DNA of 64,000 nt, from contig JAJZTG010000001.1 of the NCBI GenBank assembly GCA_021849125.1, forward strand, positions 18,392-82,391, written 5' to 3'. The notes below the pieces were generated by a model. That model saw only the letters and a list, made by a program, of their open reading frames with translations, had not been told where the DNA came from and did not search any database. Below, in pieces: positions 1 through 64,000 of this stretch. Origin of the DNA: a bacterium (GTDB taxonomy: Bacteria; Patescibacteriota; Minisyncoccia; Phycocordibacterales; Phycocordibacteraceae). Position 1 is the first letter of the stretch; every line of letters starts with the position of its first letter. Made by a program: the position numbers and the translations under genes.

Positions 1-808
1 CTCCGACACCTTTTAAAAATCCTGGCTGCATAACGATCACGTCGCGCACATCTGCGCCGATACTCTTGAAATATCCTTGCCAGTCGACCTGTGGGACGAG
101 TTTAGAGAGTTTCGGAAGGGTGTACTTGAAGTACGTCTTATCTACGTCGCGCAAGTCCTCCTTGGTCATCGATATCTCGGCAAGTTTCGTTTCGATCGAG
201 AGCACTTTCTGAGTGTCACCTTTAGGATCTGAGGAGAAAGTACCGACTCGTATGATCTTCTCGACATGTTCCAAGTACGCATCGCGTACACGCTTCGATT
301 CCGTATCATCCTTCAGGTAATAATCGCGATCGGGCATCCCAAGGCCAGCCTGGCCGAGGTAGAGGACGTAGCGTTCGCTATCCTTCATATCCTGGTCGAC
401 CATGAGACCCCAGATACCGCCCATGCCGAGTTTCTCGAGCTTCGCGATGGTGGGGATGATATCCTCGGACTTCTTGATCTTATCAATATGCTTGAAATAC
501 GTTTCGAGCGGTGTGAGGCTCAATGCCTTGCGCTGCTTCATGTCCATACCCGAGCGCAGGAAGTCACGCAACATCTGTTCTGGAGAGCCTTTCTTAACCC
601 CTCGCTTTTTCTCGATTTCGATTACCAGTTCATGAAGCTGCTTATCGACCGCGCGACGCAATATCACGAAAGAACCCCACCGAGATTCCTGTGCCGGGAT
701 CGTGTGTCGATTCATCCATCCACCCCCAGCGTGATGAAAGAAATCATCTTGCGGACGAACAGTCTTGTCCATATCTTTCGTGTCAAAACCCCAGTCAATT
801 TTCTTCAT
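1..808 (-). CDS. M13 family metallopeptidase (PepO/neprilysin-like), N-terminal part; runs off the window
   Basis: Manual translation from ATG at 808: MKKIDWGFDTKDMDKTVRPQDDFFHHAGGGWMNRHTIPAQESRWGSF, which is the typical M13 N-terminal 'D.sV.PqdDFf..a.G.W' signature. Absent from the ORF track because there is no stop inside the window. Confidence 0.85.
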   Translation of the reverse strand, partial: MKKIDWGFDTKDMDKTVRPQDDFFHHAGGGWMNRHTIPAQESRWGSFVILRRAVDKQLHELVIEIEKKRGVKKGSPEQMLRDFLRSGMDMKQRKALSLTPLETYFKHIDKIKKSEDIIPTIAKLEKLGMGGIWGLMVDQDMKDSERYVLYLGQAGLGMPDRDYYLKDDTESKRVRDAYLEHVEKIIRVGTFSSDPKGDTQKVLSIETKLAEISMTKEDLRDVDKTYFKYTLPKLSKLVPQVDWQGYFKSIGADVRDVIVMQPGFLKGVG

Positions 809-857
809 AGTAATTGCATAGTACAAGAACGCCTTGCTCTGTGCTATCTTTTCTTTC

Positions 858-2801
858 ATGACCCCCATTGGAAAGCTCGAGGACTCGCGTTCAAACGGGG
901 CTCGCGTCTCGGACGTACGGAAGCGGTATCTTGATTTCTTCGCTAAGCGGGGGCACACCATCATCCCCTCGGCTCCGATCGTACCTGAGAACGACCCGAC
1001 GACCCTGTTCACCTCCTCGGGCATGCAGCCCCTGGTCCCGTATCTCCTCGGACAAGAGCACCCGGAGGGCGTGCGCCTCGCTGACTCGCAGATGAGCTTC
1101 CGTGCGGAGGACATCGAGGAAATCGGCGACAACCGTCATACGACTTTCTTCGAGATGCTCGGCAACTGGAGTCTTGGCGACTATTTCAAGAATAAGCAGC
1201 TCCCGTGGGTCTTCGAATTCCTTACGAGCAAGGAGGAAGGACTCGGTCTTGACCCGAAGAACCTCTATGTCACGGTCTTTGCAGGCGATGAAGCCTCAGG
1301 CATGTCTGAAGACACCGAAGCCGTCGGCATCTGGCAGGAACTTTTCAAAGCGAAGGGTATCGATGCGGCCTTCGCCAAGATCGGCAGCGAAGCAGCCGGT
1401 TACGAGCGCGGCATGCAGGAAGTGGAGCGCATCTTCGCCTACGATGCGAAGAAGAACTGGTGGAGCCGGGCGGGCGTCCCCTCGAAGATGCCAGCGGGAG
1501 AGCCGGGCGGCCCGGACTCCGAGGTCTTTTATGATTTCGGCCTGCCGCATGATCCCAAGTTCGGCGCACACTGCCACCCCAACTGCGACTGCGGCCGCTT
1601 CATCGAGATCGGCAACTCGGTTTTCATGCAGTTCATCAAGAAAGAGGACGGCACCTTCGGGGAACTTCCGAAGAAGAATGTGGACTTCGGCGGCGGGCTT
1701 GAGCGTCTTACCGCTGCGACCCGTAATAATCCGGATGTGTTTCTCGTAGACGTCTTCGATGCAGCGCGCCAGTCCTTGACCCGGCGCTCAGGCAAGGAAT
1801 ACACGGATGCCGAAGCAACACGCTCCTTCCGCATCATCCTCGACCACATGCGTGCAGCATCTTTCATGCTCGCAAGCGGTATCACGCCTGGGAACAGTGA
1901 GCAGCCGTACGTGCTCCGTCGCCTCATCCGCCGTTCCATCCGCGAAGCGGACAAGCTCGGCATCAAGGAAGCCGTGCTTGCTGAAGTTGCCGAAGGGTAT
2001 GGTGCGGCGTATGCAGACCAGTATCCGTTCGTCGCAGAGAACGCTGCCTTCATCCGCGAGCAGCTTGAGAAAGAGGAGGCTCAGTTCAGGAAGACGCTTG
2101 CGCATGGCATGCGTGAGCTTGAGAAGATGGGGCAGGAGATCGACGCCTTCACGCTCTTCACGACCTATGGATTCCCGGTAGAGCTCACCGAAGAGATCGC
2201 CAAAGAGCGCGGCATCACGCTCGACATGACAGCCGTGCACGCAAAGATGAAAGAGCATCAGGAAAAGTCCCGTGCCGGAGCGGCTCAGAAATTTGCAGGC
2301 GGTCTTGCGGACCATCAGGCGGCGACCATCCGCTACCACACCGCGCACCACCTCCTCTTGAAGGCGCTCCAGAAGGTCCTCGGTCCCGATGTCCACCAGC
2401 GCGGTTCAAACATCACGAGCGAACGCCTGCGCATCGACTTCAGCTCACCTGCTAAGATGACCGACGAACAGAAAGCCGAGGTGGAAAAGATCGTCAACGA
2501 CGCTATCGACGCTGCACTCCCGGTCACCCGCACCGTCATGGCCAAGGAAGACGCTGAAAAACTCGGCGCGGAGCACGAATTCGGAGCGTCCTATCCGGAG
2601 CAGGTGAGCGTGTACTCGGTGGGCCCGAAAGAAGCGAGCGAAGCTGACCCGAAATTTGCTCAGGCATTCTCGATCGAGTTCTGTGGTGGCCCGCACGTCG
2701 CAAATACGAGCGAGCTCGGCGAAGAAGGGAAGCGTTTCAAGATACAGAAAGAAGAAGCATCGTCTTCTGGTGTTCGTCGCATCAAGGCAGTTTTGCAATA
2801 A
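858..2801 (+). CDS. alaS: Alanine--tRNA ligase, short form lacking the C-Ala domain
   Basis: Motifs DPTTLFTSSGMQP and HTTFFEMLGNWS; editing-site HTAHH and CGGPH; ends at GVRRIKAV. ATG 858 chosen as start. Confidence 0.97.
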   Translation: MTPIGKLEDSRSNGARVSDVRKRYLDFFAKRGHTIIPSAPIVPENDPTTLFTSSGMQPLVPYLLGQEHPEGVRLADSQMSFRAEDIEEIGDNRHTTFFEMLGNWSLGDYFKNKQLPWVFEFLTSKEEGLGLDPKNLYVTVFAGDEASGMSEDTEAVGIWQELFKAKGIDAAFAKIGSEAAGYERGMQEVERIFAYDAKKNWWSRAGVPSKMPAGEPGGPDSEVFYDFGLPHDPKFGAHCHPNCDCGRFIEIGNSVFMQFIKKEDGTFGELPKKNVDFGGGLERLTAATRNNPDVFLVDVFDAARQSLTRRSGKEYTDAEATRSFRIILDHMRAASFMLASGITPGNSEQPYVLRRLIRRSIREADKLGIKEAVLAEVAEGYGAAYADQYPFVAENAAFIREQLEKEEAQFRKTLAHGMRELEKMGQEIDAFTLFTTYGFPVELTEEIAKERGITLDMTAVHAKMKEHQEKSRAGAAQKFAGGLADHQAATIRYHTAHHLLLKALQKVLGPDVHQRGSNITSERLRIDFSSPAKMTDEQKAEVEKIVNDAIDAALPVTRTVMAKEDAEKLGAEHEFGASYPEQVSVYSVGPKEASEADPKFAQAFSIEFCGGPHVANTSELGEEGKRFKIQKEEASSSGVRRIKAVLQ

Positions 2802-2851
2802 ACGCTCGCGTTACGCGTCTTTCGCGCGCGAGACGATGTTAGAATGACGAC

Positions 2852-3913
2852 ATGAGCTTCCTGACGGGCCTTTTCGGTACGCACGCTAAAGGCGAATCTG
2901 TCGTGCTTGTCGATATCAACGCGCGCTCGATCGCAGGCGCGTACGCGCGCTTTGTCGAAGGCGAACAGCCGGCGATCCTCTACACCCGTCGCGTGCCGAT
3001 CGAGATCCGTGGTGATGAGGCCCACGGTGTTGCCATGCTTCGTGCGCTCAAGATACTTGGTAATGACCTCATAAAAAATGGCGCGCCGATTCTCCTACGC
3101 GAGACAGGGAGCGGTACTGCCGACACGGTTCTGGTCTCGGTAGACGCGCCATGGCAGGACACTTCGGTCAGAACGGAGGTCTTTGAAGATAAGGAACCTT
3201 TTGTCTTTACCAAAAGCCTTGTCGAAAAACGTCTCGAGGAGACAGCAGTGCAGTCGCCAGAGAACCTGCTCGTTGACGAAAGCATTATCGGGACGCTCCT
3301 GAACGGCTACGCGACTCGCAATCCGTACGGCCACGAAGCCCATCGAGCCACCATCATGGTTCTCACTTCGCTCATCGACGAGGAAGTCGCTCAAGACATC
3401 CTTACTACGCTCTCAAGCCTCTTTCATACGAAAAATATCTACCCGATCGCGGGTAGCTCGCTGCGTTATCAGGCGATACGCGTCCTCTTTCCGCACGAGC
3501 ATAATGCGCTCATCGTCGATGTCACCGGTGAATCCCTTACGACCCTGTCTCTCGTACGCAACAACATCTTTGTCCTTCTGACTAAAGTAGCGACGTCGCT
3601 TGGCGGAAAAGACTGGGCGACCCAGATCGTCTCTAACCTCGCTGAAATCGCTACCCGCTACCCGCTACCACGCACCATCTTCCTGATCGCGCGAGAATCC
3701 GACATCGAGGATGTCCGCAAGACTCTCGATGAAGCGAAAATCGGTTCGCTCTGGCTCGTTGATAATCCGCCGCGCATCGTCTCCGTCCTGAAAGACCACC
3801 TTCTTGGATCGGTACGCCAGATGCATACCGCCGCACCCGACGTCATTCTCCTTTGCATGGCCATCTACCACGAATCCAAAGAAAAATTAACCACACCCGA
3901 CCTTTTTTCCTAG
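2852..3913 (+). CDS. CPR-type hypothetical protein, possibly a degenerate FtsA/PilM-like actin fold
   Basis: 353-aa ORF; N-terminal VVLVDINARSI resembles a degenerate phosphate-1 loop; TAGAAT lies just upstream of the ATG. The fold is inferred. Confidence 0.5.
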   Translation: MSFLTGLFGTHAKGESVVLVDINARSIAGAYARFVEGEQPAILYTRRVPIEIRGDEAHGVAMLRALKILGNDLIKNGAPILLRETGSGTADTVLVSVDAPWQDTSVRTEVFEDKEPFVFTKSLVEKRLEETAVQSPENLLVDESIIGTLLNGYATRNPYGHEAHRATIMVLTSLIDEEVAQDILTTLSSLFHTKNIYPIAGSSLRYQAIRVLFPHEHNALIVDVTGESLTTLSLVRNNIFVLLTKVATSLGGKDWATQIVSNLAEIATRYPLPRTIFLIARESDIEDVRKTLDEAKIGSLWLVDNPPRIVSVLKDHLLGSVRQMHTAAPDVILLCMAIYHESKEKLTTPDLFS

Positions 3914-3975
3914 GAAAAGCTATACCCACTGGAGCTGCCTGGGTAGCGGATCCTAAGTGGTATACTCTGTGACAT

Positions 3976-5184
3976 ATGCGCAAAATCGATGACATCATCC
4001 CGCCTTCCCGCAGGCGAGAACCAGATATGCTAGGCGGGACTTCTCGAATGCCCTCCATCCGTTCCCATCAAAGATCATCTTTCCCTTACAAGACCCTGCT
4101 CGCGGTAGTGCTCGTCATCGCAGCCTCCTTCGGTGTCCTGGCGTATTTTTCGACCGCTAAGGTCGAGGTTACCCCGAACACCGTCTCGGCAGCTGTCCAG
4201 AGCTCTTTTACGGCAACCAAGAGCACTGGTGATCTCCCATATGAAATAATCACCGCTCAAAAAATCGCATCGCAAACCGTAAAAGGGAGCGGTACGAAAA
4301 CGGTAAACGCTTCGGCTTCCGGTACCATTACCATCTACAACGCCCAGACGAAAAGCCAGAAACTCATAGCGAACACCCGTTTTGCGACGACTGCAGGTCT
4401 TATCTTCCGTATCCACGAGGCAGTAACCGTCCCGGGCGGCAGCTCCTCAAAGCCGGGAAGCCTCAAGGTGCGCGTCTATGCCGATCAGCCAGGCGATTCC
4501 TACAATGTTGCCCCGACCTCTTTCACTATTCCAGGCTTTGCTGGCACGCCGCAAGCATCGCTCGTCTACGCTCGCTCGACTGAAGCCATGACCGGCGGGG
4601 CTTCGGGTACGATTCCGGTTGTGGACGCTTCGACCGAGGCGGAAGCCCGCGATGCGCTTACGACCGCACTTGCCCCCGACCTTGCAACGAGCCTCGAGGC
4701 GCAGATTCCTTCCGGATACCTGCTTCTTCCAGGCTCAGCAACCACGACCTATGAGGCGCTTGCCCCGAGTCCTTCTTCGACGACGGGCATGGTCGAGGTG
4801 AAGGAGCAGGGAACTATCACCGCGATCGTCTTCCCGAACGCCGCCCTTGCCGGGAAAATCGCCGGCTCGATCGCGGGGCTCGACTATCAGAATGAGCCCT
4901 TGACTCTCGGGTCGACCGGCAGTCTGAAGCTCGTGCCTACCAGTCCGATCGATCCATCGGCTGATTCCTTCGCTTTCACCCTCGCAGGGACCGCCTCGCT
5001 CGTCTACACGGTAGATCCGACCCGGATCGCCGCAGCGGTGGCCGGAAAGACCCGCTCGGCGGCTGAAGTAGCGCTTACCAACTACCCGGAGGTGAAGCGT
5101 GCACTCATCACGCTCCGCCCGTTCTGGCGTCAGAATTTCCCCCAGGACCCTTCGACCATCACGGTAACCGTCCAGAATCCCTAG
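3976..5184 (+). CDS. Membrane-anchored protein with a baseplate-J-like beta domain (Parcubacteria-typical)
   Basis: MRKIDDIIPP N-terminus, one TM helix, then ASGTITIYN...TRF...VYADQPGDSYN...FTIPG...MTGG. Confidence 0.6.
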   Translation: MRKIDDIIPPSRRREPDMLGGTSRMPSIRSHQRSSFPYKTLLAVVLVIAASFGVLAYFSTAKVEVTPNTVSAAVQSSFTATKSTGDLPYEIITAQKIASQTVKGSGTKTVNASASGTITIYNAQTKSQKLIANTRFATTAGLIFRIHEAVTVPGGSSSKPGSLKVRVYADQPGDSYNVAPTSFTIPGFAGTPQASLVYARSTEAMTGGASGTIPVVDASTEAEARDALTTALAPDLATSLEAQIPSGYLLLPGSATTTYEALAPSPSSTTGMVEVKEQGTITAIVFPNAALAGKIAGSIAGLDYQNEPLTLGSTGSLKLVPTSPIDPSADSFAFTLAGTASLVYTVDPTRIAAAVAGKTRSAAEVALTNYPEVKRALITLRPFWRQNFPQDPSTITVTVQNP

Positions 5185-5191
5185 GCCGTAT

Positions 5192-5220
5192 TTGACGATT
5201 TTCCGAGCACCTGCTAGATT
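5192..5220 (+). promoter_or_regulatory. Putative sigma70 promoter of the infA/alpha operon
   Basis: TTGACG-17 nt-TAGATT with an extended -10 TG. Confidence 0.6.
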
Positions 5221-5257
5221 ATTGGGGTACCTGTCATGACGAGCAATTCGTAGAAAG

Positions 5258-5494
5258 ATGAGTGAAGAAGATACAAAAACGACGGTCACTGGTACCGTCG
5301 AGGAAGTATTACCGAACTCGCTTTTTCGCGTTCGTCTCCCGGGGAATACGGAGGAAGAGGAAGGTGAGCTCGTGCTCGCATACCTTGCAGGCAAGATGCG
5401 CTTGCACCGTATCCGCGTCCTTATGGGCGATCAGGTCGAAATGGTGCCCGATCCTTACGGGGGTCGTTCACGAATCGTACGCCGCTTAACGTAA
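5258..5494 (+). CDS. infA: Translation initiation factor IF-1
   Basis: GTVEEVLPNSLFRVRL...LAGKMRLHRIRVLMGDQV. Confidence 0.97.
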   Translation: MSEEDTKTTVTGTVEEVLPNSLFRVRLPGNTEEEEGELVLAYLAGKMRLHRIRVLMGDQVEMVPDPYGGRSRIVRRLT

Positions 5495-5514
5495 AACAAA
5501 CTTTTTAATTCAAG

Positions 5515-5631
5515 ATGAAAGTCCGTGCCTCGATCAAAGTGCAGCAGCAAGGAGACCAGCTCGTTAAGCGGGGCGGTCGCCTTTACCGCATTAACAAGAA
5601 GAATCCGCGCCGCAAGGCACGCCAAGGCTAA
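5515..5631 (+). CDS. rpmJ: 50S ribosomal protein L36, cysteine-free form
   Basis: Manual translation [38 protein letters not shown] (38 aa); canonical position between infA and rpsM. Confidence 0.95.
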
Positions 5632-5640
5632 TATTTTCGT

Positions 5641-6021
5641 ATGCGTATCGCAGGTGTAACCATTCCCGATAACAAGCAGCTCGCGTACTCGCTCCCGATC
5701 ATCTACGGGATCGGTCCGACGCGCGCGCTCGACATCCTCAAGGCCGCAGGCGTCGAAAAGACCCGGAAGGGCAGCGAGCTCTCCGGCGAGGAAGAGCAGA
5801 AGATCCGCTCGCTCGCGGAAAGCTACCTCATCGAAGGCGAGCTCCGCCGCGAGATCGGCCAGAACATCAAGCGCTTGAAGGATATCCGTTCGATCCGTGG
5901 CGATCGCCACTCGCGCGGCCTTCCAGTACGCGGTCAGCGCACGAAGACCAACTCGCGCACGCGCCGCGGCAATACCCGTAAGACGATGACCTCGGGCCGT
6001 CGTACCCTCGAAAAGACTTAA
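5641..6021 (+). CDS. rpsM: 30S ribosomal protein S13
   Basis: MRIAGVTIP...IYGIG...RGLPVRGQRTKTNSRTR. Confidence 0.98.
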   Translation: MRIAGVTIPDNKQLAYSLPIIYGIGPTRALDILKAAGVEKTRKGSELSGEEEQKIRSLAESYLIEGELRREIGQNIKRLKDIRSIRGDRHSRGLPVRGQRTKTNSRTRRGNTRKTMTSGRRTLEKT

Positions 6022-6029
6022 TTTAAACT

Positions 6030-6464
6030 ATGGGAAAGAAACGTATCATCAAGAAGACTGGCAAGGGCCTCGATCAGGGGCGCAAGGAGCGTGCTCTCGG
6101 CAAAGCTACCAAGCGTCACCTCGACAAGGGCGTCCTCCATATCGAAGCGACCTTCAACAACACGAAGGCGCTTATCACCGACGAGAAGGGCAACGCGATC
6201 GTGTCCTCGTCTGCTGGCGCACTTGGTTTTTCCGGCGCGCGCAAGTCGACGCCATATGCTGCCGCGAAGGTCGGCGAGTTCCTCGGCGAGAAGGGAACCA
6301 TGATCGGCCTCAAGGAAGCTTCGGTCGTCATCCGCGGTGTCGGTGCCGGCCGCGAATCGGTCCTCCGCGCCTTCTCGGGTAAGGGCATCCAGATCAGCTC
6401 CATCAAGGACGCGACACCGGTCCCGCACAACGGTCCGCGCCCGCCTAAGCCTCGTCGCATCTAA
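6030..6464 (+). CDS. rpsK: 30S ribosomal protein S11
   Basis: ATFNNT...GARKSTPYAA...DATPVPHNGPRPPKPRR. Confidence 0.98.
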   Translation: MGKKRIIKKTGKGLDQGRKERALGKATKRHLDKGVLHIEATFNNTKALITDEKGNAIVSSSAGALGFSGARKSTPYAAAKVGEFLGEKGTMIGLKEASVVIRGVGAGRESVLRAFSGKGIQISSIKDATPVPHNGPRPPKPRRI

Positions 6465-6477
6465 TCCTTTCCTTATT

Positions 6478-7089
6478 ATGAAAACCGGCCCTCGATATAA
6501 GATCGCAAAGCGCCTCGGCGCATCCGTCTTCGAAAAAGCACAGACCCAGAAGTTTGCGCTTTCTGCGGAGCGCTCTGCAAAGAACAAGCCTCGCGGACGC
6601 GGACGCCAGAGCGAATACGGCAAGCAGATGCTTGAGAAGCAGAAGGTGCGCGTCACCTACGGTCTTCCGGAGCGTCAATTCCGCGGCTATGTGAACAAGG
6701 CGCTCGCTGCGCACAGCTCCCAGCCGTCTGACCTCCTCCATGAACTCCTTGAGATGCGCCTCGATAACGTCGTCTGGCGCTTGGGCCTCGCTTCGACTCG
6801 CCGCGCCGCGCGCCAGATGGTCGCACACGGTCACGTCATGGTGAACGGCAAGAAGAGCCGCGTCCCGTCGCAGGCCCTTAAGGTGGGCGATCGCCTGAGC
6901 ATCCGCGAAGGCTCGAAGGAGCATGGTTCCCTTACCGGCTTCTCGGAGCGCTTCATGGACCGGACCCTTCCGTCCTGGCTCTCATGGAACCCGAAGAGCA
7001 TGGAGGGGAGCGTCGTGGAGCGTCCGACGTCCGCTTCGGCGGATCCGGCAGGCGACTTGATCGCGGTGCTCTCGTTCTACACGAGGTAA
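6478..7089 (+). CDS. rpsD: 30S ribosomal protein S4
   Basis: MKTGPRYKIAKRLG...SEYGKQMLEKQK...LEMRLDNVV...ARQMVAHGH. Start set to ATG 6478. Confidence 0.97.
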   Translation: MKTGPRYKIAKRLGASVFEKAQTQKFALSAERSAKNKPRGRGRQSEYGKQMLEKQKVRVTYGLPERQFRGYVNKALAAHSSQPSDLLHELLEMRLDNVVWRLGLASTRRAARQMVAHGHVMVNGKKSRVPSQALKVGDRLSIREGSKEHGSLTGFSERFMDRTLPSWLSWNPKSMEGSVVERPTSASADPAGDLIAVLSFYTR

Positions 7090-7118
7090 TTTTAATCACT
7101 GGTAATTACGATTGCGTT

Positions 7119-8069
7119 ATGGAATACCACATCACACTTCCGAGTAAGCCCCGTATCGTTTCTGAAGAGGGAACCCAGGGCATTTATGAGATCGACTCGC
7201 TCTACCCGGGCTACGGTCATACCCTTGGCAACAGCCTCCGCCGCATCATACTCTCGTCGCTCCCGGGCGCTGCAGTAACGCAGGTCAAGATCGACGGCGT
7301 TCCTCACGAATTCGCTACGATCGAGGGTTCACGCGAGACGGTGATGGAGATCCTCCTGAACTTGAAGCGCGTCCACTTCGTCCTTCATGGCGATGAGCCG
7401 CAGACCATCTCGCTTTCCGCAAAGGGCGAAGGCGAGGTCACGGCAAAAGGTTTCAAGCTTCCGTCTCAGGTTGAGATCACGAACCCGGAGCAGCATCTCG
7501 CTGACCTCTCCGGCAAGGCAACCCTCGAGATCGAGGCGACCATCGAGCGAGGGCTCGGGTATGTCCCGCGCGAAGCGCTCACCAAGGATAAAGTCGACAT
7601 CGGCACGATCGCGCTCGACGCGACCTTCACCCCGATCCGCCGCGTGAACTACGAAGTAGAGAACATGCGCGTCGGTGATCGCACGGACTTCAACCGTCTC
7701 CGCATCCTTATCGAGACCAACGGTACGGTCTCTCCGCGCCAAGCGCTTGAGCAGTCTATCGAGACGATGATCCACCAGCTGAAGGCCGTCATCGGCTTCC
7801 AGGAAAGCGTCTCACGCTCCGTAGCGGGAGAGGCAGGTCCTGCAGAAGAGTCCGACTCGTCGGTCGACAGCGCAAAGGTGAAGATTGCCGATCTCGGCCT
7901 CTCGACCCGCATCGCTTCGGCACTCGAAGACGCCGGTATCAAGAGCGCTGCAGGCCTCATGCGCAAGACCCCGTCCGCGCTTCTCGAACTCGATGGCATC
8001 GGCGAGAAAGCAGTCGAAGAGATCAGCACCGCACTTGCAGGCTTCGGCCTCACGCTCAAGGGCGAATAA
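7119..8069 (+). CDS. rpoA: RNA polymerase alpha subunit
   Basis: LYPGYGHTLGNSLRRIILSSLPG...DATFTPIRRVNYEVENMRVG; alpha-CTD LSTRIASAL. Start ATG 7119. Confidence 0.98.
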   Translation: MEYHITLPSKPRIVSEEGTQGIYEIDSLYPGYGHTLGNSLRRIILSSLPGAAVTQVKIDGVPHEFATIEGSRETVMEILLNLKRVHFVLHGDEPQTISLSAKGEGEVTAKGFKLPSQVEITNPEQHLADLSGKATLEIEATIERGLGYVPREALTKDKVDIGTIALDATFTPIRRVNYEVENMRVGDRTDFNRLRILIETNGTVSPRQALEQSIETMIHQLKAVIGFQESVSRSVAGEAGPAEESDSSVDSAKVKIADLGLSTRIASALEDAGIKSAAGLMRKTPSALLELDGIGEKAVEEISTALAGFGLTLKGE

Positions 8070-8080
8070 TAATCACGTGT

Positions 8081-8434
8081 ATGGCATTTACTAAGAAAGC
8101 AACAACCCCGGGCCGCACGATCGGCCAGCGCCGCGCCCTCCTTCGTTCGCAGGCGCGCTCCCTCATCCTTGAGGAGCGCATCTCGACTACGGAAGCAAAG
8201 GCGAAGGCGCTTCGCCCGTTCGTCGAGCGTCTCGTCACCTACGCGAAGAAGAACACGCTCGCAAGCCGCCGTCTCACCAAGAGCACGCTCGGCGATGACG
8301 AAGCGGTGAAGAAGCTCTTCGAGGTCGTTGGCCCGCGCTACGCGGATCGCGCCGGGGGCTACACCCGCATCGTGAAGCGCACCGCGCGCGGCGCGAACGA
8401 CGCACGCAAGCTTGCGTATATCGCTCTTGTCTAG
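8081..8434 (+). CDS. rplQ: 50S ribosomal protein L17
   Basis: RISTTEAKAKALR...RYADRAGGYTRIVK. Confidence 0.97.
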   Translation: MAFTKKATTPGRTIGQRRALLRSQARSLILEERISTTEAKAKALRPFVERLVTYAKKNTLASRRLTKSTLGDDEAVKKLFEVVGPRYADRAGGYTRIVKRTARGANDARKLAYIALV

Positions 8435-8451
8435 TATTCATAACAATTATC

Positions 8452-8826
8452 ATGACCACTCGCATCCATAACATCGAGCCGACCACGTATACGATCGACG
8501 CAACCGATCGTACGCTTGGCCGCGTGGCTAGCGAAGCTGCACACGCGCTTCTCGGCAAGCGCTCCGCACAGTTCGCCAAACACCTCGCGATGCCGGTCAC
8601 GGTCGTCATCGAGAACGCATCCAAGATGCATCTCTCCGAGTCCCGCACAAAGGGCAAGGTCTACACGCGCTACACCGGATTCCCGGGCGGTCTCCGCGAG
8701 ATGACCATGGCGGAAATGATCGCGAAGAAGGGTATCGAGGAGGTCGTGAAGAAGACCGTCGATGGCATGATCCCGCGCAACCGCCTTCGCGCCCCGCGCA
8801 TGAAGAACCTTATCGTTAAAGCTTAG
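8452..8826 (+). CDS. rplM: 50S ribosomal protein L13
   Basis: IDATDRTLGRVAS...YTGFPGGL...GMIPRNRLR. Confidence 0.97.
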   Translation: MTTRIHNIEPTTYTIDATDRTLGRVASEAAHALLGKRSAQFAKHLAMPVTVVIENASKMHLSESRTKGKVYTRYTGFPGGLREMTMAEMIAKKGIEEVVKKTVDGMIPRNRLRAPRMKNLIVKA

Positions 8827-8831
8827 TCAGT

Positions 8832-9230
8832 ATGGCATCAACCACTTTCACCAATGCAGTCGGACGTCGCAAGACCGCTATCGCGACGGTCCGCATCACG
8901 CCTGCTGCCAAAGCATCGATTACCGTCAACGGCCGCTCGGTCGACGAATACTTCAAGACGCCTGATCGCGTACGCATCGTGAACGAAGCGGTCAAGATCG
9001 CTGAGACTGCTGAAACCTACGCGGTGACTTCCCACATCGAGGGGGGCGGTCTCGCTGCACAGGCAGAAGCGCTTCGTCACGCAATCTCCCGCGCCTTCAC
9101 GGAGGTGGAGCCGAAGACGCGCCCAGCGCTCAAGCAGGCAGGCCTCCTCACGCGCGACGCGCGTGCCAAGGAACGCAAGAAGCCAGGCTTGGTCAAAGCA
9201 CGTAAACGTAAGCAGTGGAGCAAGCGCTAG
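8832..9230 (+). CDS. rpsI: 30S ribosomal protein S9
   Basis: GRRKTAIA...GGGLAAQAEA...LTRDARAKERKKPG...QWSKR. Confidence 0.98.
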   Translation: MASTTFTNAVGRRKTAIATVRITPAAKASITVNGRSVDEYFKTPDRVRIVNEAVKIAETAETYAVTSHIEGGGLAAQAEALRHAISRAFTEVEPKTRPALKQAGLLTRDARAKERKKPGLVKARKRKQWSKR

Positions 9231-9238
9231 CTCACTCG

Positions 9239-9267
9239 AAAATCCCGCCTCGCGCGGGATTTTCTTT
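9239..9267 (+). terminator. Intrinsic terminator after rpsI
   Basis: aaaatcccgc-ctcgc-gcgggatttt followed by cttt. Confidence 0.8.
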
Positions 9268-9360
9268 CGTTGTGATAGAGCTATTGCTTTTTATTTTCTT
9301 TGTGTGATACTTATGTTCAGAAGCACCCGTATCTTATAACCCTCAAGAAAGGAGTCTCCT

Positions 9361-9765
9361 TTGAAAAAGTCGAAAACTGAAGCGCTGAAAGAGGCTGGTC
9401 GCTATTTCTTCCATTTGGTTACTCGGTGTATGTACTCAAGTCGGTCGCCGATCTACCTGGAAGCCCCTCTCTTTCTCGGGAAACACACCTTCGTGATGCT
9501 CGTTATCCCAACGGATAACTTAACTCTCAAGATGGTGCACGACCTGTGCATGGAGGTGGGTACAAGGACGCACGATCCGGTGGTGGAACATGACCGCCTG
9601 ATTCTGCCGATCGTCTTGCAAACAGATACTGCTGCCGATTTTCGCACGAAGGCGAAAGAGACACTCGCCTGGGCAGAAGAACGGTTCAAACATCAAGCGA
9701 TCCTTCGACAGCATCATCGTGGCTTGCACGATCTGCGCCGCGAATTCGGCATCGTCTCTGCATGA
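9361..9765 (+). CDS. Hypothetical protein (single-gene insertion)
   Basis: 134 aa; TTG start after AAGAAAGGAG; followed by the hairpin gccgctc..gggcggc plus a T-tract. Confidence 0.6.
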   Translation: MKKSKTEALKEAGRYFFHLVTRCMYSSRSPIYLEAPLFLGKHTFVMLVIPTDNLTLKMVHDLCMEVGTRTHDPVVEHDRLILPIVLQTDTAADFRTKAKETLAWAEERFKHQAILRQHHRGLHDLRREFGIVSA

Positions 9766-9857
9766 TGCTAAGAATGGAATTAGGCCGCTCACCTCGGGCG
9801 GCTTTTTTGTTTTTAAATAAAAGCAGGACAGCGTACGCTGTCCTGCTGAGCTGCGAC

Positions 9858-10352
9858 TTAAAAAAGTCTCAGATAAAGCACGGCGTCGATAAGGAGATGC
9901 GTTAATATCACCATACCTATCGCTCGGAAGAACCTCATGCGCATCCCGCCACATTTTAAAAACACAAGGCAAAGAATCAAACCCCCGACTCCCTGAAGAG
10001 GGATGTTGAGGAGGCCGCCGTGCATATAACCGAAGTGTGCCGATGAAATGAACACCGCAGGAGATATAAAGAAACGCAGTCCGAAGAATATAGGGGCGGT
10101 CAATGGCAAGAATCGCCAGTACAACTCCTCATTCACGATGATGGGGACTACCTGCGAAATGAATTGCTGTGATGACAAGGCCCAGATATCTACAACCCCT
10201 TCTCGTGGTAAATAAACATCAAATGCGCTGTAGACATAAGGGCCGCCAAACAGCAAGATTAGGCTTGCACAACACGCTAAGGCGACGTATCGCAACTCCA
10301 TCCCGAACGTTTCTTCTCTCTCAAGCCACGCATGCAGACGTATGAGTGCCAT
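9858..10352 (-). CDS. CPBP (Abi/CAAX) family intramembrane metalloprotease
   Basis: EELYWR, FGYMH and THLLID motifs in a hydrophobic protein; strong SD AAGGAGG before ATG 10352. Confidence 0.8.
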   Translation of the reverse strand: MALIRLHAWLEREETFGMELRYVALACCASLILLFGGPYVYSAFDVYLPREGVVDIWALSSQQFISQVVPIIVNEELYWRFLPLTAPIFFGLRFFISPAVFISSAHFGYMHGGLLNIPLQGVGGLILCLVFLKCGGMRMRFFRAIGMVILTHLLIDAVLYLRLF

Positions 10353-10480
10353 GATGCACCTCCTTTCCTCTTTGTGTGAGATCATGACGCGTATCAGCGT
10401 CTCTGTATCTTTGGTACCTCCCAAGACCTAGACTGTCAATCTCCAACCAGATGGACTTCTTATTTTGCTACAATCTGCCC

Positions 10481-11149
10481 ATGGAATTCATTCACTCCGA
10501 AGATGGGAAGGACGGGGCGATCGCGATGGGCGACGAGCTCGCCGAGGCACTCAAGAAGGGGAGCGTGACGTGGCTTGTCTGCGGCGGGTCGAGCATCGCG
10601 CTTGCGGTCATTGCCATGCGCCACTTGCGCGAAAAGACGAGTGAAGAGGATCTCGCGCGCCTCACCGTCGGCCTTACCGACGAACGCTACGGCGACGTGG
10701 GGCACAAGGATTCCAACTGGCAGCAGCTTCTGGACGCAGGATTTGATACAGCCGGCGTAGACGTGATTCCGACCCTCATCGGCGCACCTCTTGCAGAGAC
10801 CGTGACGGCCTATGCCGAGAAACTCGATCGAGCGCTCGACGCCGACACGGTTATCGTGCAGTTCGGCATCGGGGCAGACGGTCACATCGCCGGTATCTTG
10901 CCTGGCTCATCGGCTGTGACTGCTGCCGAGCTCGTCGCTGGCTACGAAGCAGGCCCGTATACCCGGATCACCATGACTCCGCCCGCATTCGACCGCGTCG
11001 ATATCGCATACGCCTTCGTCTTTGGCGAATCAAAACGCGAAGCGGTCGAGAAGCTCCGCACGCAGGATCTGTCCATCTCCGATATGCCGAGCCAGCTTCT
11101 GAAACAAATTCCCGCAAAATCTATACATACTGACGTCTATTGCAGATAG
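10481..11149 (+). CDS. 6-phosphogluconolactonase / glucosamine-6-P deaminase family protein
   Basis: CGGSS, TDERYG...DSN, GIGADGHIAGILP, RITMT, FGESK motifs. Confidence 0.85.
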   Translation: MEFIHSEDGKDGAIAMGDELAEALKKGSVTWLVCGGSSIALAVIAMRHLREKTSEEDLARLTVGLTDERYGDVGHKDSNWQQLLDAGFDTAGVDVIPTLIGAPLAETVTAYAEKLDRALDADTVIVQFGIGADGHIAGILPGSSAVTAAELVAGYEAGPYTRITMTPPAFDRVDIAYAFVFGESKREAVEKLRTQDLSISDMPSQLLKQIPAKSIHTDVYCR

Positions 11150-11180
11150 ACTCAAGACAAGTATTATTCACCTGTAATCC

Positions 11181-11837
11181 ATGACGTTCACTCATATCAT
11201 AGAAATCTCTGCAAATATCGCTCAGATCGTACTCGTTATAGGACTCTATGTTGCCTGGAAACAACTTTTTACTGCCATTAACGATATAGACATTCGTTCA
11301 AAACGAGAGGCAGGAACCCTTGCTATCAAAGAGGCTGAACGATTCGCGGAAGAAATTATTCCTCTCTATACAGAGCTCAATAAAAAAATCGGGGGGTTCC
11401 AACCAACTTCCCAAAGACTCGATCGGTTCGTCTTTTCAGAAATAGAACCCGTTAATGTTCAGAAATATAAAAACAGCATAGAACGCTTAGTGAAAGCTCC
11501 CGAGGTATACGAACGACTCGTAACGCTTACTAATAGAATAGACAGTATCGCTATCTATTTTACCAAAGGTATTGCGGACGAAGCGATAGTATTTGAATCA
11601 ATTGGACACGTATATTGCGAGATTATCGAGGAACTCTACTCCTTTTATTGCCACTATCGCAAAAATACTGAAGAGATCTTGCCATACGAAAATACTTTGC
11701 TCCTCTATCGGATATGGAAAGTGAAATTAGAAAATGTTTCATTAGAAGTAAGTAAAAATCTGCTGGAAGAGCGGTCGCGTGCAATAAAAGATTCGGCCAC
11801 GAAAACCCCTCCCGTTAAACCTATAGGAACTCGTTAG
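11181..11837 (+). CDS. AT-rich hypothetical protein with an N-terminal TM helix (DUF4760-like, tentative)
   Basis: 218 aa; NRIDSIAIYFTKGIADE...YENTLLLYRIW; visibly more AT-rich than its neighbours. Confidence 0.6.
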   Translation: MTFTHIIEISANIAQIVLVIGLYVAWKQLFTAINDIDIRSKREAGTLAIKEAERFAEEIIPLYTELNKKIGGFQPTSQRLDRFVFSEIEPVNVQKYKNSIERLVKAPEVYERLVTLTNRIDSIAIYFTKGIADEAIVFESIGHVYCEIIEELYSFYCHYRKNTEEILPYENTLLLYRIWKVKLENVSLEVSKNLLEERSRAIKDSATKTPPVKPIGTR

Positions 11838-11879
11838 GGAAGTTTTGACTCCGCTCGTCATTTCGGGCATTATGGACCT

Positions 11880-12428
11880 ATGAAGGAATGGCACGGAGAC
11901 GATATTGACCCGGAGGACATCGTCCTCGAAGCAGAAAATAACGAACCGCCCAAAGGGGGCGATTGCGAGAAGAAAGTAGAGAAGCTGAAAGCCGAGCTCG
12001 AAGCGACAAAAGCCGAGAGCCGGGAAAATCTCGACGGTTGGCAGCGCGCGAAAGCCGACTACGTAAACCTCCTGAAGCGCTTCGACGACGAGTCGAAAGC
12101 AGCGAAAGAGAAAGGGAAGGTGAAGGCGGTCGAAGCGCTTCTTCCGGCCTTCGATGCGCTTGAGCGCGCGAAGGAACACGGCGAGATTCCAGAAGGGTTT
12201 GCAGCGATCGCGAAGCAACTCGAAAGCGCTTTTGCAGAACTCGGTCTCACGGAGGTCGGTGCAGAGGGGGAGAATTTCGATCCGATGTACCACGAGGCCT
12301 ACGGTCAGGACACGGTCACCTCTCCAGAAAAGGACGGTATGGTGACCGCGATCCTCGAGAAGGGTTGGAAGATAGGCGACGCGGTTGTCCGTCCGGCAAA
12401 GGTGCGTGTGGGCCATTATCAGGCATAG
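11880..12428 (+). CDS. grpE: Nucleotide exchange factor GrpE
   Basis: WQRAKADYVN...FDPMYHEA...KGWKIGDAVVRPAKVRVG. Confidence 0.96.
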   Translation: MKEWHGDDIDPEDIVLEAENNEPPKGGDCEKKVEKLKAELEATKAESRENLDGWQRAKADYVNLLKRFDDESKAAKEKGKVKAVEALLPAFDALERAKEHGEIPEGFAAIAKQLESAFAELGLTEVGAEGENFDPMYHEAYGQDTVTSPEKDGMVTAILEKGWKIGDAVVRPAKVRVGHYQA

Positions 12429-12485
12429 TTGCAGCGCTCCGAGCGATTCCGTAAAATATCAACTGGCTTAACTTTTTTATTACCT

Positions 12486-14384
12486 ATGGCAAAAATTCTT
12501 GGTATCGATTTGGGAACGACTAACTCGGCGATGGCGATCGTCGAAGGCGGCGAGCCGCGCGTTCTTGAGAACGCTGAGGGTGCACGCACGACTCCTTCGA
12601 TCGTCGCGGTCGGCAAGAACGGCGAGCGCATCGTCGGTACGCTTGCGAAGCGCCAGTCGGTGACGAATCCGCTCAACACGATCTACCAGATCAAGCGCTT
12701 CATCGGCCACAGCTTCGATGAGCCGGAAGTCCAGAAGGACAAGGCGGCGGTCCCGTTTGAGATGCGTAAGGCTGACAACGGCGGCATCGAGGTGAAGATG
12801 GGCGAGAACTGGTACCGCCCGGAGAAGGTCTCCGCGATGATCCTCGGCAAGCTCAAGGCCGACGCGGAAGCGAAGCTCGGCGAGAAGATCACCGAGGCGG
12901 TCATCACCGTACCGGCATACTTCAACGACGACCAGCGCAGCGCCACGAAGGCTGCCGGCCAGATCGCCGGTCTCGACGTGAAGCGCATCATCAACGAGCC
13001 GACGGCTGCTGCACTCGCGTACGGTTTCAATAAGAAGAAGGATGAGAAGATCGCGGTCTTCGACTTCGGTGGCGGCACCTTCGATATCTCGATCCTCGAG
13101 GTGGGCGATGACGTCATCGAGGTGAAGTCCACCGATGGCGACGCGCACTTGGGCGGCAAGGATATCGATCAGAAGATCATCACCTGGCTCGCCGGTGAAT
13201 TCAAAAAGGAGAGTGGCATCGATGTGCTCACCGACGCGCTCGCGCGCCAGCGCCTCGACGAGGCAGCCGAGAAGGCAAAGATCGAGCTCTCGAGCGCGAT
13301 GGAAACGGAGGTCAACATCCCGTTCCTCACCTCGGACGCTTCCGGTCCGCGCCACCTCCTCGTGAAGATGACCCGCGCCCAGCTCGAAGACCTCGCAAGC
13401 GAGTATGTGGATCGTGCGCTCGACATCACCAAACGCGCGATGGAAGCCTCACCCTTCAAGGTCGGTGACATCAACGAGGTGATCCTCGTGGGCGGACAGA
13501 CCCGCATGCCAGCAATCCAAGCTGCGGTAGAGAAGTTCTTCGGTAAGAAGCCGAACATGAGCGTAAACCCGGACGAGGTCGTTGCCATGGGTGCCGCGAT
13601 TCAGGCAGGTATCCTTCAGGGCGATGTGAAGGATATCCTCCTCGTCGACGTAATTCCGCTCTCGCTTGCTATCGAAACCATGGGCGGTGTCGCGACGAAG
13701 CTCATCGAACGCAATACCGCGATCCCTACGAGCCGCTCGCAGACTTTCTCGACGGCCGCAGACAACCAGTCGTCGGTCGAGATCCACGTCACTCAGGGCG
13801 AGCGTGCCATGAGCGCCGACAACAAGTCCTTGGGCAAGTTCATGCTCGACGGCATCCCGCCGGCACCGCGTGGCATGCCGCAGGTCGAGGTCACCTTCGA
13901 CGTCGATGCCTCCGGCATCCTCACTGTGAAGGCCAAGGAAAAGACGACTGGCAAGGAGCAGTCGATCCGTATCGAGGGCTCGACTGGCCTCTCGAAGGAA
14001 GACATCGAAAAGATGAAGGCTGACGCAGAAGCGCACTCGGCAGACGACGAGAAGCGCAAAGCGCTCGTCGAGGCACGCAACAATGCCGACCAGGCGATCT
14101 ACGCTTCCGAAAAGGCGATCAAGGATAACGGCGAGAAGGCTGGTGCCGAGGTCGTGAAGGAAGTCGAAGACAAGGTCGCGGCACTGAAGACGGTAAAGGA
14201 TGGTCAGGACCTTGCCGCTATCAAGACTGCCACCGACGAACTCTCGAGCGCGCTCTCGAAGATCGGCGAGGCGATGATGAAGAACGCCCCCGCAGAAGGG
14301 CAGACCCCTCCGGCCGAAGGAGGCGATCAGACTCCGCCGGAAGCCGGTCCTACCGACGCCGAATTCAAAGAAAAACCAGAATAG
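12486..14384 (+). CDS. dnaK: Chaperone DnaK
   Basis: [26 protein letters not shown]. Start ATG 12486. Confidence 0.99.
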
Positions 14385-14391
14385 ATTCAAA

Positions 14392-14420
14392 CAAAACTCG
14401 CGGAGAAACCGCGAGTTTTG
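14392..14420 (+). terminator. Intrinsic terminator after dnaK
   Basis: caaaactcgcgg-agaaa-ccgcgagttttg. Confidence 0.75.
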
Positions 14421-14511
14421 CTATACGACAAGCATGGTTGCTTCAAGTGGAGTTCATGCTAGTCTGCATGACAGCATCACTCTGTACAATCCAACGAACG
14501 AAGGAGGAGTT

Positions 14512-14724
14512 ATGAACGGACATCAAAGCGAAGAGAGCATGTACCACTTCGAGTACATCTTGGACGGTTCAAAACCCACTGGCCACGTTAGCGCCAAAAA
14601 TGACGAAGAAGCCTACGCCCATATCAAGGCTTTCCTTGAGAAGCACCCCGGGGGCACTTACGTGAAGGGTAGCCTCCTGTGTCTCGGAAAGGCGCGCCCT
14701 GTGGCCGATCCTCCTGGACTCTGA
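14512..14724 (+). CDS. Small hypothetical protein inserted between dnaK and dnaJ
   Basis: 70 aa from an ATG after GAAGGAGGAG; own terminator acggcgcgact..agtcgcgccgttttc. Confidence 0.55.
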   Translation: MNGHQSEESMYHFEYILDGSKPTGHVSAKNDEEAYAHIKAFLEKHPGGTYVKGSLLCLGKARPVADPPGL

Positions 14725-14847
14725 CCAGTCCTGAAACGACACGGCGCGACTCACCAGTCGCGCCGTTTTCCATATAGGAACTCATTGTCTTTTTACAATA
14801 TACATGTCATAATATTTCCAGTTTAATCAGACCTTTGGAGAGTTTAA

Positions 14848-15171
14848 TTGATAGCGAAAAAGAAAATACTGGTCCTGTTGTTGGTTGGTACAGCCCTTCT
14901 CGCTGCAGTATCGGTTGGACATACCTGGCGTGACCACGATCGCGGCATCGCGGCAAAACTACGCGCCAAAGAGTGTGCAGACTCCCGGACCGGTCTTTGC
15001 GTCGGTGGACATGTCTTCAATTACCAAGATTCCAGCTGGAAAAAGATAAGCGTCTGCAACGACCAGTGTGCATCGGATCAAGTTGATATCAGTGAGGTGT
15101 CATCATGGGCAGATTCGTCGCCCTCCGAACTTAAGAACATCAAGATAGTGCGTCCGAGAGAATCTTTATAG
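14848..15171 (+). CDS. Small secreted/membrane-anchored protein containing Cys
   Basis: Signal-like N-terminus KKKILVLLLVG; 4 Cys; terminator aaagcggcc..ggccgcttttc. Confidence 0.55.
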   Translation: MIAKKKILVLLLVGTALLAAVSVGHTWRDHDRGIAAKLRAKECADSRTGLCVGGHVFNYQDSSWKKISVCNDQCASDQVDISEVSSWADSSPSELKNIKIVRPRESL

Positions 15172-15236
15172 TCCCACTCCTCAAAGCGGCCTCGGCCGCT
15201 TTTCATTTTGCATACGAAAAACAGAGAGCGTATAGT

Positions 15237-16316
15237 ATGCTCATGGCGAAAGACTACTACCAGATCCTCGGCGTCGATAAGAAGGCGAGCCAGGACGACA
15301 TCAAGAAGGCGTTCCGTAAGCTCGCACACAAGCACCATCCGGATAAGGGCGGCGATGATGCAACCTTCAAAGAAGTGACCGAAGCCTACGCGATCTTGGG
15401 TGACGAGAAGAAGCGTCGCGAGTACGACACCTACGGGCAGTCCTTCCCGGGTGGCGGTGCAGGTCCGCAAGGCAATCCGTTCGGCGGCTTCGACTTCTCG
15501 CAGTTCCAGCAGGGCTTCGGGCAAGGCGGCGTCCAGTTCGACTTCGGAGATCTCTTCGGTGATATGTTCGGTGGCGGTGCAGCACGCACGCCGCGCGGAC
15601 GCGACATCTCGATCGACCTTGAAATCCCGTTCAAGGATGCCGCCTTCGGTACCGAGCGCACGGTCCTTCTCGCGAAAGTATCTACCTGTGACCTCTGTAT
15701 GGGGAGCGGTGCAAAACCCGGTACCGAACTCGAGACCTGTAAGACTTGTAACGGCAGCGGCCAGGTGCACGAGGTACGAAACTCGATCCTCGGCCAATTC
15801 GCGAGCGTCCGGCCGTGTACCGCCTGCGACGGCAGCGGCAAGATCCCGAAGGAGAAATGTCCGACCTGCAAAGGGCACGGCGTGCTACGTAAGGAAGAGG
15901 AGATCAAGATCTCGATCCCGGCCGGCATCGACAACGGCGAGATGATCCGCATGCCGCGCCAAGGCGAGGCGGTCAAAAACGGCGTAGCCGGTGACCTCTA
16001 CGTAAAGGTGCATGTGAAGCCGCACGCAATCTTCAAGCGTGAAGGCGCGAACCTTGTCATGGACCTGCCAGTGAAGCTCACTGATGCGCTTCTTGGTACC
16101 ACCGTCTCCATCGAAACTTTGGAAGGGAAGACGCTTGAAGTGAAGATCCCGGTCATGAAGCGTGCGGAAGAACTTCTTCGGGTGCGTAGCAAAGGCATCC
16201 CGACAGGTGGCAGCTCTCGCGGCGATCTCATCATCCGCCTTGAGGTAGCGCTCCCGCAGAAGCTCTCAGGCAAGGCCAAAAAGTCTGTTGACGAGTTGAA
16301 AGCGGAGGGTCTCTAG
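15237..16316 (+). CDS. dnaJ: Chaperone DnaJ
   Basis: J-domain HPD, G/F-rich region, four CxxCxGxG repeats. Confidence 0.98.
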   Translation: MLMAKDYYQILGVDKKASQDDIKKAFRKLAHKHHPDKGGDDATFKEVTEAYAILGDEKKRREYDTYGQSFPGGGAGPQGNPFGGFDFSQFQQGFGQGGVQFDFGDLFGDMFGGGAARTPRGRDISIDLEIPFKDAAFGTERTVLLAKVSTCDLCMGSGAKPGTELETCKTCNGSGQVHEVRNSILGQFASVRPCTACDGSGKIPKEKCPTCKGHGVLRKEEEIKISIPAGIDNGEMIRMPRQGEAVKNGVAGDLYVKVHVKPHAIFKREGANLVMDLPVKLTDALLGTTVSIETLEGKTLEVKIPVMKRAEELLRVRSKGIPTGGSSRGDLIIRLEVALPQKLSGKAKKSVDELKAEGL

Positions 16317-16332
16317 GGTGTACAATAGCGAC

Positions 16333-16854
16333 ATGACCGCAGCAGACGGTATCGCCCAGGTAAATACGCTCGCGACCCATACGGCGCTCACTATCTGGAG
16401 CGGAATGAGCGACTTCCTCATCGTCCTCGTGCTCGTCGCTGTCTTCTTCCTCTTTGCCTGGTACGTGGGCAGGGGGCCGTTCGTTGCCGTCCTGCTCGCT
16501 TTTTATGCCGCCTACGCCCTCTACGCCGTTTTCCCGTATATGGCGTACTTGCCGACCGCACCGGCCCTGACTGCGCTTGGCGCCCATATCGGCCTCTATC
16601 TCGCCCTCACGCTCGCGTTCTATATCATCCTCCGGCGCGTGGTCGTCTCTGACTTCCTCTATGTGGGCATCTTCGGTCTCATAGCGCTTTCATTCTTAGG
16701 CGCGGCCTTCCTCCTCGCGCTTGCGTTCCACGTCTTCCCGGTCTCGTCCGTCTACACCTTCACCCCAGCAGTGACACTCCTCTTTGCCCCAGACTCCTAC
16801 TTCTGGTGGTGGTTCGTCGCTCCTGCCATCGGCCTCTTCTTCCTCGCTCGCTAG
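16333..16854 (+). CDS. Multi-pass membrane protein, unknown function
   Basis: About 5 hydrophobic segments; TACAAT 6 nt before the ATG. Confidence 0.75.
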   Translation: MTAADGIAQVNTLATHTALTIWSGMSDFLIVLVLVAVFFLFAWYVGRGPFVAVLLAFYAAYALYAVFPYMAYLPTAPALTALGAHIGLYLALTLAFYIILRRVVVSDFLYVGIFGLIALSFLGAAFLLALAFHVFPVSSVYTFTPAVTLLFAPDSYFWWWFVAPAIGLFFLAR

Positions 16855-16869
16855 TGGTATAGTTTTCCC

Positions 16870-18126
16870 ATGACCCTCGCAGACGAACTCAAAGGACGCG
16901 GGCTCGTAGAGCACGCGTCCGCCGACGTCGAGAAGATTCTCGAGAAGCCGCGGACCGTCTATCTCGGTATCGACCCGACCGCTGACTCGGCACAGGTAGG
17001 CAACCTCGCTGTCCTCCTTCTCATGAAGCGCCTCTCGGACGCAGGCCATAAGCTCGTCTTCCTCGTGGGTGGCGCGACGGGCATGATCGGCGACCCGAAA
17101 GAGAAAGGGGAGCGCTCACTCCTCGACGAAAAGACGCTTGCAAAGAACACGCGCGCTATCAAGACTCAGCTGAAGAGCCTTCTTGGCAACAAGGTGCGCT
17201 TTATGATGGTCGACAACGCTGACTGGCTCACTCGTGTAAAACTCATCCCGTTCCTTCGCGATATCGGCAAGCACTTCACGGTCAATGAGCTCGTGAAGCG
17301 CGAGATCATCAAGAAGCGTCTTGAGACGCCGGATGAGAGCATTTCCTACACCGAATTCACCTACGCGCTTCTCCAGGGTCTCGATTATCTGACGCTCAAC
17401 GAAAAATACGGCGTCGACCTGCAGGTAGGCGGCTCAGATCAGTGGACGAACATCCTCTCGGGTGTCGATCTCGTCCGCAAGAAGAGAGGGCAGGAGGTCT
17501 TCGCGCTTTCGATACCGCTCGTTACTGACGCTTCCGGAAAGAAATTCGGCAAGAGTGAAGGCAATGCCGTCTGGCTCGACCCGAAGAAGACTTCGCCGTT
17601 CCAGTTCTACCAGTTCTGGATCAATCTCCCCGATGACAACCTGGAGACGTATCTCAAAGTCTATACGTTCCTCCCGCTCCCGGAAATCGCGGCGCTCATG
17701 GAACTTCACCGCCGTAATCCAGGCGAGCGCCAGGCTCAGGAGACGCTCGCGCGCCTCGTCACCGAGATCGTCCACGGCCCTGCGGCAGTCGCTCAAGCAG
17801 CAGCAGCTAGCGACGCGCTCTTTGGTCGGATCGCATTTGCCGACCTCTCCCGCGAAGCGCGCGCCGTCGCGCTTGCTGAAGCCCCGTCAGTCACAATTGC
17901 TAAAAAGGATCTCGAGAGCGGCTACTCGCTCGCTGAGGCGCTCGTCACCGGCGGTCTTGCAAGTTCCAAGAATGATGCGCGGCGCCTTATCGAAGGGAAG
18001 GGGGTCTCGCTCTCGGGATTCACGATTGAGAACCCGAATCAGGACCTGCACATGGCCGACCTCCCGGGCGGCTACGCGCTCGTCCGCAAAGGCCGCCAAG
18101 GCGTCCTCATCCTCGTTTTGAAATAA
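16870..18126 (+). CDS. tyrS: Tyrosine--tRNA ligase
   Basis: YLGIDPTADS, QVGGSDQWTNI, KFGKSEG, C-terminal S4-like domain. Confidence 0.97.
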   Translation: MTLADELKGRGLVEHASADVEKILEKPRTVYLGIDPTADSAQVGNLAVLLLMKRLSDAGHKLVFLVGGATGMIGDPKEKGERSLLDEKTLAKNTRAIKTQLKSLLGNKVRFMMVDNADWLTRVKLIPFLRDIGKHFTVNELVKREIIKKRLETPDESISYTEFTYALLQGLDYLTLNEKYGVDLQVGGSDQWTNILSGVDLVRKKRGQEVFALSIPLVTDASGKKFGKSEGNAVWLDPKKTSPFQFYQFWINLPDDNLETYLKVYTFLPLPEIAALMELHRRNPGERQAQETLARLVTEIVHGPAAVAQAAAASDALFGRIAFADLSREARAVALAEAPSVTIAKKDLESGYSLAEALVTGGLASSKNDARRLIEGKGVSLSGFTIENPNQDLHMADLPGGYALVRKGRQGVLILVLK

Positions 18127-18171
18127 AAACAACCGGCGATAGGTTCGCCGGTTGCGTTCTGTTGGACAGGG

Positions 18172-18414
18172 CTAAGGGAGATCTTTGTGTATTTCGTGGA
18201 GCACCTCCTTGGGCATCCGGGCGGTTGCTGCGGCTGCAGCAGACTCCTCCGCGTCGCGTGACAATTGATGCTTCAGGCCTTTAAGGTACCTCAATGCTGC
18301 TTCTTTTCTACGTTGAAACCTCTCGCGCCGTACGACAATACCAATAAGGACCAAAATGCCGGCAATCAATACAACCCACACTACCGGGATGTGGAAGACG
18401 ATTTCGCGGTACAT
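18172..18414 (-). CDS. Small single-TM hypothetical protein
   Basis: MYREIVFHIPVVWVVLIAGILVLIGIVVRR; purine-rich SD upstream; converges on the tyrS hairpin. Confidence 0.5.
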   Translation of the reverse strand: MYREIVFHIPVVWVVLIAGILVLIGIVVRRERFQRRKEAALRYLKGLKHQLSRDAEESAAAAATARMPKEVLHEIHKDLP

Positions 18415-18524
18415 GGTGTGCCTCTCTTTCTGCACTGTTGAATCTGCTGCCAGGATAGCACTTTCCGCCCCACCGGCAATCTGCTACGCTAACCTTGGAC
18501 AACTTAAGTAGAAGGAGTCTGATA

Positions 18525-18713
18525 ATGCCCGAAAAGATTCTCCAAAAGCCCGACGGCACATTCGTACTGCTCGCTGTGCCCAAAGTTGGCATTAACCATG
18601 CCATATCGTGTGCAGAGACACATGCCGCGCATAAAGTACATTACAACGGCACCTGGCCGCAAGGAGTGCCGCCCAAAACGGAGGAATCAAGTATTTGGTC
18701 ACTGTGGCACTAA
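18525..18713 (+). CDS. Small hypothetical protein
   Basis: 62 aa after SD GAAGGAG; terminator cggccccgca..tgcggggccgtttt. Confidence 0.45.
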   Translation: MPEKILQKPDGTFVLLAVPKVGINHAISCAETHAAHKVHYNGTWPQGVPPKTEESSIWSLWH

Positions 18714-18782
18714 TCGACCTCGGCCCCGCAATATGCGGGGCCGTTTTCATTCCTATCTCAAACATGATAATATCCTCTTACT

Positions 18783-18866
18783 GCGTCGGTGGCGGAGTGG
18801 TCAATCGCAACAGACTGTAAATCTGTCGGGCATAGCCCTACGAAGGTTCGAATCCTTCCCGGCGCA
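18783..18866 (+). tRNA. tRNA-Tyr (GTA)
   Basis: Acceptor GCGTCGG/CCGGCGC+A; anticodon arm ACAGA-CTGTAAA-TCTGT; long variable arm; T-arm GAAGG-TTCGAAT-CCTTC. Followed by CAA, not CCA. Confidence 0.97.
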
Positions 18867-18902
18867 CAAACGTACAAAGCCCGAAAGGGCTTTGTACGTT
18901 TG

Positions 18903-19048
18903 TGCGCCGGAGCAGTGCTGGGAGCACTGCGTGAAGGATTCGAAGACCTTGCGAGCATGTTTTGCGATTTCCTGAAGCAAAACATCCGCAAGGTGTACTG
19001 AAGCTGTAAGCTTCGAAAAATGTAATCATGGTCCTTCCCGGCGCACCA
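18903..19048 (+). ncRNA. tRNA-associated structured element (copy 1) with an antisense segment matching tRNA-Tyr and a duplicated tRNA 3' end
   Basis: TGCGCCGG[AGCAGTGCTGGGAGCACTGCGT]GAAGGATTCGAA is the reverse complement of the tRNA 3' 20 nt, split by a hairpin. The scaffold is shared with copy 2. Ends with TCCTTCCCGGCGCACCA. Confidence 0.8.
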
Positions 19049-19051
19049 GCA

Positions 19052-19078
19052 AAAACGAGCGACTAAGTCGCTCGTTTT
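19052..19078 (+). terminator. Intrinsic terminator after the element
   Basis: aaaacgagcgac-taa-gtcgctcgtttt. Confidence 0.75.
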
Positions 19079-19096
19079 GTGTTATATTTGGGTCAT

Positions 19097-20053
19097 ATGG
19101 CAGAGAAACCCGTCCTCGTTTCCGGCGTGAAGCCGACTGGTGACCTCCACATCGGCAACTACTTCGGCGCGATGCGCCAGTTCGTCGAACTCACACGGAA
19201 AGGGGAGTATCGTCCGTTCATCTTCGTTGCCGACTACCACGCATTGAATACGATGCAGGACGCCGAGGAGATGCGCCGCCGCATCCGCGAGATCGTAATG
19301 GCCTACCTCGCGATCGGCCTCGACCCTGAACAGGTCGTCTTCTTCAAGCAGTCGGACGTGCCCGCCCACACCGAGCTCTGCTGGATTTTCGATACCATCA
19401 CGACGATGCCATACCTCATGCGCGCACACGCTTTCAAGGATGCTGAAGCGAAAAACAAGGAGATCAATGTCGGCACGTTCAACTACCCGATGCTCATGGC
19501 CGCTGACATCCTCCTCTACGACGCAAAGGTCGTCCCGGTCGGAGCTGATCAGAAGCAGCACATCGAGATCACGCGCGACACCGCCGAGAAATTCAACCGC
19601 ATCTTCAAGGAAGAGGTCTTCACGCTTCCAGAGCCCTACATCATGCCCGAAGTCGCGACCGTGCCCGGCACCGATGGCCAGAAGATGAGCAAGAGCTACG
19701 GTAACGTGATCCCGCTTTTCGCCTCCCGCGACGAGCTCCACAAGCGCGTCATGAGCATCGTCACGGACTCCTCAGGCGGCCGCCCCGAAAACGTCTACGC
19801 AATCCACAAGCTGGTCCGAAGCGAAAACGAGCTTGAGACCATCTACCAGGAGAACGAAGGAAACTACAAGGCGCTCAAGGAACTCCTCGTCGAGGATCTC
19901 GATGCGTACTTCGCTCCGATACGCGCAGAGTACGAAGAGCTCGCAAAAGACGACAGCATCGTCGACGCGATCCTCGCGAAAGGGAAGCAGGAGGCTCGCG
20001 CGCTGAGCGAAGCGAAGATGGGCCTCGTCCGTGGCGCTATCGGCGTTGCATAA
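19097..20053 (+). CDS. trpS: Tryptophan--tRNA ligase
   Basis: SGVKPTGDLHIGNYFGA, VPVGADQKQH, KMSKS. Confidence 0.98.
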   Translation: MAEKPVLVSGVKPTGDLHIGNYFGAMRQFVELTRKGEYRPFIFVADYHALNTMQDAEEMRRRIREIVMAYLAIGLDPEQVVFFKQSDVPAHTELCWIFDTITTMPYLMRAHAFKDAEAKNKEINVGTFNYPMLMAADILLYDAKVVPVGADQKQHIEITRDTAEKFNRIFKEEVFTLPEPYIMPEVATVPGTDGQKMSKSYGNVIPLFASRDELHKRVMSIVTDSSGGRPENVYAIHKLVRSENELETIYQENEGNYKALKELLVEDLDAYFAPIRAEYEELAKDDSIVDAILAKGKQEARALSEAKMGLVRGAIGVA

Positions 20054-20158
20054 CCTGCCTTGACACCTCTCCCCTCAGGGCGCATGCTCGTACCCAGAAG
20101 TATCTTGAAACCCTGAGGATACCCCTTGCACGGGCCCTCTTTGGACAAGGAGACGATC

Positions 20159-20704
20159 ATGAGCGCCATTGTTCCCTCAGCAGTAGATCTCAGCCGAGTC
20201 TGGACGTTCCGTCTGGGCACATGCCCCTCCGTAAAAGAACTCCTGGCATCGATGAGCGTAAACAAGATGATCCTTACGCATCGCGCTCAACTATTGCTCA
20301 GGCAAGGGGTGCCTCTCTATCTGACCAAGAAGACAGGGACATTCCGGCTTATGCAGGTTAAAGAACGCGGATTCCCTGACGGCGCGACTTATCTGGAATT
20401 CTGTACCCAAGTCATTCTCGATGGTTACGAATTATGTCCGCCTGAAATCACTTTCCCGTTCCGAAGAACTTTCAAGAACCAGCCGCGGAATCACACTGTG
20501 CGCATCGCCATGGACCCGTTGCACGGTGCAATCCTCGTCAAAGGAATCAAGAATCGTGCCGCGTTCATCCTCGTCGTAGGCAATGGCAATTATGACGACG
20601 TCGAGAAAGCCGGCAAACCCTGGATCGACGCGGAAGATTCTCAACCTGACGATCATTACGGTCCCGAGGACACCTTTCTCGTCATGGAAAAGGGTGCACT
20701 ATGA
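20159..20704 (+). CDS. Hypothetical protein (GF..GAT...ELCPPE...QP...IAMDP family, recalled as frequent in CPR)
   Basis: SD ACAAGGAG before ATG 20159. The family recognition is from memory and unverified. Confidence 0.6.
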   Translation: MSAIVPSAVDLSRVWTFRLGTCPSVKELLASMSVNKMILTHRAQLLLRQGVPLYLTKKTGTFRLMQVKERGFPDGATYLEFCTQVILDGYELCPPEITFPFRRTFKNQPRNHTVRIAMDPLHGAILVKGIKNRAAFILVVGNGNYDDVEKAGKPWIDAEDSQPDDHYGPEDTFLVMEKGAL

Positions 20705-20765
20705 TACGCCCAGTGCCCTGTACCGCCCCGCAAAACATCGCGGGGTGTGTTATTTTATAGACATT

Positions 20766-22088
20766 ATGGAACGTACGCTTATCGGGGAACTGGGGAGCTG
20801 TGTGGGCGAGACCGTCTCGGTCGAGGGATCAATCGACGTCCGCCGCGACCAGGGCAAAATGGTCTTTTTCGATTTCCGCGATCGCTCGGGGACGGTGCAG
20901 GGCGTCTGCCTCCCGGGCTCGGAAGCTCTCGAGATTGCGAAGGAAACCAACAAAGAGTACGTCGTTCGCGTGGAGGGCACCGTGAACAAGCGCCCGGAGA
21001 AAAACGTCGTCGACCGCCAGAATGGCGACATCGAGCTCGAGGTGAAGGGGATCGAGATCCTCGCGAAAGCCGAACCGCTTCCGTTTGACACCGATGCGGA
21101 GATCAATCTCGACACGATGCTCGACTACCGCCCGCTCACGGTCCGTCGCGAACGCGAGCGCCTCATATTCAAGACGCAGGCAGAGATCATCAAAGGTTTC
21201 CGCGAATACCTCGATGACCAGGGCTTCACCGAATTCCAGGCACCCAAGCTCGTAGGTGACGATGCCGAAGGCGGCGCGGGCGTCTTCAAGGTCGAATACT
21301 TCAAGGACCGAAGTGCCTACCTCGCGACTTCACCGCAGCTCTACAAGCAGATGATGGTCGGACCATTCGAGCGCGTGTACACGGCTGGCGCGCAATTCCG
21401 CGCTGAGAAGCATGCGACCACCCGCCACCTAAACGAGCTTTCGATGCTCGATTTCGAAATGGGCTTCATCAAGGACCACACCGACGTGATGCGCATGCTC
21501 GAAGGAGCGCTGAAGCACATCACGAAGCGCCTCGGCGAGCAGCTTCCGGGCAAATTCGAGTTGCCGCTTGTTCCTGAAAGTTTCCCGGTCGTGAAGCTTC
21601 GCGAAGCGCAAGAGATCCTCGGCGTTTCCACCGACGAACCGGATCTTGAACCGGAACACGAACGCGCGCTCTCCGAATGGGCGAAGCGCGAGAAGGGAAG
21701 CGACTTCATCTTCGTGACGCACTACCCGGTCTCGAAGCGTCCGTTCTATACCATGGAAGACGAGAACGATCCGGGCATGACCAAGAGCTTCGACCTACTC
21801 TTCCGCGGTGTCGAGATCGTCTCGGGCAGCCAACGCGTTCACGACTACGAGATGCTGGTACAGAAGATTGCCGACAAAGGCCTCGATCCAGAGAAGTTCT
21901 CGTTCTACCTCATGGCCTTCAAGTACGGCATGCCGCCGCACGGCGGTATCGGCATGGGTCTCGAGCGTCTCACGCAGAAATTCCTCGGCCTCGAGAACGT
22001 GAAGGAAGCGACCCTGTTCCCGCGCGACATGAACCGCATCGACGTGCTCCTCTCAAGCTCCATTCCCGATGAATCCAACGACGCTTAA
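20766..22088 (+). CDS. aspS: Aspartate--tRNA ligase, short archaeal/non-discriminating type
   Basis: OB-fold FFDFRDRSG, YLATSPQLYKQ, FRAEKHATTRHLNE, GMPPHGGIGMGLERL; about 440 aa with no GAD insert. Confidence 0.93.
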   Translation: MERTLIGELGSCVGETVSVEGSIDVRRDQGKMVFFDFRDRSGTVQGVCLPGSEALEIAKETNKEYVVRVEGTVNKRPEKNVVDRQNGDIELEVKGIEILAKAEPLPFDTDAEINLDTMLDYRPLTVRRERERLIFKTQAEIIKGFREYLDDQGFTEFQAPKLVGDDAEGGAGVFKVEYFKDRSAYLATSPQLYKQMMVGPFERVYTAGAQFRAEKHATTRHLNELSMLDFEMGFIKDHTDVMRMLEGALKHITKRLGEQLPGKFELPLVPESFPVVKLREAQEILGVSTDEPDLEPEHERALSEWAKREKGSDFIFVTHYPVSKRPFYTMEDENDPGMTKSFDLLFRGVEIVSGSQRVHDYEMLVQKIADKGLDPEKFSFYLMAFKYGMPPHGGIGMGLERLTQKFLGLENVKEATLFPRDMNRIDVLLSSSIPDESNDA

Positions 22089-22812
22089 GACGGGGTTTTC
22101 GATAGAGACCGAGTCCTACCAAGGCCCGTTTGAGCTCGTGCTCGACCTCATCGAGGCGCGCAAGCTCTTGGTGAATGACCTTGCGCTCGCCTCGATCACC
22201 GAAGACTTCATCCAGCATGTCCGTGGTCAGACCGTCTTTCCCATCGAAGAAACTGCGAACTTCGTCCAGATTGCCGCGACCCTGCTTCTCATCAAGTCGA
22301 AGTCGCTCATCCCGGACCTCACCCTCACCGAAGAAGAGAATGCCGACATCACCGACCTCAAGCTCCGTCTCGCTTCGTACGAGAAAGCACGCGAGGGCGC
22401 ACGCGAGCTTTCGCGTGTATTCGGGAAGCAGCGTCTCTACTCGGCGGGCCTCAAAGTCTTCGAGCCCTTCTTCGCACCGACCCGCGACTTCACGAAAGAG
22501 TCGCTCGCGGACGCGCTCGTACGCATGCTCGCTGCCCGCGAGACGCCGGAAGAGCTTCCGGAAGCGCGCGTGAAGCCTCTGATCTCGATCGAGGAAGTCA
22601 TGGACAGCCTCTCGAAGCGCGTACAGCAGAGTCTTACGCTCTCGTTCAAGGAGTTTGCTGGGAGCGCCAAAGAGAAGGTCGAGGTGATCGTCTCGTTCTT
22701 GGCCCTCCTTGAGCTCGTGAAGCAGGGCGCCGTCGCCGCCGAACAGTACGAGCACCATGGCGACATCCGCATCTCCCACACCGCTGCCTCCGCCGTTCCG
22801 CATTACGGCTAA
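22069..22812 (+). CDS. scpA: Segregation/condensation protein A
   Basis: YQGPFELVLDLI...AATLLLIKSKSLIP...FLALLELVKQG. Confidence 0.93.
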   Translation: MNPTTLKTGFSIETESYQGPFELVLDLIEARKLLVNDLALASITEDFIQHVRGQTVFPIEETANFVQIAATLLLIKSKSLIPDLTLTEEENADITDLKLRLASYEKAREGARELSRVFGKQRLYSAGLKVFEPFFAPTRDFTKESLADALVRMLAARETPEELPEARVKPLISIEEVMDSLSKRVQQSLTLSFKEFAGSAKEKVEVIVSFLALLELVKQGAVAAEQYEHHGDIRISHTAASAVPHYG

Positions 22813-22877
22813 ATTGTAATCTTATAATTTTGTGCTATATTCCTCGGCAGATTAACTGTCAAAAGAAGGGGTTAGCT

Positions 22878-23288
22878 ATGAGCATAGGGAATCTTCCAGT
22901 GGGAACCGTTGTAATCCGCCAGGAATCAAATATTGAATTCCAAAGGATCTCTGACTGTTTCCAATTACTCACGCCGGAGGAAATTGAACAGGTTGAAGAA
23001 GGCGATTTTATTTGGACACCTGTGAGCCTGCCTTCGGCAGCACCCGAGCATCAACAGAAAAAATGCTTTGTCAAAGTAGAAATAATCATGGCAGAACTCA
23101 TGAGCTCATGGGGCAACCCAGAAAAAAACTTCACGTATGCTTCCGGGAAAATGACGTCCCGTTGCTGTACCTCGCTCGGTGGAAGTGTTGCTGAGGGCGG
23201 AGCCTTCCTTCATTCTTCATTCTGGAAAGCGGACGAGGTGCTTTTACAAGAACTCCTTGTACAACATCCACAAGCAATCGACCTCTGA
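22878..23288 (+). CDS. Hypothetical protein inserted between scpA and scpB
   Basis: Relatively AT-rich; SD AAGAAGGGG; own terminator gccgccgcgt..acgcggcggttcttt. Confidence 0.55.
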   Translation: MSIGNLPVGTVVIRQESNIEFQRISDCFQLLTPEEIEQVEEGDFIWTPVSLPSAAPEHQQKKCFVKVEIIMAELMSSWGNPEKNFTYASGKMTSRCCTSLGGSVAEGGAFLHSSFWKADEVLLQELLVQHPQAIDL

Positions 23289-23381
23289 TCTAGCCGCCGC
23301 GTCTCAACGCGGCGGTTCTTTGTTTTTATACCCAAAACCGGGCGTTGCCCGCGAAGGATGGCGCGGGTATGATACGTAGTA

Positions 23382-23942
23382 ATGCTCACTCCTCCTGCAG
23401 CCTTGGAAGCCCTTCTGTTTGCCTCCGGCGATCCGCTTGAAAAGAAGCGTGTCGCGAGCCTGCTCGGGATCACGCCCGAACAGCTCGCCAAGACTATCGC
23501 CGCGCTTGCCGACTCGCTCAAAGAGACCGGCCTCGCGCTTATCGAGACAGAGACCGAACTTGAACTCCGTACGGCTCCCGAGGCGGCCGACATCGTGAAG
23601 AAACTCCGCGAAGCGGAACTCTCCCGCGACCTCGGGAAGGGGAGCCTTGAGACGCTTGCGGTCATCGCCTACGAAGGTGGTGCAACAAGGAGCGAGCTCG
23701 ACTGGGTACGCGGCGTAAACTCCTCGGCTTCCTTGCGCACGCTTCTCATGCGCGGTCTCGTAGAGGGCAGGGAAGACGAGCGCGATAAGCGCCGCATCCG
23801 CTACACCCTCACGACCGAAGCCTTGGCACATTTGGGCATCAAGAACGCAACCGAGCTTCCGCGTGCGGAAGAACTGCGCGCCTCCGTCGCACAAGCGCTC
23901 GAAGAGAAGGCTGCCGAACCGGTAGAAGACACCGCTGCATAA
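23382..23942 (+). CDS. scpB: Segregation/condensation protein B
   Basis: LEALLFASGDP...LETLAVIAY...VRGVNS...LLMRGLV. Confidence 0.95.
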   Translation: MLTPPAALEALLFASGDPLEKKRVASLLGITPEQLAKTIAALADSLKETGLALIETETELELRTAPEAADIVKKLREAELSRDLGKGSLETLAVIAYEGGATRSELDWVRGVNSSASLRTLLMRGLVEGREDERDKRRIRYTLTTEALAHLGIKNATELPRAEELRASVAQALEEKAAEPVEDTAA

Positions 23943-23943
23943 C

Positions 23944-24897
23944 ATGAATTCTGTCGATCTTCAAAAAATTGCCGAGCGGAGCCGCACTATGCGACAAACC
24001 GGCTTCGCCCTTCTTTTCGCTTCAGTGATCCTTGGCGTTTTTCTTTTGATACCGCAAGGATACGCCGTCCCGACTGTCTCAAGTACCGACATGGAAACCG
24101 CCACCTCGACCACGCCGACTCCTTTTACAAAGGCACCCATTACGGCAAAAGCAGCTATCGTCTACGACCTTACGACCGAGCAGGTTCTCTTTGCAAAGAA
24201 TGCGGACGCTCAACTGCCGCTCGCATCCCTTACAAAGATCCTTACGGTCTATGCCGCCGTGGCGACGCTCGGAACGGATGCGACCGTGACTATCCCTGAG
24301 GACGCAACCCGGGTCGATGCGCCACGACTTTTCCAGACGGGACAAACTTTCGCCCTTTCTGATCTCGCCGAGCTTACGCTCACCGCTTCGCTCAATGACG
24401 GCGCCGCGGCGATCGCAAGCGCGACTGCAGCCTACGAGCAACGCTCGACGTATGACGCGCTCGCCGGCGCAGCAGCCGCCCTTAACCTCTCCCAGACGTA
24501 CGCCGTAAACGGGAGCGGCCTCGATGTGAGCCCCTCGACTTCCGGCGGCTATGGTTCCGCCTATGACCTTGCACGCCTCTCGGGAGCGCTCGTCGCCACG
24601 GCACCCGCGATCGCACAAGCGACTACTCAGATGGAAATCTCCGCAGCTTCAGAGAATGGCAGATCTTTCACGGTGAAGAACACCGACCCGATGGTCGGCT
24701 CTTTCCCGCGCCTTCTCCTCTCTAAGACCGGTTATACGGACTTGGCAGGCGGTAACCTGGCCCTCGTCTTTGACGTAGGTATCGGGCATCCGGTCGCCGT
24801 CGTCGTGCTTGGTTCGACGAAGAAAGAACGCTTTACCGACGCATCAGCCCTGGTATCCGCGACCTTCGCTCATTTCGCCGGCGTGCCATCGCTCTGA
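23944..24897 (+). CDS. D-Ala-D-Ala carboxypeptidase (peptidase S11)
   Basis: PLASLTKI (SxxK), SLN (SxN), SKTGYTDLAG; N-terminal TM helix. Confidence 0.9.
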   Translation: MNSVDLQKIAERSRTMRQTGFALLFASVILGVFLLIPQGYAVPTVSSTDMETATSTTPTPFTKAPITAKAAIVYDLTTEQVLFAKNADAQLPLASLTKILTVYAAVATLGTDATVTIPEDATRVDAPRLFQTGQTFALSDLAELTLTASLNDGAAAIASATAAYEQRSTYDALAGAAAALNLSQTYAVNGSGLDVSPSTSGGYGSAYDLARLSGALVATAPAIAQATTQMEISAASENGRSFTVKNTDPMVGSFPRLLLSKTGYTDLAGGNLALVFDVGIGHPVAVVVLGSTKKERFTDASALVSATFAHFAGVPSL

Positions 24898-24904
24898 TTG
24901 ACGT

Positions 24905-25981
24905 ATGCCAAGCCTCGACATCATCAAGGTTTTCATCCCCGCGACAGCGGCTTTCGCGATCGGTATCCTGTTCGCACCGCTTCTCACGCATTACCTTTTC
25001 AAATACAAGGTCTGGAAGAAATCGGTAGGGAAGATCGCGCTCGACGGCAAACCCGCGGTCGAGTTCGAAAAGCTCCGTACGACCGTGCATGCCGGCACCG
25101 AGACGAAAACGCCGCGCATGGGCGGCATCCTCATCTGGGCAACCGTCACCTTCGTGACCCTTGCGCTCTGGCTTCTCGCAGAGCTCATGCCGATCCCGCT
25201 TTTCCAAAAGCTCGACTTCCTTTCTCGCAGCCAGACCTGGATCCCGCTTTTTGCTCTTCTTGCCGGCTCTCTCATGGGATTCCTGAATGATTTGCTCGAC
25301 ATCCTTCCTTCAGGAGAACGCGGTGTCGGCCTGCGAACCCGCCTTCTGTTCGTCACGGCTGTCTCGCTTTTCATCGGCTGGTGGTTCTACGCGAAGCTCG
25401 GCATCTCTTCCATAGGCATCCCGGGAGACGGCACGTTTGAGCTCGGAGCGCTCATCATCCCGCTCTTCGTCCTCGTGACGATCGGTCTCTATGCCGGCGG
25501 CGTGATCGATGGCATCGACGGCCTGTCGGGCGGCGTCTTCGGCGCGATCTTCATGGCCTACACCGGCATCGCCTATTTCCAGAACCAGATAAACCTCGCT
25601 GCGTTCTCAGCGACCCTGGTAGGCGCGATCCTTGCCTTCCTCTGGTTCAACATCCCGCCTGCGCGCTTCTGGATGACCGAGACTGGCACTATGGGGCTCA
25701 CTATGACCCTTGCGGTCATCGCCTTCATGACCGATACGCCAGGAAACGGTTACGGCATCGCCGCGCTCCCGATCATCGCGTTCCCGCTCGTCATCACTGT
25801 CCTCTCGAACGTCGTCCAAGTGCTCTCGAAGAAACTCCGTGGGAAAAAAGTCTTCCGCATCGCGCCTTTGCACCATCACTTCGAAGCGATCGGTTGGCCC
25901 TCCTACAAAGTGACGATGCGTTACTGGGTCATCTCGATCGTCTGTGCCATCGTCGGCATGACCGTCGCTCTCCTCAAGTAA
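24905..25981 (+). CDS. mraY: Phospho-MurNAc-pentapeptide transferase
   Basis: KTPRMGG, DGIDGL, FLWFNIPPA, APLHHHFE. Confidence 0.95.
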   Translation: MPSLDIIKVFIPATAAFAIGILFAPLLTHYLFKYKVWKKSVGKIALDGKPAVEFEKLRTTVHAGTETKTPRMGGILIWATVTFVTLALWLLAELMPIPLFQKLDFLSRSQTWIPLFALLAGSLMGFLNDLLDILPSGERGVGLRTRLLFVTAVSLFIGWWFYAKLGISSIGIPGDGTFELGALIIPLFVLVTIGLYAGGVIDGIDGLSGGVFGAIFMAYTGIAYFQNQINLAAFSATLVGAILAFLWFNIPPARFWMTETGTMGLTMTLAVIAFMTDTPGNGYGIAALPIIAFPLVITVLSNVVQVLSKKLRGKKVFRIAPLHHHFEAIGWPSYKVTMRYWVISIVCAIVGMTVALLK

Positions 25982-25985
25982 GCCT

Positions 25986-27083
25986 ATGCGGTCTGTCTCC
26001 GGCGATCGGGTGTTCCTTACTCTCGTCATCATCCTTGCGCTTGCAGGGCTTGCTATCTTTTCTTCCGCGACGCTTGGATTTCTCGCACGCGAGACAGTCT
26101 CGGTCTCGCGTAACATCCTGCTTCAGACCGGTCTCGGCTTCGGTATCGGATTCCTAGGATTCCTTGCTGCACGCGCTATCCCGCTTGCGAGTCTCAAGCG
26201 TTTCGCTCCGTACATCTATGCCTTCACCATCCTTCTCACTCTCTCGGTCTTCGTGCCGGGCATCGGCTTCCACTCCGGAGGAGCGACTCGGTGGATCAAT
26301 CTCGGTTTTACGACGATTCAACCCGCTGAATTCCTTAAGATCGGATTTGTCCTGGCGCTTGCCTGGTGGCTCGCACCTCGCGCGCGTCAGCTTTCAAATC
26401 CAAAGAAAGGCCTTTTGCCGTTCGGTGCGTTCCTCGTCATCCCCGCCGGAATCCTTCTGGCTCAACCGAACACCTCGACTACCATGCTCCTTCTCGTCAC
26501 GGGCGCCGCGATGTACTTCGTCGCTGGAGCTCCTTGGCGAGATTTCGGTATCCTGTTCCTCATTGCTGTTCTTGCGCTCGGCCTCGTCATTACCGTGCGC
26601 CCCTATGCGCTTGAACGCGTAAAGACCTTTATCGACCCTTCGGCAAACTCGCTCTCGAGCGGCTATCAGATCCAACAAGCTCTGATCGCGGTCGGATCCG
26701 GACAATTCATCGGGCGGGGATTCGGTCAGAGCGTCGAGAAGTTCAACTATCTCCCGGAGCCTGACGGCGACTCAGTCTTTGCGGTTTTTGCCGAAGAAAC
26801 CGGTTTCGTCGGTGCGATCATACTCCTTTTCCTGTTTGTCGGCCTCGCTGCGCGCGGGATCGTCCTCGCGAGCCATTCAAGCGATCTTTTCGGCGGTCTC
26901 GTCGCTTTCGGTTTTTCGTTCCTCATCATCTTCCAAGCATTCATCAATATAGGTGCCATGATCGGTATCGTCCCGCTTACCGGGTTGCCGTTGCCATTCA
27001 TATCCCATGGCGGTACCGCGCTCGCTGCCACGCTCCTTATGTGTGGTCTCATCCTGAACGTCGCAGCCCATCGCAAGGGCTGA
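25986..27083 (+). CDS. ftsW: SEDS protein FtsW
   Basis: GATRWI, QPAEFLK, GYQIQQA, PLTGLPLPFISHGG; lies between mraY and murG. Confidence 0.9.
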   Translation: MRSVSGDRVFLTLVIILALAGLAIFSSATLGFLARETVSVSRNILLQTGLGFGIGFLGFLAARAIPLASLKRFAPYIYAFTILLTLSVFVPGIGFHSGGATRWINLGFTTIQPAEFLKIGFVLALAWWLAPRARQLSNPKKGLLPFGAFLVIPAGILLAQPNTSTTMLLLVTGAAMYFVAGAPWRDFGILFLIAVLALGLVITVRPYALERVKTFIDPSANSLSSGYQIQQALIAVGSGQFIGRGFGQSVEKFNYLPEPDGDSVFAVFAEETGFVGAIILLFLFVGLAARGIVLASHSSDLFGGLVAFGFSFLIIFQAFINIGAMIGIVPLTGLPLPFISHGGTALAATLLMCGLILNVAAHRKG

Positions 27084-27100
27084 AATGCTATAGTAGAGCC

Positions 27101-28240
27101 ATGACGATCGCATTTACCGGTGGGGGAACAGGGGGGCATTTCTATCCGATCATCGCCATCGCCGAAGCGCTCCGAGACATGGCGCGTGAAGAACGTCTGG
27201 TCGAACCGAAGCTTTACTTCTTGAGCTCAAGCGCGCTTGATGAGAAAGCGCTCTTTGAGAACGGCATCACCTATATCCATATCCCGGCAGGGAAGATGCG
27301 CCGCTATGCGTCTTTCCGCAACCTCTCAGACCTCTTACTTACGGCCACCGGTTTCTTTTCGGCACTCATCACCTTGTTCCGACTCTATCCGGATGTCGTC
27401 GTAAGCAAGGGTGGTTACGCGAGCGTCCCGACCGTCCTCGCCGCGCACTTCCTCAGGATCCCTATCATCATCCACGAGTCGGACGCGAAACCGGGCCGCG
27501 CTAACCTGCTAGCCGCCAAATTCGCGACCAAGATCGCCGTAGCATTTGATAGCGCAGCCGCTTATTTCCCAGAGAAGACTCGCGGGAAGATCGCGCGCAC
27601 CGGCATACCGATCCGCAAGGCCCTCATGCGCACGGAAAGCGAAGGGGCACGACAGTATCTCGGCCTTGAAGGCGGAGTGCCGACTGTCCTCATCCTCGGC
27701 GGCTCGCAGGGTGCCGTGAAGATAAACGAAGTCGTCATCTCAGCGCTGCCGGAACTCGTGACGCTCGCCAACGTCATCCATCAGACCGGTCCGGCAAATT
27801 TCAAGAATGTCGAATCCTTGAGCCGGGTCGTCCTTGCCCAAAGCCCTCATGCTGCACGCTACCACCCGTTCAACTACCTCGACCAGGTTTCCATGCAACG
27901 TGCTGCTGGCGCCGCTGACCTCGTCATCTCGCGTGCCGGTTCTGGCTCTATCTCTGAGATCGGTCTCTGGAAGAAACCGGCGATCCTCATACCGATACCG
28001 GAGTCCGTGAGTCATGATCAGCGGACTAATGCGTACGCTTACGCGCGCACCGGTGCAGCGGTCGTCCTCGAAGAAGAGAACCTGACTCCGCACCTCTTCA
28101 TCGCCGAGATCTCGCGCATCCTCAAAGACCCGGAGACCGCGAAGCACATGAGCGTAGCAGCCGAAGGCTTCACCGATCCAGATGCCGCGCGCATTCTCGC
28201 GCATGAAGTCCTTGCGCTCGCGCTCGCGCATGAATCATGA
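27101..28240 (+). CDS. murG: MurG glycosyltransferase
   Basis: TGGGTGGHFYP, KGGYAS, HESDAKPG, GGSQG, SRAGS. Confidence 0.96.
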   Translation: MTIAFTGGGTGGHFYPIIAIAEALRDMAREERLVEPKLYFLSSSALDEKALFENGITYIHIPAGKMRRYASFRNLSDLLLTATGFFSALITLFRLYPDVVVSKGGYASVPTVLAAHFLRIPIIIHESDAKPGRANLLAAKFATKIAVAFDSAAAYFPEKTRGKIARTGIPIRKALMRTESEGARQYLGLEGGVPTVLILGGSQGAVKINEVVISALPELVTLANVIHQTGPANFKNVESLSRVVLAQSPHAARYHPFNYLDQVSMQRAAGAADLVISRAGSGSISEIGLWKKPAILIPIPESVSHDQRTNAYAYARTGAAVVLEEENLTPHLFIAEISRILKDPETAKHMSVAAEGFTDPDAARILAHEVLALALAHES

Positions 28241-29571
28241 ATAAGGTCGTCACTCGTATCGCCCCTTCACCGACGGGTCGTTTCCATATCGGCACCGCAC
28301 GCACTGCGCTTTTCAACTATCTCTTCGCCCGCCACATGGGCGGCTCGTTCCTTATCCGCGTCGAAGATACCGACCGCGAGCGTAGCAAGCCCGAATTCGA
28401 GAAAGATATTCTGGACGGGCTCGCTGGGCTCGGCCTCGTCGCCGACGAGACGGTACGTCAGAGCGAACGCGTCGATCGGCACACCGAGCTTCTGAAAGAA
28501 CTCGTCGGACGCGATCTTGCCTACGTCTCCCACGAAGAAAGCAAGACCGAAGCGGGAAAGACCGTCGAGGTGGTGCGCCTTCGTAATCCAGGAAGGGAAG
28601 TGACCTTTCACGATGAGGTGCGCGGTGATATCACGTTCGATACGACCGAGCTCGGTGACTTCGTCATCGCCCGTTCGCTTACCGACCCGCTCTATCACTT
28701 CGCCGTCGTCGCTGATGACATGGACATGGGCGTCACGCATGTGATCCGCGGCGAAGACCATATCAGCAATACGCCCCGCCAGATACTGATCCAAGAAGCG
28801 ATCGGCGCGCCACGCCCGGTCTACGCGCATCTGCCGCTCATCCTCGACGAGAAGCGTGCGAAGCTCAGCAAGCGTTCTGGCGCGACCAGCGTCCAGGACT
28901 ATCTCGACGAAGGCATACTTCCGGAGGCGCTCGTAAACTATCTCGCGCTTCTCGGGTGGAACCCCGGCGACACGCGCGAGTATTTCACGCTTCAAGAACT
29001 TGTCGATGCGTTCTCGCTCGAAGGCATCCAGAAAAGCGGTGCCGCTTGGGACCGCGAAAAACTCTTGTCGGTCAACCAGCACTGGATGCGTGAGCTTACG
29101 ACCGATGCGTTCATCACCCGAGGCAACCTCACTGCACCCGATGAGAAGCTTCTTATCGAATCCGTCCCGCTCCTCAAAGAGCGTGCACGCACTTTTAGCG
29201 AAGCACGCGAACTCCTTTCCGGCGAGCTTTCCTGCCTGTTTACGAAGCCTGAACTCCACCGGGAGCTCCTCGTTGCAAAAGAACCTACCGAGCGCCCAGG
29301 GATGACCGAAACCGCCCTAGAAAGCCTCCAGGAGCCTATAAAATCCCTTCCTGAGGGCATTTCTGCCGAGGTGGTCAAAGAGTCGCTTATGCCGTTTGCT
29401 GACGCTGAGGAGGCAAAAGGGAAGGGAGGCAGGGGAGCGGTGCTCTGGCCGCTCCGGTATGCGCTTTCGGGTCGCGAGCGCTCGCCAGACCCTTTTACGC
29501 TTATCGCAATCCTCGGAAAAGAAGAGACGCTCTCTCGTTTGGAGAAAGCGGTTGCTATACTAGAAGGATGA
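28237..29571 (+). CDS. gltX: Glutamate--tRNA ligase
   Basis: RIAPSPTGRFHIG, RVEDTD, HVIRGEDH, KLSKR. Confidence 0.96.
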   Translation: MNKVVTRIAPSPTGRFHIGTARTALFNYLFARHMGGSFLIRVEDTDRERSKPEFEKDILDGLAGLGLVADETVRQSERVDRHTELLKELVGRDLAYVSHEESKTEAGKTVEVVRLRNPGREVTFHDEVRGDITFDTTELGDFVIARSLTDPLYHFAVVADDMDMGVTHVIRGEDHISNTPRQILIQEAIGAPRPVYAHLPLILDEKRAKLSKRSGATSVQDYLDEGILPEALVNYLALLGWNPGDTREYFTLQELVDAFSLEGIQKSGAAWDREKLLSVNQHWMRELTTDAFITRGNLTAPDEKLLIESVPLLKERARTFSEARELLSGELSCLFTKPELHRELLVAKEPTERPGMTETALESLQEPIKSLPEGISAEVVKESLMPFADAEEAKGKGGRGAVLWPLRYALSGRERSPDPFTLIAILGKEETLSRLEKAVAILEG

Positions 29572-30926
29572 AGCGGTACGGTTCGATCTTTTTTCTTTTC
29601 ATCCTGGTAACCGCAGCATTTCTCGGCAACCCGAGATTGGCCCGGGCCGACGCCGCAGGCGACATTCAGGCGAAAATCGATGCTAACAAGCAACAGATCG
29701 ACGCCCTTGAGGCTGACATCGCTGCCTTCCAGAAACAGCTCGATACGCTCGGCACGAAACGCAATACGCTCCAATCCGCGATCGATACCCTGACGCTCTC
29801 CCAGAAGCAGCTTTCAACCCAGATCAAGATAACCCAGAACAAGATCGCTTCGGCAAACCTGGAGATCCAGCGTCTTTCGCTTTCCATCGGTGATAAGGAA
29901 AAATCGATCTCTGCAGATCAGCAAGCGATCTCAAAACAGCTGCAACAGATACGGGAGAAAGAACACATGCCGCTCATCGCTCAACTCATTTCTGCAGAAA
30001 CGTTGAGCGATGCTTGGAAGGCTGCAGATCAATCCCAACAGCTTAATGCAGCCTTGTCGAAGAATATCGACGACCTGCGCGCGGTCCGCACCGCGCTCGG
30101 CGTCGATCGGGACAAGGTCTCGGCAACCAAAGCGAGTCTTATCGCGCTTCAGAATGATCTCACGCTTGAGAAGCGTTCCGTAGACGCGAGCAAAGCGGCA
30201 CAACAGAGGCTTCTCAAGGAGACGAAAAACCAGGAAGCTAATTACCAGAAGCTGATAGCGCAGAAACAGGCCGCTGAGAAGTCTTTCGAGCAAGAGCTCG
30301 CAAGCCTGCAAAGCCAACTAAACCTTATCGTGCACTCGAACCTTCTCCCGAGAGTCGGGACCGGCATCTTGTCCTGGCCTTTCAGCAGCTCATTCATGTA
30401 CAATTGCGCGCAACGTAAGAAGGTTTTCGGAAACCCGTACTGTATAACGCAATACTTCGGCACCACTGCGTTCTCCACCGCAAATCCGCAAGTCTATAAT
30501 GGCCACGGGCATAACGCTATCGATATCGGCACGCCGATCGGTACGCCGATCAAAGCGGCTCTTGGCGGTACGGTACTCGGCACCGGTAATACCGACCTTT
30601 CTCATGACGCTCAAGGTCGCCAGTGCTATTCCTTCGGCAAGTGGGTCATGATCGTACACGGCAACGGCCTTAACACGCTCTACTCACACCTCTCGGAGAT
30701 CGATGTGGCAAAAGGACAGACCGTTTCTACCGGCCAAGTCATCGGTCTCTCCGGTATGACCGGCTATGCGACCGGGCCACACCTGCACTTCGGCGTGTAC
30801 GCGACCGAAGGTACGAAAATCATGACCTTGGGACAATTCAAATCAGAAAATGGAACCCGCTGTGCGAACGCGACTATGCCGGTCGCATCGATTGATGCCT
30901 ACCTGAATCCGCTTTCCTACCTCTAA
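29568..30926 (+). CDS. Coiled-coil plus M23 (LytM) peptidoglycan endopeptidase
   Basis: Signal peptide, long heptad region, HNAID, YSHLS, TGPHLHF. Confidence 0.92.
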   Translation: MKRYGSIFFLFILVTAAFLGNPRLARADAAGDIQAKIDANKQQIDALEADIAAFQKQLDTLGTKRNTLQSAIDTLTLSQKQLSTQIKITQNKIASANLEIQRLSLSIGDKEKSISADQQAISKQLQQIREKEHMPLIAQLISAETLSDAWKAADQSQQLNAALSKNIDDLRAVRTALGVDRDKVSATKASLIALQNDLTLEKRSVDASKAAQQRLLKETKNQEANYQKLIAQKQAAEKSFEQELASLQSQLNLIVHSNLLPRVGTGILSWPFSSSFMYNCAQRKKVFGNPYCITQYFGTTAFSTANPQVYNGHGHNAIDIGTPIGTPIKAALGGTVLGTGNTDLSHDAQGRQCYSFGKWVMIVHGNGLNTLYSHLSEIDVAKGQTVSTGQVIGLSGMTGYATGPHLHFGVYATEGTKIMTLGQFKSENGTRCANATMPVASIDAYLNPLSYL

Positions 30927-30976
30927 ATCTCGGCTGGCCGAGGAAAAGGAAAGGGGAGTGGTATACTGAAAACACC

Positions 30977-31156
30977 ATGTTCCACCTTATCTTCTGGCTG
31001 CTCGTCCTCTTTTTGGCGCTCTCTTTCTTCGGGATATCGATCCAAGCCGTCATAAGTTCACCGGCCGGCCAAGCGAACCTGCACTATATAGCCGCTCTTT
31101 TCGCATCCGTCTGGCATTGGCTGGTCCAGACAGTGCAGAGTACGGGGCTTTTCTAA
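30977..31156 (+). CDS. Small membrane protein (59 aa)
   Basis: Manual translation MFHLIFWLLVLFLALSFFGISIQAVISSPAGQANLHYIAALFASVWHWLVQTVQSTGLF; TATACT upstream. Confidence 0.6.
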   Translation: MFHLIFWLLVLFLALSFFGISIQAVISSPAGQANLHYIAALFASVWHWLVQTVQSTGLF

Positions 31157-31229
31157 ACCTCAGGCTTTGCCCTAGGATATTTACGCAAAAGATATATTGT
31201 GCGCACTTTATACGTAGAGCCCTCCCTTG

Positions 31230-31272
31230 AAGGAAGAGGCCCTCCCCGCTATGCTGGGAGGGCCTCTTCCTT
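31230..31272. terminator. Strong hairpin between convergent small ORFs
   Basis: aaggaagaggccctccc...gggagggcctcttcctt. Confidence 0.7.
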
Positions 31273-31295
31273 ATTTCTTAAAGCGCACAGCTGAT

Positions 31296-31415
31296 TTAGT
31301 TCTTCAATGCGATAACGATTACCTGAACCAGACTGATGAGGGTGCTTAGGAAGCCGGTCCAGAATGCGTAGACTTCGAGATTCGAGCCCCAACTTTTCTT
31401 ATGCTGCTTCGTCAT
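31296..31415 (-). CDS. Small single-TM peptide (39 aa), paralog A
   Basis: MTKQHKKSWGSNLEVYAFWTGFLSTLISLVQVIVIALKN; similar to the peptide at 32426-32578. Confidence 0.6.
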   Translation of the reverse strand: MTKQHKKSWGSNLEVYAFWTGFLSTLISLVQVIVIALKN

Positions 31416-31567
31416 ATGAGAAAAGCATATCATGGGCACGGCTTCTTGGACGCTACCCATTATCCACTTCCCTCTCCTATCCGTCCTTTCATGCTTTGAC
31501 TCCACTCTTAAATGCCCGTATCCTGAGTTCCAGCCAGCAACCCAAACCCTAAAAAGGAGGATTCTTT

Positions 31568-32341
31568 ATGTTCTTTCCGTACATAGGCATTACTGATTTC
31601 CTGTCATTTGAACAAGTCGCCCGGATGCTTACCGTGTTTAACGCACACAATCCGCAAGGATCCATGCGGCGACTGCATGTCGGCGTCATGATGAGCTACA
31701 AGACGCTTCACGGCATCGAGACGAAATGGTCGAAGGCCTTCCCGCCCAAGGAAGCCATTGCTAGTATCTTCGGCTCTGAAGAAACCTACAACTGCCTTCA
31801 CTATGCTGACTACGACCATATGCCGAACCTTGGGGAGACTCTCTACCGCGCGATTGGCTACGGTGGTATCGGAATCAACGCCATACAACTCGACATGCCC
31901 TGGCCTGATCCGAGACAAATCGTGCATGGCGTTCATATGTCCCGCCGAAATATCGAGGTCATCCTCCAGGTCGGCAAGGTTGCAATTGAGGAGGCAGACA
32001 ACGATCCTCAAATGGTCGTCCAGCGCCTTGAAGATTATGAGGGAGTGATTCATCGCGTCCTGCTCGACAAGAGCATGGGGCGCGGAGTCGGTATGGATGC
32101 GGTGGCACTACTTCCCTTCGCTCACGCCGTCAGGGCGAGGTTCCCAAACCTTGGCTTAGTCGCTGCAGGAGGGCTCGGACCACAAAGCATCAATCTGGTC
32201 GAACCACTGATCGCGGAGTTCCCCGATCTGAGTATCGACGCTCAAGGAAAACTGCGATCGAGCGGTAACGCACTTGATCCGATTGACTGGAATATAGCTG
32301 CTGAATACCTCGTCAAAGCCTTAGCCTTGTTCGGCAAATAG
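31568..32341 (+). CDS. Phosphoribosylanthranilate-isomerase-like (TrpF-like) TIM-barrel protein
   Basis: VLLDKSMGRG, VAAGGLGPQSI, SIDAQGKLR; strong SD AAGGAGG; terminator ctgggtaccc-ttcg-gggtgcccag-ttttt. Confidence 0.7.
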   Translation: MFFPYIGITDFLSFEQVARMLTVFNAHNPQGSMRRLHVGVMMSYKTLHGIETKWSKAFPPKEAIASIFGSEETYNCLHYADYDHMPNLGETLYRAIGYGGIGINAIQLDMPWPDPRQIVHGVHMSRRNIEVILQVGKVAIEEADNDPQMVVQRLEDYEGVIHRVLLDKSMGRGVGMDAVALLPFAHAVRARFPNLGLVAAGGLGPQSINLVEPLIAEFPDLSIDAQGKLRSSGNALDPIDWNIAAEYLVKALALFGK

Positions 32342-32425
32342 TGTGGCATTTCGCGCTGGGTACCCTTCGGGGTGCCCAGTTTTTGTACTCTTTGACTGCC
32401 GTAAAAGTTAGGTGCTACACCTAAC

Positions 32426-32578
32426 TTACTTGACGATCCGCAAGATGAGCATCGCGAGCGAAATGAGCATCGAGAGGAAGCCAGTGAGGACCGCATAAAC
32501 TTGCAGACGGCGCGTTCGGGCACCGTGACCCTTCGAATGCAGCGGCTTATTGAGGAGCCTCTTCTGACTAAAATCCAT
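32426..32578 (-). CDS. Small single-TM peptide (50 aa), paralog B
   Basis: Manual translation MDFSQKRLLNKPLHSKGHGARTRRLQVYAVLTGFLSMLISLAMLILRIVK; starts 2 nt after the LOG gene stop. Confidence 0.6.
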   Translation of the reverse strand: MDFSQKRLLNKPLHSKGHGARTRRLQVYAVLTGFLSMLISLAMLILRIVK

Positions 32579-32580
32579 GT

Positions 32581-33318
32581 CTAGCAGGAGACGTTCGCGA
32601 GGATATATTCATACGCCTCGTCGACCGAATCAACGAGCTTGTAGAGCTCCATGTCGGCTTCGTCGATATTCCCGAACTCCTTGTAGAGCGTATCGTGCAT
32701 GACGCCGAGGAGCGGCTCCCAATATTTCTTGCCGAAAACGACAATCGGAACCCTGCGGATCTTCTTGGTCTGCACCAAGGTGACGATCTCGAAGAACTCG
32801 TCGAGGGTACCGAAACCTCCCGGGAAATACACGTAGACTTCCGAAGCATACGTGAGCATCACCTTGCGCACGAAGAAATGGTCGAAGATGAAGCGGTCAG
32901 TGAGGTATGGATTGTAGCCCTGCGCATCGGCAAGATTGATATTGAGTCCGACCGACGCACCGCCAGCCTTGAAGGCACCCTCGTTCCCTGCTTGCATGAT
33001 GCCGGAGCTCCCGCCCGTAATGATCGCAAAACCTTTCTTCGAAAGACGCCCCGCGAGCTCGGAAGCGTGCTCGTAGTACTCTTCGCCGGGTTTGGTCCGC
33101 GCACTGCCGAAGAAGGTCGCAGCAAGGCTGTAGTGGCGGATGACGTCGAAACCTTCGACAAACTCTGACATGATCTTGAAGATGCGCCACGACTCGACCT
33201 TGTTCGGCTTACAGACGAGGAGCGGACGGTCTTCCGGCATGGCCTGACGGCCTTCATGGATGGCTTTTGCGAGGCGTTCTGCGGTCTCTTCGTTCGGTTT
33301 ATTGTGTTGCGTATCCAT
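32581..33318 (-). CDS. LOG family (TIGR00730) nucleotide phosphoribohydrolase
   Basis: FFGSART, TGGSSGIM, FFVRKVM, PGGFGTLDE. Confidence 0.92.
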   Translation of the reverse strand: MDTQHNKPNEETAERLAKAIHEGRQAMPEDRPLLVCKPNKVESWRIFKIMSEFVEGFDVIRHYSLAATFFGSARTKPGEEYYEHASELAGRLSKKGFAIITGGSSGIMQAGNEGAFKAGGASVGLNINLADAQGYNPYLTDRFIFDHFFVRKVMLTYASEVYVYFPGGFGTLDEFFEIVTLVQTKKIRRVPIVVFGKKYWEPLLGVMHDTLYKEFGNIDEADMELYKLVDSVDEAYEYILANVSC

Positions 33319-33340
33319 AGATACTTTCAATCTTAGCAGA

Positions 33341-33697
33341 TTACAGGCCCTTACAACCGGTGGCGAGCGTATAACCCGCTGCTTCCGCAGCCGAAGCCGA
33401 CGCAAAGGTTATCTTCGTAGCGCTTGAAAGACGACTCGCGCCGGCGCACATGACCGGATAGTACTTGGTGCCGTTTTTTGAAGCCACGACGCGCCCATCG
33501 GAGGGCAAGGGCGTGATAATGGCAGCAGTAGCCGTCCCCTGCCCTGCTGAGACCTGGAGACCTGCCTCACGGCCCGAAAGATAGCCTAAAGCGAAGCTTG
33601 CTGAGGCAGAGAGCAATAATATGGCTAAGATAAAGGCGTCTTTAGGGACGCGCGCGACTAGGCTTTTGCATTTTCCCGCCGCTTCTGCTATAGTCAT
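33341..33697 (-). CDS. Membrane protein with an Ada-metal-binding-like C-terminal domain
   Basis: TM helix, then VASKNGTKYY..C...I.F.S...AEAAGY....C. Confidence 0.7.
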   Translation of the reverse strand: MTIAEAAGKCKSLVARVPKDAFILAILLLSASASFALGYLSGREAGLQVSAGQGTATAAIITPLPSDGRVVASKNGTKYYPVMCAGASRLSSATKITFASASAAEAAGYTLATGCKGL

Positions 33698-33716
33698 CAG
33701 GTAACACTATACCACT

Positions 33717-33989
33717 ATGGCATCAACTAAAGCCGGCGGTTCCGCGAAGAACCTCACTGATTCCAACCCGCAATATCTCGGCGTGAAGCTCGCTGACGGC
33801 GCGACGGCAAAGCCGGGCGCTATCATCGTGCGCCAGCGCGGCACGAAGATCGAGGCCGGCAAGAACGTAAAGGTCGGCAAAGACCACACGCTTTTCGCGA
33901 CGGCAGACGGCAAGGTCGCTTTCCGCACCTGCCGCAAGATCACCTTCACTGGCCACCGTACGACCAAGAAAGTCGTCGACGTGATCTAA
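33717..33989 (+). CDS. rpmA: 50S ribosomal protein L27
   Basis: MASTKAGGS...[10 protein letters not shown]...IIVRQRGT...GKDHTLFA. Confidence 0.97.
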
Positions 33990-33995
33990 GTAATA

Positions 33996-34034
33996 AAAAT
34001 AAAAATCGCCGCAGATCGCGGCGATTTTTATTTT
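33996..34034. terminator. Bidirectional terminator between rpmA and rplI
   Basis: aaaataaaaatcgccgc-agatc-gcggcgatttttatttt. Confidence 0.8.
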
Positions 34035-34045
34035 TGCCTAGCTGA

Positions 34046-34489
34046 CTATTCAGCCTGGATCGTGATCGAAAACTTGCCGAACGTTTCAGCGGAAGAAACC
34101 GGCACGTCGAAGGTGCCTACTTCCTTGAAAGGGCGCTCGAGCTTGATGACGCCTTCCGGAAGCTCTACCTTCGCCTGCTCCTTGGTCGCCTTGAGGATCT
34201 CCGGCTCCCCCACCGCATCGTAGAGGTGACCCTTCTCGTTTGCTTTCACGGTGATCGTGATGTGCGCATCCGCAAGCGCCTCGATGCTCTGCGAAAGAAG
34301 TGCGGCATCGACCGCCGAGCGCTGCATCGCTTGGGTGCGGCGAACCTCGGCCTCCTTGAGCGCCACCTTCGTCGCCGGAACAGCGAGCTTCTTCGGAATA
34401 AGGAAATTGAGCGCGTATCCGTCGCTCACCTCTACCTCGGCATGCGCACGGCCCATGCCCTTCACGTCTTTCGTCAAAATTACTTTCAT
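34046..34489 (-). CDS. rplI: 50S ribosomal protein L9
   Basis: MKVILTKDVKGMG...VSDGYALNFLIPKKLA. Confidence 0.95.
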   Translation of the reverse strand: MKVILTKDVKGMGRAHAEVEVSDGYALNFLIPKKLAVPATKVALKEAEVRRTQAMQRSAVDAALLSQSIEALADAHITITVKANEKGHLYDAVGEPEILKATKEQAKVELPEGVIKLERPFKEVGTFDVPVSSAETFGKFSITIQAE

Positions 34490-34532
34490 ATACTTAGAAT
34501 CTAACGTATCCGACGGCCCCCGTCAAAACCGG

Positions 34533-35789
34533 CTATTTCCCTTCCGTTAGGAACTGGACGGCGCGAGCCATCTGCGGATCAAGCTTGTTCTTCTGATCGC
34601 TTGCCGTATAGGGCACGACGATATCCGGCGTGATGCCATTGCCCATGATCCAGTGACCTTCCGGCGTTATCCAGCGTGCGACGGTCACCTTGAGAGAGCC
34701 TTCGCCAAGGTCGAGCAAAGTCTGGACCGAACCCTTTCCGAACGACTTGGTGCCGATGAGAGTCGCGACGTGGTTATCTTGCAGGGCGCCCGCAAGGATC
34801 TCAGAGGCGGAAGCCGAACCGCTGTCGATAAGGACGACGACCTTTGTCCCGATAGGAATGTCGTTATAGCCGATACTCGTATCCTTTTCGTTCGGATGCT
34901 TGCCGTCGAAATCTTCGGTCACGATCGTGGTCCCTTTCGGGAGGAAGTGGCTCGCGACATCGATCGCCGCATCCAGATATCCGCCCGGATTCCCGCGAAC
35001 GTCGACCACGAGCTTCTTCGAGCCTGAAGCCTTGAAACGCTTAAACGCCTGGTCGAAGAGGCTCGCGGAATTCGCCGTGAACTGGTAGAGCGCGATGTGA
35101 TAAACACCGGTCTTCTCGTCGAGACCATCATCCGTCTCGGGCACCTGGATCGTCTCGCGGACAACCTTGACCTCAAGCGGTTTCTTATCGCGGAGCAGGG
35201 TCAGGACGACGGTTGTTCCGACCGGACCGCGGATCTCGCTTACCGCCGTCTCGACTGCAAGCCCTTCGGTGGACTTCCCGTCGATCGCCAAGATGAGATC
35301 GCCCGCTTTGATGCCGGCTGCTTCCGCCGGCGTACCCTTCAACGGTGCGACGACAGTGAGCACATCGTTCTTGATGCCGATCTCCATTCCGACGCCGGCG
35401 AAGCTTCCTGAGATGCTCTCCGAGAAAGCCTTCGCTTCCTTGGGCGGGAAAAAGACCGTATACGGATCGCCGTAGGCGCTCGCAAGACCGCTGATCATCC
35501 CATACAGTCGCTCCTCTTCCGTGGGAAGGCTTGAGGAAGCGTGTGTAACCACATAATTAGCCTCGAGCGCATTCCAGGCTTTCCAAAAATCAGTCAGATC
35601 GAGATTCTGATCAGGTGTCGCATCAAGCCCATCGCCTATGAAAGGAAGATGCGTTACGACCGCGGCGGCAGAATTGGTGTTCGATCCGAGAGAAAGCCCC
35701 GCAAAAAACGCGACCGCCGCGACCAGCGCGAAAGAGACGCCACGCATCGCGACCGAACGGCTACGCGCGAAAGTTTCGTGCATGCTCAT
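34533..35789 (-). CDS. S41 carboxy-terminal protease (CtpA-like) with a PDZ domain
   Basis: GVGMEI PDZ, DVRGNPGGYL, SASASEI, SFGKGSVQ, GITPD. Confidence 0.95.
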   Translation of the reverse strand: MSMHETFARSRSVAMRGVSFALVAAVAFFAGLSLGSNTNSAAAVVTHLPFIGDGLDATPDQNLDLTDFWKAWNALEANYVVTHASSSLPTEEERLYGMISGLASAYGDPYTVFFPPKEAKAFSESISGSFAGVGMEIGIKNDVLTVVAPLKGTPAEAAGIKAGDLILAIDGKSTEGLAVETAVSEIRGPVGTTVVLTLLRDKKPLEVKVVRETIQVPETDDGLDEKTGVYHIALYQFTANSASLFDQAFKRFKASGSKKLVVDVRGNPGGYLDAAIDVASHFLPKGTTIVTEDFDGKHPNEKDTSIGYNDIPIGTKVVVLIDSGSASASEILAGALQDNHVATLIGTKSFGKGSVQTLLDLGEGSLKVTVARWITPEGHWIMGNGITPDIVVPYTASDQKNKLDPQMARAVQFLTEGK

Positions 35790-35843
35790 TGCGGGGAGTA
35801 TATCACGCGTGAACGGTACGAGCTCATGCTATGCTATAGAGCG

Positions 35844-36764
35844 ATGATATTCCGCTACGTATACCGCGACGGCGTCTGGCTCGACCTTGAGCACCCTACG
35901 GAAGAAGAGGTGCACAGCATCGCGCAGGAGTTCGGCATCAGCGAGCGGCTGCAGACGGAAATCCTCACTCCGACCCCTTCCTCGCTCGTTGCAAGCGAAG
36001 AGGGCATGGTTTTCCTAGTGCTTCACTTCCCCACTAACGGCGCCAATGACGGCGTCATCCGCGACCAGGAGGTCGACTTTCTGGTTGGGAAGAATTTCAT
36101 CATCACGGTGCGCTACGAAGTCGTCGCTTCGCTCCACCGCCTCCAGAAAGTCCTTGAGACGCAGCGTCTCATCTCTTCCCATGACACCTTGACCACCGAC
36201 GTGATGCTCGAGATCCTTTTCGCACACCTGTATGCGGCAGTCCGCGACCATACCGCCACTATCGCGGAACGGTTAACCGGCATCGAGCGTGACATGTTCA
36301 GCGGACTTGAACGCAAGACCGTCCGCCTCATCTCTGACATAAGCCGCGAATTCCTGCACATCGAGGCTTCGCTCGCCAACCAAGAAAGTTCCTTGACCCG
36401 TTTCCTGAAGGCGCTCGCGCTTCGCCATTCCTTCGGCCCGTTCTTCGAAGAACGTTCCGAGCGTATCTTCGTCGAACGTGATCAGGTATCACGACTCGTT
36501 TCCACCTACCGCGCGGTCGCGACCGAGCTCCGGCAGACGAACGCATCGCTCCTTGAGTCTCGCCAGAACGACATCATGCGAGCGCTCACGATGATCACCG
36601 TACTCGTGCTTCCGCTCGAGCTTATCGCCGTGACCTTCGGCATCCATGCGCCCGGCACGCCGTTTGAGGGAGAGTCGAACGGATTCTGGATCATCATTAC
36701 CATCATGCTCTCGCTTACCGGCATCATGACCATCTTCTTCGCGAAGAAACGTTGGCTTTTCTGA
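35844..36764 (+). CDS. CorA-family divalent cation transporter
   Basis: WLDLEHPT, LVLHFP, NDIMRALT, two C-terminal TM helices; the GMN motif appears as GIH. Confidence 0.85.
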   Translation: MIFRYVYRDGVWLDLEHPTEEEVHSIAQEFGISERLQTEILTPTPSSLVASEEGMVFLVLHFPTNGANDGVIRDQEVDFLVGKNFIITVRYEVVASLHRLQKVLETQRLISSHDTLTTDVMLEILFAHLYAAVRDHTATIAERLTGIERDMFSGLERKTVRLISDISREFLHIEASLANQESSLTRFLKALALRHSFGPFFEERSERIFVERDQVSRLVSTYRAVATELRQTNASLLESRQNDIMRALTMITVLVLPLELIAVTFGIHAPGTPFEGESNGFWIIITIMLSLTGIMTIFFAKKRWLF

Positions 36765-36771
36765 TTGTGAT

Positions 36772-38232
36772 ATGAACTGGTTCGGGCGCCTATTCGGCAA
36801 GAAAGATACGGACGACGAGACGCCTCGCATCGCGCACGTCTTCTTCACGAACACGCTTACCGAGCGTAAAGAGCTCTTCGTCCCGCAAAAGCCTGGCCTG
36901 GTACTCATGTATTCTTGCGGGCCGACCGTCTACGACCGCGCGCATATCGGCAATCTCCGTGCCTATGTGTTTTCCGATACGATCACACGCGTCCTTGAGG
37001 CAGCCGGCTACCGCGTACGCCGTGTCATCAACATCACCGATGTCGGGCACCTGGTTGGTGACGGTGACCGCGGCGAGGACAAGATCGCAGTCGGCGCAGC
37101 ACGCGAACATACCACGCCAGAAAAAATCGCTGCGCGGTATACGAAGCTCTTCCTCGAAGATATCCGCGACCTCGGCATCGACACTGACGAGATCACCTTC
37201 CCGCATGCGACCGAATACATACAGCAGCAAGTGGCCCTGGCGAAGACCTTGGAGGAGAAAGGGTTCGCGTATCGGCTTCCGGATGGCCTGTATTTCGACA
37301 CTGCGAAGTTCCCGGGCTATGGGAAGCTTGGTGGCGTTAGGGATGCACAGCTCGAAGCCGGTGCGCGCGTCGAAGTCGTAAAAGGTAAGCACCATCCTGC
37401 AGACTTCGTGCTCTGGCGTGGCGCAAAGCCAGGCGATCTCCAGCAGTGGGACAGCCCTTGGGGACGCGGCAACCCGGGCTGGCATATCGAATGCTCGGCG
37501 ATGTCCCGTTCCCTCCTGGGCCAAGAGCTCGATATCCATACGGGCGGCGAAGACCACATCGCCGTACATCACAACAACGAGATCGCGCAGTCCGAAGCGG
37601 CCAACGGACGCACCTTCGTACACTACTGGATGCACTGCGCCTTCCTCACCATGGAGGGACAAAAAGCATCGAAATCGATCGGCAATGTCGTCTACCTCTC
37701 CGACATAAAAGAACGCGACTTCCATCCGCTCACGCTTCGCTACTTCTTCCTGCAGGCGCACTATCGCACTCCCCTCTCCTTCTCGTGGGATGCGCTTGCC
37801 GCGGCAGCAAGCGCGCTTGAGCGCCTCTGGAAACTCGTAAGCGAAGTCGCAGAAGAGTCGAGACGGAAAACCGAACCATCCGAAGCGCTTGACCATTTCC
37901 TCGCGACTGTTCGGGATGACCTGTCGACCCCGCAAGCGCTCGGTATCCTCTGGGAGTCGCTGAAAAGCGAAGACTTCACGCCTGAAGAGAAGTGGGGCCT
38001 TATCGAAGCTGCCGATGCACACCTTGGGCTCTCCCTCATTGCGCCGCCGGTAATACAGGCGACTGTGCCCGAAGCGGACCTCCCCGACACGGTGCGCGAC
38101 GCGCTGAAAAAGCGCGAAGAAGCCCGCTCGGCAAAAGATTTTGCCGAAGCCGACCGCCTCCGCAATGAGATCGAACAAGCCGGCTACAAGGTAGGAGACC
38201 GCCCCGAGGGTCCTCTAGTGACCCGCGTCTAA
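36772..38232 (+). CDS. cysS: Cysteine--tRNA ligase
   Basis: YSCGPTVY..AHIGN, PGWHIECSAM, DIHTGGEDH, KASKS. Confidence 0.97.
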   Translation: MNWFGRLFGKKDTDDETPRIAHVFFTNTLTERKELFVPQKPGLVLMYSCGPTVYDRAHIGNLRAYVFSDTITRVLEAAGYRVRRVINITDVGHLVGDGDRGEDKIAVGAAREHTTPEKIAARYTKLFLEDIRDLGIDTDEITFPHATEYIQQQVALAKTLEEKGFAYRLPDGLYFDTAKFPGYGKLGGVRDAQLEAGARVEVVKGKHHPADFVLWRGAKPGDLQQWDSPWGRGNPGWHIECSAMSRSLLGQELDIHTGGEDHIAVHHNNEIAQSEAANGRTFVHYWMHCAFLTMEGQKASKSIGNVVYLSDIKERDFHPLTLRYFFLQAHYRTPLSFSWDALAAAASALERLWKLVSEVAEESRRKTEPSEALDHFLATVRDDLSTPQALGILWESLKSEDFTPEEKWGLIEAADAHLGLSLIAPPVIQATVPEADLPDTVRDALKKREEARSAKDFAEADRLRNEIEQAGYKVGDRPEGPLVTRV

Positions 38233-38331
38233 CCCGAAAAGGCCGGTCTCCTGGCCGACCTGTTTTGCACAGGAAAACCACAGTTTTGGCACTTTCGGCA
38301 AGTTGCGCCCCTTGGGGTACAATGAGTCCTA

Positions 38332-39693
38332 ATGGCAACAGGCGTAGACCGTATCCCCCCTCAATCCCTCGAGTCCGAGCAGGCCCTCCTCGGCGCCCTC
38401 CTCCTCAAACCTGACGCGATCCATGACGTCTCCGATCTCATTCGTGCCGATTCCTTTTACGCTGAAAAACATCGCCTCATCTTTACCGCGATGCGTGAGC
38501 TTGCCGAACGCGGCGAACCGATCGATCTCGTCTCCCTCTCGCAGCGTCTCCAAGACCAGGGGCTCATCGAACGCGCGGGAGGCAGAAGCTATCTCGCTGA
38601 TCTGGTAAATTCGGCACCGGCTGCCGGCAACTTCTCCCATTACGCCGACCTCGTCTCTCGCAAGCATCTGATGCGCTCGCTCATCGATGCTGCAAGCACG
38701 ATCACGGAATCCGCCTACGACGACTCGCGCGAGACCATGGAGGTGCTCGATGAAGCGGAAAAAGCGGTGTACGCGATCGGTAACGCCTCGGTCGCGCATA
38801 AGTTCACGGCGATCGGCGACAAGGTGCACGAAGCGTGGGATCGTCTTGAAGCCCTTTCCAAGAAAGAAGACGGCATTCGCGGCGTCCCTTCGGGCTTCCC
38901 TTCTCTCGACAATCTGCTCTCAGGCTTTCATCCCTCCGATCTCGTGATCCTTGCCGCGCGCCCCTCGATGGGTAAGACTTCGCTCGCGCTTGATATCGCC
39001 CGTAATGCCGCCGTTCGCCATAATGTCCCGGTCGGCATCTTCTCGCTCGAGATGAGCTCCGAACAGCTCATCGACCGCATGCTCGCCGCCGAGTCTTTCG
39101 TGAACTCCTGGAAGCTCCGTACGGGCCAGGTGCGCGAGGAAGAAGACTTCGCCCGTATCCGTGATGCGCTCGAGACCCTTTCGAAGGCCCCTATCTATAT
39201 CGATGACAAGCCGGGCAACAATATCCTCGCGATGCGCGCCGTCGCACGCCGCTTGAAGCGCGAGCGCGGTATCGGCCTTATCGTCGTCGACTACCTGCAG
39301 CTCATGGCACCGACCAATACGAAAGCGTCTGACTCGGTGGTGCAGCAGGTGACCGAAATCTCCCGCTCCTTGAAAGGGCTCGCGCGCGAGCTTGAAGTGC
39401 CGGTTATCGCCCTCTCCCAGCTCTCGCGTGCAGTCGAGCAGCGCGGCGGCCGTCCCCGCCTTTCCGATCTGCGTGACTCGGGCTCCATCGAGCAGGATGC
39501 CGACGTCGTGATGTTCATCCACCGTGAAGACAAGCGGAACCCGGATAGCGATCGTCCGAACATCGCCGAGATCCTCATCGAGAAACATCGTAACGGCCCT
39601 ACCGGTTCCGCCGAACTCTACTTCGATGACAAGCGTTCTACCTTCCAGCCCATCGACACGCACGGCTACGGCGAACTTGCCGGGGAATTTTAA
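38332..39693 (+). CDS. dnaB: Replicative DNA helicase
   Basis: AARPSMGKT, FSLEMS, VDYLQLM, SQLSR, DLRDSGSIEQDAD, KHRNGPTG. Confidence 0.98.
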   Translation: MATGVDRIPPQSLESEQALLGALLLKPDAIHDVSDLIRADSFYAEKHRLIFTAMRELAERGEPIDLVSLSQRLQDQGLIERAGGRSYLADLVNSAPAAGNFSHYADLVSRKHLMRSLIDAASTITESAYDDSRETMEVLDEAEKAVYAIGNASVAHKFTAIGDKVHEAWDRLEALSKKEDGIRGVPSGFPSLDNLLSGFHPSDLVILAARPSMGKTSLALDIARNAAVRHNVPVGIFSLEMSSEQLIDRMLAAESFVNSWKLRTGQVREEEDFARIRDALETLSKAPIYIDDKPGNNILAMRAVARRLKRERGIGLIVVDYLQLMAPTNTKASDSVVQQVTEISRSLKGLARELEVPVIALSQLSRAVEQRGGRPRLSDLRDSGSIEQDADVVMFIHREDKRNPDSDRPNIAEILIEKHRNGPTGSAELYFDDKRSTFQPIDTHGYGELAGEF

Positions 39694-39695
39694 AC

Positions 39696-40298
39696 ATGGA
39701 TTCCATCGACGAGCTCGCACGCGCTTTTGCCCGTTTCCCCGGCATCGGCCCGCGCCAGGCAAAACGTTTCGTCTACCATCTTCTTGCGATACCCGCTGCC
39801 GAGCGCGCAGCGCTCGCTGAACGCGTTACTGCGCTTAACGCGAACGTGCATCAGTGTCCCGCTTGCCTCCGTTTCCATACTCAGAATACGAAAGGAGTCT
39901 GCCGATACTGTTCCGATACGACGCGTGATGATGCGCTCCTCATGCTCGTCGAAAAAGATCAGGACCTCTCCGCCGTGGAGCGCGCTGGGACCTATAAGGG
40001 CCGTTATTTCGTCCTGGGCGGCGTACTGACGCTTTCAGGAAAAGGCGCGATCCGCGAAAAGGAACTCCTGAATACTCTTCAAGGACGTCTTGATAAGGGC
40101 CTTAAAGAGATCGTCCTCGCCCTTTCAGCGACCTCCGAAGGCGAACACACTGCCGACCATGTCCGCGAACTCCTTGCTCCGTATCGCGACCAGCTCACGA
40201 TCTCGCTCCTTGGCCGCGGCCTCGCGACCGGTTCCGAGCTCGAATATTCCGACGCCGAGACCTTGCGCGCGGCGCTTTCAAATCGTAAAGAAGCATGA
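39696..40298 (+). CDS. recR: Recombination protein RecR
   Basis: FPGIGPRQAKR, C4 zinc finger, TOPRIM domain, GSELEYSD. Confidence 0.95.
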   Translation: MDSIDELARAFARFPGIGPRQAKRFVYHLLAIPAAERAALAERVTALNANVHQCPACLRFHTQNTKGVCRYCSDTTRDDALLMLVEKDQDLSAVERAGTYKGRYFVLGGVLTLSGKGAIREKELLNTLQGRLDKGLKEIVLALSATSEGEHTADHVRELLAPYRDQLTISLLGRGLATGSELEYSDAETLRAALSNRKEA

Positions 40299-40302
40299 GC
40301 CA

Positions 40303-40341
40303 AAAACTAAAAACCGCTCTCGACGAGCGGCTTTTAGTTTT
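40303..40341. terminator. Bidirectional terminator between recR and the helicase
   Basis: aaaactaaaaaccgctc..gagcggcttttagtttt. Confidence 0.75.
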
Positions 40342-40349
40342 ACTCCCGT

Positions 40350-41672
40350 TTATCCCTCGATAAAGGTGAGCGCCTTGCCTTTGTGGATACCACGACCGGT
40401 ACGGCCGATACGGTGAACATAATCCTCGTAAGTCGACGGCAGGTCGTAGTTCACCACGTGCGAGACTTCCGGGATATCGAGACCGCGTGCCGCGACATCG
40501 GTAGCGACGAGCACCGTTACGCTTCCCCGCTTGAAAGCTTCAAGGGCGCGAAGGCGTGCGCCGTGCGTCTTATCGCCATGGATGGATTCCGCGTGGATGT
40601 GACGGCGCGAGAGGGCTTTCGAGAGCTTCTCCACGCCGTACTTGGTGCGGCCGAAGACGAGCACGCGACTGAAATCGCGGTCCTGGAGCATCTCTGCGAG
40701 CACCTCGAACTTGTCGGTGCCGCGCGGGACACGGACGACATCCTGATCGACATTCTTCGAGGTGTCGCGGGTGCGCACCGAGATGACCGTCGGGCTCTCG
40801 AGGAAATCGCCGATAAGGCCCTCGATCTCGCGGCTCATGGTCGCCGAGAAGAAGAGCGTATGACGCTCCTTGCGCATCTTAGCGAGGATGAAGCGCATGT
40901 CATCGATGAAGCCCATGTCGAGCATGCGATCTGCTTCGTCGAGCACGACCGTGCCGAAGGTCGAAAGGTTGAGTGCCTTGCGCTCCATGAGATCCTTCAA
41001 GCGTCCCGGAGTACCGATCACGAAGGTCGGGTTATGGCGGAGCGCCGCGATCTGCGGCGTGATGTTCGCGCCGCCGACAGCGACCATGCCGCTAAACCCG
41101 AGACCCTTAGCAAAACCAGCGAGCTCCTTCTCGATCTGTACGGCGAGCTCACGCGTCGGAGCCATGACGAGTACGCGCTCATCCTTCTGCTTCATCACCT
41201 TGTCGATGAGCGGAATGAGGAAAGCGGCCGTCTTGCCCGTACCAGTCTCCGCGAGACCGACGACATCCTGCCCGTGCAGCACGTGCGGGATCGCCTTGTC
41301 CTGGATCGGCGTCGGGAGCTCGTAGCCCTTTGCTACGATATTCGCCTTGAGGCGCGGATTGATGTCGAAATCGGTGAACTTATGCTCCGGTACGAAAACC
41401 GGTTCTTCGGTGGTGACCACCGCTCGATTCACGAACTTAGCGATTTCGGCTTCGGTCTGACCGAATGCGCCGACACCGCCCCTGCCGCGACCGCGTCCTC
41501 CTCGAGGACCGAAGTTACGGCCACCGCGTGCCGGTCGTCCGGCTGCGGCAAAATCGCTCGGCGAGAACGAGCGGCTTCGACTGCCACGGTGCGTTGAACC
41601 CTCACGCGAACCGCGCGAAGATTTATTGGCACCTGATGTGCCGCCCTGATGATTCCATCTCCCTATTTGCAT
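40350..41672 (-). CDS. DEAD-box RNA helicase with an RGG-rich N-terminal tail
   Basis: Q motif PTPIQ, AETGTGKT, PTRELA, DEAD, SAT, HRIGRTGR. Confidence 0.96.
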   Translation of the reverse strand: MQIGRWNHQGGTSGANKSSRGSREGSTHRGSRSRSFSPSDFAAAGRPARGGRNFGPRGGRGRGRGGVGAFGQTEAEIAKFVNRAVVTTEEPVFVPEHKFTDFDINPRLKANIVAKGYELPTPIQDKAIPHVLHGQDVVGLAETGTGKTAAFLIPLIDKVMKQKDERVLVMAPTRELAVQIEKELAGFAKGLGFSGMVAVGGANITPQIAALRHNPTFVIGTPGRLKDLMERKALNLSTFGTVVLDEADRMLDMGFIDDMRFILAKMRKERHTLFFSATMSREIEGLIGDFLESPTVISVRTRDTSKNVDQDVVRVPRGTDKFEVLAEMLQDRDFSRVLVFGRTKYGVEKLSKALSRRHIHAESIHGDKTHGARLRALEAFKRGSVTVLVATDVAARGLDIPEVSHVVNYDLPSTYEDYVHRIGRTGRGIHKGKALTFIEG

Positions 41673-41751
41673 ATAATGTAAAAGCTACGCTTGATAAAAG
41701 CTTGAGATCAGCGAACGCGTATGAGAAAAGCGCTTTCGCGCTCGGGGTCGC

Positions 41752-42069
41752 TTAAGCGATCGAATCGATCGTGACCTTTACGAGCGGCTGGCGGTGGCCG
41801 ACGCGCTTGAAATAGCGGCTCTTCGGCTTGTACTTCACCACCTCGACTTTCGGAGCTTTCCCGACGAGAACGACGGTGCCTTTGACCTCTGCACCCTTGA
41901 TAGTAGGTGCACCGATGGTCGTGTCCGAGCCGTTGTCTACGAGTAGCACCTCGTCGAAGACAACCGTGTCGCCCTTCTGTACGTCGCCGGGGAGTTTCTC
42001 AATGGTAACGGTATCGCCCTTGGAGACGACATACTGCTTACCGCCGGTCTTGATTACGGCCACTTCCAT
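41752..42069 (-). CDS. rplU: 50S ribosomal protein L21
   Basis: AVIKTGGKQY...GHRQP. Confidence 0.96.
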   Translation of the reverse strand: MEVAVIKTGGKQYVVSKGDTVTIEKLPGDVQKGDTVVFDEVLLVDNGSDTTIGAPTIKGAEVKGTVVLVGKAPKVEVVKYKPKSRYFKRVGHRQPLVKVTIDSIA

Positions 42070-42141
42070 AGTTCCCACACTCTAGCATTTGGGCCCTAAA
42101 AAGACAAGGCCGCGCAAAGCGCGGCCTTGAGGGCTAAAGGA

Positions 42142-42693
42142 TCAGTTTCGAACCGGAACAGGCACAAGTGCGCTTTCTCCGGCTGGTTTCAGCGCATCGT
42201 TGAGCCACCAAAGCGCCCTTTCATACCACTGGCGCATTTTACTCTTGTCTGGAGGACGGGGGATACACGCTGCGACATAGATATAGAGAATCATGATAGC
42301 TCCTTGTGCGGATATGCAGAATGATCCATCTAAACCCTCGCTGCCAAGAACCAAAAAGATGAAGAAAATGGACATATTGATAAGGACGGGTCCCTTCCGC
42401 TTTTCCGGATCAAGGAGTTTCTCGGGCTCGAGAGCACTCGACCCTTTCAAGAATTGCTCCTCTCTCTTTTCTAGTTGAAAAACGACAAGTGTACTTACGA
42501 ACGTCATATAGAGAGCGACCACGAAGTAAGCTACCGGTTCTCCTCCCACAACCACAAGAAGCCAGGATAAGATCATCTCAAAGATAATGAGCCATTTCTG
42601 CACCCAGAACTTTGTGAGTCCGGTCAACCACTGAAAGCGGTCAGTAAACTTCTGCGCCTTATTGAGCAAGAATGTGTCGATGTATGAGAGCAT
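42142..42693 (-). CDS. Membrane protein, unknown function (insertion)
   Basis: 4 hydrophobic segments; SD GGAAAGGGG. Confidence 0.6.
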   Translation of the reverse strand: MLSYIDTFLLNKAQKFTDRFQWLTGLTKFWVQKWLIIFEMILSWLLVVVGGEPVAYFVVALYMTFVSTLVVFQLEKREEQFLKGSSALEPEKLLDPEKRKGPVLINMSIFFIFLVLGSEGLDGSFCISAQGAIMILYIYVAACIPRPPDKSKMRQWYERALWWLNDALKPAGESALVPVPVRN

Positions 42694-42831
42694 GACCTGC
42701 CCCTTTCCAAAGTTCGTTAATCGGAAATCTAAAAGATAATATGCCGTTATTAAGCTAATTTGTCAAAATTTCCTTAGATCCTTGCCAAAAACAAAAGCCG
42801 CGCAAAGCGCGGCTTTTTTAACAAAAGCGTC

Positions 42832-43035
42832 TTAACCGGTTGCCGTGTGCGGGATTGTCGCCCACAGGTGCCCCGCCAAAATAACAAAGATGATGAGGGT
42901 CACCGCATCTACCCTGATGAGGATATCGGAAAGCGATTTCCGTTTCTTCTCAGTGAGGCACGCACAAACCATGCCCACGATGGTAAGTAGAGCCATGAGC
43001 CCGAAAACGATGATTTCTATCAAACGCGCGTCCAT
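42832..43035 (-). CDS. Small two-TM protein
   Basis: 67 aa; SD ACAAGGAG. Confidence 0.55.
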   Translation of the reverse strand: MDARLIEIIVFGLMALLTIVGMVCACLTEKKRKSLSDILIRVDAVTLIIFVILAGHLWATIPHTATG

Positions 43036-43100
43036 CCTGGTCTCCTTGTCATGAGCCTCAACAGGACCCTTCTGCGTATAGGAAACCCTGCCGTGGACGT

Positions 43101-44147
43101 TTAGTCAATAGCCGGCTTGTCGAGTAACTCCGGCTCAAAACCGATCTTGGTCTCGGCGATGCGGTAGACGTCCTTATCGATCTTGCCGAGCTCCTTGTAG
43201 GCGCTGTTGTAGTGAGAGACGGTCGTGCCGAGAGAGACGCCGAGCTTCCGATAGAACTCCTCGTACGCACCCAAGTGTTTGCCGAGCTCGCCCACGCGCT
43301 TCTGGATGTCTTCCGCTCGCTTCTCGATCTGCATCGCCTTCAGGCCCTGCATGACTGTCTGGAGGTACGCAAGGAACGAGGTCGGCGAGACGATGATGAC
43401 CTTGTACTTCCCTGCTGCCCGCTGGATGAGATTCTCTTCTTCTCCGCCACCGACCTGGTTCGTGAGGAGATCGTAGTAGATCGCTTCGCTCGGGATGAAC
43501 ATGAAGGCGAAGTCCATGGTCTTCTCCTCGGGACGGATATATTTTGCGGTCTCCTGGATACGCAGCTTCAGATCCGCGACGAACGCCTTCTCAAGCGAGG
43601 CACGCTCGGTCTCTGGCGCGTTCACGAGACGGTTATAGTTCTCAAGCGAGAACTTGGAGTCGATGGGGACGACCTTATCGCTCACGAAGACGGCTGCGTC
43701 GACAATCTCGCCATTATCGAAACCGTACTGCATCTGGTACATGCCGGGCGGGAGCACGTTCTTAAGCACCGTCTCGAGGTAGTACTCGCCAAGGATGCCG
43801 CGCTGCTTCGGATTCTTCAGGATGTCCTGCAAACCCTTGAGCTGCTCTGCAAAGCCTTGGGTCTGTCGGCCGATCTCCTTTACCGACGTGACTTCCTCGG
43901 TGATCTCCTTGATGAGGCGCGTGCTCTCGGAGAACTGACGGTGCGCGTGCTCCTGCATCGCTTTGGAAGACTCGGAGACGCGCGCGTCGAGCGTCCGCTC
44001 GAGGTTCTGGAGCTGCTGCTGAAGAAGGAGGATGCCACCGTCTTCTTTCGGGGTCTCTTCCTCGCGGCGGCGCAAGATAAAGTAGAGTCCGACGCCCTGG
44101 AGAAGCAGAAGCAAGAGTACGATAAGAGCGACCGTGAGAAGATTCAT
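43101..44147 (-). CDS. rmuC: DNA recombination protein RmuC
   Basis: NPKQRGILGE, IDSKFSLENY, KYIRP..TMDFAFMFIPSEAIY, VSPTSF. Confidence 0.93.
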   Translation of the reverse strand: MNLLTVALIVLLLLLLQGVGLYFILRRREEETPKEDGGILLLQQQLQNLERTLDARVSESSKAMQEHAHRQFSESTRLIKEITEEVTSVKEIGRQTQGFAEQLKGLQDILKNPKQRGILGEYYLETVLKNVLPPGMYQMQYGFDNGEIVDAAVFVSDKVVPIDSKFSLENYNRLVNAPETERASLEKAFVADLKLRIQETAKYIRPEEKTMDFAFMFIPSEAIYYDLLTNQVGGGEEENLIQRAAGKYKVIIVSPTSFLAYLQTVMQGLKAMQIEKRAEDIQKRVGELGKHLGAYEEFYRKLGVSLGTTVSHYNSAYKELGKIDKDVYRIAETKIGFEPELLDKPAID

Positions 44148-44168
44148 GAGTGTAGTATACTGCACCAT

Positions 44169-44624
44169 ATGCCCATCCACGAAACCCTGAAGAAAGCCAT
44201 CCCTGACGCCATGCGTGCCAAGGACGAAGTGAAGCTCCGCACCCTCCGCTCGCTCGTAACCGCGATGACCAACGAAGTCGTAGCCAAGAAAAGGAAGCCC
44301 GATGAGTTTCTTACCGACGAGGAGGCACTCGCGGTCCTGAAGCGCGCCGCAAGCCAGCGCAAGGACTCGATCGAGCAGTTTGAGAAGGCTGGCCGCACCG
44401 ATCTAGCTGAACCGGAAAAAGCTGAGCTCGCCATCATCGAGACCTACCTCCCCGCCATGATGAGCCAGGAGGAAATCCTTCCAATCGCCAAGGCGAAAAT
44501 GGCCGAACTCGGCGTAACCAGTAAGTCTGAAGCGGGTAAATTTACCGGGATGCTCATGAAAGAGCTCAAAGGCAAGGCCGACGGCGCCGACGTGAAAGCC
44601 ATTGTGGATAGCTTGCTTTCTTAA
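44169..44624 (+). CDS. GatB/YqeY domain protein
   Basis: AMRAKD..KLRTLR...QRKDSIEQF..AGR.DL...ETYLP...KGKADG; start ATG 44169. Confidence 0.92.
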   Translation: MPIHETLKKAIPDAMRAKDEVKLRTLRSLVTAMTNEVVAKKRKPDEFLTDEEALAVLKRAASQRKDSIEQFEKAGRTDLAEPEKAELAIIETYLPAMMSQEEILPIAKAKMAELGVTSKSEAGKFTGMLMKELKGKADGADVKAIVDSLLS

Positions 44625-44653
44625 ACGGAACAAGGTCTAATATATTACAGACT

Positions 44654-44905
44654 ATGAGTATGGAGGGTCCAAAAATGTCGGTAGATCCTAAGAAAGTAGC
44701 GATTGACGCGGAGTATCAAGCAGCCCTGGCGAAACTGAGCGCTACCCACGATCGAAAGATGGCTGAAGGTGCCGCTAACCAAAAAAAATCGACTGTCCTT
44801 GAAGACGCAAAGAAACCAGCACCGAAACTGTCTCGACAAGCAGTGGACGCTCGAGGACATGCAAGACATATAGAAATGAGCCAACCTCCCGGCGACAGAG
44901 ACTAG
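44654..44905 (+). CDS. Small hypothetical protein
   Basis: 83-aa ORF followed by a hairpin at about 44909-44940. Confidence 0.45.
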   Translation: MSMEGPKMSVDPKKVAIDAEYQAALAKLSATHDRKMAEGAANQKKSTVLEDAKKPAPKLSRQAVDARGHARHIEMSQPPGDRD

Positions 44906-44940
44906 AAAATAAATGGAGCTTCACCGGCTCCATTTTTCTT

Positions 44941-46857
44941 TTATGCCACACTCTCCTTATGCTGATTAAGTGGAAGAGCCAGATAGAAGGTCGTTCCCTT
45001 CCCTTCTTCTGATTCGAACCAGACAGAACCCTTCATGAGCGCAGTCATCTTATTCACGATGTAAAGGCCGAGACCGTTACCGTCTGGATCAGCCGTTTTT
45101 GCATTATCGGCACGGAAGAAACGGGTAAATATCTTTTCTTGATCCTTTTGAGGAATGCCGATGCCCGAGTCTTGCACGGTAATCACCATCGACTCTTCGG
45201 ATACCTCCCTCCCTCCTACCGAGCTCCCCGCCGCCGCATGGGCGCAGGAAATATGTACACTGCCTTTCTCTGGTGTGTACTTGATCGCGTTAGAAATAAG
45301 GTTTTGCAGAATGATCTTTGCGATATCCGGATCGATGCTGAATGGCGATAGTCCGCTGCAGCTTTCCGAGACGTCGATCTGCTTATTCCGTATGCTTACC
45401 GCGAACTCCTCAAGCGTCTCCTGTCCGAGCTTTGCGAGATCCATCTTCACCGGATGCACCTTCATATCGCCAGTCTCAAGCCGGAGCACGTACAGGAAGG
45501 ACTTCAAGATATCGTTCATCTGCCTGGCGGCGGCATAGAGCTTCTCCACATAATCCTCCTGCTTCTTGCTCAGAGCGCCCGCGTCCCCTTCAAGAAGCAT
45601 CTCCAGATACCAGCTCATCGTCGTGATCGGCGTGCGCAACTGATGCGATGCGAGCGAGATGAATTCGCTTTTCGCTTGGTCGACCTCCTTGAGCTTGGTG
45701 ATGTCCTGTTCGACGCCGAGGAAGTACGCAACCTCTCCGTCAGGTCCTAAGATCGGCGAGATGTGAAGCTCGGCATCATACCGCCCTCCATCTTTCCGAC
45801 GATTGACAATCTGTCCCTCAAAGACCCGCTTCGCATGGATCGTAGCCCACATCTTCTGATAGAAGTCCTCGGACATCTGCCCGCCCCAGAGAGCCGGCGT
45901 CTTGCCGATGATTTCCTCCCGCGGGAAGCCGGTAAAGTGCTCCGCATTCTTATTCACGAAAATGATCTTTCCTGCCGGGTCGGTAAGCATGATGAGATCG
46001 GAAGCTGAGTCCACTGCCATCTTGAATTTCTTGAGTTCCTCGGCGCTTTTACGGAGAGCCTCTTCCGCTTTGACTTTCTGGGTGACATCCTCGACCGTAG
46101 ACATAGCGCCGATAACCATGCCGTCCTTATCCCGAAGCGGCGTATTGGTCCAGTCGCAAAGGATCGTCCGCCCGTCCTTGGTGATATTTTCGTTCAGACT
46201 GTTTGCCGTCGACTCGTCCCCTTGCAGGAGCTTGTGCCAGACGATTTCGACTTGGGGCTGCACTGCCGTAGGAACGATCGTGCCGTAGGGGTGCTTCCCT
46301 TTCATCTCCCCGAAAGAGAAGCCGAATATCTTTTCCGCTGCCGCGTTCCAGGTTACGACCTTGAAATCCTTGTCCCATACGACATGCCCGATGGGCAGAC
46401 GGGAAATCTCGAGTTCCAGCCGCTCTTCGCTCCGGCGCACAGCCTCTTCGCTTTCCTTGCGTTCGGTCACATCTCGGAAGGTACCAAGAAGATACTGCTT
46501 CCCCCCGAGTACGATCAGGGATGAATTGATATCCGCGTAAAATATGCGCCCGTCTTTTCGGAGTACCGGGATATCCCTCGCTATGCGTATCTCCCTACGC
46601 GCCTGCTTCTCGAACTCTTCAAGGACATGCGGCAAGGCGTCGGACGGATGGATGTCCGTCACGCCCATGCTACGAAGCTCCGCTTCACTATAGCCGAGCA
46701 TCTGAGAGAAAGCCTCGTTGACTGCGAGGAATCTCTTCGTCTCTACGTCCGCAAACGCAAGCCCGTCAAGCAAGCTGTCAAAGAGCAGTTTGAACTCCTT
46801 GTCTTCGGTGAAGCTCCCTTCGGGAAGACCCTGCTTTCGTCTGAAGGAGAACGTCAT
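44941..46857 (-). CDS. Cytoplasmic sensor histidine kinase with three PAS domains
   Basis: Three PAS/PAC repeats, H-box ASHQLRTP, N-box NLISNAIKYT, DSGIGI, GNGLGL. Confidence 0.95.
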   Translation of the reverse strand: MTFSFRRKQGLPEGSFTEDKEFKLLFDSLLDGLAFADVETKRFLAVNEAFSQMLGYSEAELRSMGVTDIHPSDALPHVLEEFEKQARREIRIARDIPVLRKDGRIFYADINSSLIVLGGKQYLLGTFRDVTERKESEEAVRRSEERLELEISRLPIGHVVWDKDFKVVTWNAAAEKIFGFSFGEMKGKHPYGTIVPTAVQPQVEIVWHKLLQGDESTANSLNENITKDGRTILCDWTNTPLRDKDGMVIGAMSTVEDVTQKVKAEEALRKSAEELKKFKMAVDSASDLIMLTDPAGKIIFVNKNAEHFTGFPREEIIGKTPALWGGQMSEDFYQKMWATIHAKRVFEGQIVNRRKDGGRYDAELHISPILGPDGEVAYFLGVEQDITKLKEVDQAKSEFISLASHQLRTPITTMSWYLEMLLEGDAGALSKKQEDYVEKLYAAARQMNDILKSFLYVLRLETGDMKVHPVKMDLAKLGQETLEEFAVSIRNKQIDVSESCSGLSPFSIDPDIAKIILQNLISNAIKYTPEKGSVHISCAHAAAGSSVGGREVSEESMVITVQDSGIGIPQKDQEKIFTRFFRADNAKTADPDGNGLGLYIVNKMTALMKGSVWFESEEGKGTTFYLALPLNQHKESVA

Positions 46858-46866
46858 ATACGGCGG

Positions 46867-47238
46867 TTATTTCGACCGGATGAGCGCTTCTTTGATCTTC
46901 TCGATGATCTCGTTGATAGGATGCTCCGCCTTGACGTAGTAGTCCGTAGCGCCGAGCTCCATCGCGTGCTTGATATCGCTCTCCTCGCCGAGGTTCGACA
47001 CGACGACGACCGGCACAAGCTTGAGCTCTTCATCGGCTTTCAAGGTTTTCAGGACCTCGAAGCCGCTCTTCTTCGGCAGTAAGAGGTCGAGGACGATGAC
47101 ATCGGGCACGAGTTCGCGTGCCGCAACGATAGCACGCTCGCCATCGGAAGCGATGACGACATCGTCACCTGTCCGTTCGAGCTTTTCTTGGATAACCTTC
47201 GCGAGCACCTCCTCATCTTCTACGATCAATATCTTCAT
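46867..47238 (-). CDS. Single-domain response regulator
   Basis: KILIVEDE, VLDLLLPKKSG, GATDYYVK. Confidence 0.95.
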   Translation of the reverse strand: MKILIVEDEEVLAKVIQEKLERTGDDVVIASDGERAIVAARELVPDVIVLDLLLPKKSGFEVLKTLKADEELKLVPVVVVSNLGEESDIKHAMELGATDYYVKAEHPINEIIEKIKEALIRSK

Positions 47239-47272
47239 ATGTGATTACTATTACCAGCTAACGATCTCGGAG

Positions 47273-48733
47273 TCATTCGATCTCTTCGATATTCTCCACT
47301 GCGTACTTCCCGAACTTCTCCGCGGTTCCTCTGATATGCAGCAAGAGCGACTTTACCTCTTCCAGGTCTTTCTTATGAAGCGTATCTTCCTCGCATTTCT
47401 CAAGGATAGTGGTTATATCCTTCTGTACCAAGCCGGAGACTGCCGTGATGTCTCGCGCAGCGATCACGACCTGGCGGCGGCGGCGCTTGATGCCGAGCCG
47501 GTCGAGATAACGACCGAAAAGGATACCGCCTGCGAGCGCCACGACGAGCACCATGAAGAGCCAGAACTGCGTCACGCGGAAACCTCCGATGACCAGCACA
47601 GGCGGCGCGAGGATCTCAATCGACAGGCGTGCCTCCGTCGTATTCCCGGCATTATCTACTGCCTGGACAAGAACCTTTTTCGTCCCAAAAGTCTGCTGAG
47701 GGAGCACGTAGTGGTGCTCAACTGCAGTGCTTGTCGTCGCCAGTTCCCCATCAACAAAGATCTTGAAAAGAGCGATGCCTGAAGGTTGATCTTTCGCGGA
47801 GAAAGTAATAGCAGGTGCCACGTCTTCGGTTTTAAGCCCGTCCAAGGATTCGACGAGAAGATTGATGGGTGGTGCCGTATCAATACCGATACGATAATGC
47901 GCGGCCGTACCCCACCCGAGCGCATTCCTAAAGCGCACATGCAAATACCAGATACCGTCATCGAGCGGTGCAAAGGTCTGATTGTCGAAGAGACCCTCCG
48001 ACTCGGTCGGGTTAAAGCTCGGCTGCCGGTTGACCGCCGTGGCGACAGCCGTCACGTCATTTGGCAGATCCCACTGCGCGAGAAATTTCGAGTTATGCGC
48101 GTACCATCCGGTTGGATCCGGATAGAGAGGCACTGACACTTTCGGCTTGGCCGGCAGCGCCCCGCTCGGGACCGCTGGACGCACAATTTGCGGCGGTTTG
48201 ATGAGGGCGGCGTCTTGCTTCGTGATGCTCGTGAGCTCAAGACCGTTCATCGCGGAAAGCACGTTGGTACCGCTTCCGTCGCTTGCCGTGACTGCTCCGT
48301 CAGAAAAGACCAGCCGGACGGCTCCAGCCCCCTTCACCTTGAAGGCGATGCGTAGGATTTCGAGATCCTGCCCGGAAACGCCGTTTTGAGCACCTCCGAT
48401 GAAGCTCACTTTCCCGGTATCGTTCGAATATTCCGGCCCTTGGAGCCAGAAACTGAAGACGGACGTACTCCTGTCGAGACTCGTGACCTGAAGGATATCT
48501 CTCGGGTACGAAAGGGTCGCTTGCGCCGCATTCACGCCCACGTCTGCGCTTCTGAGCTTGATGTCGACCGTGAACGTATCCCCGATGACGAACGTCTCCT
48601 TGCTCGTCGAGAGGTCGAGCGTTGCCGCGTGCGCCATCATCGGAAGCGCGAGCGAGAGGGCTGCGATCCCGATTCCGGAAAGCAGTGCCCGATACTTGAT
48701 GAGCGAGGTCTGGAAGAAAGGGTGCGTGTTCAT
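47273..48733 (-). CDS. Secreted cohesin-domain protein with Ig-like domains and a C-terminal TM helix
   Basis: Signal peptide; GDTFTVDI...NAAQATLSYP..IL...FSFW...SDGSGTNV cohesin-like region; DGIWYLHVR; DTAPP; TM near the C-terminus. Confidence 0.75.
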   Translation of the reverse strand: MNTHPFFQTSLIKYRALLSGIGIAALSLALPMMAHAATLDLSTSKETFVIGDTFTVDIKLRSADVGVNAAQATLSYPRDILQVTSLDRSTSVFSFWLQGPEYSNDTGKVSFIGGAQNGVSGQDLEILRIAFKVKGAGAVRLVFSDGAVTASDGSGTNVLSAMNGLELTSITKQDAALIKPPQIVRPAVPSGALPAKPKVSVPLYPDPTGWYAHNSKFLAQWDLPNDVTAVATAVNRQPSFNPTESEGLFDNQTFAPLDDGIWYLHVRFRNALGWGTAAHYRIGIDTAPPINLLVESLDGLKTEDVAPAITFSAKDQPSGIALFKIFVDGELATTSTAVEHHYVLPQQTFGTKKVLVQAVDNAGNTTEARLSIEILAPPVLVIGGFRVTQFWLFMVLVVALAGGILFGRYLDRLGIKRRRRQVVIAARDITAVSGLVQKDITTILEKCEEDTLHKKDLEEVKSLLLHIRGTAEKFGKYAVENIEEIE

Positions 48734-48742
48734 GCGAATCGA

Positions 48743-51700
48743 TTATTTCTTAAGCGTACGGACAAAGATGCTCAGATCAGTGACATCGAGCACGCCATCG
48801 CCGTTCAAGTCATCGAGCATGCGGGTTGCAGCGACTGAAGACGACCAGCGCGCGAGGAATACGCTCCAATCCTGGACATTGATCACACCATCCTGATTGA
48901 AATCGGTCTGCGGCGTAAAGAGTGTTGAGACTTCGAATACTTTCTGCGGAGAGTAGTCGCTTGTTGCACCCGCGGTAACCTGAAGAACACGTACCGTATG
49001 GCTGCCAAGCGAAAGATCAGCAGTCGGGAACAAGAGCTTGTAAGAACCATCCTTTGCCGCTACTGCTTTCCCAGCAAGCGTCACGCCGTCTACCTGCGCT
49101 TCGACGGAAGCGCCGGGAGTCGCCATGCCGACGAACCCGACAAAATCACCTTTGCGGACAACCGGACTCACGAGGCCTAATGTCGGTGACAAGAGCGTGG
49201 CACTCAAGGTCAAAAGCGCGTTTGGGTTTGCGTAGTTTACGGAAAAGACTTTCGTCTGCGTGACTCTACCGAGCGAATCCACACCGACGATACCGTACGC
49301 ACTCGCACCAGTCGCGATATTGCTTAAGGTCGTCGAGAAAGCGCCTCCGGATGAAGCGACGATTTCAGCTTGACGTGCCGACTCTTGCGGCGTTACGGCG
49401 AGCATCTGCACTCGAGCGCCCGGGAAAGCTTGTCCTGAGATACGAGTACCTGCGATCGGCTTTACGGCACCAAGGCCCGCACCACCGCCGATCGGCGCAA
49501 CCGGCGTCGCTGAGAAGAGGAGCGATCCAGTCGACGAGACATCGAGGCCGGTACCCTCGCTATCAGTGAGCGAAAGGGTCACCGTCTCGGCAACCATGTC
49601 GTTCAGGGTAAGCGTTCCGACGCCGTTCACGATATTCACGAGACCGGCACCCGTTGCCGAACCGGTCACGTGCAGCGTCACGTCGTTCTCGTACGTCGTA
49701 TCGATGTTGCCCGCATCATCGGTGGCTTCGACGGTTACGGTTGCCGGCGTACCGATCTGTACCGGCCCTGCCGGCAGGATGACGAAACGTGTCGCAACGA
49801 TCGGAAGCGGACTCACGGTCACCTCATCTGTCGCGTCGACGATACCGACCGCACCGTTAGGGCCGGATGACGAATCAGAAGCCGTGACCGTCCAGGTGCC
49901 GGCTTTCTCGTCGTAATACCAGAAGTTCGTGGTCGATTGGCCATCATTTACTGTGGCAACGGTTATGGGAATGCCGCCCATCGCGGCATCGTAGAATTTT
50001 GCGGCGCTGCCGGTCGAAGAAGTGTAAAGGTACGCGAGCGTGACACCGGAGGTTACGAGATTGCCGTACTCATCCTTGCGCGCGAGGGTGTACCCGAGAC
50101 GCGTACCCGCCGTCATATCGCCAGGGTCGTTCAAAGTGAACGCGCTCACCGCAGCAGGCGTCACCGTGAGAGCATCGCTCGCGTCGGCGATACCAGCGGC
50201 CCCATCCGGCGCCGATGCATTATCGGAAGCCGTGATGTACCAATCCCCCGCTTTCTCGTCATAGGCCCAGAAAGTTCCCGAGGAGTCTCCATCAGCGATA
50301 GTGAGCGACGTGATAGCGCTACCGCCGCTTGCGGCGTCATAGAACTTCTTATGTGTGCCATCGGACGTGCTGTAAAGATACGCGGTCGTCGCGCCTGCGG
50401 TCACCAAATTGCCGTACTGATCCTTGCGCGTGAGAGTGTACCCGATGCGAAGTCCAGCGGCCGTGTCTCCCGGATTATCAAGCGTAAACTGAGCAACGGC
50501 GCCAGGCGCAAAAGCTACAGATCGCGTCGACGAGACGTTGAGTCCAGTACCTTCGGTATCGGAAAGCCCGAGATGGACCGTCTCTGCTGCCGTATCAGAA
50601 ATCGCAAGAGTGCCGACACCGTTTACGATATTCACGAGACCCGCTCCTGTCGCCGAGCCATCTGCGGTAAGCGTGACGTCTTGCGTATAACTCGTATCGA
50701 TATTCCCGCTACCATCCTGAGCTTCAACCGTTACCGTAACCGGTGCATCGACCGTACCATCGCTAGGCGGCAGAATAACGAAACGCGTCGCAACGATAGG
50801 CGCTGGATTTACGACGACCGAGTCTTCACCGTCAGCGATACCGACGATGCCATCCGGTGCGGAGGCGTTATCGGAAGCCGTGATCGTCCAGGTGCCGGCT
50901 TTCTCGTCGTAGTACCAGATATTCGCTGTCGCATTGCCAGCGACGATGGTGACAGAGGTCACGGGAGAACCCCCCGAAGATGCGAGATAGAATGCATGCG
51001 TCCCGCTCGACGAGCTGTAGAGATATGCGGTCGTTGCTCCCGAGGTTGCCAGGTTGCCGTACTGGTCCTTACGTGTAACCGTGTAGCCGAGACGGGTTCC
51101 GGCTGTCATGTTTCCAGGATCATTGAGGGTGAAGCCCGCGACTGCGGCAGGAGTCACGGTAAGCGAGTCGACCGCATCATTGAGACCCACGTTACCATCG
51201 GGCGCGGAGGCGTTATCGGAAGCCGTAATCGTCCAGGTACCGGCTTTCTCGTCGTAGTACCAGACAGTAACGGAGGATGCTCCGTTTGGGATCGTGATCG
51301 AGGTAATGTTGTTGCCTCCCGTCGCTGCATCATAGAATCTCTTATTCGTGCCTGTGGAGGAACTGTAGAGATAGACGATGTCCGTACCCGACGTGCGTGG
51401 ATTGCCATACTGATCGCTTCGCGTGACGGTGTAGGCCGCACGTTCACCTGCGGTGGCTGATGTCACGTCACTAATGGTGTACTGAGCGGTAACGCCTGAA
51501 CCGAACGTAAGCGGCTGTGTCGACGAGACATTGAGTCCAGTACCTTCGGTATCAGCCAAGGAGAGTGTAATTGTTTCTGCAACGGTATCTGAGATCGCGA
51601 TCGTGCCGACGCCATTGACCATCATGACCAGACCGCTGCCAGTAGCGGAACCCGTCGTATGCACCGTCACACCCTGTTGGTAATTCGTGTCGATACTGTC

Positions 51701-52666
51701 GTCTGCCTTTTCCGCTTTCACCGTCACCGTTACCGGCGCGTCGACCGTTCCGCTTCCAGGCGGTTCGATGACGAACTTCACCGCTTCAGGATTCACCGTG
51801 AAAGTGTTCGATACGCCCGCTTTCGTCCCGCCATGATCGACTGCCGTGATTGTCTTATTCGTACCTGCGCGCGAGACGGTCACCGACTCCGTACGAACGC
51901 CTCCGGCAAATGTCCCTGAGATAGCGGGAAGAATGGTGCCTGCATTGGTCGAGAGGTCGACGGTACCCGTATAGGACGTAATCGTGTTCTCATGCGCGTC
52001 CTTTGCGGTCATCGTTATCGAGAACGGGATAGCCGTCGTCTGCTGTCCGATAGCCGCGAAGGTAAAGTGATCAAACGCGCCGACAACTTCAGTGAGCGTA
52101 CCAAAATTCGTAACCCCATCGGTTACGCCTGAGATGACTGATGTACCGCTCTTGGTGATGTTGCCTGAAGCGAGTGGCGAACCCGCGGTCGGGCGCACGC
52201 GGACATTTTGCCAGGTGAGCGAATTCCGGACGCCGTTACTTGTTGAGGCAGTGACGGTGATGGTGAGCGTCGTGCTCGTTACACCCACCGCTATGGTCGA
52301 GCCGCTTGGGAGATCGTTGATGTTGCGGTTGTTATTGCCGCCACCGCCCGTGCGCGTCACAAGCACAGTCGGCGCGGTGCCACCCGTGTCGAACTGGAAT
52401 CCAGACGGGACATTCAAGATGATCGTGCCTGTGCCGATATCCCCGGTCGCTGCTTCCTCGATCACGGGACCGGTAAGGCTCGTATACGTGCCCCCTGTCG
52501 TGTCCGCAGAAATAGAACTGCCGCCCGTTGCGGAGGTAACTGTTACGGCTGCAAGTACGGTGGACGCACCGCTAAAAAACAGAAGTCCGACTAGAAGCGT
52601 CGAGAAAATAAACCGCACATGTTTTTGAGTGACAAATAGAGCATTGAGTTTCGAGGTAATGAGCAT
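48743..52666 (-). CDS. Large repetitive surface protein with a C-terminal dockerin-like double EF-hand
   Basis: Signal peptide; T/S/G/A-rich repeats; C-terminal DFNQDGVINVQDWS and DLNGDGVLDVTDLS. Confidence 0.85.
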   Translation of the reverse strand: MLITSKLNALFVTQKHVRFIFSTLLVGLLFFSGASTVLAAVTVTSATGGSSISADTTGGTYTSLTGPVIEEAATGDIGTGTIILNVPSGFQFDTGGTAPTVLVTRTGGGGNNNRNINDLPSGSTIAVGVTSTTLTITVTASTSNGVRNSLTWQNVRVRPTAGSPLASGNITKSGTSVISGVTDGVTNFGTLTEVVGAFDHFTFAAIGQQTTAIPFSITMTAKDAHENTITSYTGTVDLSTNAGTILPAISGTFAGGVRTESVTVSRAGTNKTITAVDHGGTKAGVSNTFTVNPEAVKFVIEPPGSGTVDAPVTVTVKAEKADDSIDTNYQQGVTVHTTGSATGSGLVMMVNGVGTIAISDTVAETITLSLADTEGTGLNVSSTQPLTFGSGVTAQYTISDVTSATAGERAAYTVTRSDQYGNPRTSGTDIVYLYSSSTGTNKRFYDAATGGNNITSITIPNGASSVTVWYYDEKAGTWTITASDNASAPDGNVGLNDAVDSLTVTPAAVAGFTLNDPGNMTAGTRLGYTVTRKDQYGNLATSGATTAYLYSSSSGTHAFYLASSGGSPVTSVTIVAGNATANIWYYDEKAGTWTITASDNASAPDGIVGIADGEDSVVVNPAPIVATRFVILPPSDGTVDAPVTVTVEAQDGSGNIDTSYTQDVTLTADGSATGAGLVNIVNGVGTLAISDTAAETVHLGLSDTEGTGLNVSSTRSVAFAPGAVAQFTLDNPGDTAAGLRIGYTLTRKDQYGNLVTAGATTAYLYSTSDGTHKKFYDAASGGSAITSLTIADGDSSGTFWAYDEKAGDWYITASDNASAPDGAAGIADASDALTVTPAAVSAFTLNDPGDMTAGTRLGYTLARKDEYGNLVTSGVTLAYLYTSSTGSAAKFYDAAMGGIPITVATVNDGQSTTNFWYYDEKAGTWTVTASDSSSGPNGAVGIVDATDEVTVSPLPIVATRFVILPAGPVQIGTPATVTVEATDDAGNIDTTYENDVTLHVTGSATGAGLVNIVNGVGTLTLNDMVAETVTLSLTDSEGTGLDVSSTGSLLFSATPVAPIGGGAGLGAVKPIAGTRISGQAFPGARVQMLAVTPQESARQAEIVASSGGAFSTTLSNIATGASAYGIVGVDSLGRVTQTKVFSVNYANPNALLTLSATLLSPTLGLVSPVVRKGDFVGFVGMATPGASVEAQVDGVTLAGKAVAAKDGSYKLLFPTADLSLGSHTVRVLQVTAGATSDYSPQKVFEVSTLFTPQTDFNQDGVINVQDWSVFLARWSSSVAATRMLDDLNGDGVLDVTDLSIFVRTLKK

Positions 52667-52991
52667 TGCTCTAATGATAGAGCACAAAAAGATTATCTCG
52701 TGGCATATTTATGATTTCGTGTGGATAGAAGCTCCATATAAACCAAAGATCTATTCATGTATACAGGCTCGCATGATACACGATTGGCTCCCGGTTCTAT
52801 ATCGAAGACTAAATCCGTAATCATCTTCTTCATCGATTTTTTTATTAAAGATCCCTATCTAGGGATTCTTTTGTCCTAACGACTTCCATTGAAGCTATCT
52901 TGGATATCCGAGACGAGATATTCAGTATTTATATAAGAGCAATAGGAAACCTTATTTTCTAATTTATCTATGTTCGCTTAAACAAGACAGA

Positions 52992-53040
52992 CGAAAACCG
53001 CCCTAGAAGGGGCGGTTCCGCATTTGTGACCTCACGGGGA
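52992..53040 (-). repeat. 49-bp direct repeat of the tRNA-Glu 3' end plus its terminator (other copy at 53176-53224)
   Basis: tccccgtgaggtcacaaatgcggaaccgccccttctagggcggttttcg occurs twice on the minus strand. Confidence 0.95.
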
Positions 53041-53170
53041 CCGCGAGTACGCTTATCGATCCTTACAGGATCAGTGCACCTTGCGGATTTTCTGTTCGCT
53101 ATGCTTCAGAAAATGCTCGCAAGGCCTTCGATTCCCCGACGCAGTGTCTCCGAGACACTGCTTGAGGTCA
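53027..53170 (-). ncRNA. tRNA-associated structured element (copy 2) with an antisense segment matching tRNA-Glu
   Basis: TGACCTCA[AGCAGTGTCTCGGAGACACTGCGT]CGGGGAATCGAA is the reverse complement of the tRNA-Glu 3' 20 nt, split by a hairpin; the scaffold is homologous to copy 1. Confidence 0.8.
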
Positions 53171-53210
53171 AAACGCGAAAACCGCCCTAGAAGGGGCGGT
53201 TCCGCATTTG

Positions 53211-53282
53211 TGACCTCACGGGGAATCGAACCCCGGTTTGATCCGTGAGAGGGATCTGTCCTAGCCGCTAGACGATGAGGCC
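53211..53282 (-). tRNA. tRNA-Glu (CTC)
   Basis: Acceptor GGCCTCA/TGAGGTC+A; anticodon arm GATCC-CTCTCAC-GGATC; T-arm CGGGG-TTCGATT-CCCCG; no encoded CCA. Confidence 0.96.
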
Positions 53283-53318
53283 GTACTTGAGAATGTTACC
53301 AGATATCGTCAAGAAATG

Positions 53319-54599
53319 CTACGCGATGGCGCGCCATCGTTTCTCCTGGCGGACGAGAAGCCTCACATCGGAAGGGTCGGCCAGAAGCGCTTCGGTGACG
53401 CGTTCGGTACGGACTGATTGCGACCCTTTGATGAGGAAGACATCTCCTTCTCGAACATCATACAGAAGCGCTTCGGCGGCCTGCTTGGCATTGTCGAAGG
53501 CAACAACTGTCCCGACTTCCCTATTCTCGCCAAGGAATGCGCGAGCTCGGATACCGACGGCGATCACGATGTCGGCGGCCTTTCGTGCGAGTGCGCCTAC
53601 GCGCGCATGTTCCTCGACCGAATACCGGCCGAGTTCGAGCATGTCACCCAATACCGCGATGCGACGTTTTGCACCAGGAAACGCTGCGAGGGTCGTAAGC
53701 GCCTGCTCGACCGCGACTGGTGAAGAATTGTAGGAATCATCGATGATGATCGAGCCGTTCTTGCCGCGCAGGAGCCGACCCCGCCCTGCCGGAGGTTCAT
53801 AGGCTTCAAGCGCCTGCAGAGCGTCAGCAGGAGGGATGCCGAAAGCGGTTCCGACAGCGACCGCAGCAGCAGCCGGAAATACCTGCGTCGCTCCAACCGA
53901 TCCGCGCACTGAGAGTTCGTACGATGCATCTTCGATAATAAGCGACGCGCGCATGCCGTCGATACGACCTTCTGACGAACGAATGAAGTCAGGCTCGCCG
54001 ACAGCCACATCAGACTCTTTTGCTCCCCCGTACGTGATGAGGCGAGCAGGCACCCGTTTTGCTGCATCGAGAGCATAAGGATCGTCAGAGGAGACGACGA
54101 GCGGCGCGCCCGGCTCAAGATAGAGCGCGGGAGAGAATTCTTCCGCGCGCACTTCTTCGGGACACGCATAGGCCTCGACATGTACCGGAATCTCCGGGAG
54201 ACGCGTTACGACCACAGCTTCCGGTGTCACCGTACGCAACATCCGTGCCAGATCGCCCGGGCGATCGGCACCCACCTCGAGTACGAGCATGGTCGGATAG
54301 TGGTTTGGGAGAATAAGGAGCGCGAGCGCACGCTTCACGATCGAAAACCACGCAAGAGGATTGGTCCATGGATTTGCTACGCCGAGAATAGTGAAAGGGA
54401 TTCCAAACTCGCTGTTGAAGCTCTTCTCGCTCTTGCGAACAAGGAAGCGCGTAGAAAGCACTGCGGCTACAGCATCCTTGGTCGATGTCTTCCCTACCGA
54501 ACCGGTAATCATGACGATCTTTGGACGATAGCGACGCAGGACACCTCGAGAAAGAAGGGCGAGAGCGGGGACGACAAAAAATCGTAAGAGCTTTTTCAT
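53319..54599 (-). CDS. murF: UDP-MurNAc-tripeptide--D-Ala-D-Ala ligase
   Basis: ITGSVGKTSTK, SFNSEFG, IDDSYNSSP, LGDMLELG, IKGSQ. Confidence 0.9.
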   Translation of the reverse strand: MKKLLRFFVVPALALLSRGVLRRYRPKIVMITGSVGKTSTKDAVAAVLSTRFLVRKSEKSFNSEFGIPFTILGVANPWTNPLAWFSIVKRALALLILPNHYPTMLVLEVGADRPGDLARMLRTVTPEAVVVTRLPEIPVHVEAYACPEEVRAEEFSPALYLEPGAPLVVSSDDPYALDAAKRVPARLITYGGAKESDVAVGEPDFIRSSEGRIDGMRASLIIEDASYELSVRGSVGATQVFPAAAAVAVGTAFGIPPADALQALEAYEPPAGRGRLLRGKNGSIIIDDSYNSSPVAVEQALTTLAAFPGAKRRIAVLGDMLELGRYSVEEHARVGALARKAADIVIAVGIRARAFLGENREVGTVVAFDNAKQAAEALLYDVREGDVFLIKGSQSVRTERVTEALLADPSDVRLLVRQEKRWRAIA

Positions 54600-56332
54600 A
54601 TTGCAGTGGTTGTAGCTACGCCGCGATCGGGCGGCACCTGATAATAGTCGATGAGAAAGTGCACGAGGTCAAGGAAGGTCGGGCCAAGCGTATCGGATGC
54701 ATATGTGACGTGTTGCGGATCGTTCGTATAGAGAAGGATGATGAATCGCGAGTCATACGAGGGAAAGAATCCAATAAAAGAATGGAAGAACCTGTCCTTA
54801 TAGTATCCTCCTTGCCCGTCGGTGAGCTGCGCCGTACCCGTCTTGGCGGCGACCGACATCGTCGGAATGATTGCCTTCCCGTTCTGAAGCTTCTCATCGA
54901 CCATTTCGGTCATCATGACGGTCGTCTCGCGCGCAGCAGCCGCAGAGAAGACCTGCGTCCGCTCACTCCAGTCAAGCTGCCGCACGATGCCCGAGTCAAG
55001 CCGGATGGCGCTCACCAGGTGCGGCTCGACCATCGCACCGCCATTGGCTATCGCGCCGAGCGCACGGATCATCTGGATCGGCGTCACCGCGATGCCTTGC
55101 CCGAACGATGCGGTGTCGTACCCGATCTGTTGCGGCTTCGAAAGGTTGCTTAAAAGCGCATGTCCTTCGCTTGGGAGATCGATTCCCGTCTTCTGTCCGA
55201 AGAGCTTCGTGAAGTAATCGCGGAACTTATCCTGGCCGAGCTCGGTCGCGATCCACGAGGCGCCGACGTTAAGCGACTGCAGGATGATCTCCTTCATAGG
55301 GATGACGCCGCGTGCTTTCAAATCCCAGTTGCAGATCTTCGCTTTGTTTACCGTGATGCAGCCAGTGTCGTTATAGGTAGTGCGGGGAGTTATGACACCC
55401 GCGTCAAGTCCGGCTGTCATGGTGAGAGGCTTCGCGATCGAACCGAATTCATGCACCGATTCGACGAGCGGGTTCCCGAGACGAGACGGGTTGGCATTTG
55501 AGAGATCATTAGGGTCGTAAGAAGGATACGTGGCCATAGCGATGATGGCACCAGTAGCCGGATCCATGATGATCCCTCCCGTCTCTTTGCTTGCGTATTG
55601 CTCACTCACCTTTTTCAGGTCATGTTCGAGCCGCGTCTGCACCTCGGGCTCTATCGTGGTTACGATGGCTCCTTCATGGGAATCCTTCGCATCGACAAGG
55701 AGATTCCCCACGTTTGAGAAAAGCTCCGCAAAGAAATTCTTGTAGAGGGAGTCCTCGCTGCGCGAAAGCGTACCGTCATACATTGCCTCAAGCCCGGTTT
55801 GTCCGATGAGCGTATCGCCCGAACCGTAAGAAACAAGACCTATCGTCTGCGAAGCGAGCGATTTCCCAGGATAGTAGCGCCAACGCTCGCGCAAGACCTG
55901 CACGCCAGGCAGTTCTTGTGCGACAAGCGCCTTCCCCGCTTCATCCGGAACCCGATGCGCGACTTCGACATAGACGAGATGCTTTTTTGCGGCCGCTGTA
56001 AGAAAAGCAGTGCGCGAAATGGTAGTCGACGCCGCAGTAGAAATCGCTTCATACGCAGCCTCGGGGTCAACGAGTGTCTGCGGATTGATAGCGACCAAGA
56101 ATCCTGTCGAGAGCGTCGCTGCTGAAATAAGATCGCCGTCCTTATCGGAAAAATAAACCGCCCCTCGATCAAAAAGCCCCCCGCTACCAGCTGCATATTG
56201 GCGATCGGCCTTCTGCGAATAATCATCGCCATGAACGATCTGTACGAAATAAAGACGCGCGACGATAAGGAGTGCTGCAAGCGCGATGCCTGCAAGAATA
56301 AAACGGATACGAAATCGGAATTGTGCGCGCAT
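54596..56332 (-). CDS. ftsI: Class B penicillin-binding protein (FtsI-like)
   Basis: GSIAK (SxxK), SLN, KTGTAQ; lies downstream of mraZ-rsmH-ftsL. Confidence 0.85.
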   Translation of the reverse strand: MRAQFRFRIRFILAGIALAALLIVARLYFVQIVHGDDYSQKADRQYAAGSGGLFDRGAVYFSDKDGDLISAATLSTGFLVAINPQTLVDPEAAYEAISTAASTTISRTAFLTAAAKKHLVYVEVAHRVPDEAGKALVAQELPGVQVLRERWRYYPGKSLASQTIGLVSYGSGDTLIGQTGLEAMYDGTLSRSEDSLYKNFFAELFSNVGNLLVDAKDSHEGAIVTTIEPEVQTRLEHDLKKVSEQYASKETGGIIMDPATGAIIAMATYPSYDPNDLSNANPSRLGNPLVESVHEFGSIAKPLTMTAGLDAGVITPRTTYNDTGCITVNKAKICNWDLKARGVIPMKEIILQSLNVGASWIATELGQDKFRDYFTKLFGQKTGIDLPSEGHALLSNLSKPQQIGYDTASFGQGIAVTPIQMIRALGAIANGGAMVEPHLVSAIRLDSGIVRQLDWSERTQVFSAAAARETTVMMTEMVDEKLQNGKAIIPTMSVAAKTGTAQLTDGQGGYYKDRFFHSFIGFFPSYDSRFIILLYTNDPQHVTYASDTLGPTFLDLVHFLIDYYQVPPDRGVATTTAI

Positions 56333-56457
56333 CCCGTTAGAAATAGAGCGCGAACGCGCTAATCGCGCCGTACTCTATCCGATTAGCAGTGCCTGCGCCG
56401 ATCGTGCTAAGTAAATCCTGCATATTGTGTTCGTGATTCCTAACGGGACGCATACGG

Positions 56458-56754
56458 CTAACGCAAAGCAGTGAAGCTTTGTGTGGCGGGAACGAAGATC
56501 TTAGCGATTGGAGCTGCGTATCCGATGGCGTGATAATCAACGCTCTCGATATGCGCGACGGTCGCCAGATATCGTGATTCGAGCGTCGCGAGCGATGCCT
56601 CATCGTTTTTCACCGACTGCGTGAATTCGACCGTGAGTGCGGCATAGCTCATTACTACGGCGATGAGACCGATATACACGACAGCGAGAACGGCAACTAC
56701 GCCGAGACAAAGCGAGATGGGTGAAAACGGAAGACGAAGAGCGAGGCTAGGCAT
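56458..56754 (-). CDS. Probable FtsL-like cell division protein
   Basis: Single TM plus a short coiled coil, between rsmH and ftsI. Positional inference. Confidence 0.55.
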   Translation of the reverse strand: MPSLALRLPFSPISLCLGVVAVLAVVYIGLIAVVMSYAALTVEFTQSVKNDEASLATLESRYLATVAHIESVDYHAIGYAAPIAKIFVPATQSFTALR

Positions 56755-57706
56755 AGGAAGGCATGGTTGAACGGTGCACGCTGGTAAAAAGACCCTGGAT
56801 CATAGGCACGGCGTTCCGTTCGAACACGCGAAGCTTCGCGCTTCGCGCACGGCGGTTTACGAGGATTTCTTCGCGCGTCGGCACGACCGGCTTTTTCGAA
56901 ACGAGCGTCCCGAGACCTCCCTCAACCGCTTCACGGAGCATCATCTTTACGACGCGGTCCTCGATGCTATGGAAAGAAATGATCGCTACTCGTCCTTGCG
57001 GCGCGAGCGCATGGATCGCTGCGGCAAGACCCTCACGCAAGCTGCCGATCTCATCGTTGACCGCGATGCGGAGGGCCTGGAAGGTCTTGGTCGCCGGATG
57101 GATCTTCCGTTCCTGATACCACCGCGGCGTTCCCGCCTTCACGGCAGCGACCAAAGCGCCGGTCGTAAGGATCCGCTCTTTCGCGCGCGCGGCAACGATA
57201 GCGCGCGCGATGCCTCGCGAGAAATGCTCCTCGCCATACACGTAGAGGATGTCCGCGAGCTCTTCTTCCGAGGAAGCGTTGACGATATCTGCTGCCGTCT
57301 CCCCTCCTTCGCTATAGGTCATGAGAAGCGGTTCATCATTCTGGAACGAGAAGCCGCGCGGCGAAGCGATCTGGTAACCGCTCCAACCGAGATCGAAAAG
57401 CGCCTTATCGATCGTGCCGATACCGAGACGCTCAAGGATGTGTGCGAGGTTACGGAAATTGTCGTTGACGATATGCCCCACCGGACGATCAGCCCTGCGG
57501 TCGAGCGCATACGCTTCGCGACCGCGTTCGACCGCTGCAGGATCGGCATCGATACCGATCATGACCCCGTCTTTCCCGAGAAGCGCAAGAAGGCTCCCGA
57601 AATGCCCTGCCCCGCCGATGGTCGCGTCGACGACGACATTGCTCTTCTGCACGTCGAGCGCTTCGAGGACTTCGTTTGCAAGCACGCTGTCATGTCGAGC
57701 TTCCAT
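56747..57706 (-). CDS. rsmH: 16S rRNA m4C1402 methyltransferase
   Basis: HDSVL, DATIGGAGH, FDLGWS, ATKTFQALRIAVN, SFHSIEDR, RSAKLR. Confidence 0.97.
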   Translation of the reverse strand: MEARHDSVLANEVLEALDVQKSNVVVDATIGGAGHFGSLLALLGKDGVMIGIDADPAAVERGREAYALDRRADRPVGHIVNDNFRNLAHILERLGIGTIDKALFDLGWSGYQIASPRGFSFQNDEPLLMTYSEGGETAADIVNASSEEELADILYVYGEEHFSRGIARAIVAARAKERILTTGALVAAVKAGTPRWYQERKIHPATKTFQALRIAVNDEIGSLREGLAAAIHALAPQGRVAIISFHSIEDRVVKMMLREAVEGGLGTLVSKKPVVPTREEILVNRRARSAKLRVFERNAVPMIQGLFTSVHRSTMPSYA

Positions 57707-57709
57707 ACG

Positions 57710-58141
57710 CTATTTGGCCGGACTGCCGAGCTCTTCGACATACCGATCGGCATCACGCTCGATCGCGGTCGTATAAGACTTCCAGGCATTCTCCTCCCAG
57801 ATCTCGACCCGGTCCGCCACACCAGCGACGACCGCCTTGTCGGAGAGCGAGGCGAACGCTTTCAGGTTTTCGGGAACCAACACCCGACCGGCCTTATCGA
57901 CTTCGGCCTCGAACGAACCCGCCAAGAAGAGACGCGCGAGACCGCGACGTGTCGCGATCCCATTGATATCAGCCGCATAACTCTGCGCTTCTTTCTCCCA
58001 TGCCTTCTTCGAATACAGATAGAGACAATGATCGAGGCCGCGCGTCACGACGACGACACGGCCGAGCTCTTTCCGGAATTTTGCCGGTACCGATATGCGA
58101 TTCTTCGCGTCAAAGGTGTGTAGGTATTCTCCGAGAAACAT
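57710..58141 (-). CDS. mraZ: Transcriptional regulator MraZ
   Basis: MFLGEYLHTFDAKNRISVPAKFR...DKAGRVLVP...RVEIW. Confidence 0.96.
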   Translation of the reverse strand: MFLGEYLHTFDAKNRISVPAKFRKELGRVVVVTRGLDHCLYLYSKKAWEKEAQSYAADINGIATRRGLARLFLAGSFEAEVDKAGRVLVPENLKAFASLSDKAVVAGVADRVEIWEENAWKSYTTAIERDADRYVEELGSPAK

Positions 58142-58208
58142 GGCGGGGCGGCGGACAACGCGGGACGGGCCACCACTCCCGTATCCCACTCTGTTCACCA
58201 TAATGATG

Positions 58209-58252
58209 ATTATATCCCACCCCGCCCCACCTCCCTATTTCGGTTATCCACA
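58209..58252 (-). promoter_or_regulatory. mraZ promoter with MraZ-box-like repeats and a DnaA box
   Basis: Minus strand GTGGG-gcggg-GTGGG-a-TATAAT; TTATCCACA at 58244-58252. Confidence 0.6.
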
Positions 58253-58253
58253 C

Positions 58254-58296
58254 AAAGGAAAACGGCGCGAGCTTCTGGCTCGCGCCGTTTTCCTTT
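58254..58296 (-). terminator. Terminator after lysS
   Basis: aaaggaaaacggcgcgagc..gctcgcgccgttttccttt. Confidence 0.75.
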
Positions 58297-58305
58297 GTGT
58301 TTCGC

Positions 58306-59757
58306 CTATCGCGGCCGCATGAGCGGGAACGCCTGTGCCTCGCGCACGGAAACCCCCTCTAGGAAGCTGAAAAGTCGCTCGGAAACGCCAAAGCCGAAGG
58401 CGGGCGGCATACCGTACTCAAGAGCCTCGACGAACTCGGCGTCCGGCATCTGAGCCTCCTCATCCCCTGCCGCACGAAGCTCGCCCTGGCGCTTGAAACG
58501 CTCAGCTTGATCAAGCGGATCGTTGAGTTCGCTGAAGCCTTTGCCGATCTCGCTCCCGGCAAGCATTACCTGGAAGCGCTCGACGACACGCGGGTCCTTA
58601 TCACTCTTCTTAGCGAGCGGCTCCATGTAGACTGGCACGTTCACCAGGAATCCTGGGCCGGAGAGCGTCTTGCGAACCTGCTTCCAGGCGATGTCGACCA
58701 GACGCTCGAGTCCTGCACCAGCATCAAACGAGATGCCGCGCTCCGTAAGCACCGACTCCCAATCCGCGTTGTCATCAAGCGGATCGAGTCCGTACTCCTG
58801 CTTCATGAGCTCGCAGAAATCGTAGCGCTGCCAGTCCTGATCGAGATCGATCTCGAACCCCTTAATGGAAAAGACCCGCGTACCGTAGACTTCGTCAGCA
58901 ATCGTGCGATAGAGGTCGGTGATCATCGTCATCCCTTCTTCGTAATCCTTGAACGCCTCGTAGAATTCCACCTGCGTGTAGTCCTGCGCGTGCTCGGCGG
59001 ACATGCCTTCGTTACGGAAGATACGGCCGATCTCGAATACTTTCGGGAGCCCAGCGACGAGGAGGCGCTTCTGCCAGAGCTCGCCAGCGCTGATGCGTAG
59101 GTACACGTCCATGTCGAGCGCATTGTGATGCGTCACGAACGGGCGCGCTTCTGCACCGCCTGTGGTCGTCTCGAGCACCGGCGTCTCTACTTCAACGAAA
59201 TGACGATTGAGCAGGTAGGTGCGGATCGTGTTCCAGAACTTCGAGCGCCGCATAAGGCGTTCGGCGAGTTCTTTGGTGAGGATGATATCGAGATAACGCT
59301 TCCGATAGCGCTCGTCCTCGTCTTTGATACCGAACCACTCGTCAGGGAGCGGCCGGAGCGATTTCGCGAGCATGCGCCAGCTATGACCTTCAAGCGACGG
59401 CATGCCGCGTTTGGTCGTGAATGCGATACCTTTCATCTCGATGATGTCACCAGCATCAACGGTCGACACGAAAAGATCGTACGATTCCTCGCCGAGCTTG
59501 TCCTTCTGGAGATAGCACTGTCCTTTCATACCATCAAAAAGATCGACGAAAAGCGAGCCGCCGTGCTCACGCATGCTTATGACACGGCCGGCAAGGACGA
59601 CTTCCTCACCGCTCGCGACAAATGCCGCATGATTGGCAAGGAATGCCTCGATGGCGTGCGTACGGTGCGTCCGGGCCGGATACGCTTCCATGCCGGAAGC
59701 CTTAAGACGCTCAATCTTCGCGAGCCGTTCGGTTCGCACAGTTTCAAGCAAAGCCAT
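58306..59757 (-). CDS. lysS: Lysine--tRNA ligase (class II)
   Basis: GGAEARPFVTHHNALD, YLRIS, FEIGRIFRNEG, FSELNDP, YGMPP. Confidence 0.97.
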   Translation of the reverse strand: MALLETVRTERLAKIERLKASGMEAYPARTHRTHAIEAFLANHAAFVASGEEVVLAGRVISMREHGGSLFVDLFDGMKGQCYLQKDKLGEESYDLFVSTVDAGDIIEMKGIAFTTKRGMPSLEGHSWRMLAKSLRPLPDEWFGIKDEDERYRKRYLDIILTKELAERLMRRSKFWNTIRTYLLNRHFVEVETPVLETTTGGAEARPFVTHHNALDMDVYLRISAGELWQKRLLVAGLPKVFEIGRIFRNEGMSAEHAQDYTQVEFYEAFKDYEEGMTMITDLYRTIADEVYGTRVFSIKGFEIDLDQDWQRYDFCELMKQEYGLDPLDDNADWESVLTERGISFDAGAGLERLVDIAWKQVRKTLSGPGFLVNVPVYMEPLAKKSDKDPRVVERFQVMLAGSEIGKGFSELNDPLDQAERFKRQGELRAAGDEEAQMPDAEFVEALEYGMPPAFGFGVSERLFSFLEGVSVREAQAFPLMRPR

Positions 59758-59789
59758 GGCTACAACTATACACTATGAAAACAAGACCC

Positions 59790-59945
59790 TTACTCTCCTC
59801 CCTTCTTGTCTTGCTTGATGGCGGCCATGTACCCATGCAGAATCCTGAGATTACGTTCCACTTCACGCATCTCTTCCTTGCTCATACCCTCATATATGGA
59901 TGCGGCTGTTTCGTCTATAGCTGCCTGAACGAGCTTCTCGTCCAT
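59790..59945 (-). CDS. Small hypothetical protein (51 aa)
   Basis: Manual translation MDEKLVQAAIDETAASIYEGMSKEEMREVERNLRILHGYMAAIKQDKKGGE; co-oriented with greA and lysS. Confidence 0.45.
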   Translation of the reverse strand: MDEKLVQAAIDETAASIYEGMSKEEMREVERNLRILHGYMAAIKQDKKGGE

Positions 59946-59978
59946 ATGGGGGGCATCCTTTCAAAAGACATACGGTTA

Positions 59979-60452
59979 TTAGGCAACCTTTTCGATTGAA
60001 TACACCTGCTTGCCAGAGGGCGTTTCGAAAGTGAAGACATCACCCTTCTTCTTCCCCATGAGGGCAGCGCCGAGCGGTGAGACATGCGAGATCTTCTTTA
60101 CACGCATGTCCGCCTCTTCGCTGCCGACGATCGTATACTCGTGGATGTCGCTACTGCCTTCTTTCTTGATCGATACCTTCGATCCGAAACTGATCTCATC
60201 TTTCTTTTTGCCGTCCTGCATGATCTTCGTGTGCTTCACGAGATCTTCCAATTTCTTGATACGTTCCTCGGTTGCGGCCTGCAGGTCGCGAGCCTCCTGA
60301 TATTCTGCGTTTTCTGAAAGGTCGCCGAGCGAACGGGCATACTCAAGGCTCTTAGCGATCTCCGTGCGGCGGACCGTCTTCAAATGCTCGAGCTCTTTGA
60401 TCATCTCGTCGAATTTCTCCTGCGAAACGATGATTTCAGGGATGTCCGTCAT
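59979..60452 (-). CDS. greA: Transcription elongation factor GreA
   Basis: GDLSENAEY, YTIVGSEEAD, ISHVSPLGAALMG. Confidence 0.97.
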   Translation of the reverse strand: MTDIPEIIVSQEKFDEMIKELEHLKTVRRTEIAKSLEYARSLGDLSENAEYQEARDLQAATEERIKKLEDLVKHTKIMQDGKKKDEISFGSKVSIKKEGSSDIHEYTIVGSEEADMRVKKISHVSPLGAALMGKKKGDVFTFETPSGKQVYSIEKVA

Positions 60453-60512
60453 GGTCGAATGTGCTATGTGGTTGCTATTGTACGTGACCCAGGCTGGAGC
60501 GCAATAGCGAAT

Positions 60513-62183
60513 CTAGGGGATGCCGACGTACGAGGAATCCTCGGCATGGAGCGCTTCAAAAAGATTCCGCATCACATTCACCGCTTGCGATCCGGTGCCG
60601 CCAGGACCGCGTTCCAGCACTACCACAAACGCATAGCGCGGATGTTCGTACGGGAAGAAGCCAACCACCCATGAGTTATCGTATTCGTTCCGGACGCCCG
60701 TCTGTGCGGTACCGGTTTTCGCGGCCGCCTGCACATAGGGCAAATTGATCGCTTGCGCAAGCGCCTCGGTAACCGTCTCTCGCATCCCCTCTCTCACGAC
60801 AGTGAGAGCAGCCGAATCGACCGGCACGCGGGTGAACTCTGGCGTTGCGTCCGCGACGACGGTGGGCGTAAGCAGTTTTCCGCCATTCGCGACTGCTGCC
60901 GTCGCGCGCACCATCTGAATCGGCGTTACCTGCACCGAATACTGACCGATCGAACTGAAGTATGTATCACCTAGGTACCAGGGTTCGTTGAACACCGCTT
61001 TTTTCCATTCTGGGTTCGGGATATTACCACTCGCCTCACCAGGAAGCCCGATACCCGTAGTCGTTCCGAGACCGAATTGGCGATACCAGTACTCGAGACG
61101 GTCGATACCGAGCCCCTTTTGCGCCCGATACCCACCGCCTACCGAATAGAAGAACACATCAGACGACCAAGCGATTGCCTTCCGTACGTCTACCGGCCCA
61201 AGAGCCTTCCATCCCTTATAGACGAAATTTTTCCCGGGATGGTACGGATCAGGGAGCGAGACGAAGCCCGGATCGTTGATTACGGTATTGGGCGTGATAA
61301 TCCCGTCGGTGAGAGCCCCCGAGGCGACGAGAGGCTTCACGATAGAGCCAGGTGCATACACACCCTGAATCGCATGGTCGAGAAACGGATGCCCGGGATC
61401 TCGGTTGTACGAAGCAATGGTTGCCGACGGGCCCCCACTCGACATCACATTCGAATCGTAACTTGGATACGAAACAATCGCGTGGATAGCGCCCGTTTGA
61501 GCATCCATGATTATTCCGCTGCCCGCGATGAACTGTTTCGCTTGTACGATATTCTCAATAGCTTCAGCAAAATGTCGCTGCAAGTCGGCATCGATCGAGA
61601 GTGCGAGCGTCTTCCCCTCCACTGCCGGTACGATCGTACCAGAGGAACGCACTTGCCCACGCACGTCGGTCTCCGTGAGCATCTTTCCGTTCTTTCCGGT
61701 GAGGAGGTCGTTGTACCGTGCCTCAAGCCCCGCTACGCCACGCTCGACCGTCTCATAGTAGACGCCGTTCGCATCTTTCCTCGGGTAAGAGACATATCCG
61801 AGAACGTGACTCAAGGAAGGGAGCGGATAATGTCGCTCGAGGGTGCCATCATCATTGCGGATATTCTCGGCAAGCACTACGCCATGGATATCGACGATAG
61901 TCCCGCGCGGCGCAAAGAGTGTCACTGCATCGAGACTGTTGTGTGCGCTTTGGACCGCATACTCCTCTCCGTGTGATATCTGTATGTACCAAGCTCGACA
62001 AAGAAGGATGAAGAAAAGGAGAGCGAGCACAGATCCCATAAGGACAAAAGAGGAGTCTGGAAGAGGCTTTTCGATGCGACCCTCAAATCGCATCCGGTTG
62101 ACTTCAAGCGTATTCGACGAATCAAGAAATATCTCATCAGGTGCGATCTCCGGATTACGTCGCTTTCTACCCCACCACTTCAT
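60513..62183 (-). CDS. mrdA: Penicillin-binding protein 2
   Basis: APRG, PGSIVK, SSDVFFY, KTGTAQ; lies downstream of mreBCD. Confidence 0.9.
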   Translation of the reverse strand: MKWWGRKRRNPEIAPDEIFLDSSNTLEVNRMRFEGRIEKPLPDSSFVLMGSVLALLFFILLCRAWYIQISHGEEYAVQSAHNSLDAVTLFAPRGTIVDIHGVVLAENIRNDDGTLERHYPLPSLSHVLGYVSYPRKDANGVYYETVERGVAGLEARYNDLLTGKNGKMLTETDVRGQVRSSGTIVPAVEGKTLALSIDADLQRHFAEAIENIVQAKQFIAGSGIIMDAQTGAIHAIVSYPSYDSNVMSSGGPSATIASYNRDPGHPFLDHAIQGVYAPGSIVKPLVASGALTDGIITPNTVINDPGFVSLPDPYHPGKNFVYKGWKALGPVDVRKAIAWSSDVFFYSVGGGYRAQKGLGIDRLEYWYRQFGLGTTTGIGLPGEASGNIPNPEWKKAVFNEPWYLGDTYFSSIGQYSVQVTPIQMVRATAAVANGGKLLTPTVVADATPEFTRVPVDSAALTVVREGMRETVTEALAQAINLPYVQAAAKTGTAQTGVRNEYDNSWVVGFFPYEHPRYAFVVVLERGPGGTGSQAVNVMRNLFEALHAEDSSYVGIP

Positions 62184-62431
62184 TCTCCGATGATACCCGT
62201 CTTAAGCTGACTGCGCACGAGCAGGATGCTCACCGTCACAAGCGCGCCAAGTCCCGTAAAGAACGGCATGCCCGCATGCTGCGGGTAATAGAACACGTCT
62301 GCCGCGACCCCAACGACAAGGGGCACGAAGGGTTCGAAAGGAGCGGCAATGAGGACGATAAGGACGGTAAGCGGCCAGGGGAAAGCGATGATCGAGACGA
62401 GAGCCAGGAGCGTAAGGGCTTTCGGGATCAT
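62180..62431 (-). CDS. Reduced MreD-like membrane protein
   Basis: 83-aa hydrophobic ORF overlapping mreC and mrdA. Positional inference. Confidence 0.55.
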   Translation of the reverse strand: MIPKALTLLALVSIIAFPWPLTVLIVLIAAPFEPFVPLVVGVAADVFYYPQHAGMPFFTGLGALVTVSILLVRSQLKTGIIGE

Positions 62432-63261
62432 AGCGGGAGCGTCGAGGTCGCGAAGACCGTAGGGACCGCTCCCGTAGCGCGCACGACGATCCAGGAAAGT
62501 CCGTAAAAATTCGCTGCGGGCCTGATGCGCAACTTCACTTGAGGCGAAAGAGGGTCACTGTCGAGACGCACCACGCTTCCGACCGGAAGCATACCCGGCC
62601 CCGGTACGAACACTGCGTCTCCGACGGATACGTTTGCATCACGCACGGTCGAAGCTTCCATGACACCTCCACCAACGCCCGTGATCGTGATCGGTGTATT
62701 CGTATTCCCTACCCAACCCTCGGTAGCCACGCCCGAGGTGGAAAAAAGGGTCACATAGGACACGTTCTTCAATACCGATGTCACGATGCCTATCGGTGTG
62801 TTCCTTTCGCCGAACGCTTCCATCCCGACGATCACGCCATCCTCCTCTCCGGCTGCGATGACCAGCACATCGTATGGACTTTCAGGAGGACGCGCGATTA
62901 CGCCCGCCAGCAGACCAGGTATCGTTTCCTTCGTCTCATGGACCGAAAGGAGCGCCGTAACATTCTTAAGCTTCTGCGTGAGCATCTGGTTCTGGCTCGC
63001 AAGCGCATGGTTCTCATCCTCAAGCTGCGCGTTTTCTTGCGCAAGCGCCGCAGTGTCACGAAAACCGTCGAAAAAAGCGTCTGTCTTGGTTGAAAAGATA
63101 TGCGATACGCCGAAAACAGGCGTAAAGAGTTTCCAAAAGGCGTTGGGGGCAAGTACGCGGAGAAAAAGCAGCGAGCAGACGAGGAGGATAAGAAAAATAC
63201 CCCACGAAACGCCCTTGGTCGTGAGGAGCGCGTTACGCTTCGCTAAGAATGTCCTCCTCAT
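62428..63261 (-). CDS. mreC: Rod shape-determining protein MreC
   Basis: TM helix, coiled coil, VIARPPESPYDVLVIAAG. Confidence 0.88.
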   Translation of the reverse strand: MRRTFLAKRNALLTTKGVSWGIFLILLVCSLLFLRVLAPNAFWKLFTPVFGVSHIFSTKTDAFFDGFRDTAALAQENAQLEDENHALASQNQMLTQKLKNVTALLSVHETKETIPGLLAGVIARPPESPYDVLVIAAGEEDGVIVGMEAFGERNTPIGIVTSVLKNVSYVTLFSTSGVATEGWVGNTNTPITITGVGGGVMEASTVRDANVSVGDAVFVPGPGMLPVGSVVRLDSDPLSPQVKLRIRPAANFYGLSWIVVRATGAVPTVFATSTLPL

Positions 63262-64000
63262 CGATAAAGAAATCCTTAAAGGGTTCTGGGTTCTCCGTCA
63301 CGACCCCCGCGCCACGGACGACCGCTGTGAGCGGTTCCGGTGCGACCCGTACCGGCACGCCGAGCATCTTCGCCAAAACCTGTGGGAGGCCGCGCAGGAG
63401 CGCACCGCCGCCGAAGACGGTCACGCCGTTCTCAAGAACGTCCGAAAGAAGCTCCGGCGGCGTCGCTTCGATGACTTCCTTCATCGCATCCATAAGCGCG
63501 TCCAAGGACGGCGTAAGCGCTTCGCGTACGTGACTGTCGGTAAGCACGATCTCGCGCGGGAGACCGGTCGCGAAATCACGACCACGGACGCTCTTCGAGA
63601 GAATCTCGTTAAGCGGCATCACGGAACCGATAGCGATCTTCACTTGTTCGGCCGTCTGCTCGCCGATACCGAGCTTGAACTCGCTCCGCACGTAATCGAT
63701 GATGTTCTCGTTGAAACGGTCGCCTGCGACCTGTGAGCTCTTCGAAGCGACAACGCCATTCAACGATATGACGGCGATATCGGTCGTACCGCCACCGATA
63801 TCGAGCACCATCGTGCCCGTCGCGCTAGAAACTGGCAGCTTTGCCCCGATCGCGCCTGCGACCGGCTCCTCGAGGATGAATGCTTCCCGGGCGCCCGCAT
63901 TCTTCGCCGCATCGCGCACGGCGCGGCTTTGCACGTTGGTCACGCCCGTCGGCACGCCGATAACGACGCGCGGGCCGAAGAGACGCGTACGTCCGTTCTG
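63233..64000 (-). CDS. mreB: Rod shape-determining protein MreB, C-terminal part (5' end lies outside the window)
   Basis: EEPVAGAIGA, DIGGGTTDIA, GEQTAEQVK, RGRDFATGLP, GGGALL. Confidence 0.96.
   Translation of the reverse strand, partial: QNGRTRLFGPRVVIGVPTGVTNVQSRAVRDAAKNAGAREAFILEEPVAGAIGAKLPVSSATGTMVLDIGGGTTDIAVISLNGVVASKSSQVAGDRFNENIIDYVRSEFKLGIGEQTAEQVKIAIGSVMPLNEILSKSVRGRDFATGLPREIVLTDSHVREALTPSLDALMDAMKEVIEATPPELLSDVLENGVTVFGGGALLRGLPQVLAKMLGVPVRVAPEPLTAVVRGAGVVTENPEPFKDFFIDEEDILSEA

Follow-up and report, generated by a model that had tools for sequence, protein, structure and literature searches.

The tRNA-linked repeats (TLRs) of Escherichia coli, known since 1978, include the 178-bp repeats of tyrT/tyrV, RttR and the repeats of the lys operon (PMC8144298, citing Egan and Landy 1978 and Rudd 1999). 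Their function and origin are described there as unexplained. The same article does not mention an antisense arm of the TLRs, and the words "inverted," "mobile" and "insertion" are absent from its text; Rudd 1999 may mention an inverted arm.

The stretch of 64,000 nucleotides analysed here (the window) holds two copies of an element that resembles these repeats in several respects. Like the element, E. coli TLRs lie directly behind a tRNA (or rRNA) gene, end in a repeat of that gene's 3′ end (18–19 bp in TLRs) and occur as one to several tandem copies; in some, as at lysQ, the terminator is duplicated. By eye, the TLRs also have a degenerate antisense arm in the register 68-59 (10/10 for Tyr, 9/10 for Lys); in a scripted comparison of own with other tRNAs this arm scores 8–9 versus 6 of 10 for Tyr and 7–8 versus 7–8 for Lys, the latter being poorly separated. 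No antisense arm is evident in the rrnB TLR. C-GNA-G hairpins in the TLRs favor the tRNA strand by 26 to 1. The element differs from TLRs in that its arms are near-perfect and are split by two hairpins (A and C), its sense copy starts at 57/60 rather than at 58/59, and it is found at 33 isoacceptors and, in addition, in a free form without arms. A covariance model of the element, run on E. coli TLRs (L216–L218), gives no match below an E value of 0.27; the repeats themselves score 0.98–3.2, the best value (0.98) falling on the tyrV repeats. In layout and working the element is thus TLR-like, but the model finds no sequence homology that would support common descent.

We found no prior description of this element in the literature searched, beyond the TLR work. 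Consistent with the first-pass annotation of this DNA, which had recognized no named family, an Rfam scan at gathering and E-value thresholds returned only tRNA, with no family over the element and no match for RttR. The design nevertheless has a precedent, in the E. coli TLRs. Our preferred reading, which we place at a probability of about 0.5, is that the element is a non-autonomous, TLR-like miniature insertion presenting a folded, single-stranded DNA (ssDNA) attachment site.

Parts of the element and their match to the host tRNA

A full element consists, in order, of antisense 73-66, hairpin A, antisense 65-54, a core stem-loop, the linker GTACTG, a GTA hairpin, sense 57-59, hairpin C and sense 60-73 (tRNA numbering). 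Its sense arm is positions 57-59, a 14-nt hairpin and then 60-73. Two tRNA-linked copies with antisense, scaffold and sense parts had been described in the window, and all of these parts are present (Table 1). In the Tyr copy, the scaffold measures 87 nt and the distance from antisense start to sense start (position 60, 19032) is 129 nt. The Glu copy has its parts in the same order, with a hairpin A of 24 nt, a scaffold of 86 nt, an antisense-to-sense distance of 130 nt and a direct repeat of 49 nt that covers most of the trailer. The sequence blocks attributed to a shared scaffold do occur in both copies, but one of them, TCGAW, tracks the host T-loop and is not constant scaffold: W is host position 59, the base at 57 follows the host too, and the first TC pairs within the GTA hairpin. 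The pairing there is GA..TC in 120/129 copies and GG..CC in 5/129.

Table 1. Parts of the Tyr and Glu copies, in window coordinates
Feature	Position	Strand	Remark
Host tRNA-Tyr(GTA)	18783..18867	+	intact; positions 54-73 = 18847-18866
Tyr copy, proximal trailer	18867..18902	+	perfect hairpin; one palindrome with tRNA 3′ end and antisense
Tyr copy, antisense arm 1	18903..18910	+	complement of tRNA 73-66
Tyr copy, hairpin A	18911..18932	+	22 nt, GGG loop, at 66/65 boundary; left part of arm-less, apparently mobile unit
Tyr copy, antisense arm 2	18933..18944	+	complement of 65-54
Tyr copy, core stem-loop and linker	18945..18999	+	CCTTG...CAAGG, GTACTG
Tyr copy, GTA-triloop hairpin	19000..19014	+	right end of arm-less unit; 6 bp, among them TC (positions 55-56)
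Tyr copy, sense T-loop	19015..19017	+	positions 57-59
Tyr copy, hairpin C	19018..19031	+	14 nt, between positions 59 and 60
Tyr copy, sense 60-73 and CCA	19032..19048	+	probably the displaced original end
Tyr copy, distal hairpin	19049..19078	+	terminator-like; ahead of TrpRS-type synthetase gene
Host tRNA-Glu(CTC)	53210..53282	-	intact; positions 54-73 = 53230-53211
Glu copy, proximal trailer	53171..53210	-	
Glu copy, antisense arm 1	53170-53163	-	
Glu copy, hairpin A	53162-53139	-	
Glu copy, antisense arm 2	53138-53127	-	
Glu copy, core stem-loop, linker and GTA hairpin	53058..53126	-	GTA hairpin 53072-53058
Glu copy, sense 57-59 and hairpin C	53041..53057	-	57-59 = GAT
Glu copy, sense 60-73 and duplicated trailer	52992..53040	-	49-nt direct repeat

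The tRNA-Tyr gene stands between a TyrRS gene and the TrpRS-type gene (window 16870-20053), and congeners hold differing inserts there. Behind the Glu element (window 44941-52687, minus strand), an AT-rich spacer leads to a Kelch-like ORF of 1314 aa, an ORF with cohesin/Ig domains, and genes for a response regulator and a PAS histidine kinase, a block that was possibly acquired.

An exact core pattern, run over the species collection, gave 115 matches at 113 loci, and 82 copies were parsed for tests of the arms. At a fixed offset, antisense 65-54 agrees with the host tRNA at a mean of 11.4 of 12 positions, versus 8.5 for other isotypes; the antisense segment thus tracks the adjacent tRNA in further copies, as the first two had led one to expect. 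Sense 60-73 agrees at 12.0 of 14 positions versus 7.6 (n = 80), and position 59 agrees in 74/82 copies versus 28%. Arm 1 was placed by best match, which inflates its scores for test and control alike. Among 131 distinct elements, the arms track the host across 33 isoacceptors; position 57 is G/G/G in 111/129 and A/A/A in 11/129, and position 59 is concordant in 115/129. Where the tRNA 5′ strand differs from the complement of the 3′ strand, at G-U sites, the arm is the complement 51 times, the 5′ strand twice and neither six times, which bears out the earlier statement that the antisense arms complement the 3′ strand and are not copies of tRNA 5′ ends. There are exceptions. At L162, the antisense arm matches a T-stem allele other than that of its host, and at L153, position 59 is mismatched. 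An Arg(GCG) copy (L178, in G338:C52) has Arg arms, yet a Val-type tRNA 3′ end, which suggests a rearrangement through two cores.

The sense copy of 55/57-73 is unbroken in 33 of the 115 anchored copies and split by the 14-nt hairpin in 61. Its distal acceptor part is often truncated or decayed (position 73: 85/115), whereas the antisense arm stays matched. Distal and proximal trailers differ in 66/78 copies, and CCA is distal-only in 11/76 versus proximal-only in 1/76. Both the trailer difference and the distal excess of CCA are expected of a displaced original end, and such an origin fits the distal copy.

Occurrence and the arm-less unit

The source genome (578 kb, 7 contigs) has seven matches to the model, which was built from 37 copies: Tyr, Glu, Lys twice in tandem, Ser(GGA), Ser(GCT) and Trp, the tRNA-Lys locus being a tandem of 2.3 copies. 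By eye, among 18 further tRNA/tmRNA trailers of this genome, a second core type with the same arms stands behind His, Leu(GAG), Asp, Ser(CGA), Val(GAC), tmRNA and a Leu fragment. This second type also lies ahead of the Trp copy, and hairpins A and C are optional in it. A tRNA ends within 130 nt upstream of 83/115 core matches. Among the remaining 32 are contig ends, copies that are stacked or nested, others that an island has displaced, and three to four arm-less copies. Model matches occur in 64/150 genomes of the family and in 87/150 of the order, at 0–21 copies per genome. A phylum-wide sample of 150 genomes gave one weak match, under strict filters for one core type, a result that does not imply the absence of other core types. 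Copies at the order level have many different core stems and keep the GTACTG linker and the GTA hairpin; tandem, stacked and nested copies are seen. In viral contigs, two core patterns had no match, and none of the 118 matches of a looser pattern was a true element. The element is real and widespread in one order of ultra-small bacteria, and the indirect evidence that it moves comes from several sides.

Comparison of related strains shows patchy occupancy of the tRNA-Tyr site. Among 19 congeners with a tRNA call (20 stretches, judged by eye), one has this core, two have another core, one has a right-end remnant, one has a possible left-end remnant and 14 have none, although one of these 14 shows 31 nt only.

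The recurrence of this design at 113 loci of independent assemblies makes an assembly artefact unlikely. An artefact or a chance palindrome could draw on the fact that no contig of four DNA runs spans the Tyr copy (a comparison of contigs only), but together with those 113 loci, the covariation of the fold and the 17 matches in a long-contig genome (G360) leave this explanation hardly credible.

Two tRNA 3′-end reiterations in the source genome, of Gly (C6:21708-21858) and Ile (C4:1284-1500), fit neither core type. At C5:57490-57570 of the same genome, and at L011, L035, L077 and L094, a palindromic insert of ~75 nt sits in the GTA loop of the element and forms a third tier of nested mini-elements.

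Hairpin A, the core and the GTA hairpin also occur together without arms, as a unit of ~95 nt lying in tRNAs, in other repeats and at other sites. In three copies from the core-pattern loci, hairpin A directly abuts the core. A metagenome scan for this junction, by a pattern that forces GG before the unit, found at least 120 loci; among the matches listed, 41 have a full core and 30 of them are distinct. The 31 delimited arm-less units (from the matches listed plus the three) are 78–105 nt long, with the GTA loop in 31/31 and a perfect 5-bp stem in 26. Their flanks, again among the matches listed, have at most 12 nt in common in 25/31 and longer duplications in six. Judged by eye, units of both orientations lie in tRNA T-loops, and others lie in the anticodon arm of tRNA-Glu, in second-type cores and at non-tRNA sites; ~2 nt are often replaced; rebuilding empty sites from the flanks restored a tRNA call in only 1/31. 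A search without the left-flank constraint in 401 + 259 genomes gave 20 matches, 17 of them real by eye; G precedes the unit in all 17 and GG in 14, and at least eight lie within second-type cores. This free occurrence shows the ~95-nt scaffold to be a discrete insertion unit. The arm-less form has subterminal hairpins, no terminal inverted repeats (TIRs) and no regular target duplication, and the docked form differs from it.

At three loci (L371, L376 and L044), an arm-less insertion was followed by a 60–98-nt duplication of upstream sequence that restores the start of the hit gene or the tRNA. The arms of docked copies could be by-products rather than an attachment site. An arm-less unit would be joined, as a hairpin cap, to a T-loop break, or a nascent strand would fold back at the trailer; repair would then produce the order sense-antisense-sense, an inverted triplication that surrounds the core, and the palindrome would stay matched through template switching. 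Several observations fit: one palindrome runs unbroken from the tRNA end through the trailer into the antisense arm; at L064 a long, perfect palindrome copies non-tRNA sequence too; the arm-less insertions in T-loops at L044 and L376 come with gene-restoring duplications; and the host is matched more closely by the antisense arm than by the distal acceptor copy. But on this explanation the distal trailer should be the source of the proximal one, when only 12/78 pairs have their first 8 nt in common, and it does not account for fixed hairpins of 22–24 nt and 14 nt inside the arms. We consider it rather unlikely.

From 157 tRNA calls in genomes with several copies, 59 elements were parsed, selected for an arm 2 of at least 9/12. 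Their nearest core lies in the same genome in 21/59 (shuffled 2.2; confounded with lineage) and at the same amino acid in 15/59 (shuffled 8.3). The Gly and Pro cores of G360 are identical, and the Val/Arg cores of G431 and the Ser/Arg cores of G412 are 0.96 alike, the G412 pair also having hairpins A and C in common. Nearest neighbors of hairpin A have the same host amino acid in 52.9/105 cases (14.9 shuffled), a signal that may partly reflect descent of one locus, and for the core the tendency is weak (22.4/105 versus 14.6 shuffled). Because the core barely follows the amino acid and near-identical cores stand at different tRNAs of one genome, cores appear to cross tRNA types readily, and whole scaffolds sometimes. 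The notion of a constant scaffold with a variable guide therefore survives in part: cores do cross tRNA types, but hairpin A is mostly tied to its isotype, and a single constant unit around an exchangeable guide does not describe the scaffold.

A folded strand, as DNA or as RNA

In the 37 copies, 97.9% of cells are paired in a structure drawn from the same 37 sequences, and two-sided changes occur in 19/35 pairs; slid controls are 36–49% paired, and the shuffle control is inflated by relatedness. The pair of anti-59 with sense-59 is formed in 36/36 copies, with four pair types. In 131 distinct elements, found at 33 isoacceptors, the loop of the small hairpin is GTA in 127; its stem is perfect in 119 and exists in 15 variants. 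The motif RC-GNA-GY occurs 76 times on the tRNA strand (34 in cores and 42 in trailers) and never on the other strand. d(GCGNAGC) is a stable DNA mini-hairpin, and its RNA counterparts are much weaker (PMC13037366). The restriction of GNA triloops to one strand, together with the prevalence of GTA loops, thus favors ssDNA over RNA, and we infer that the working form is a single, folded DNA strand of tRNA sense. In silico, the tRNA-sense strand of the docked form is predicted to fold back on itself, its antisense and sense arms rebuilding the duplex of positions 54-73; hairpins A and C stay outside the helix, and the core caps its end.

Comparable folds are known. In integrons, a folded single strand of attC acts as the recombination site. 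In the CTX phage, attP(+) is a fold-back site, and integration proceeds by one strand exchange and replication (PMC3442271). As in CTX attP(+)/IMEX and attC, one strand here folds back (in silico) to rebuild a duplex site with looped-out parts; in contrast to them, the target is a variable tRNA 3′ end and not dif or attI, and there is no cargo or phage. Non-autonomous derivatives of IS200/IS605, as well as REP/RAYT, are short, hairpin-built and strand-asymmetric. The arm-less unit resembles these in its lack of TIRs and of a regular target duplication, but there is no association with Y1, and the docked form duplicates and inverts 20 nt of its target.

Alternatively, the element could be a structured RNA, whether a read-through transcript acting as an acceptor/T-arm mimic and processed as are RttR and RrA/B/F, or an RNA guide for a bridge-like or retro-type mobilizer. 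The Tyr and Glu copies have strong RNA folds (z = -6.1 and -7.0; the DNA folds give -7.8 and -7.2, and for both kinds 0/200 shuffles are as good), hairpin A sits at the acceptor/T-stem junction and contains G-T over A-C by 14 to 4, and the distal copy is enriched in CCA. The TLRs of E. coli rRNA operons are, moreover, transcribed and processed (PMC8144298). Nevertheless, the triloops are GNA and GGG, and the RNA-type cUUCGg loop occurs once in the cores and hairpins A of 131 elements; the element sits behind a terminator-like hairpin and is patchy, nested and, when arm-less, found in either orientation; and the source genome contains neither a reverse transcriptase (RT) nor IS110. A structured RNA therefore seems unlikely.

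The bridge RNA of IS110 and the seekRNA of IS1111 combine a conserved fold with target-matched variable segments, and in this the element is like them. It is unlike them in that the source genome has no DEDD recombinase, the antisense segment pairs with an internal sense copy, and the loops are of DNA type. The guide analogy to bridge and seek RNAs that was first put forward is not supported, as the sense partner is built into the element, and neither the loops nor the genome (no IS110) fit it. The broader proposal of a tRNA-targeting, non-autonomous, structured mobile element fares better. The antisense arms track the host, and the element appears to move, given its patchy occupancy, its arm-less insertions and the near-identical cores at various tRNAs; the evidence favors ssDNA over an RNA guide.

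Proposed docking at tRNA genes, and candidate enzymes

The attachment-site model is supported by the host-tracking arms, the covarying fold, the DNA-type loops, the patchiness, the arm-less copies and the displaced-end signature. According to it, an enzyme acting in trans would use the fold-back as an attachment site and exchange one strand in the T-loop, between 55 and 60. Replication would then fix the insertion; the gene would receive the complete 3′ end brought with the element, together with its trailer, and the old end would be pushed downstream. CTX-phage attP or integron attC with a tyrosine recombinase would be the first models for this step, and an HUH-type enzyme the second. To judge from the module statistics, the element may arrive at new tRNA types chiefly when cores are exchanged at the near-universal TTCRA junction, and at times when a whole scaffold is; the arms would then take their new sequence from the target.

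Several points weigh against the model. First, the search found no enzyme gene in or beside the copies examined, neither IS110 nor RT in the source genome, and no link to Y1. Second, the rebuilt site varies with each tRNA, and an Xer-type enzyme must tolerate that. Third, a single strand exchange leaves three constant hairpins at fixed points in target-derived sequence unexplained. Fourth, hairpin A sits where the D and anticodon arms attach, which an RNA mimic fits better. Fifth, the distal acceptor copy is often decayed although the antisense arm remains matched. Finally, neither a circle nor an empty allele was seen in the contigs of the four DNA runs.

As to the enzyme, no gene for one lies in or beside any copy examined. 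The element contains no ORF. To judge from the sequence starts, none of the 30 largest ORF clusters next to the 80 wide loci, and none of the largest at the 31 arm-less loci, is integrase- or transposase-like. Longer copies with an ORF, which the first-pass annotation had proposed to look for, were found neither beside 80 + 40 wide loci nor at the 31 arm-less loci (with ORFs clustered for the 80 and the 31). The source genome has one Xer-like tyrosine recombinase, which is uninformative because such a gene is found in 147/151 genomes. Y1 presence is independent of element presence (51/87 versus 39/63, Fisher p 0.74), and six genomes with at least 10 copies have no Y1 match.

Individual candidates were considered as well. 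A RAYT-like Y1 gene of the source genome (229 aa, C4:46750-47510, minus strand) is flanked by, and contains, its own unrelated REP-like hairpins. The ends near two serine recombinases of this genome lack element motifs (by eye). A family of ~225-aa ORFs beside nine loci (L011, L046, L049, L056, L068, L084 and others), presumably HTH plus LAGLIDADG-like proteins, abuts tRNA 5′ ends and is absent from the source genome, and was therefore rejected as the mobilizer.

Williams, in 2002, reportedly placed tyrosine-integrase islands in tRNA T-loops. Such islands in tRNA genes also figure in bioRxiv 10.1101/2023.11.06.565760, which cites Williams 2002. The element has in common with them a T-loop breakpoint, a restored gene and a displaced 3′ fragment, but it measures only ~130–165 nt, has no integrase and has an extra inverted copy of the target. 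It might, then, represent shrunken attL/attR ends and regulatory hairpins of larger integrase islands, now immobile. Islands that target tRNAs typically have such a T-loop breakpoint and a displaced 3′ end, and islands do lie between tRNA and element at some loci, for example L019, L029, L050 and L076. However, the lack of a long ORF-bearing version at the loci surveyed, the constant length, the near-identical cores across tRNA types and the lack of a true copy in viral contigs all speak against such an origin, which the arm-less units weaken further, and we regard it as quite improbable. At the displaced tRNA ends of L019, L160, L102 and L111, shared short motifs around GGTTC are probably right ends of another island family.

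The reading of the element as a TLR-like insertion bears on the riddle of the TLRs, which might be footprints of an ssDNA mobile element: here, young copies whose arms are perfect occur by the hundred, a free form without arms exists, and the signatures of DNA hairpins are clear. If insertion is directed by the arms, they would provide a DNA-guided, retargetable route into tRNA genes that leaves the genes intact. It is conceivable, though doubtful, that this amounts to a self-programming ssDNA insertion system, in which the ~95-nt scaffold would copy 20 nt of any tRNA 3′ end as both arms and so direct site-specific, gene-preserving insertion, with TLRs as worn relics of this class across bacteria. 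Islands and other elements stack at the repeats, which are likewise hotspots of rearrangement between tRNA loci (as at L178), in genomes regarded as poor in mobile DNA. In the source genome, outside the window, a tRNA-Thr(TGT) gene (C7:108142-108818, minus strand) is split by an insert of ~600 nt that, by eye, is group I intron-like and contains a small HNH-like ORF.

What the first reader, a model, noticed from the sequence alone, without database searches (positions are those of the whole stretch)
18911..19031. Compensatory base changes between the two copies support a conserved RNA (or ssDNA) fold
Seen: hairpin 1 is GCAGTGCT-ggg-AGCACTGC (Tyr) vs GCAGTGTCT-cgg-AGACACTGC (Glu). Stem 2, CCTTGCG/CGCAAGG, is identical in both and has the same AGC/C internal loop; it is capped by different but paired stems, ATGTTTTGC/GCAAAACAT vs ATTTTCTG/CAGAAAAT. 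Hairpin 3 is GAAGC-TGTAA-GCTTC vs GATCC-TGTAA-GGATC, so the stem changes in pairs while the TGTAA loop is invariant. Inference: selection acts on structure and on specific loop nucleotides, as expected for a ribozyme or a protein-binding scaffold rather than a decaying repeat. Two copies cannot give statistical support.
Basis: partly seen in the sequence, partly recalled or inferred. Interest (0 to 1): 0.78.

Follow-up and report, generated by a model that had tools for sequence, protein, structure and literature searches.

The report
Folded mini-element behind tRNA genes
The paired base changes are real and belong to a small, gene-free, tightly folded element that sits behind many tRNA genes of one family of ultra-small bacteria and carries a backwards and a forwards copy of its own tRNA's tail; it looks more like a mobile piece of single-stranded DNA than a ribozyme, and the enzyme that moves it is still unknown.

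Summary
Observation confirmed and extended. The two window copies belong to a family of ~140-nt elements found in 71 of 151 genomes of the host's family and 0 of 150 other genomes of the phylum draw. In 53 copies not used to build my model, 37 of 45 pairs change on both sides (0 of 500 shuffles reach this). Each copy has an arm antisense to tRNA positions 54-73 and a direct copy of 57-73, both matched to its own tRNA (23 anticodon types), each interrupted by a hairpin. Orthologous empty sites, tandem copies and near-identical cores on different tRNAs point to mobility. No ribozyme family matched. The hairpin-3 loop is a GTA triloop, not TGTAA, which hints at DNA. Best reading (0.6): a non-autonomous single-stranded-DNA element aimed at tRNA T-loops. 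A Y1/HUH transposase is my leading enzyme, but its co-occurrence mostly vanished after a kinship control. No RNA data were available. This scan noted the same class before on other DNA; ten literature searches showed no description.

The parts
18783..18866 (+). Host gene tRNA-Tyr(GTA), intact
   Evidence: ARAGORN, Rfam RF00005 61 bits
18867..18902 (+). Trailer hairpin (terminator-like, GAAA loop); its stem runs on into the tRNA 3' end as a 24-bp perfect inverted repeat
   Evidence: (I4)
18903..18910 (+). Antisense copy of tRNA positions 66-73
   Evidence: exact reverse complement
18911..18932 (+). Hairpin-1 module (A, 8-bp stem with GGG loop, GT) inserted in the antisense arm at the T-stem/acceptor boundary
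18933..18944 (+). Guide: antisense copy of tRNA positions 54-65 (whole T-loop plus T-stem 3' strand)
   Evidence: perfect in 72 of 91 parsed copies
18945..18993 (+). Stem 2 with conserved foot and bulged A and C; variable cap
   Evidence: 97% of cells paired, 11 of 14 pairs two-sided
18994..18999 (+). Conserved linker
   Evidence: several invariant columns in A5
19000..19014 (+). Hairpin 3, 6-bp stem, GTA triloop
   Evidence: loop G and A invariant in 53 of 53; 5 of 6 pairs two-sided
19015..19017 (+). Direct copy of tRNA positions 57-59
   Evidence: third base equals tRNA position 59 in 44 of 46 copies; reads AAG behind a TTCAAG tRNA-Leu (L090)
19018..19031 (+). Hairpin-4 module, inserted between positions 59 and 60 of the direct copy; absent in a shorter subtype
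19032..19046 (+). Direct copy of tRNA positions 60-73 (plus C; followed by CA)
19051..19080 (+). Second terminator-like hairpin, before trpS
   Evidence: sequence, fold
53211..53282 (-). Host gene tRNA-Glu(CTC) of the second copy
53027..53170 (-). Second copy, same modules (antisense 53170-53163, hairpin 1 53161-53141, guide 53138-53127, stem 2 53124-53079, hairpin 3 53072-53058, 57-59 copy 53057-53055, hairpin 4 53054-53041, 60-73 copy 53040-53027)
   Evidence: model R1 148 bits
52992..53040 (-). 49-nt exact direct repeat of the tRNA-Glu 3' end with its trailer hairpin (other copy 53224-53176)
   Evidence: blastn
16870..18126 (+). tyrS, upstream neighbour (context only)
   Evidence: TIGR00234
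19097..20053 (+). trpS, downstream neighbour; follows the tRNA at 38-40 nt in relatives that lack the element
   Evidence: TIGR00233; L353, L360

Best explanation
A non-autonomous mobile element that acts as folded single-stranded DNA and targets the T-loop of tRNA genes. Shown in the sequence: four hairpin modules of the element alternate with host-derived pieces; the 12-nt guide can pair with tRNA positions 54-65 of either the gene or the downstream copy; when it pairs with the downstream copy its last three bases (GAA) are left free and are complementary to the TTC of any T-loop; insertion leaves the gene whole and a second copy of its tail downstream. Inferred: (1) the tRNA-sense strand folds when single-stranded (replication or DNA uptake); (2) GAA docks on a target T-loop and the target displaces the element's own 57-59 copy; (3) an enzyme supplied in trans cuts and joins one strand between positions 56/57 and 59/60, and replication fixes the product; (4) after landing on a new tRNA the guide and tail are rewritten from the target, by fold-back copying or template switching. 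Enzyme, given this model: Y1/HUH transposase about 0.4, the host's single Xer recombinase about 0.25, something else about 0.35. Steps 1-4 were not observed.
For: Mobility: 5 of the 30 closest tRNA-Tyr loci carry a full copy, 1 a different core, 3 remnants (my reading); in L353 and L360 trpS starts 38-40 nt after the tRNA against 230 in the window. 0-15 copies per genome. Exact tandem units of 164 and 170 nt and stacks of different cores. Cores 90-91% identical sit on Glu, Arg and Trp tRNAs; 40 changes of target amino acid among 77 copies. Target matching: 23 anticodon types; the guide follows rare T-loops (TCCGATT in L042, TTCAAGT in L090). Selection on pairing: 7 of 91 guides, on five amino-acid classes of tRNA, read GAGAA, which can form tandem G-A pairs where a copy would give Watson-Crick pairs. 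DNA over RNA: GTA and GGG triloops on the modules, C-GNA-G loops in 14 of 45 short spacers, against GNRA/UUCG tetraloops in 23 of 46 terminator-like spacers; d(GNA) triloops are stable in DNA (PMC3201870, abstract start only). As RNA the guide would out-compete the cloverleaf by 13-14 kcal/mol. Y1 leads: a TIRYT-like Y1 cassette sits inside such elements in 3 of 21 loci (TIRYT consensus from PMC6006769); the foot of stem 2 equals the commonest arm of the repeats flanking this genome's RAYT type (CAAGGT in 8 of 30 loci).
Against: No enzyme is tied to it. No version carrying its own gene was seen among 126 genome hits and 90 metagenome hits (outputs 41 and 91 were cut in the middle, and the searches favour compact copies). 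Y1 co-occurrence (40 of 55 against 22 of 59, OR 4.5) shrank after splitting the genus into two DnaK clades: OR 1.1 in one, 6.9 in the other, pooled p = 0.07; for the own RAYT type pooled p = 0.32. 15 of 55 element-bearing genomes had no Y1 hit. The nested Y1 cassettes differ in place and orientation, truncate the element in 2 of 3 cases, and are missing from this genome. None of 30 loci of the own RAYT type lies beside an element. The stem-2 likeness is post hoc and the arms are in permuted order. The DNA signal is modest: hairpin 3 is mostly closed by T-A, not the most stable pair; G-T pairs are 2.3% in hairpin 1 against 4.0-4.9% in RNA stems; the two strands fold about equally well. Guide and 3' copy each depart from the tRNA about as often (75 and 73 of 1303 positions, some rows mis-parsed), so most copies may be decaying. 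No clearly half-retargeted copy was found. The core tree is poorly resolved (38 of 74 forks open).
Confidence: 0.6

Rival explanations
1. A cis-acting RNA switch: transcribed with the tRNA, the guide traps the T-arm and acceptor strand until the downstream copy is made or a protein binds the core, so controlling tRNA maturation.
For: Same strand as the tRNA in all parsed copies; about half have a short cap and no terminator before the element (45 of 91); two alternative folds 13-14 kcal/mol apart.
Against: Patchy presence at orthologous tRNAs; different tRNA sets in each genome; 35 of 126 copies have no T-arm within 120 nt, several cut off by recombinase islands yet intact; 46 of 91 lie behind a terminator-like hairpin; triloops rather than RNA tetraloops.
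Confidence: 0.13
2. Neutral scars: duplication and fold-back events at tRNA hot spots, with stems kept perfect by template switching, so the covariation is mechanical and nothing is selected.
For: Almost all changes are two-sided with few G-T intermediates; guide and 3' copy decay alike; many remnants.
Against: Invariant unpaired letters (GTA loop, bulge, linker); fixed insertion points of hairpins 1 and 4; recurrent GAGAA variant; a shared core on 23 anticodon types must still be moved by something.
Confidence: 0.12
3. A catalytic RNA: the guide acts like an intron's exon-binding sequence and the core cuts or reverse-splices at the T-loop.
For: Six guide bases pair 5' of the 59/60 junction and the rest 3' of it, the geometry of intron guides (established knowledge); conserved bulge and junction letters.
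Against: No catalytic-RNA family matches the element; no pseudoknot; the base before position 60 is not fixed (GG 38, GT 8, GA 4, GC 2, other 2 of 54); the core is ~70 nt; no reverse transcriptase found in this genome and none linked to the element (OR 1.1).
Confidence: 0.08
4. The stripped attachment region of a larger phage or island that integrates as folded single-stranded DNA through the host Xer, as CTXphi does.
For: Same three-site layout as integrated CTXphi: one working site, an inverted copy and a direct copy ~90 nt apart (PMC3089051 passages); one Xer-type recombinase is present.
Against: No model hit in 61 viral-contig loci picked by a 16-nt pattern; no cargo between the copies; the would-be recombinase arms differ from tRNA to tRNA and one carries a 22-nt bulge; the target is a tRNA, not dif.
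Confidence: 0.07

Closest known systems
REP/BIME elements with TnpA-REP (RAYT), and IS200/IS605 ends (PMC8266576, PMC3333891, PMC6006769; passages read)
   Same: Gene-free folded single-stranded DNA; a bulged hairpin with a purine-rich stretch at its 5' foot; site choice by base pairing; local tandem amplification; Y1 genes common in these genomes.
   Different: No GTAG/GTGG tetranucleotide; the guide is 12-20 nt and differs per target; one fixed target (tRNA T-loop); target tail duplicated; four hairpins; no Y1 gene flanked by the element; enzyme link unproven.
Genomic islands in tRNA/tmRNA genes, T-loop or T-stem/acceptor-junction subsite (Islander, PMC4383910; passages read)
   Same: Whole gene upstream, displaced 3' fragment downstream, often truncated; arrays at one locus; tmRNA also used by a sister core.
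   Different: About 170-190 nt and no integrase (Islander needs 2 kb or more and an integrase); carries an inverted copy of the target; one core serves many tRNAs; a hairpin sits inside the displaced T-loop.
CTXphi attP(+) and other Xer-exploiting elements (PMC3089051; passages read)
   Same: Two inverted target-like sites about 90 nt apart pair in one strand; product has one working and two dead sites.
   Different: Target is a tRNA gene, not dif; arms vary with the target; no phage genes.
Theta (HDV-like) ribozymes beside phage tRNAs (PMC10879173; passages read)
   Same: Small structured element right behind tRNA genes.
   Different: No nested double pseudoknot; core starts 35-80 nt or more after the tRNA end, not within 5 nt; chromosomal; antisense and direct copies of the tRNA.

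Membership tests
HDV-like / theta ribozymes | Nested double pseudoknot with catalytic C in J4/2 | tested here: not met
   Consensus fold is nested, four hairpins; no HDV-like Rfam row at E <= 10. RNAalifold cannot predict pseudoknots; none was evident by eye.
HDV-like / theta ribozymes | Ribozyme 5' end within 5 nt of the tRNA 3' end | tested here: not met
   A 14-45-nt spacer and the antisense arm come first
Hammerhead, twister, pistol, hatchet and other Rfam self-cleavers | Match to the family covariance model | tested here: not met
   None at gathering score or at E <= 10
Any ribozyme | Cleavage or splicing in vitro | not testable with these tools
   Needs bench assay
Group I introns | Terminal G at the 3' splice site, U-G pair at the 5' site, P3-P7 core | tested here: not met
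   Last base varies; guide pairs Watson-Crick at 59/60; no Rfam group I hit on the element
Group II introns / retroelements | Domain V and a linked reverse transcriptase | tested here: not met
   No Rfam hit; no RVT_1 match in this genome, no co-occurrence
tRNA-targeted genomic islands (Islander) | Restored gene plus displaced 3' fragment | tested here: met
tRNA-targeted genomic islands (Islander) | Integrase gene inside, length 2-200 kb | tested here: not met
   170-190 nt between the copies, no gene
REP/REPIN with TnpA-REP | GTAG or GTGG tetranucleotide at the 5' foot of the hairpin | tested here: not met
   Foot of stem 2 is preceded by GAAG or GAAA
REP/REPIN with TnpA-REP | Copies flank a cognate Y1 gene | tested here: not met
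   0 of 30 own-type RAYT loci have an element; 3 of 21 TIRYT-like loci are nested in elements at unlike positions
REP/REPIN with TnpA-REP | Presence tracks the Y1 gene | tested here: inconclusive
   OR 3.4-4.5 raw; pooled p 0.07-0.32 after a two-clade split
IS200/IS605 non-autonomous derivatives | Insertion 3' of a short motif with no target duplication | tested here: inconclusive
   Junction follows the T-loop TTC or TTCGAN, but the tRNA tail is present twice; whether element-borne or duplicated on insertion is unresolved
Xer-exploiting elements (CTXphi type) | Two inverted target-like sites that pair in one strand | tested here: met
   Guide/3' copy helix, 95% of cells paired
Xer-exploiting elements (CTXphi type) | Target is the dif site, with conserved Xer arms | tested here: not met
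   Targets are tRNA genes and the arms vary; the host's dif site was not located

The most novel reading that the evidence does not exclude
A new class of protein-free mobile DNA that programs itself: on reaching a new tRNA gene it writes a 20-nt guide and a replacement tail from the target, keeps its hairpin modules at fixed tRNA positions, and is joined in by a host enzyme (or by its own catalysis) under guide control. That would be natural, retargetable, nucleic-acid-guided insertion with a self-written guide.
Probability: 0.3. Interest if true: 0.9.

Novelty: new variant of a known kind. Interest (0 to 1): 0.68.

Why it matters
About half of the genomes in this family of ultra-small bacteria carry these elements, up to 15 per genome, behind essential tRNA genes, and no RNA or element family that I tested covers them. 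One core retargeting to 23 anticodon types needs a way to rewrite a guide from its target, which known guide-directed elements do not do in this form. The parts are now mapped to the base (toehold, junction window, optional hairpins), so the question can be tested with short oligonucleotides and two candidate proteins from the same genome.

Tried and rejected
Rfam: only tRNA and tmRNA reached their thresholds. Viral contigs: 61 pattern matches, none confirmed by the model; one pattern only. Expression: no RNA holder listed; this is no evidence either way. Laid contigs: one contig of run X1 is identical over 18000-18867 and then leaves the window for 27 letters that were not shown; it could be an empty allele or another strain, so I draw nothing from it. 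Reverse transcriptase (OR 1.1) and large serine recombinase (OR 1.5, p 0.4) do not track the element. The TIRYT-like Y1 as sole mover: found in 17 of 151 genomes, not in this one. The idea that the 3' copy is copied from the guide: where they differ, the copy follows the tRNA (3 of 1303 positions side with the guide). L112 as a half-retargeted copy: its guide does match its tRNA. DNA against RNA folding energies and strand asymmetry did not decide. Literature: ten searches; six aimed at a description of such elements or their enzyme listed nothing relevant by title and abstract start; four fetched comparison papers. The library lacks most subscription papers, and no supplements were read. No full species tree was built; the kinship control is a two-clade split by DnaK identity, with 2 of 114 genomes left out for lack of a DnaK hit.

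Full report
What is there. The window holds two tRNA genes, Tyr(GTA) and Glu(CTC); Rfam finds nothing else at its thresholds. The window lies in a 578-kb genome; named records with the same element are titled Kaiserbacteria, Paceibacterota, Parcubacteria or other Patescibacteria-group names. The Tyr stretch folds far better than shuffles (z = -5.7).

The family. A covariance model from 13 copies finds 7 strong copies in this genome, behind Tyr, Glu, Lys (two in tandem), Trp and two Ser tRNAs. It finds 216 matches in 71 of 151 genomes of the family (54 of 113, 16 of 33 and 0 of 4 by genus, own genome apart) and none in 150 other genomes drawn from the phylum. I fetched about 120 loci, favouring the stronger matches, and parsed 126 distinct copies. 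A metagenome pattern scan gave 90 more distinct stretches. A second core with the same framing lies behind His, Asp, Leu, Val, Ser and tmRNA genes here (my reading), so this core is one member of a wider class.

Covariation. On the 13 seed copies 23 of 37 pairs change on both sides. For an independent test I aligned 53 other full-length copies by sequence alone. RNAalifold returned nearly the same fold, with 35 of 39 pairs changed on both sides. On the 45-pair structure 94.4% of cells pair, no shuffle of 500 reaches any measure, and slid partners pair at 36-47%. Counting on a tree, most changes hit both sides at once. The tool warns that related sequences can beat shuffles without structure, and these copies were found with a structure-aware model; the tree count and the slide control answer this only in part. 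Three refinements: the hairpin-3 loop is GTA, closed by a pair that covaries; there is a fourth hairpin at 19018-19031; and the long closing helix covaries because both strands are copied from the host tRNA.

Anatomy. Of 126 copies, 91 have a T-arm within 120 nt upstream. Each reads: tRNA; spacer (a ~20-nt cap in 45, a terminator-like hairpin in 46); reverse complement of positions 66-73; hairpin 1; reverse complement of 54-65; stem 2; linker; hairpin 3; direct copy of 57-59; optional hairpin 4; direct copy from 60 onward, often cut short near 66-71. The guide is perfect in 72 of 91 copies across 23 anticodon types and follows rare T-loops. The base after hairpin 3's GA equals tRNA position 59 in 44 of 46. 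In the second core, which does not end in TTC, the direct copy also starts at 57. So the right junction lies between 56/57 and 59/60. No guide mismatch was seen at 54-56, partly by construction of the search. Seven guides read GAGAA instead of TCGAA, which would give tandem G-A pairs; a copying process alone would not make that, so pairing itself looks selected (inference). The 35 copies without a nearby T-arm still carry T-loop-type guides; in L032 a serine-recombinase island separates the tRNA from its element.

Mobility. Among the 30 tRNA-Tyr loci closest to the window's, 5 carry the full element; in two relatives with the same gene order trpS follows the tRNA directly. L357 has the element between tRNA-Tyr and a convergent tyrS end that abuts the tRNA in L337, L339 and L347. 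Tandem and stacked copies occur. With the guide left out, cores of 90-91% identity sit on Glu, Arg and Trp genes, and the target changes 40 times on a 77-copy tree, which is poorly resolved. Against ongoing function: guide and 3' copy depart from the tRNA about equally often and independently.

RNA or DNA. The element's hairpins end in triloops (GGG in 99 of 121 parsed hairpin-1 loops; G and A of GTA invariant in 53 of 53), short caps often in C-GNA-G, whereas the terminator-like spacers beside them use GNRA or UUCG tetraloops in half of the cases. d(GNA) loops are very stable in DNA, depending on the closing pair (PMC3201870, abstract start). G-T pairs are rarer in hairpin 1 than in the RNA stems, but only about twofold. 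As RNA the guide would unfold the tRNA's T-arm and acceptor stem by 13-14 kcal/mol (tertiary structure and modifications ignored). No self-cleaving ribozyme or intron model matches the element, the defining features of theta ribozymes are missing (PMC10879173 passages), and there is no fixed terminal G. I read this as moderate support for DNA. No RNA run was available.

The enzyme. This genome has one Y1/HUH transposase-like gene, one Xer-type recombinase, a broken GIY-YIG gene, two serine recombinases and no reverse transcriptase match. Y1 genes co-occur with the element in the genus, while reverse transcriptases and serine recombinases do not. Splitting the genus into two clades by DnaK identity removed the link in one clade and left it in the other, so I count it as weak. 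Two further leads remain. A Y1 cassette with TIRYT-type inverted repeats (consensus in PMC6006769) is nested in elements in 3 of 21 loci, more likely as a later parasite than as the parent. And the foot of stem 2 has the same duplex as the commonest repeat arm beside this genome's RAYT type, with parallel variants, though in permuted order and noticed after the fact. TnpA-REP and IS200/IS605 enzymes act on bulged single-stranded hairpins, choose sites by pairing with a guide at the hairpin foot, and leave 3' ends that can prime synthesis and build tandem copies (PMC8266576, PMC3333891 passages). That chemistry fits; it is not shown here.

Comparison and novelty. It works like a cross between a tRNA-targeted island (PMC4383910), the folded CTXphi attachment site (PMC3089051) and a REP element, and it fails a defining test of each. 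Six searches for a description listed none; I saw listings and abstract starts only, in a library that lacks most subscription papers. Earlier agents of this scan reported the same class in other genomes; those notes are not independent support.

Verdict. Observation confirmed; ribozyme reading not supported; best reading a non-autonomous, tRNA-targeted, folded-DNA element (0.6) with the enzyme and the guide-rewriting step open. Interest 0.68.

Noticed in passing
G000 loci L020, L021, L022, L023, L024, L025, L026, L017: A second core with the same antisense/direct framing behind tRNA-His, Asp, Leu, Val, Ser, Trp and tmRNA; hairpins 1 and 4 are shared between cores as optional modules.
   Followed up: partly
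L383, L387, L394: TIRYT-like Y1 transposase cassettes (224-225 aa) inserted inside such elements, in both orientations.
   Followed up: yes
L487, L532, L510, L093, L070 (own tRNA-Ser GCT copy): A second small insert of about 65-80 nt sits in the GTA loop of hairpin 3, flanked by a 5-nt direct repeat in four of these five.
   Followed up: no
L004, L122, L142, L479, L483, L516, L523, L546: A recurring ~65-nt two-hairpin insert in the linker between stem 2 and hairpin 3.
   Followed up: no
L037:520-760 and L108:120-460: A 5' half of tRNA-Glu followed by an element and then a whole tRNA-Glu gene: the duplication lies upstream instead of downstream.
   Followed up: no
L338; loose end in run X4 at window 18867: The same remnant form twice: tRNA-Tyr end joined directly to the 3' arm of hairpin 3, hairpin 4 and the 3' copy.
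   Followed up: no
L032:7485-13272; L031: Serine-recombinase islands insert at the tRNA 3' end and push the element kilobases downstream; in L032 the recombinase reading frame ends inside the tRNA's antisense strand.
   Followed up: partly
L144:100-480: A tRNA missed by ARAGORN whose 3' half follows a long structured stretch, probably an intron-split tRNA; several 'orphan' guides match this 3' end.
   Followed up: no
G000 loci L027, L028, L029, L030; C1:95146, C5:6721, C5:40708: Other odd repeats behind tRNA-Ile, Gly, Thr, Pro and Met genes, including interleaved duplicates of two tRNA-Gly genes.
   Followed up: no
L033 / L424 (G000:C4:46784-47470): RAYT-like gene with three copies of its own palindrome, one inside the reading frame, and a second palindrome family nearby.
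   Followed up: partly
L035 (G000:C4:6777-6899): GIY-YIG nuclease gene with only a 65-codon open frame, apparently broken.
   Followed up: no
window 20126-20704: 192-codon frame between trpS and the next synthetase gene with no NCBIfam match.
   Followed up: no
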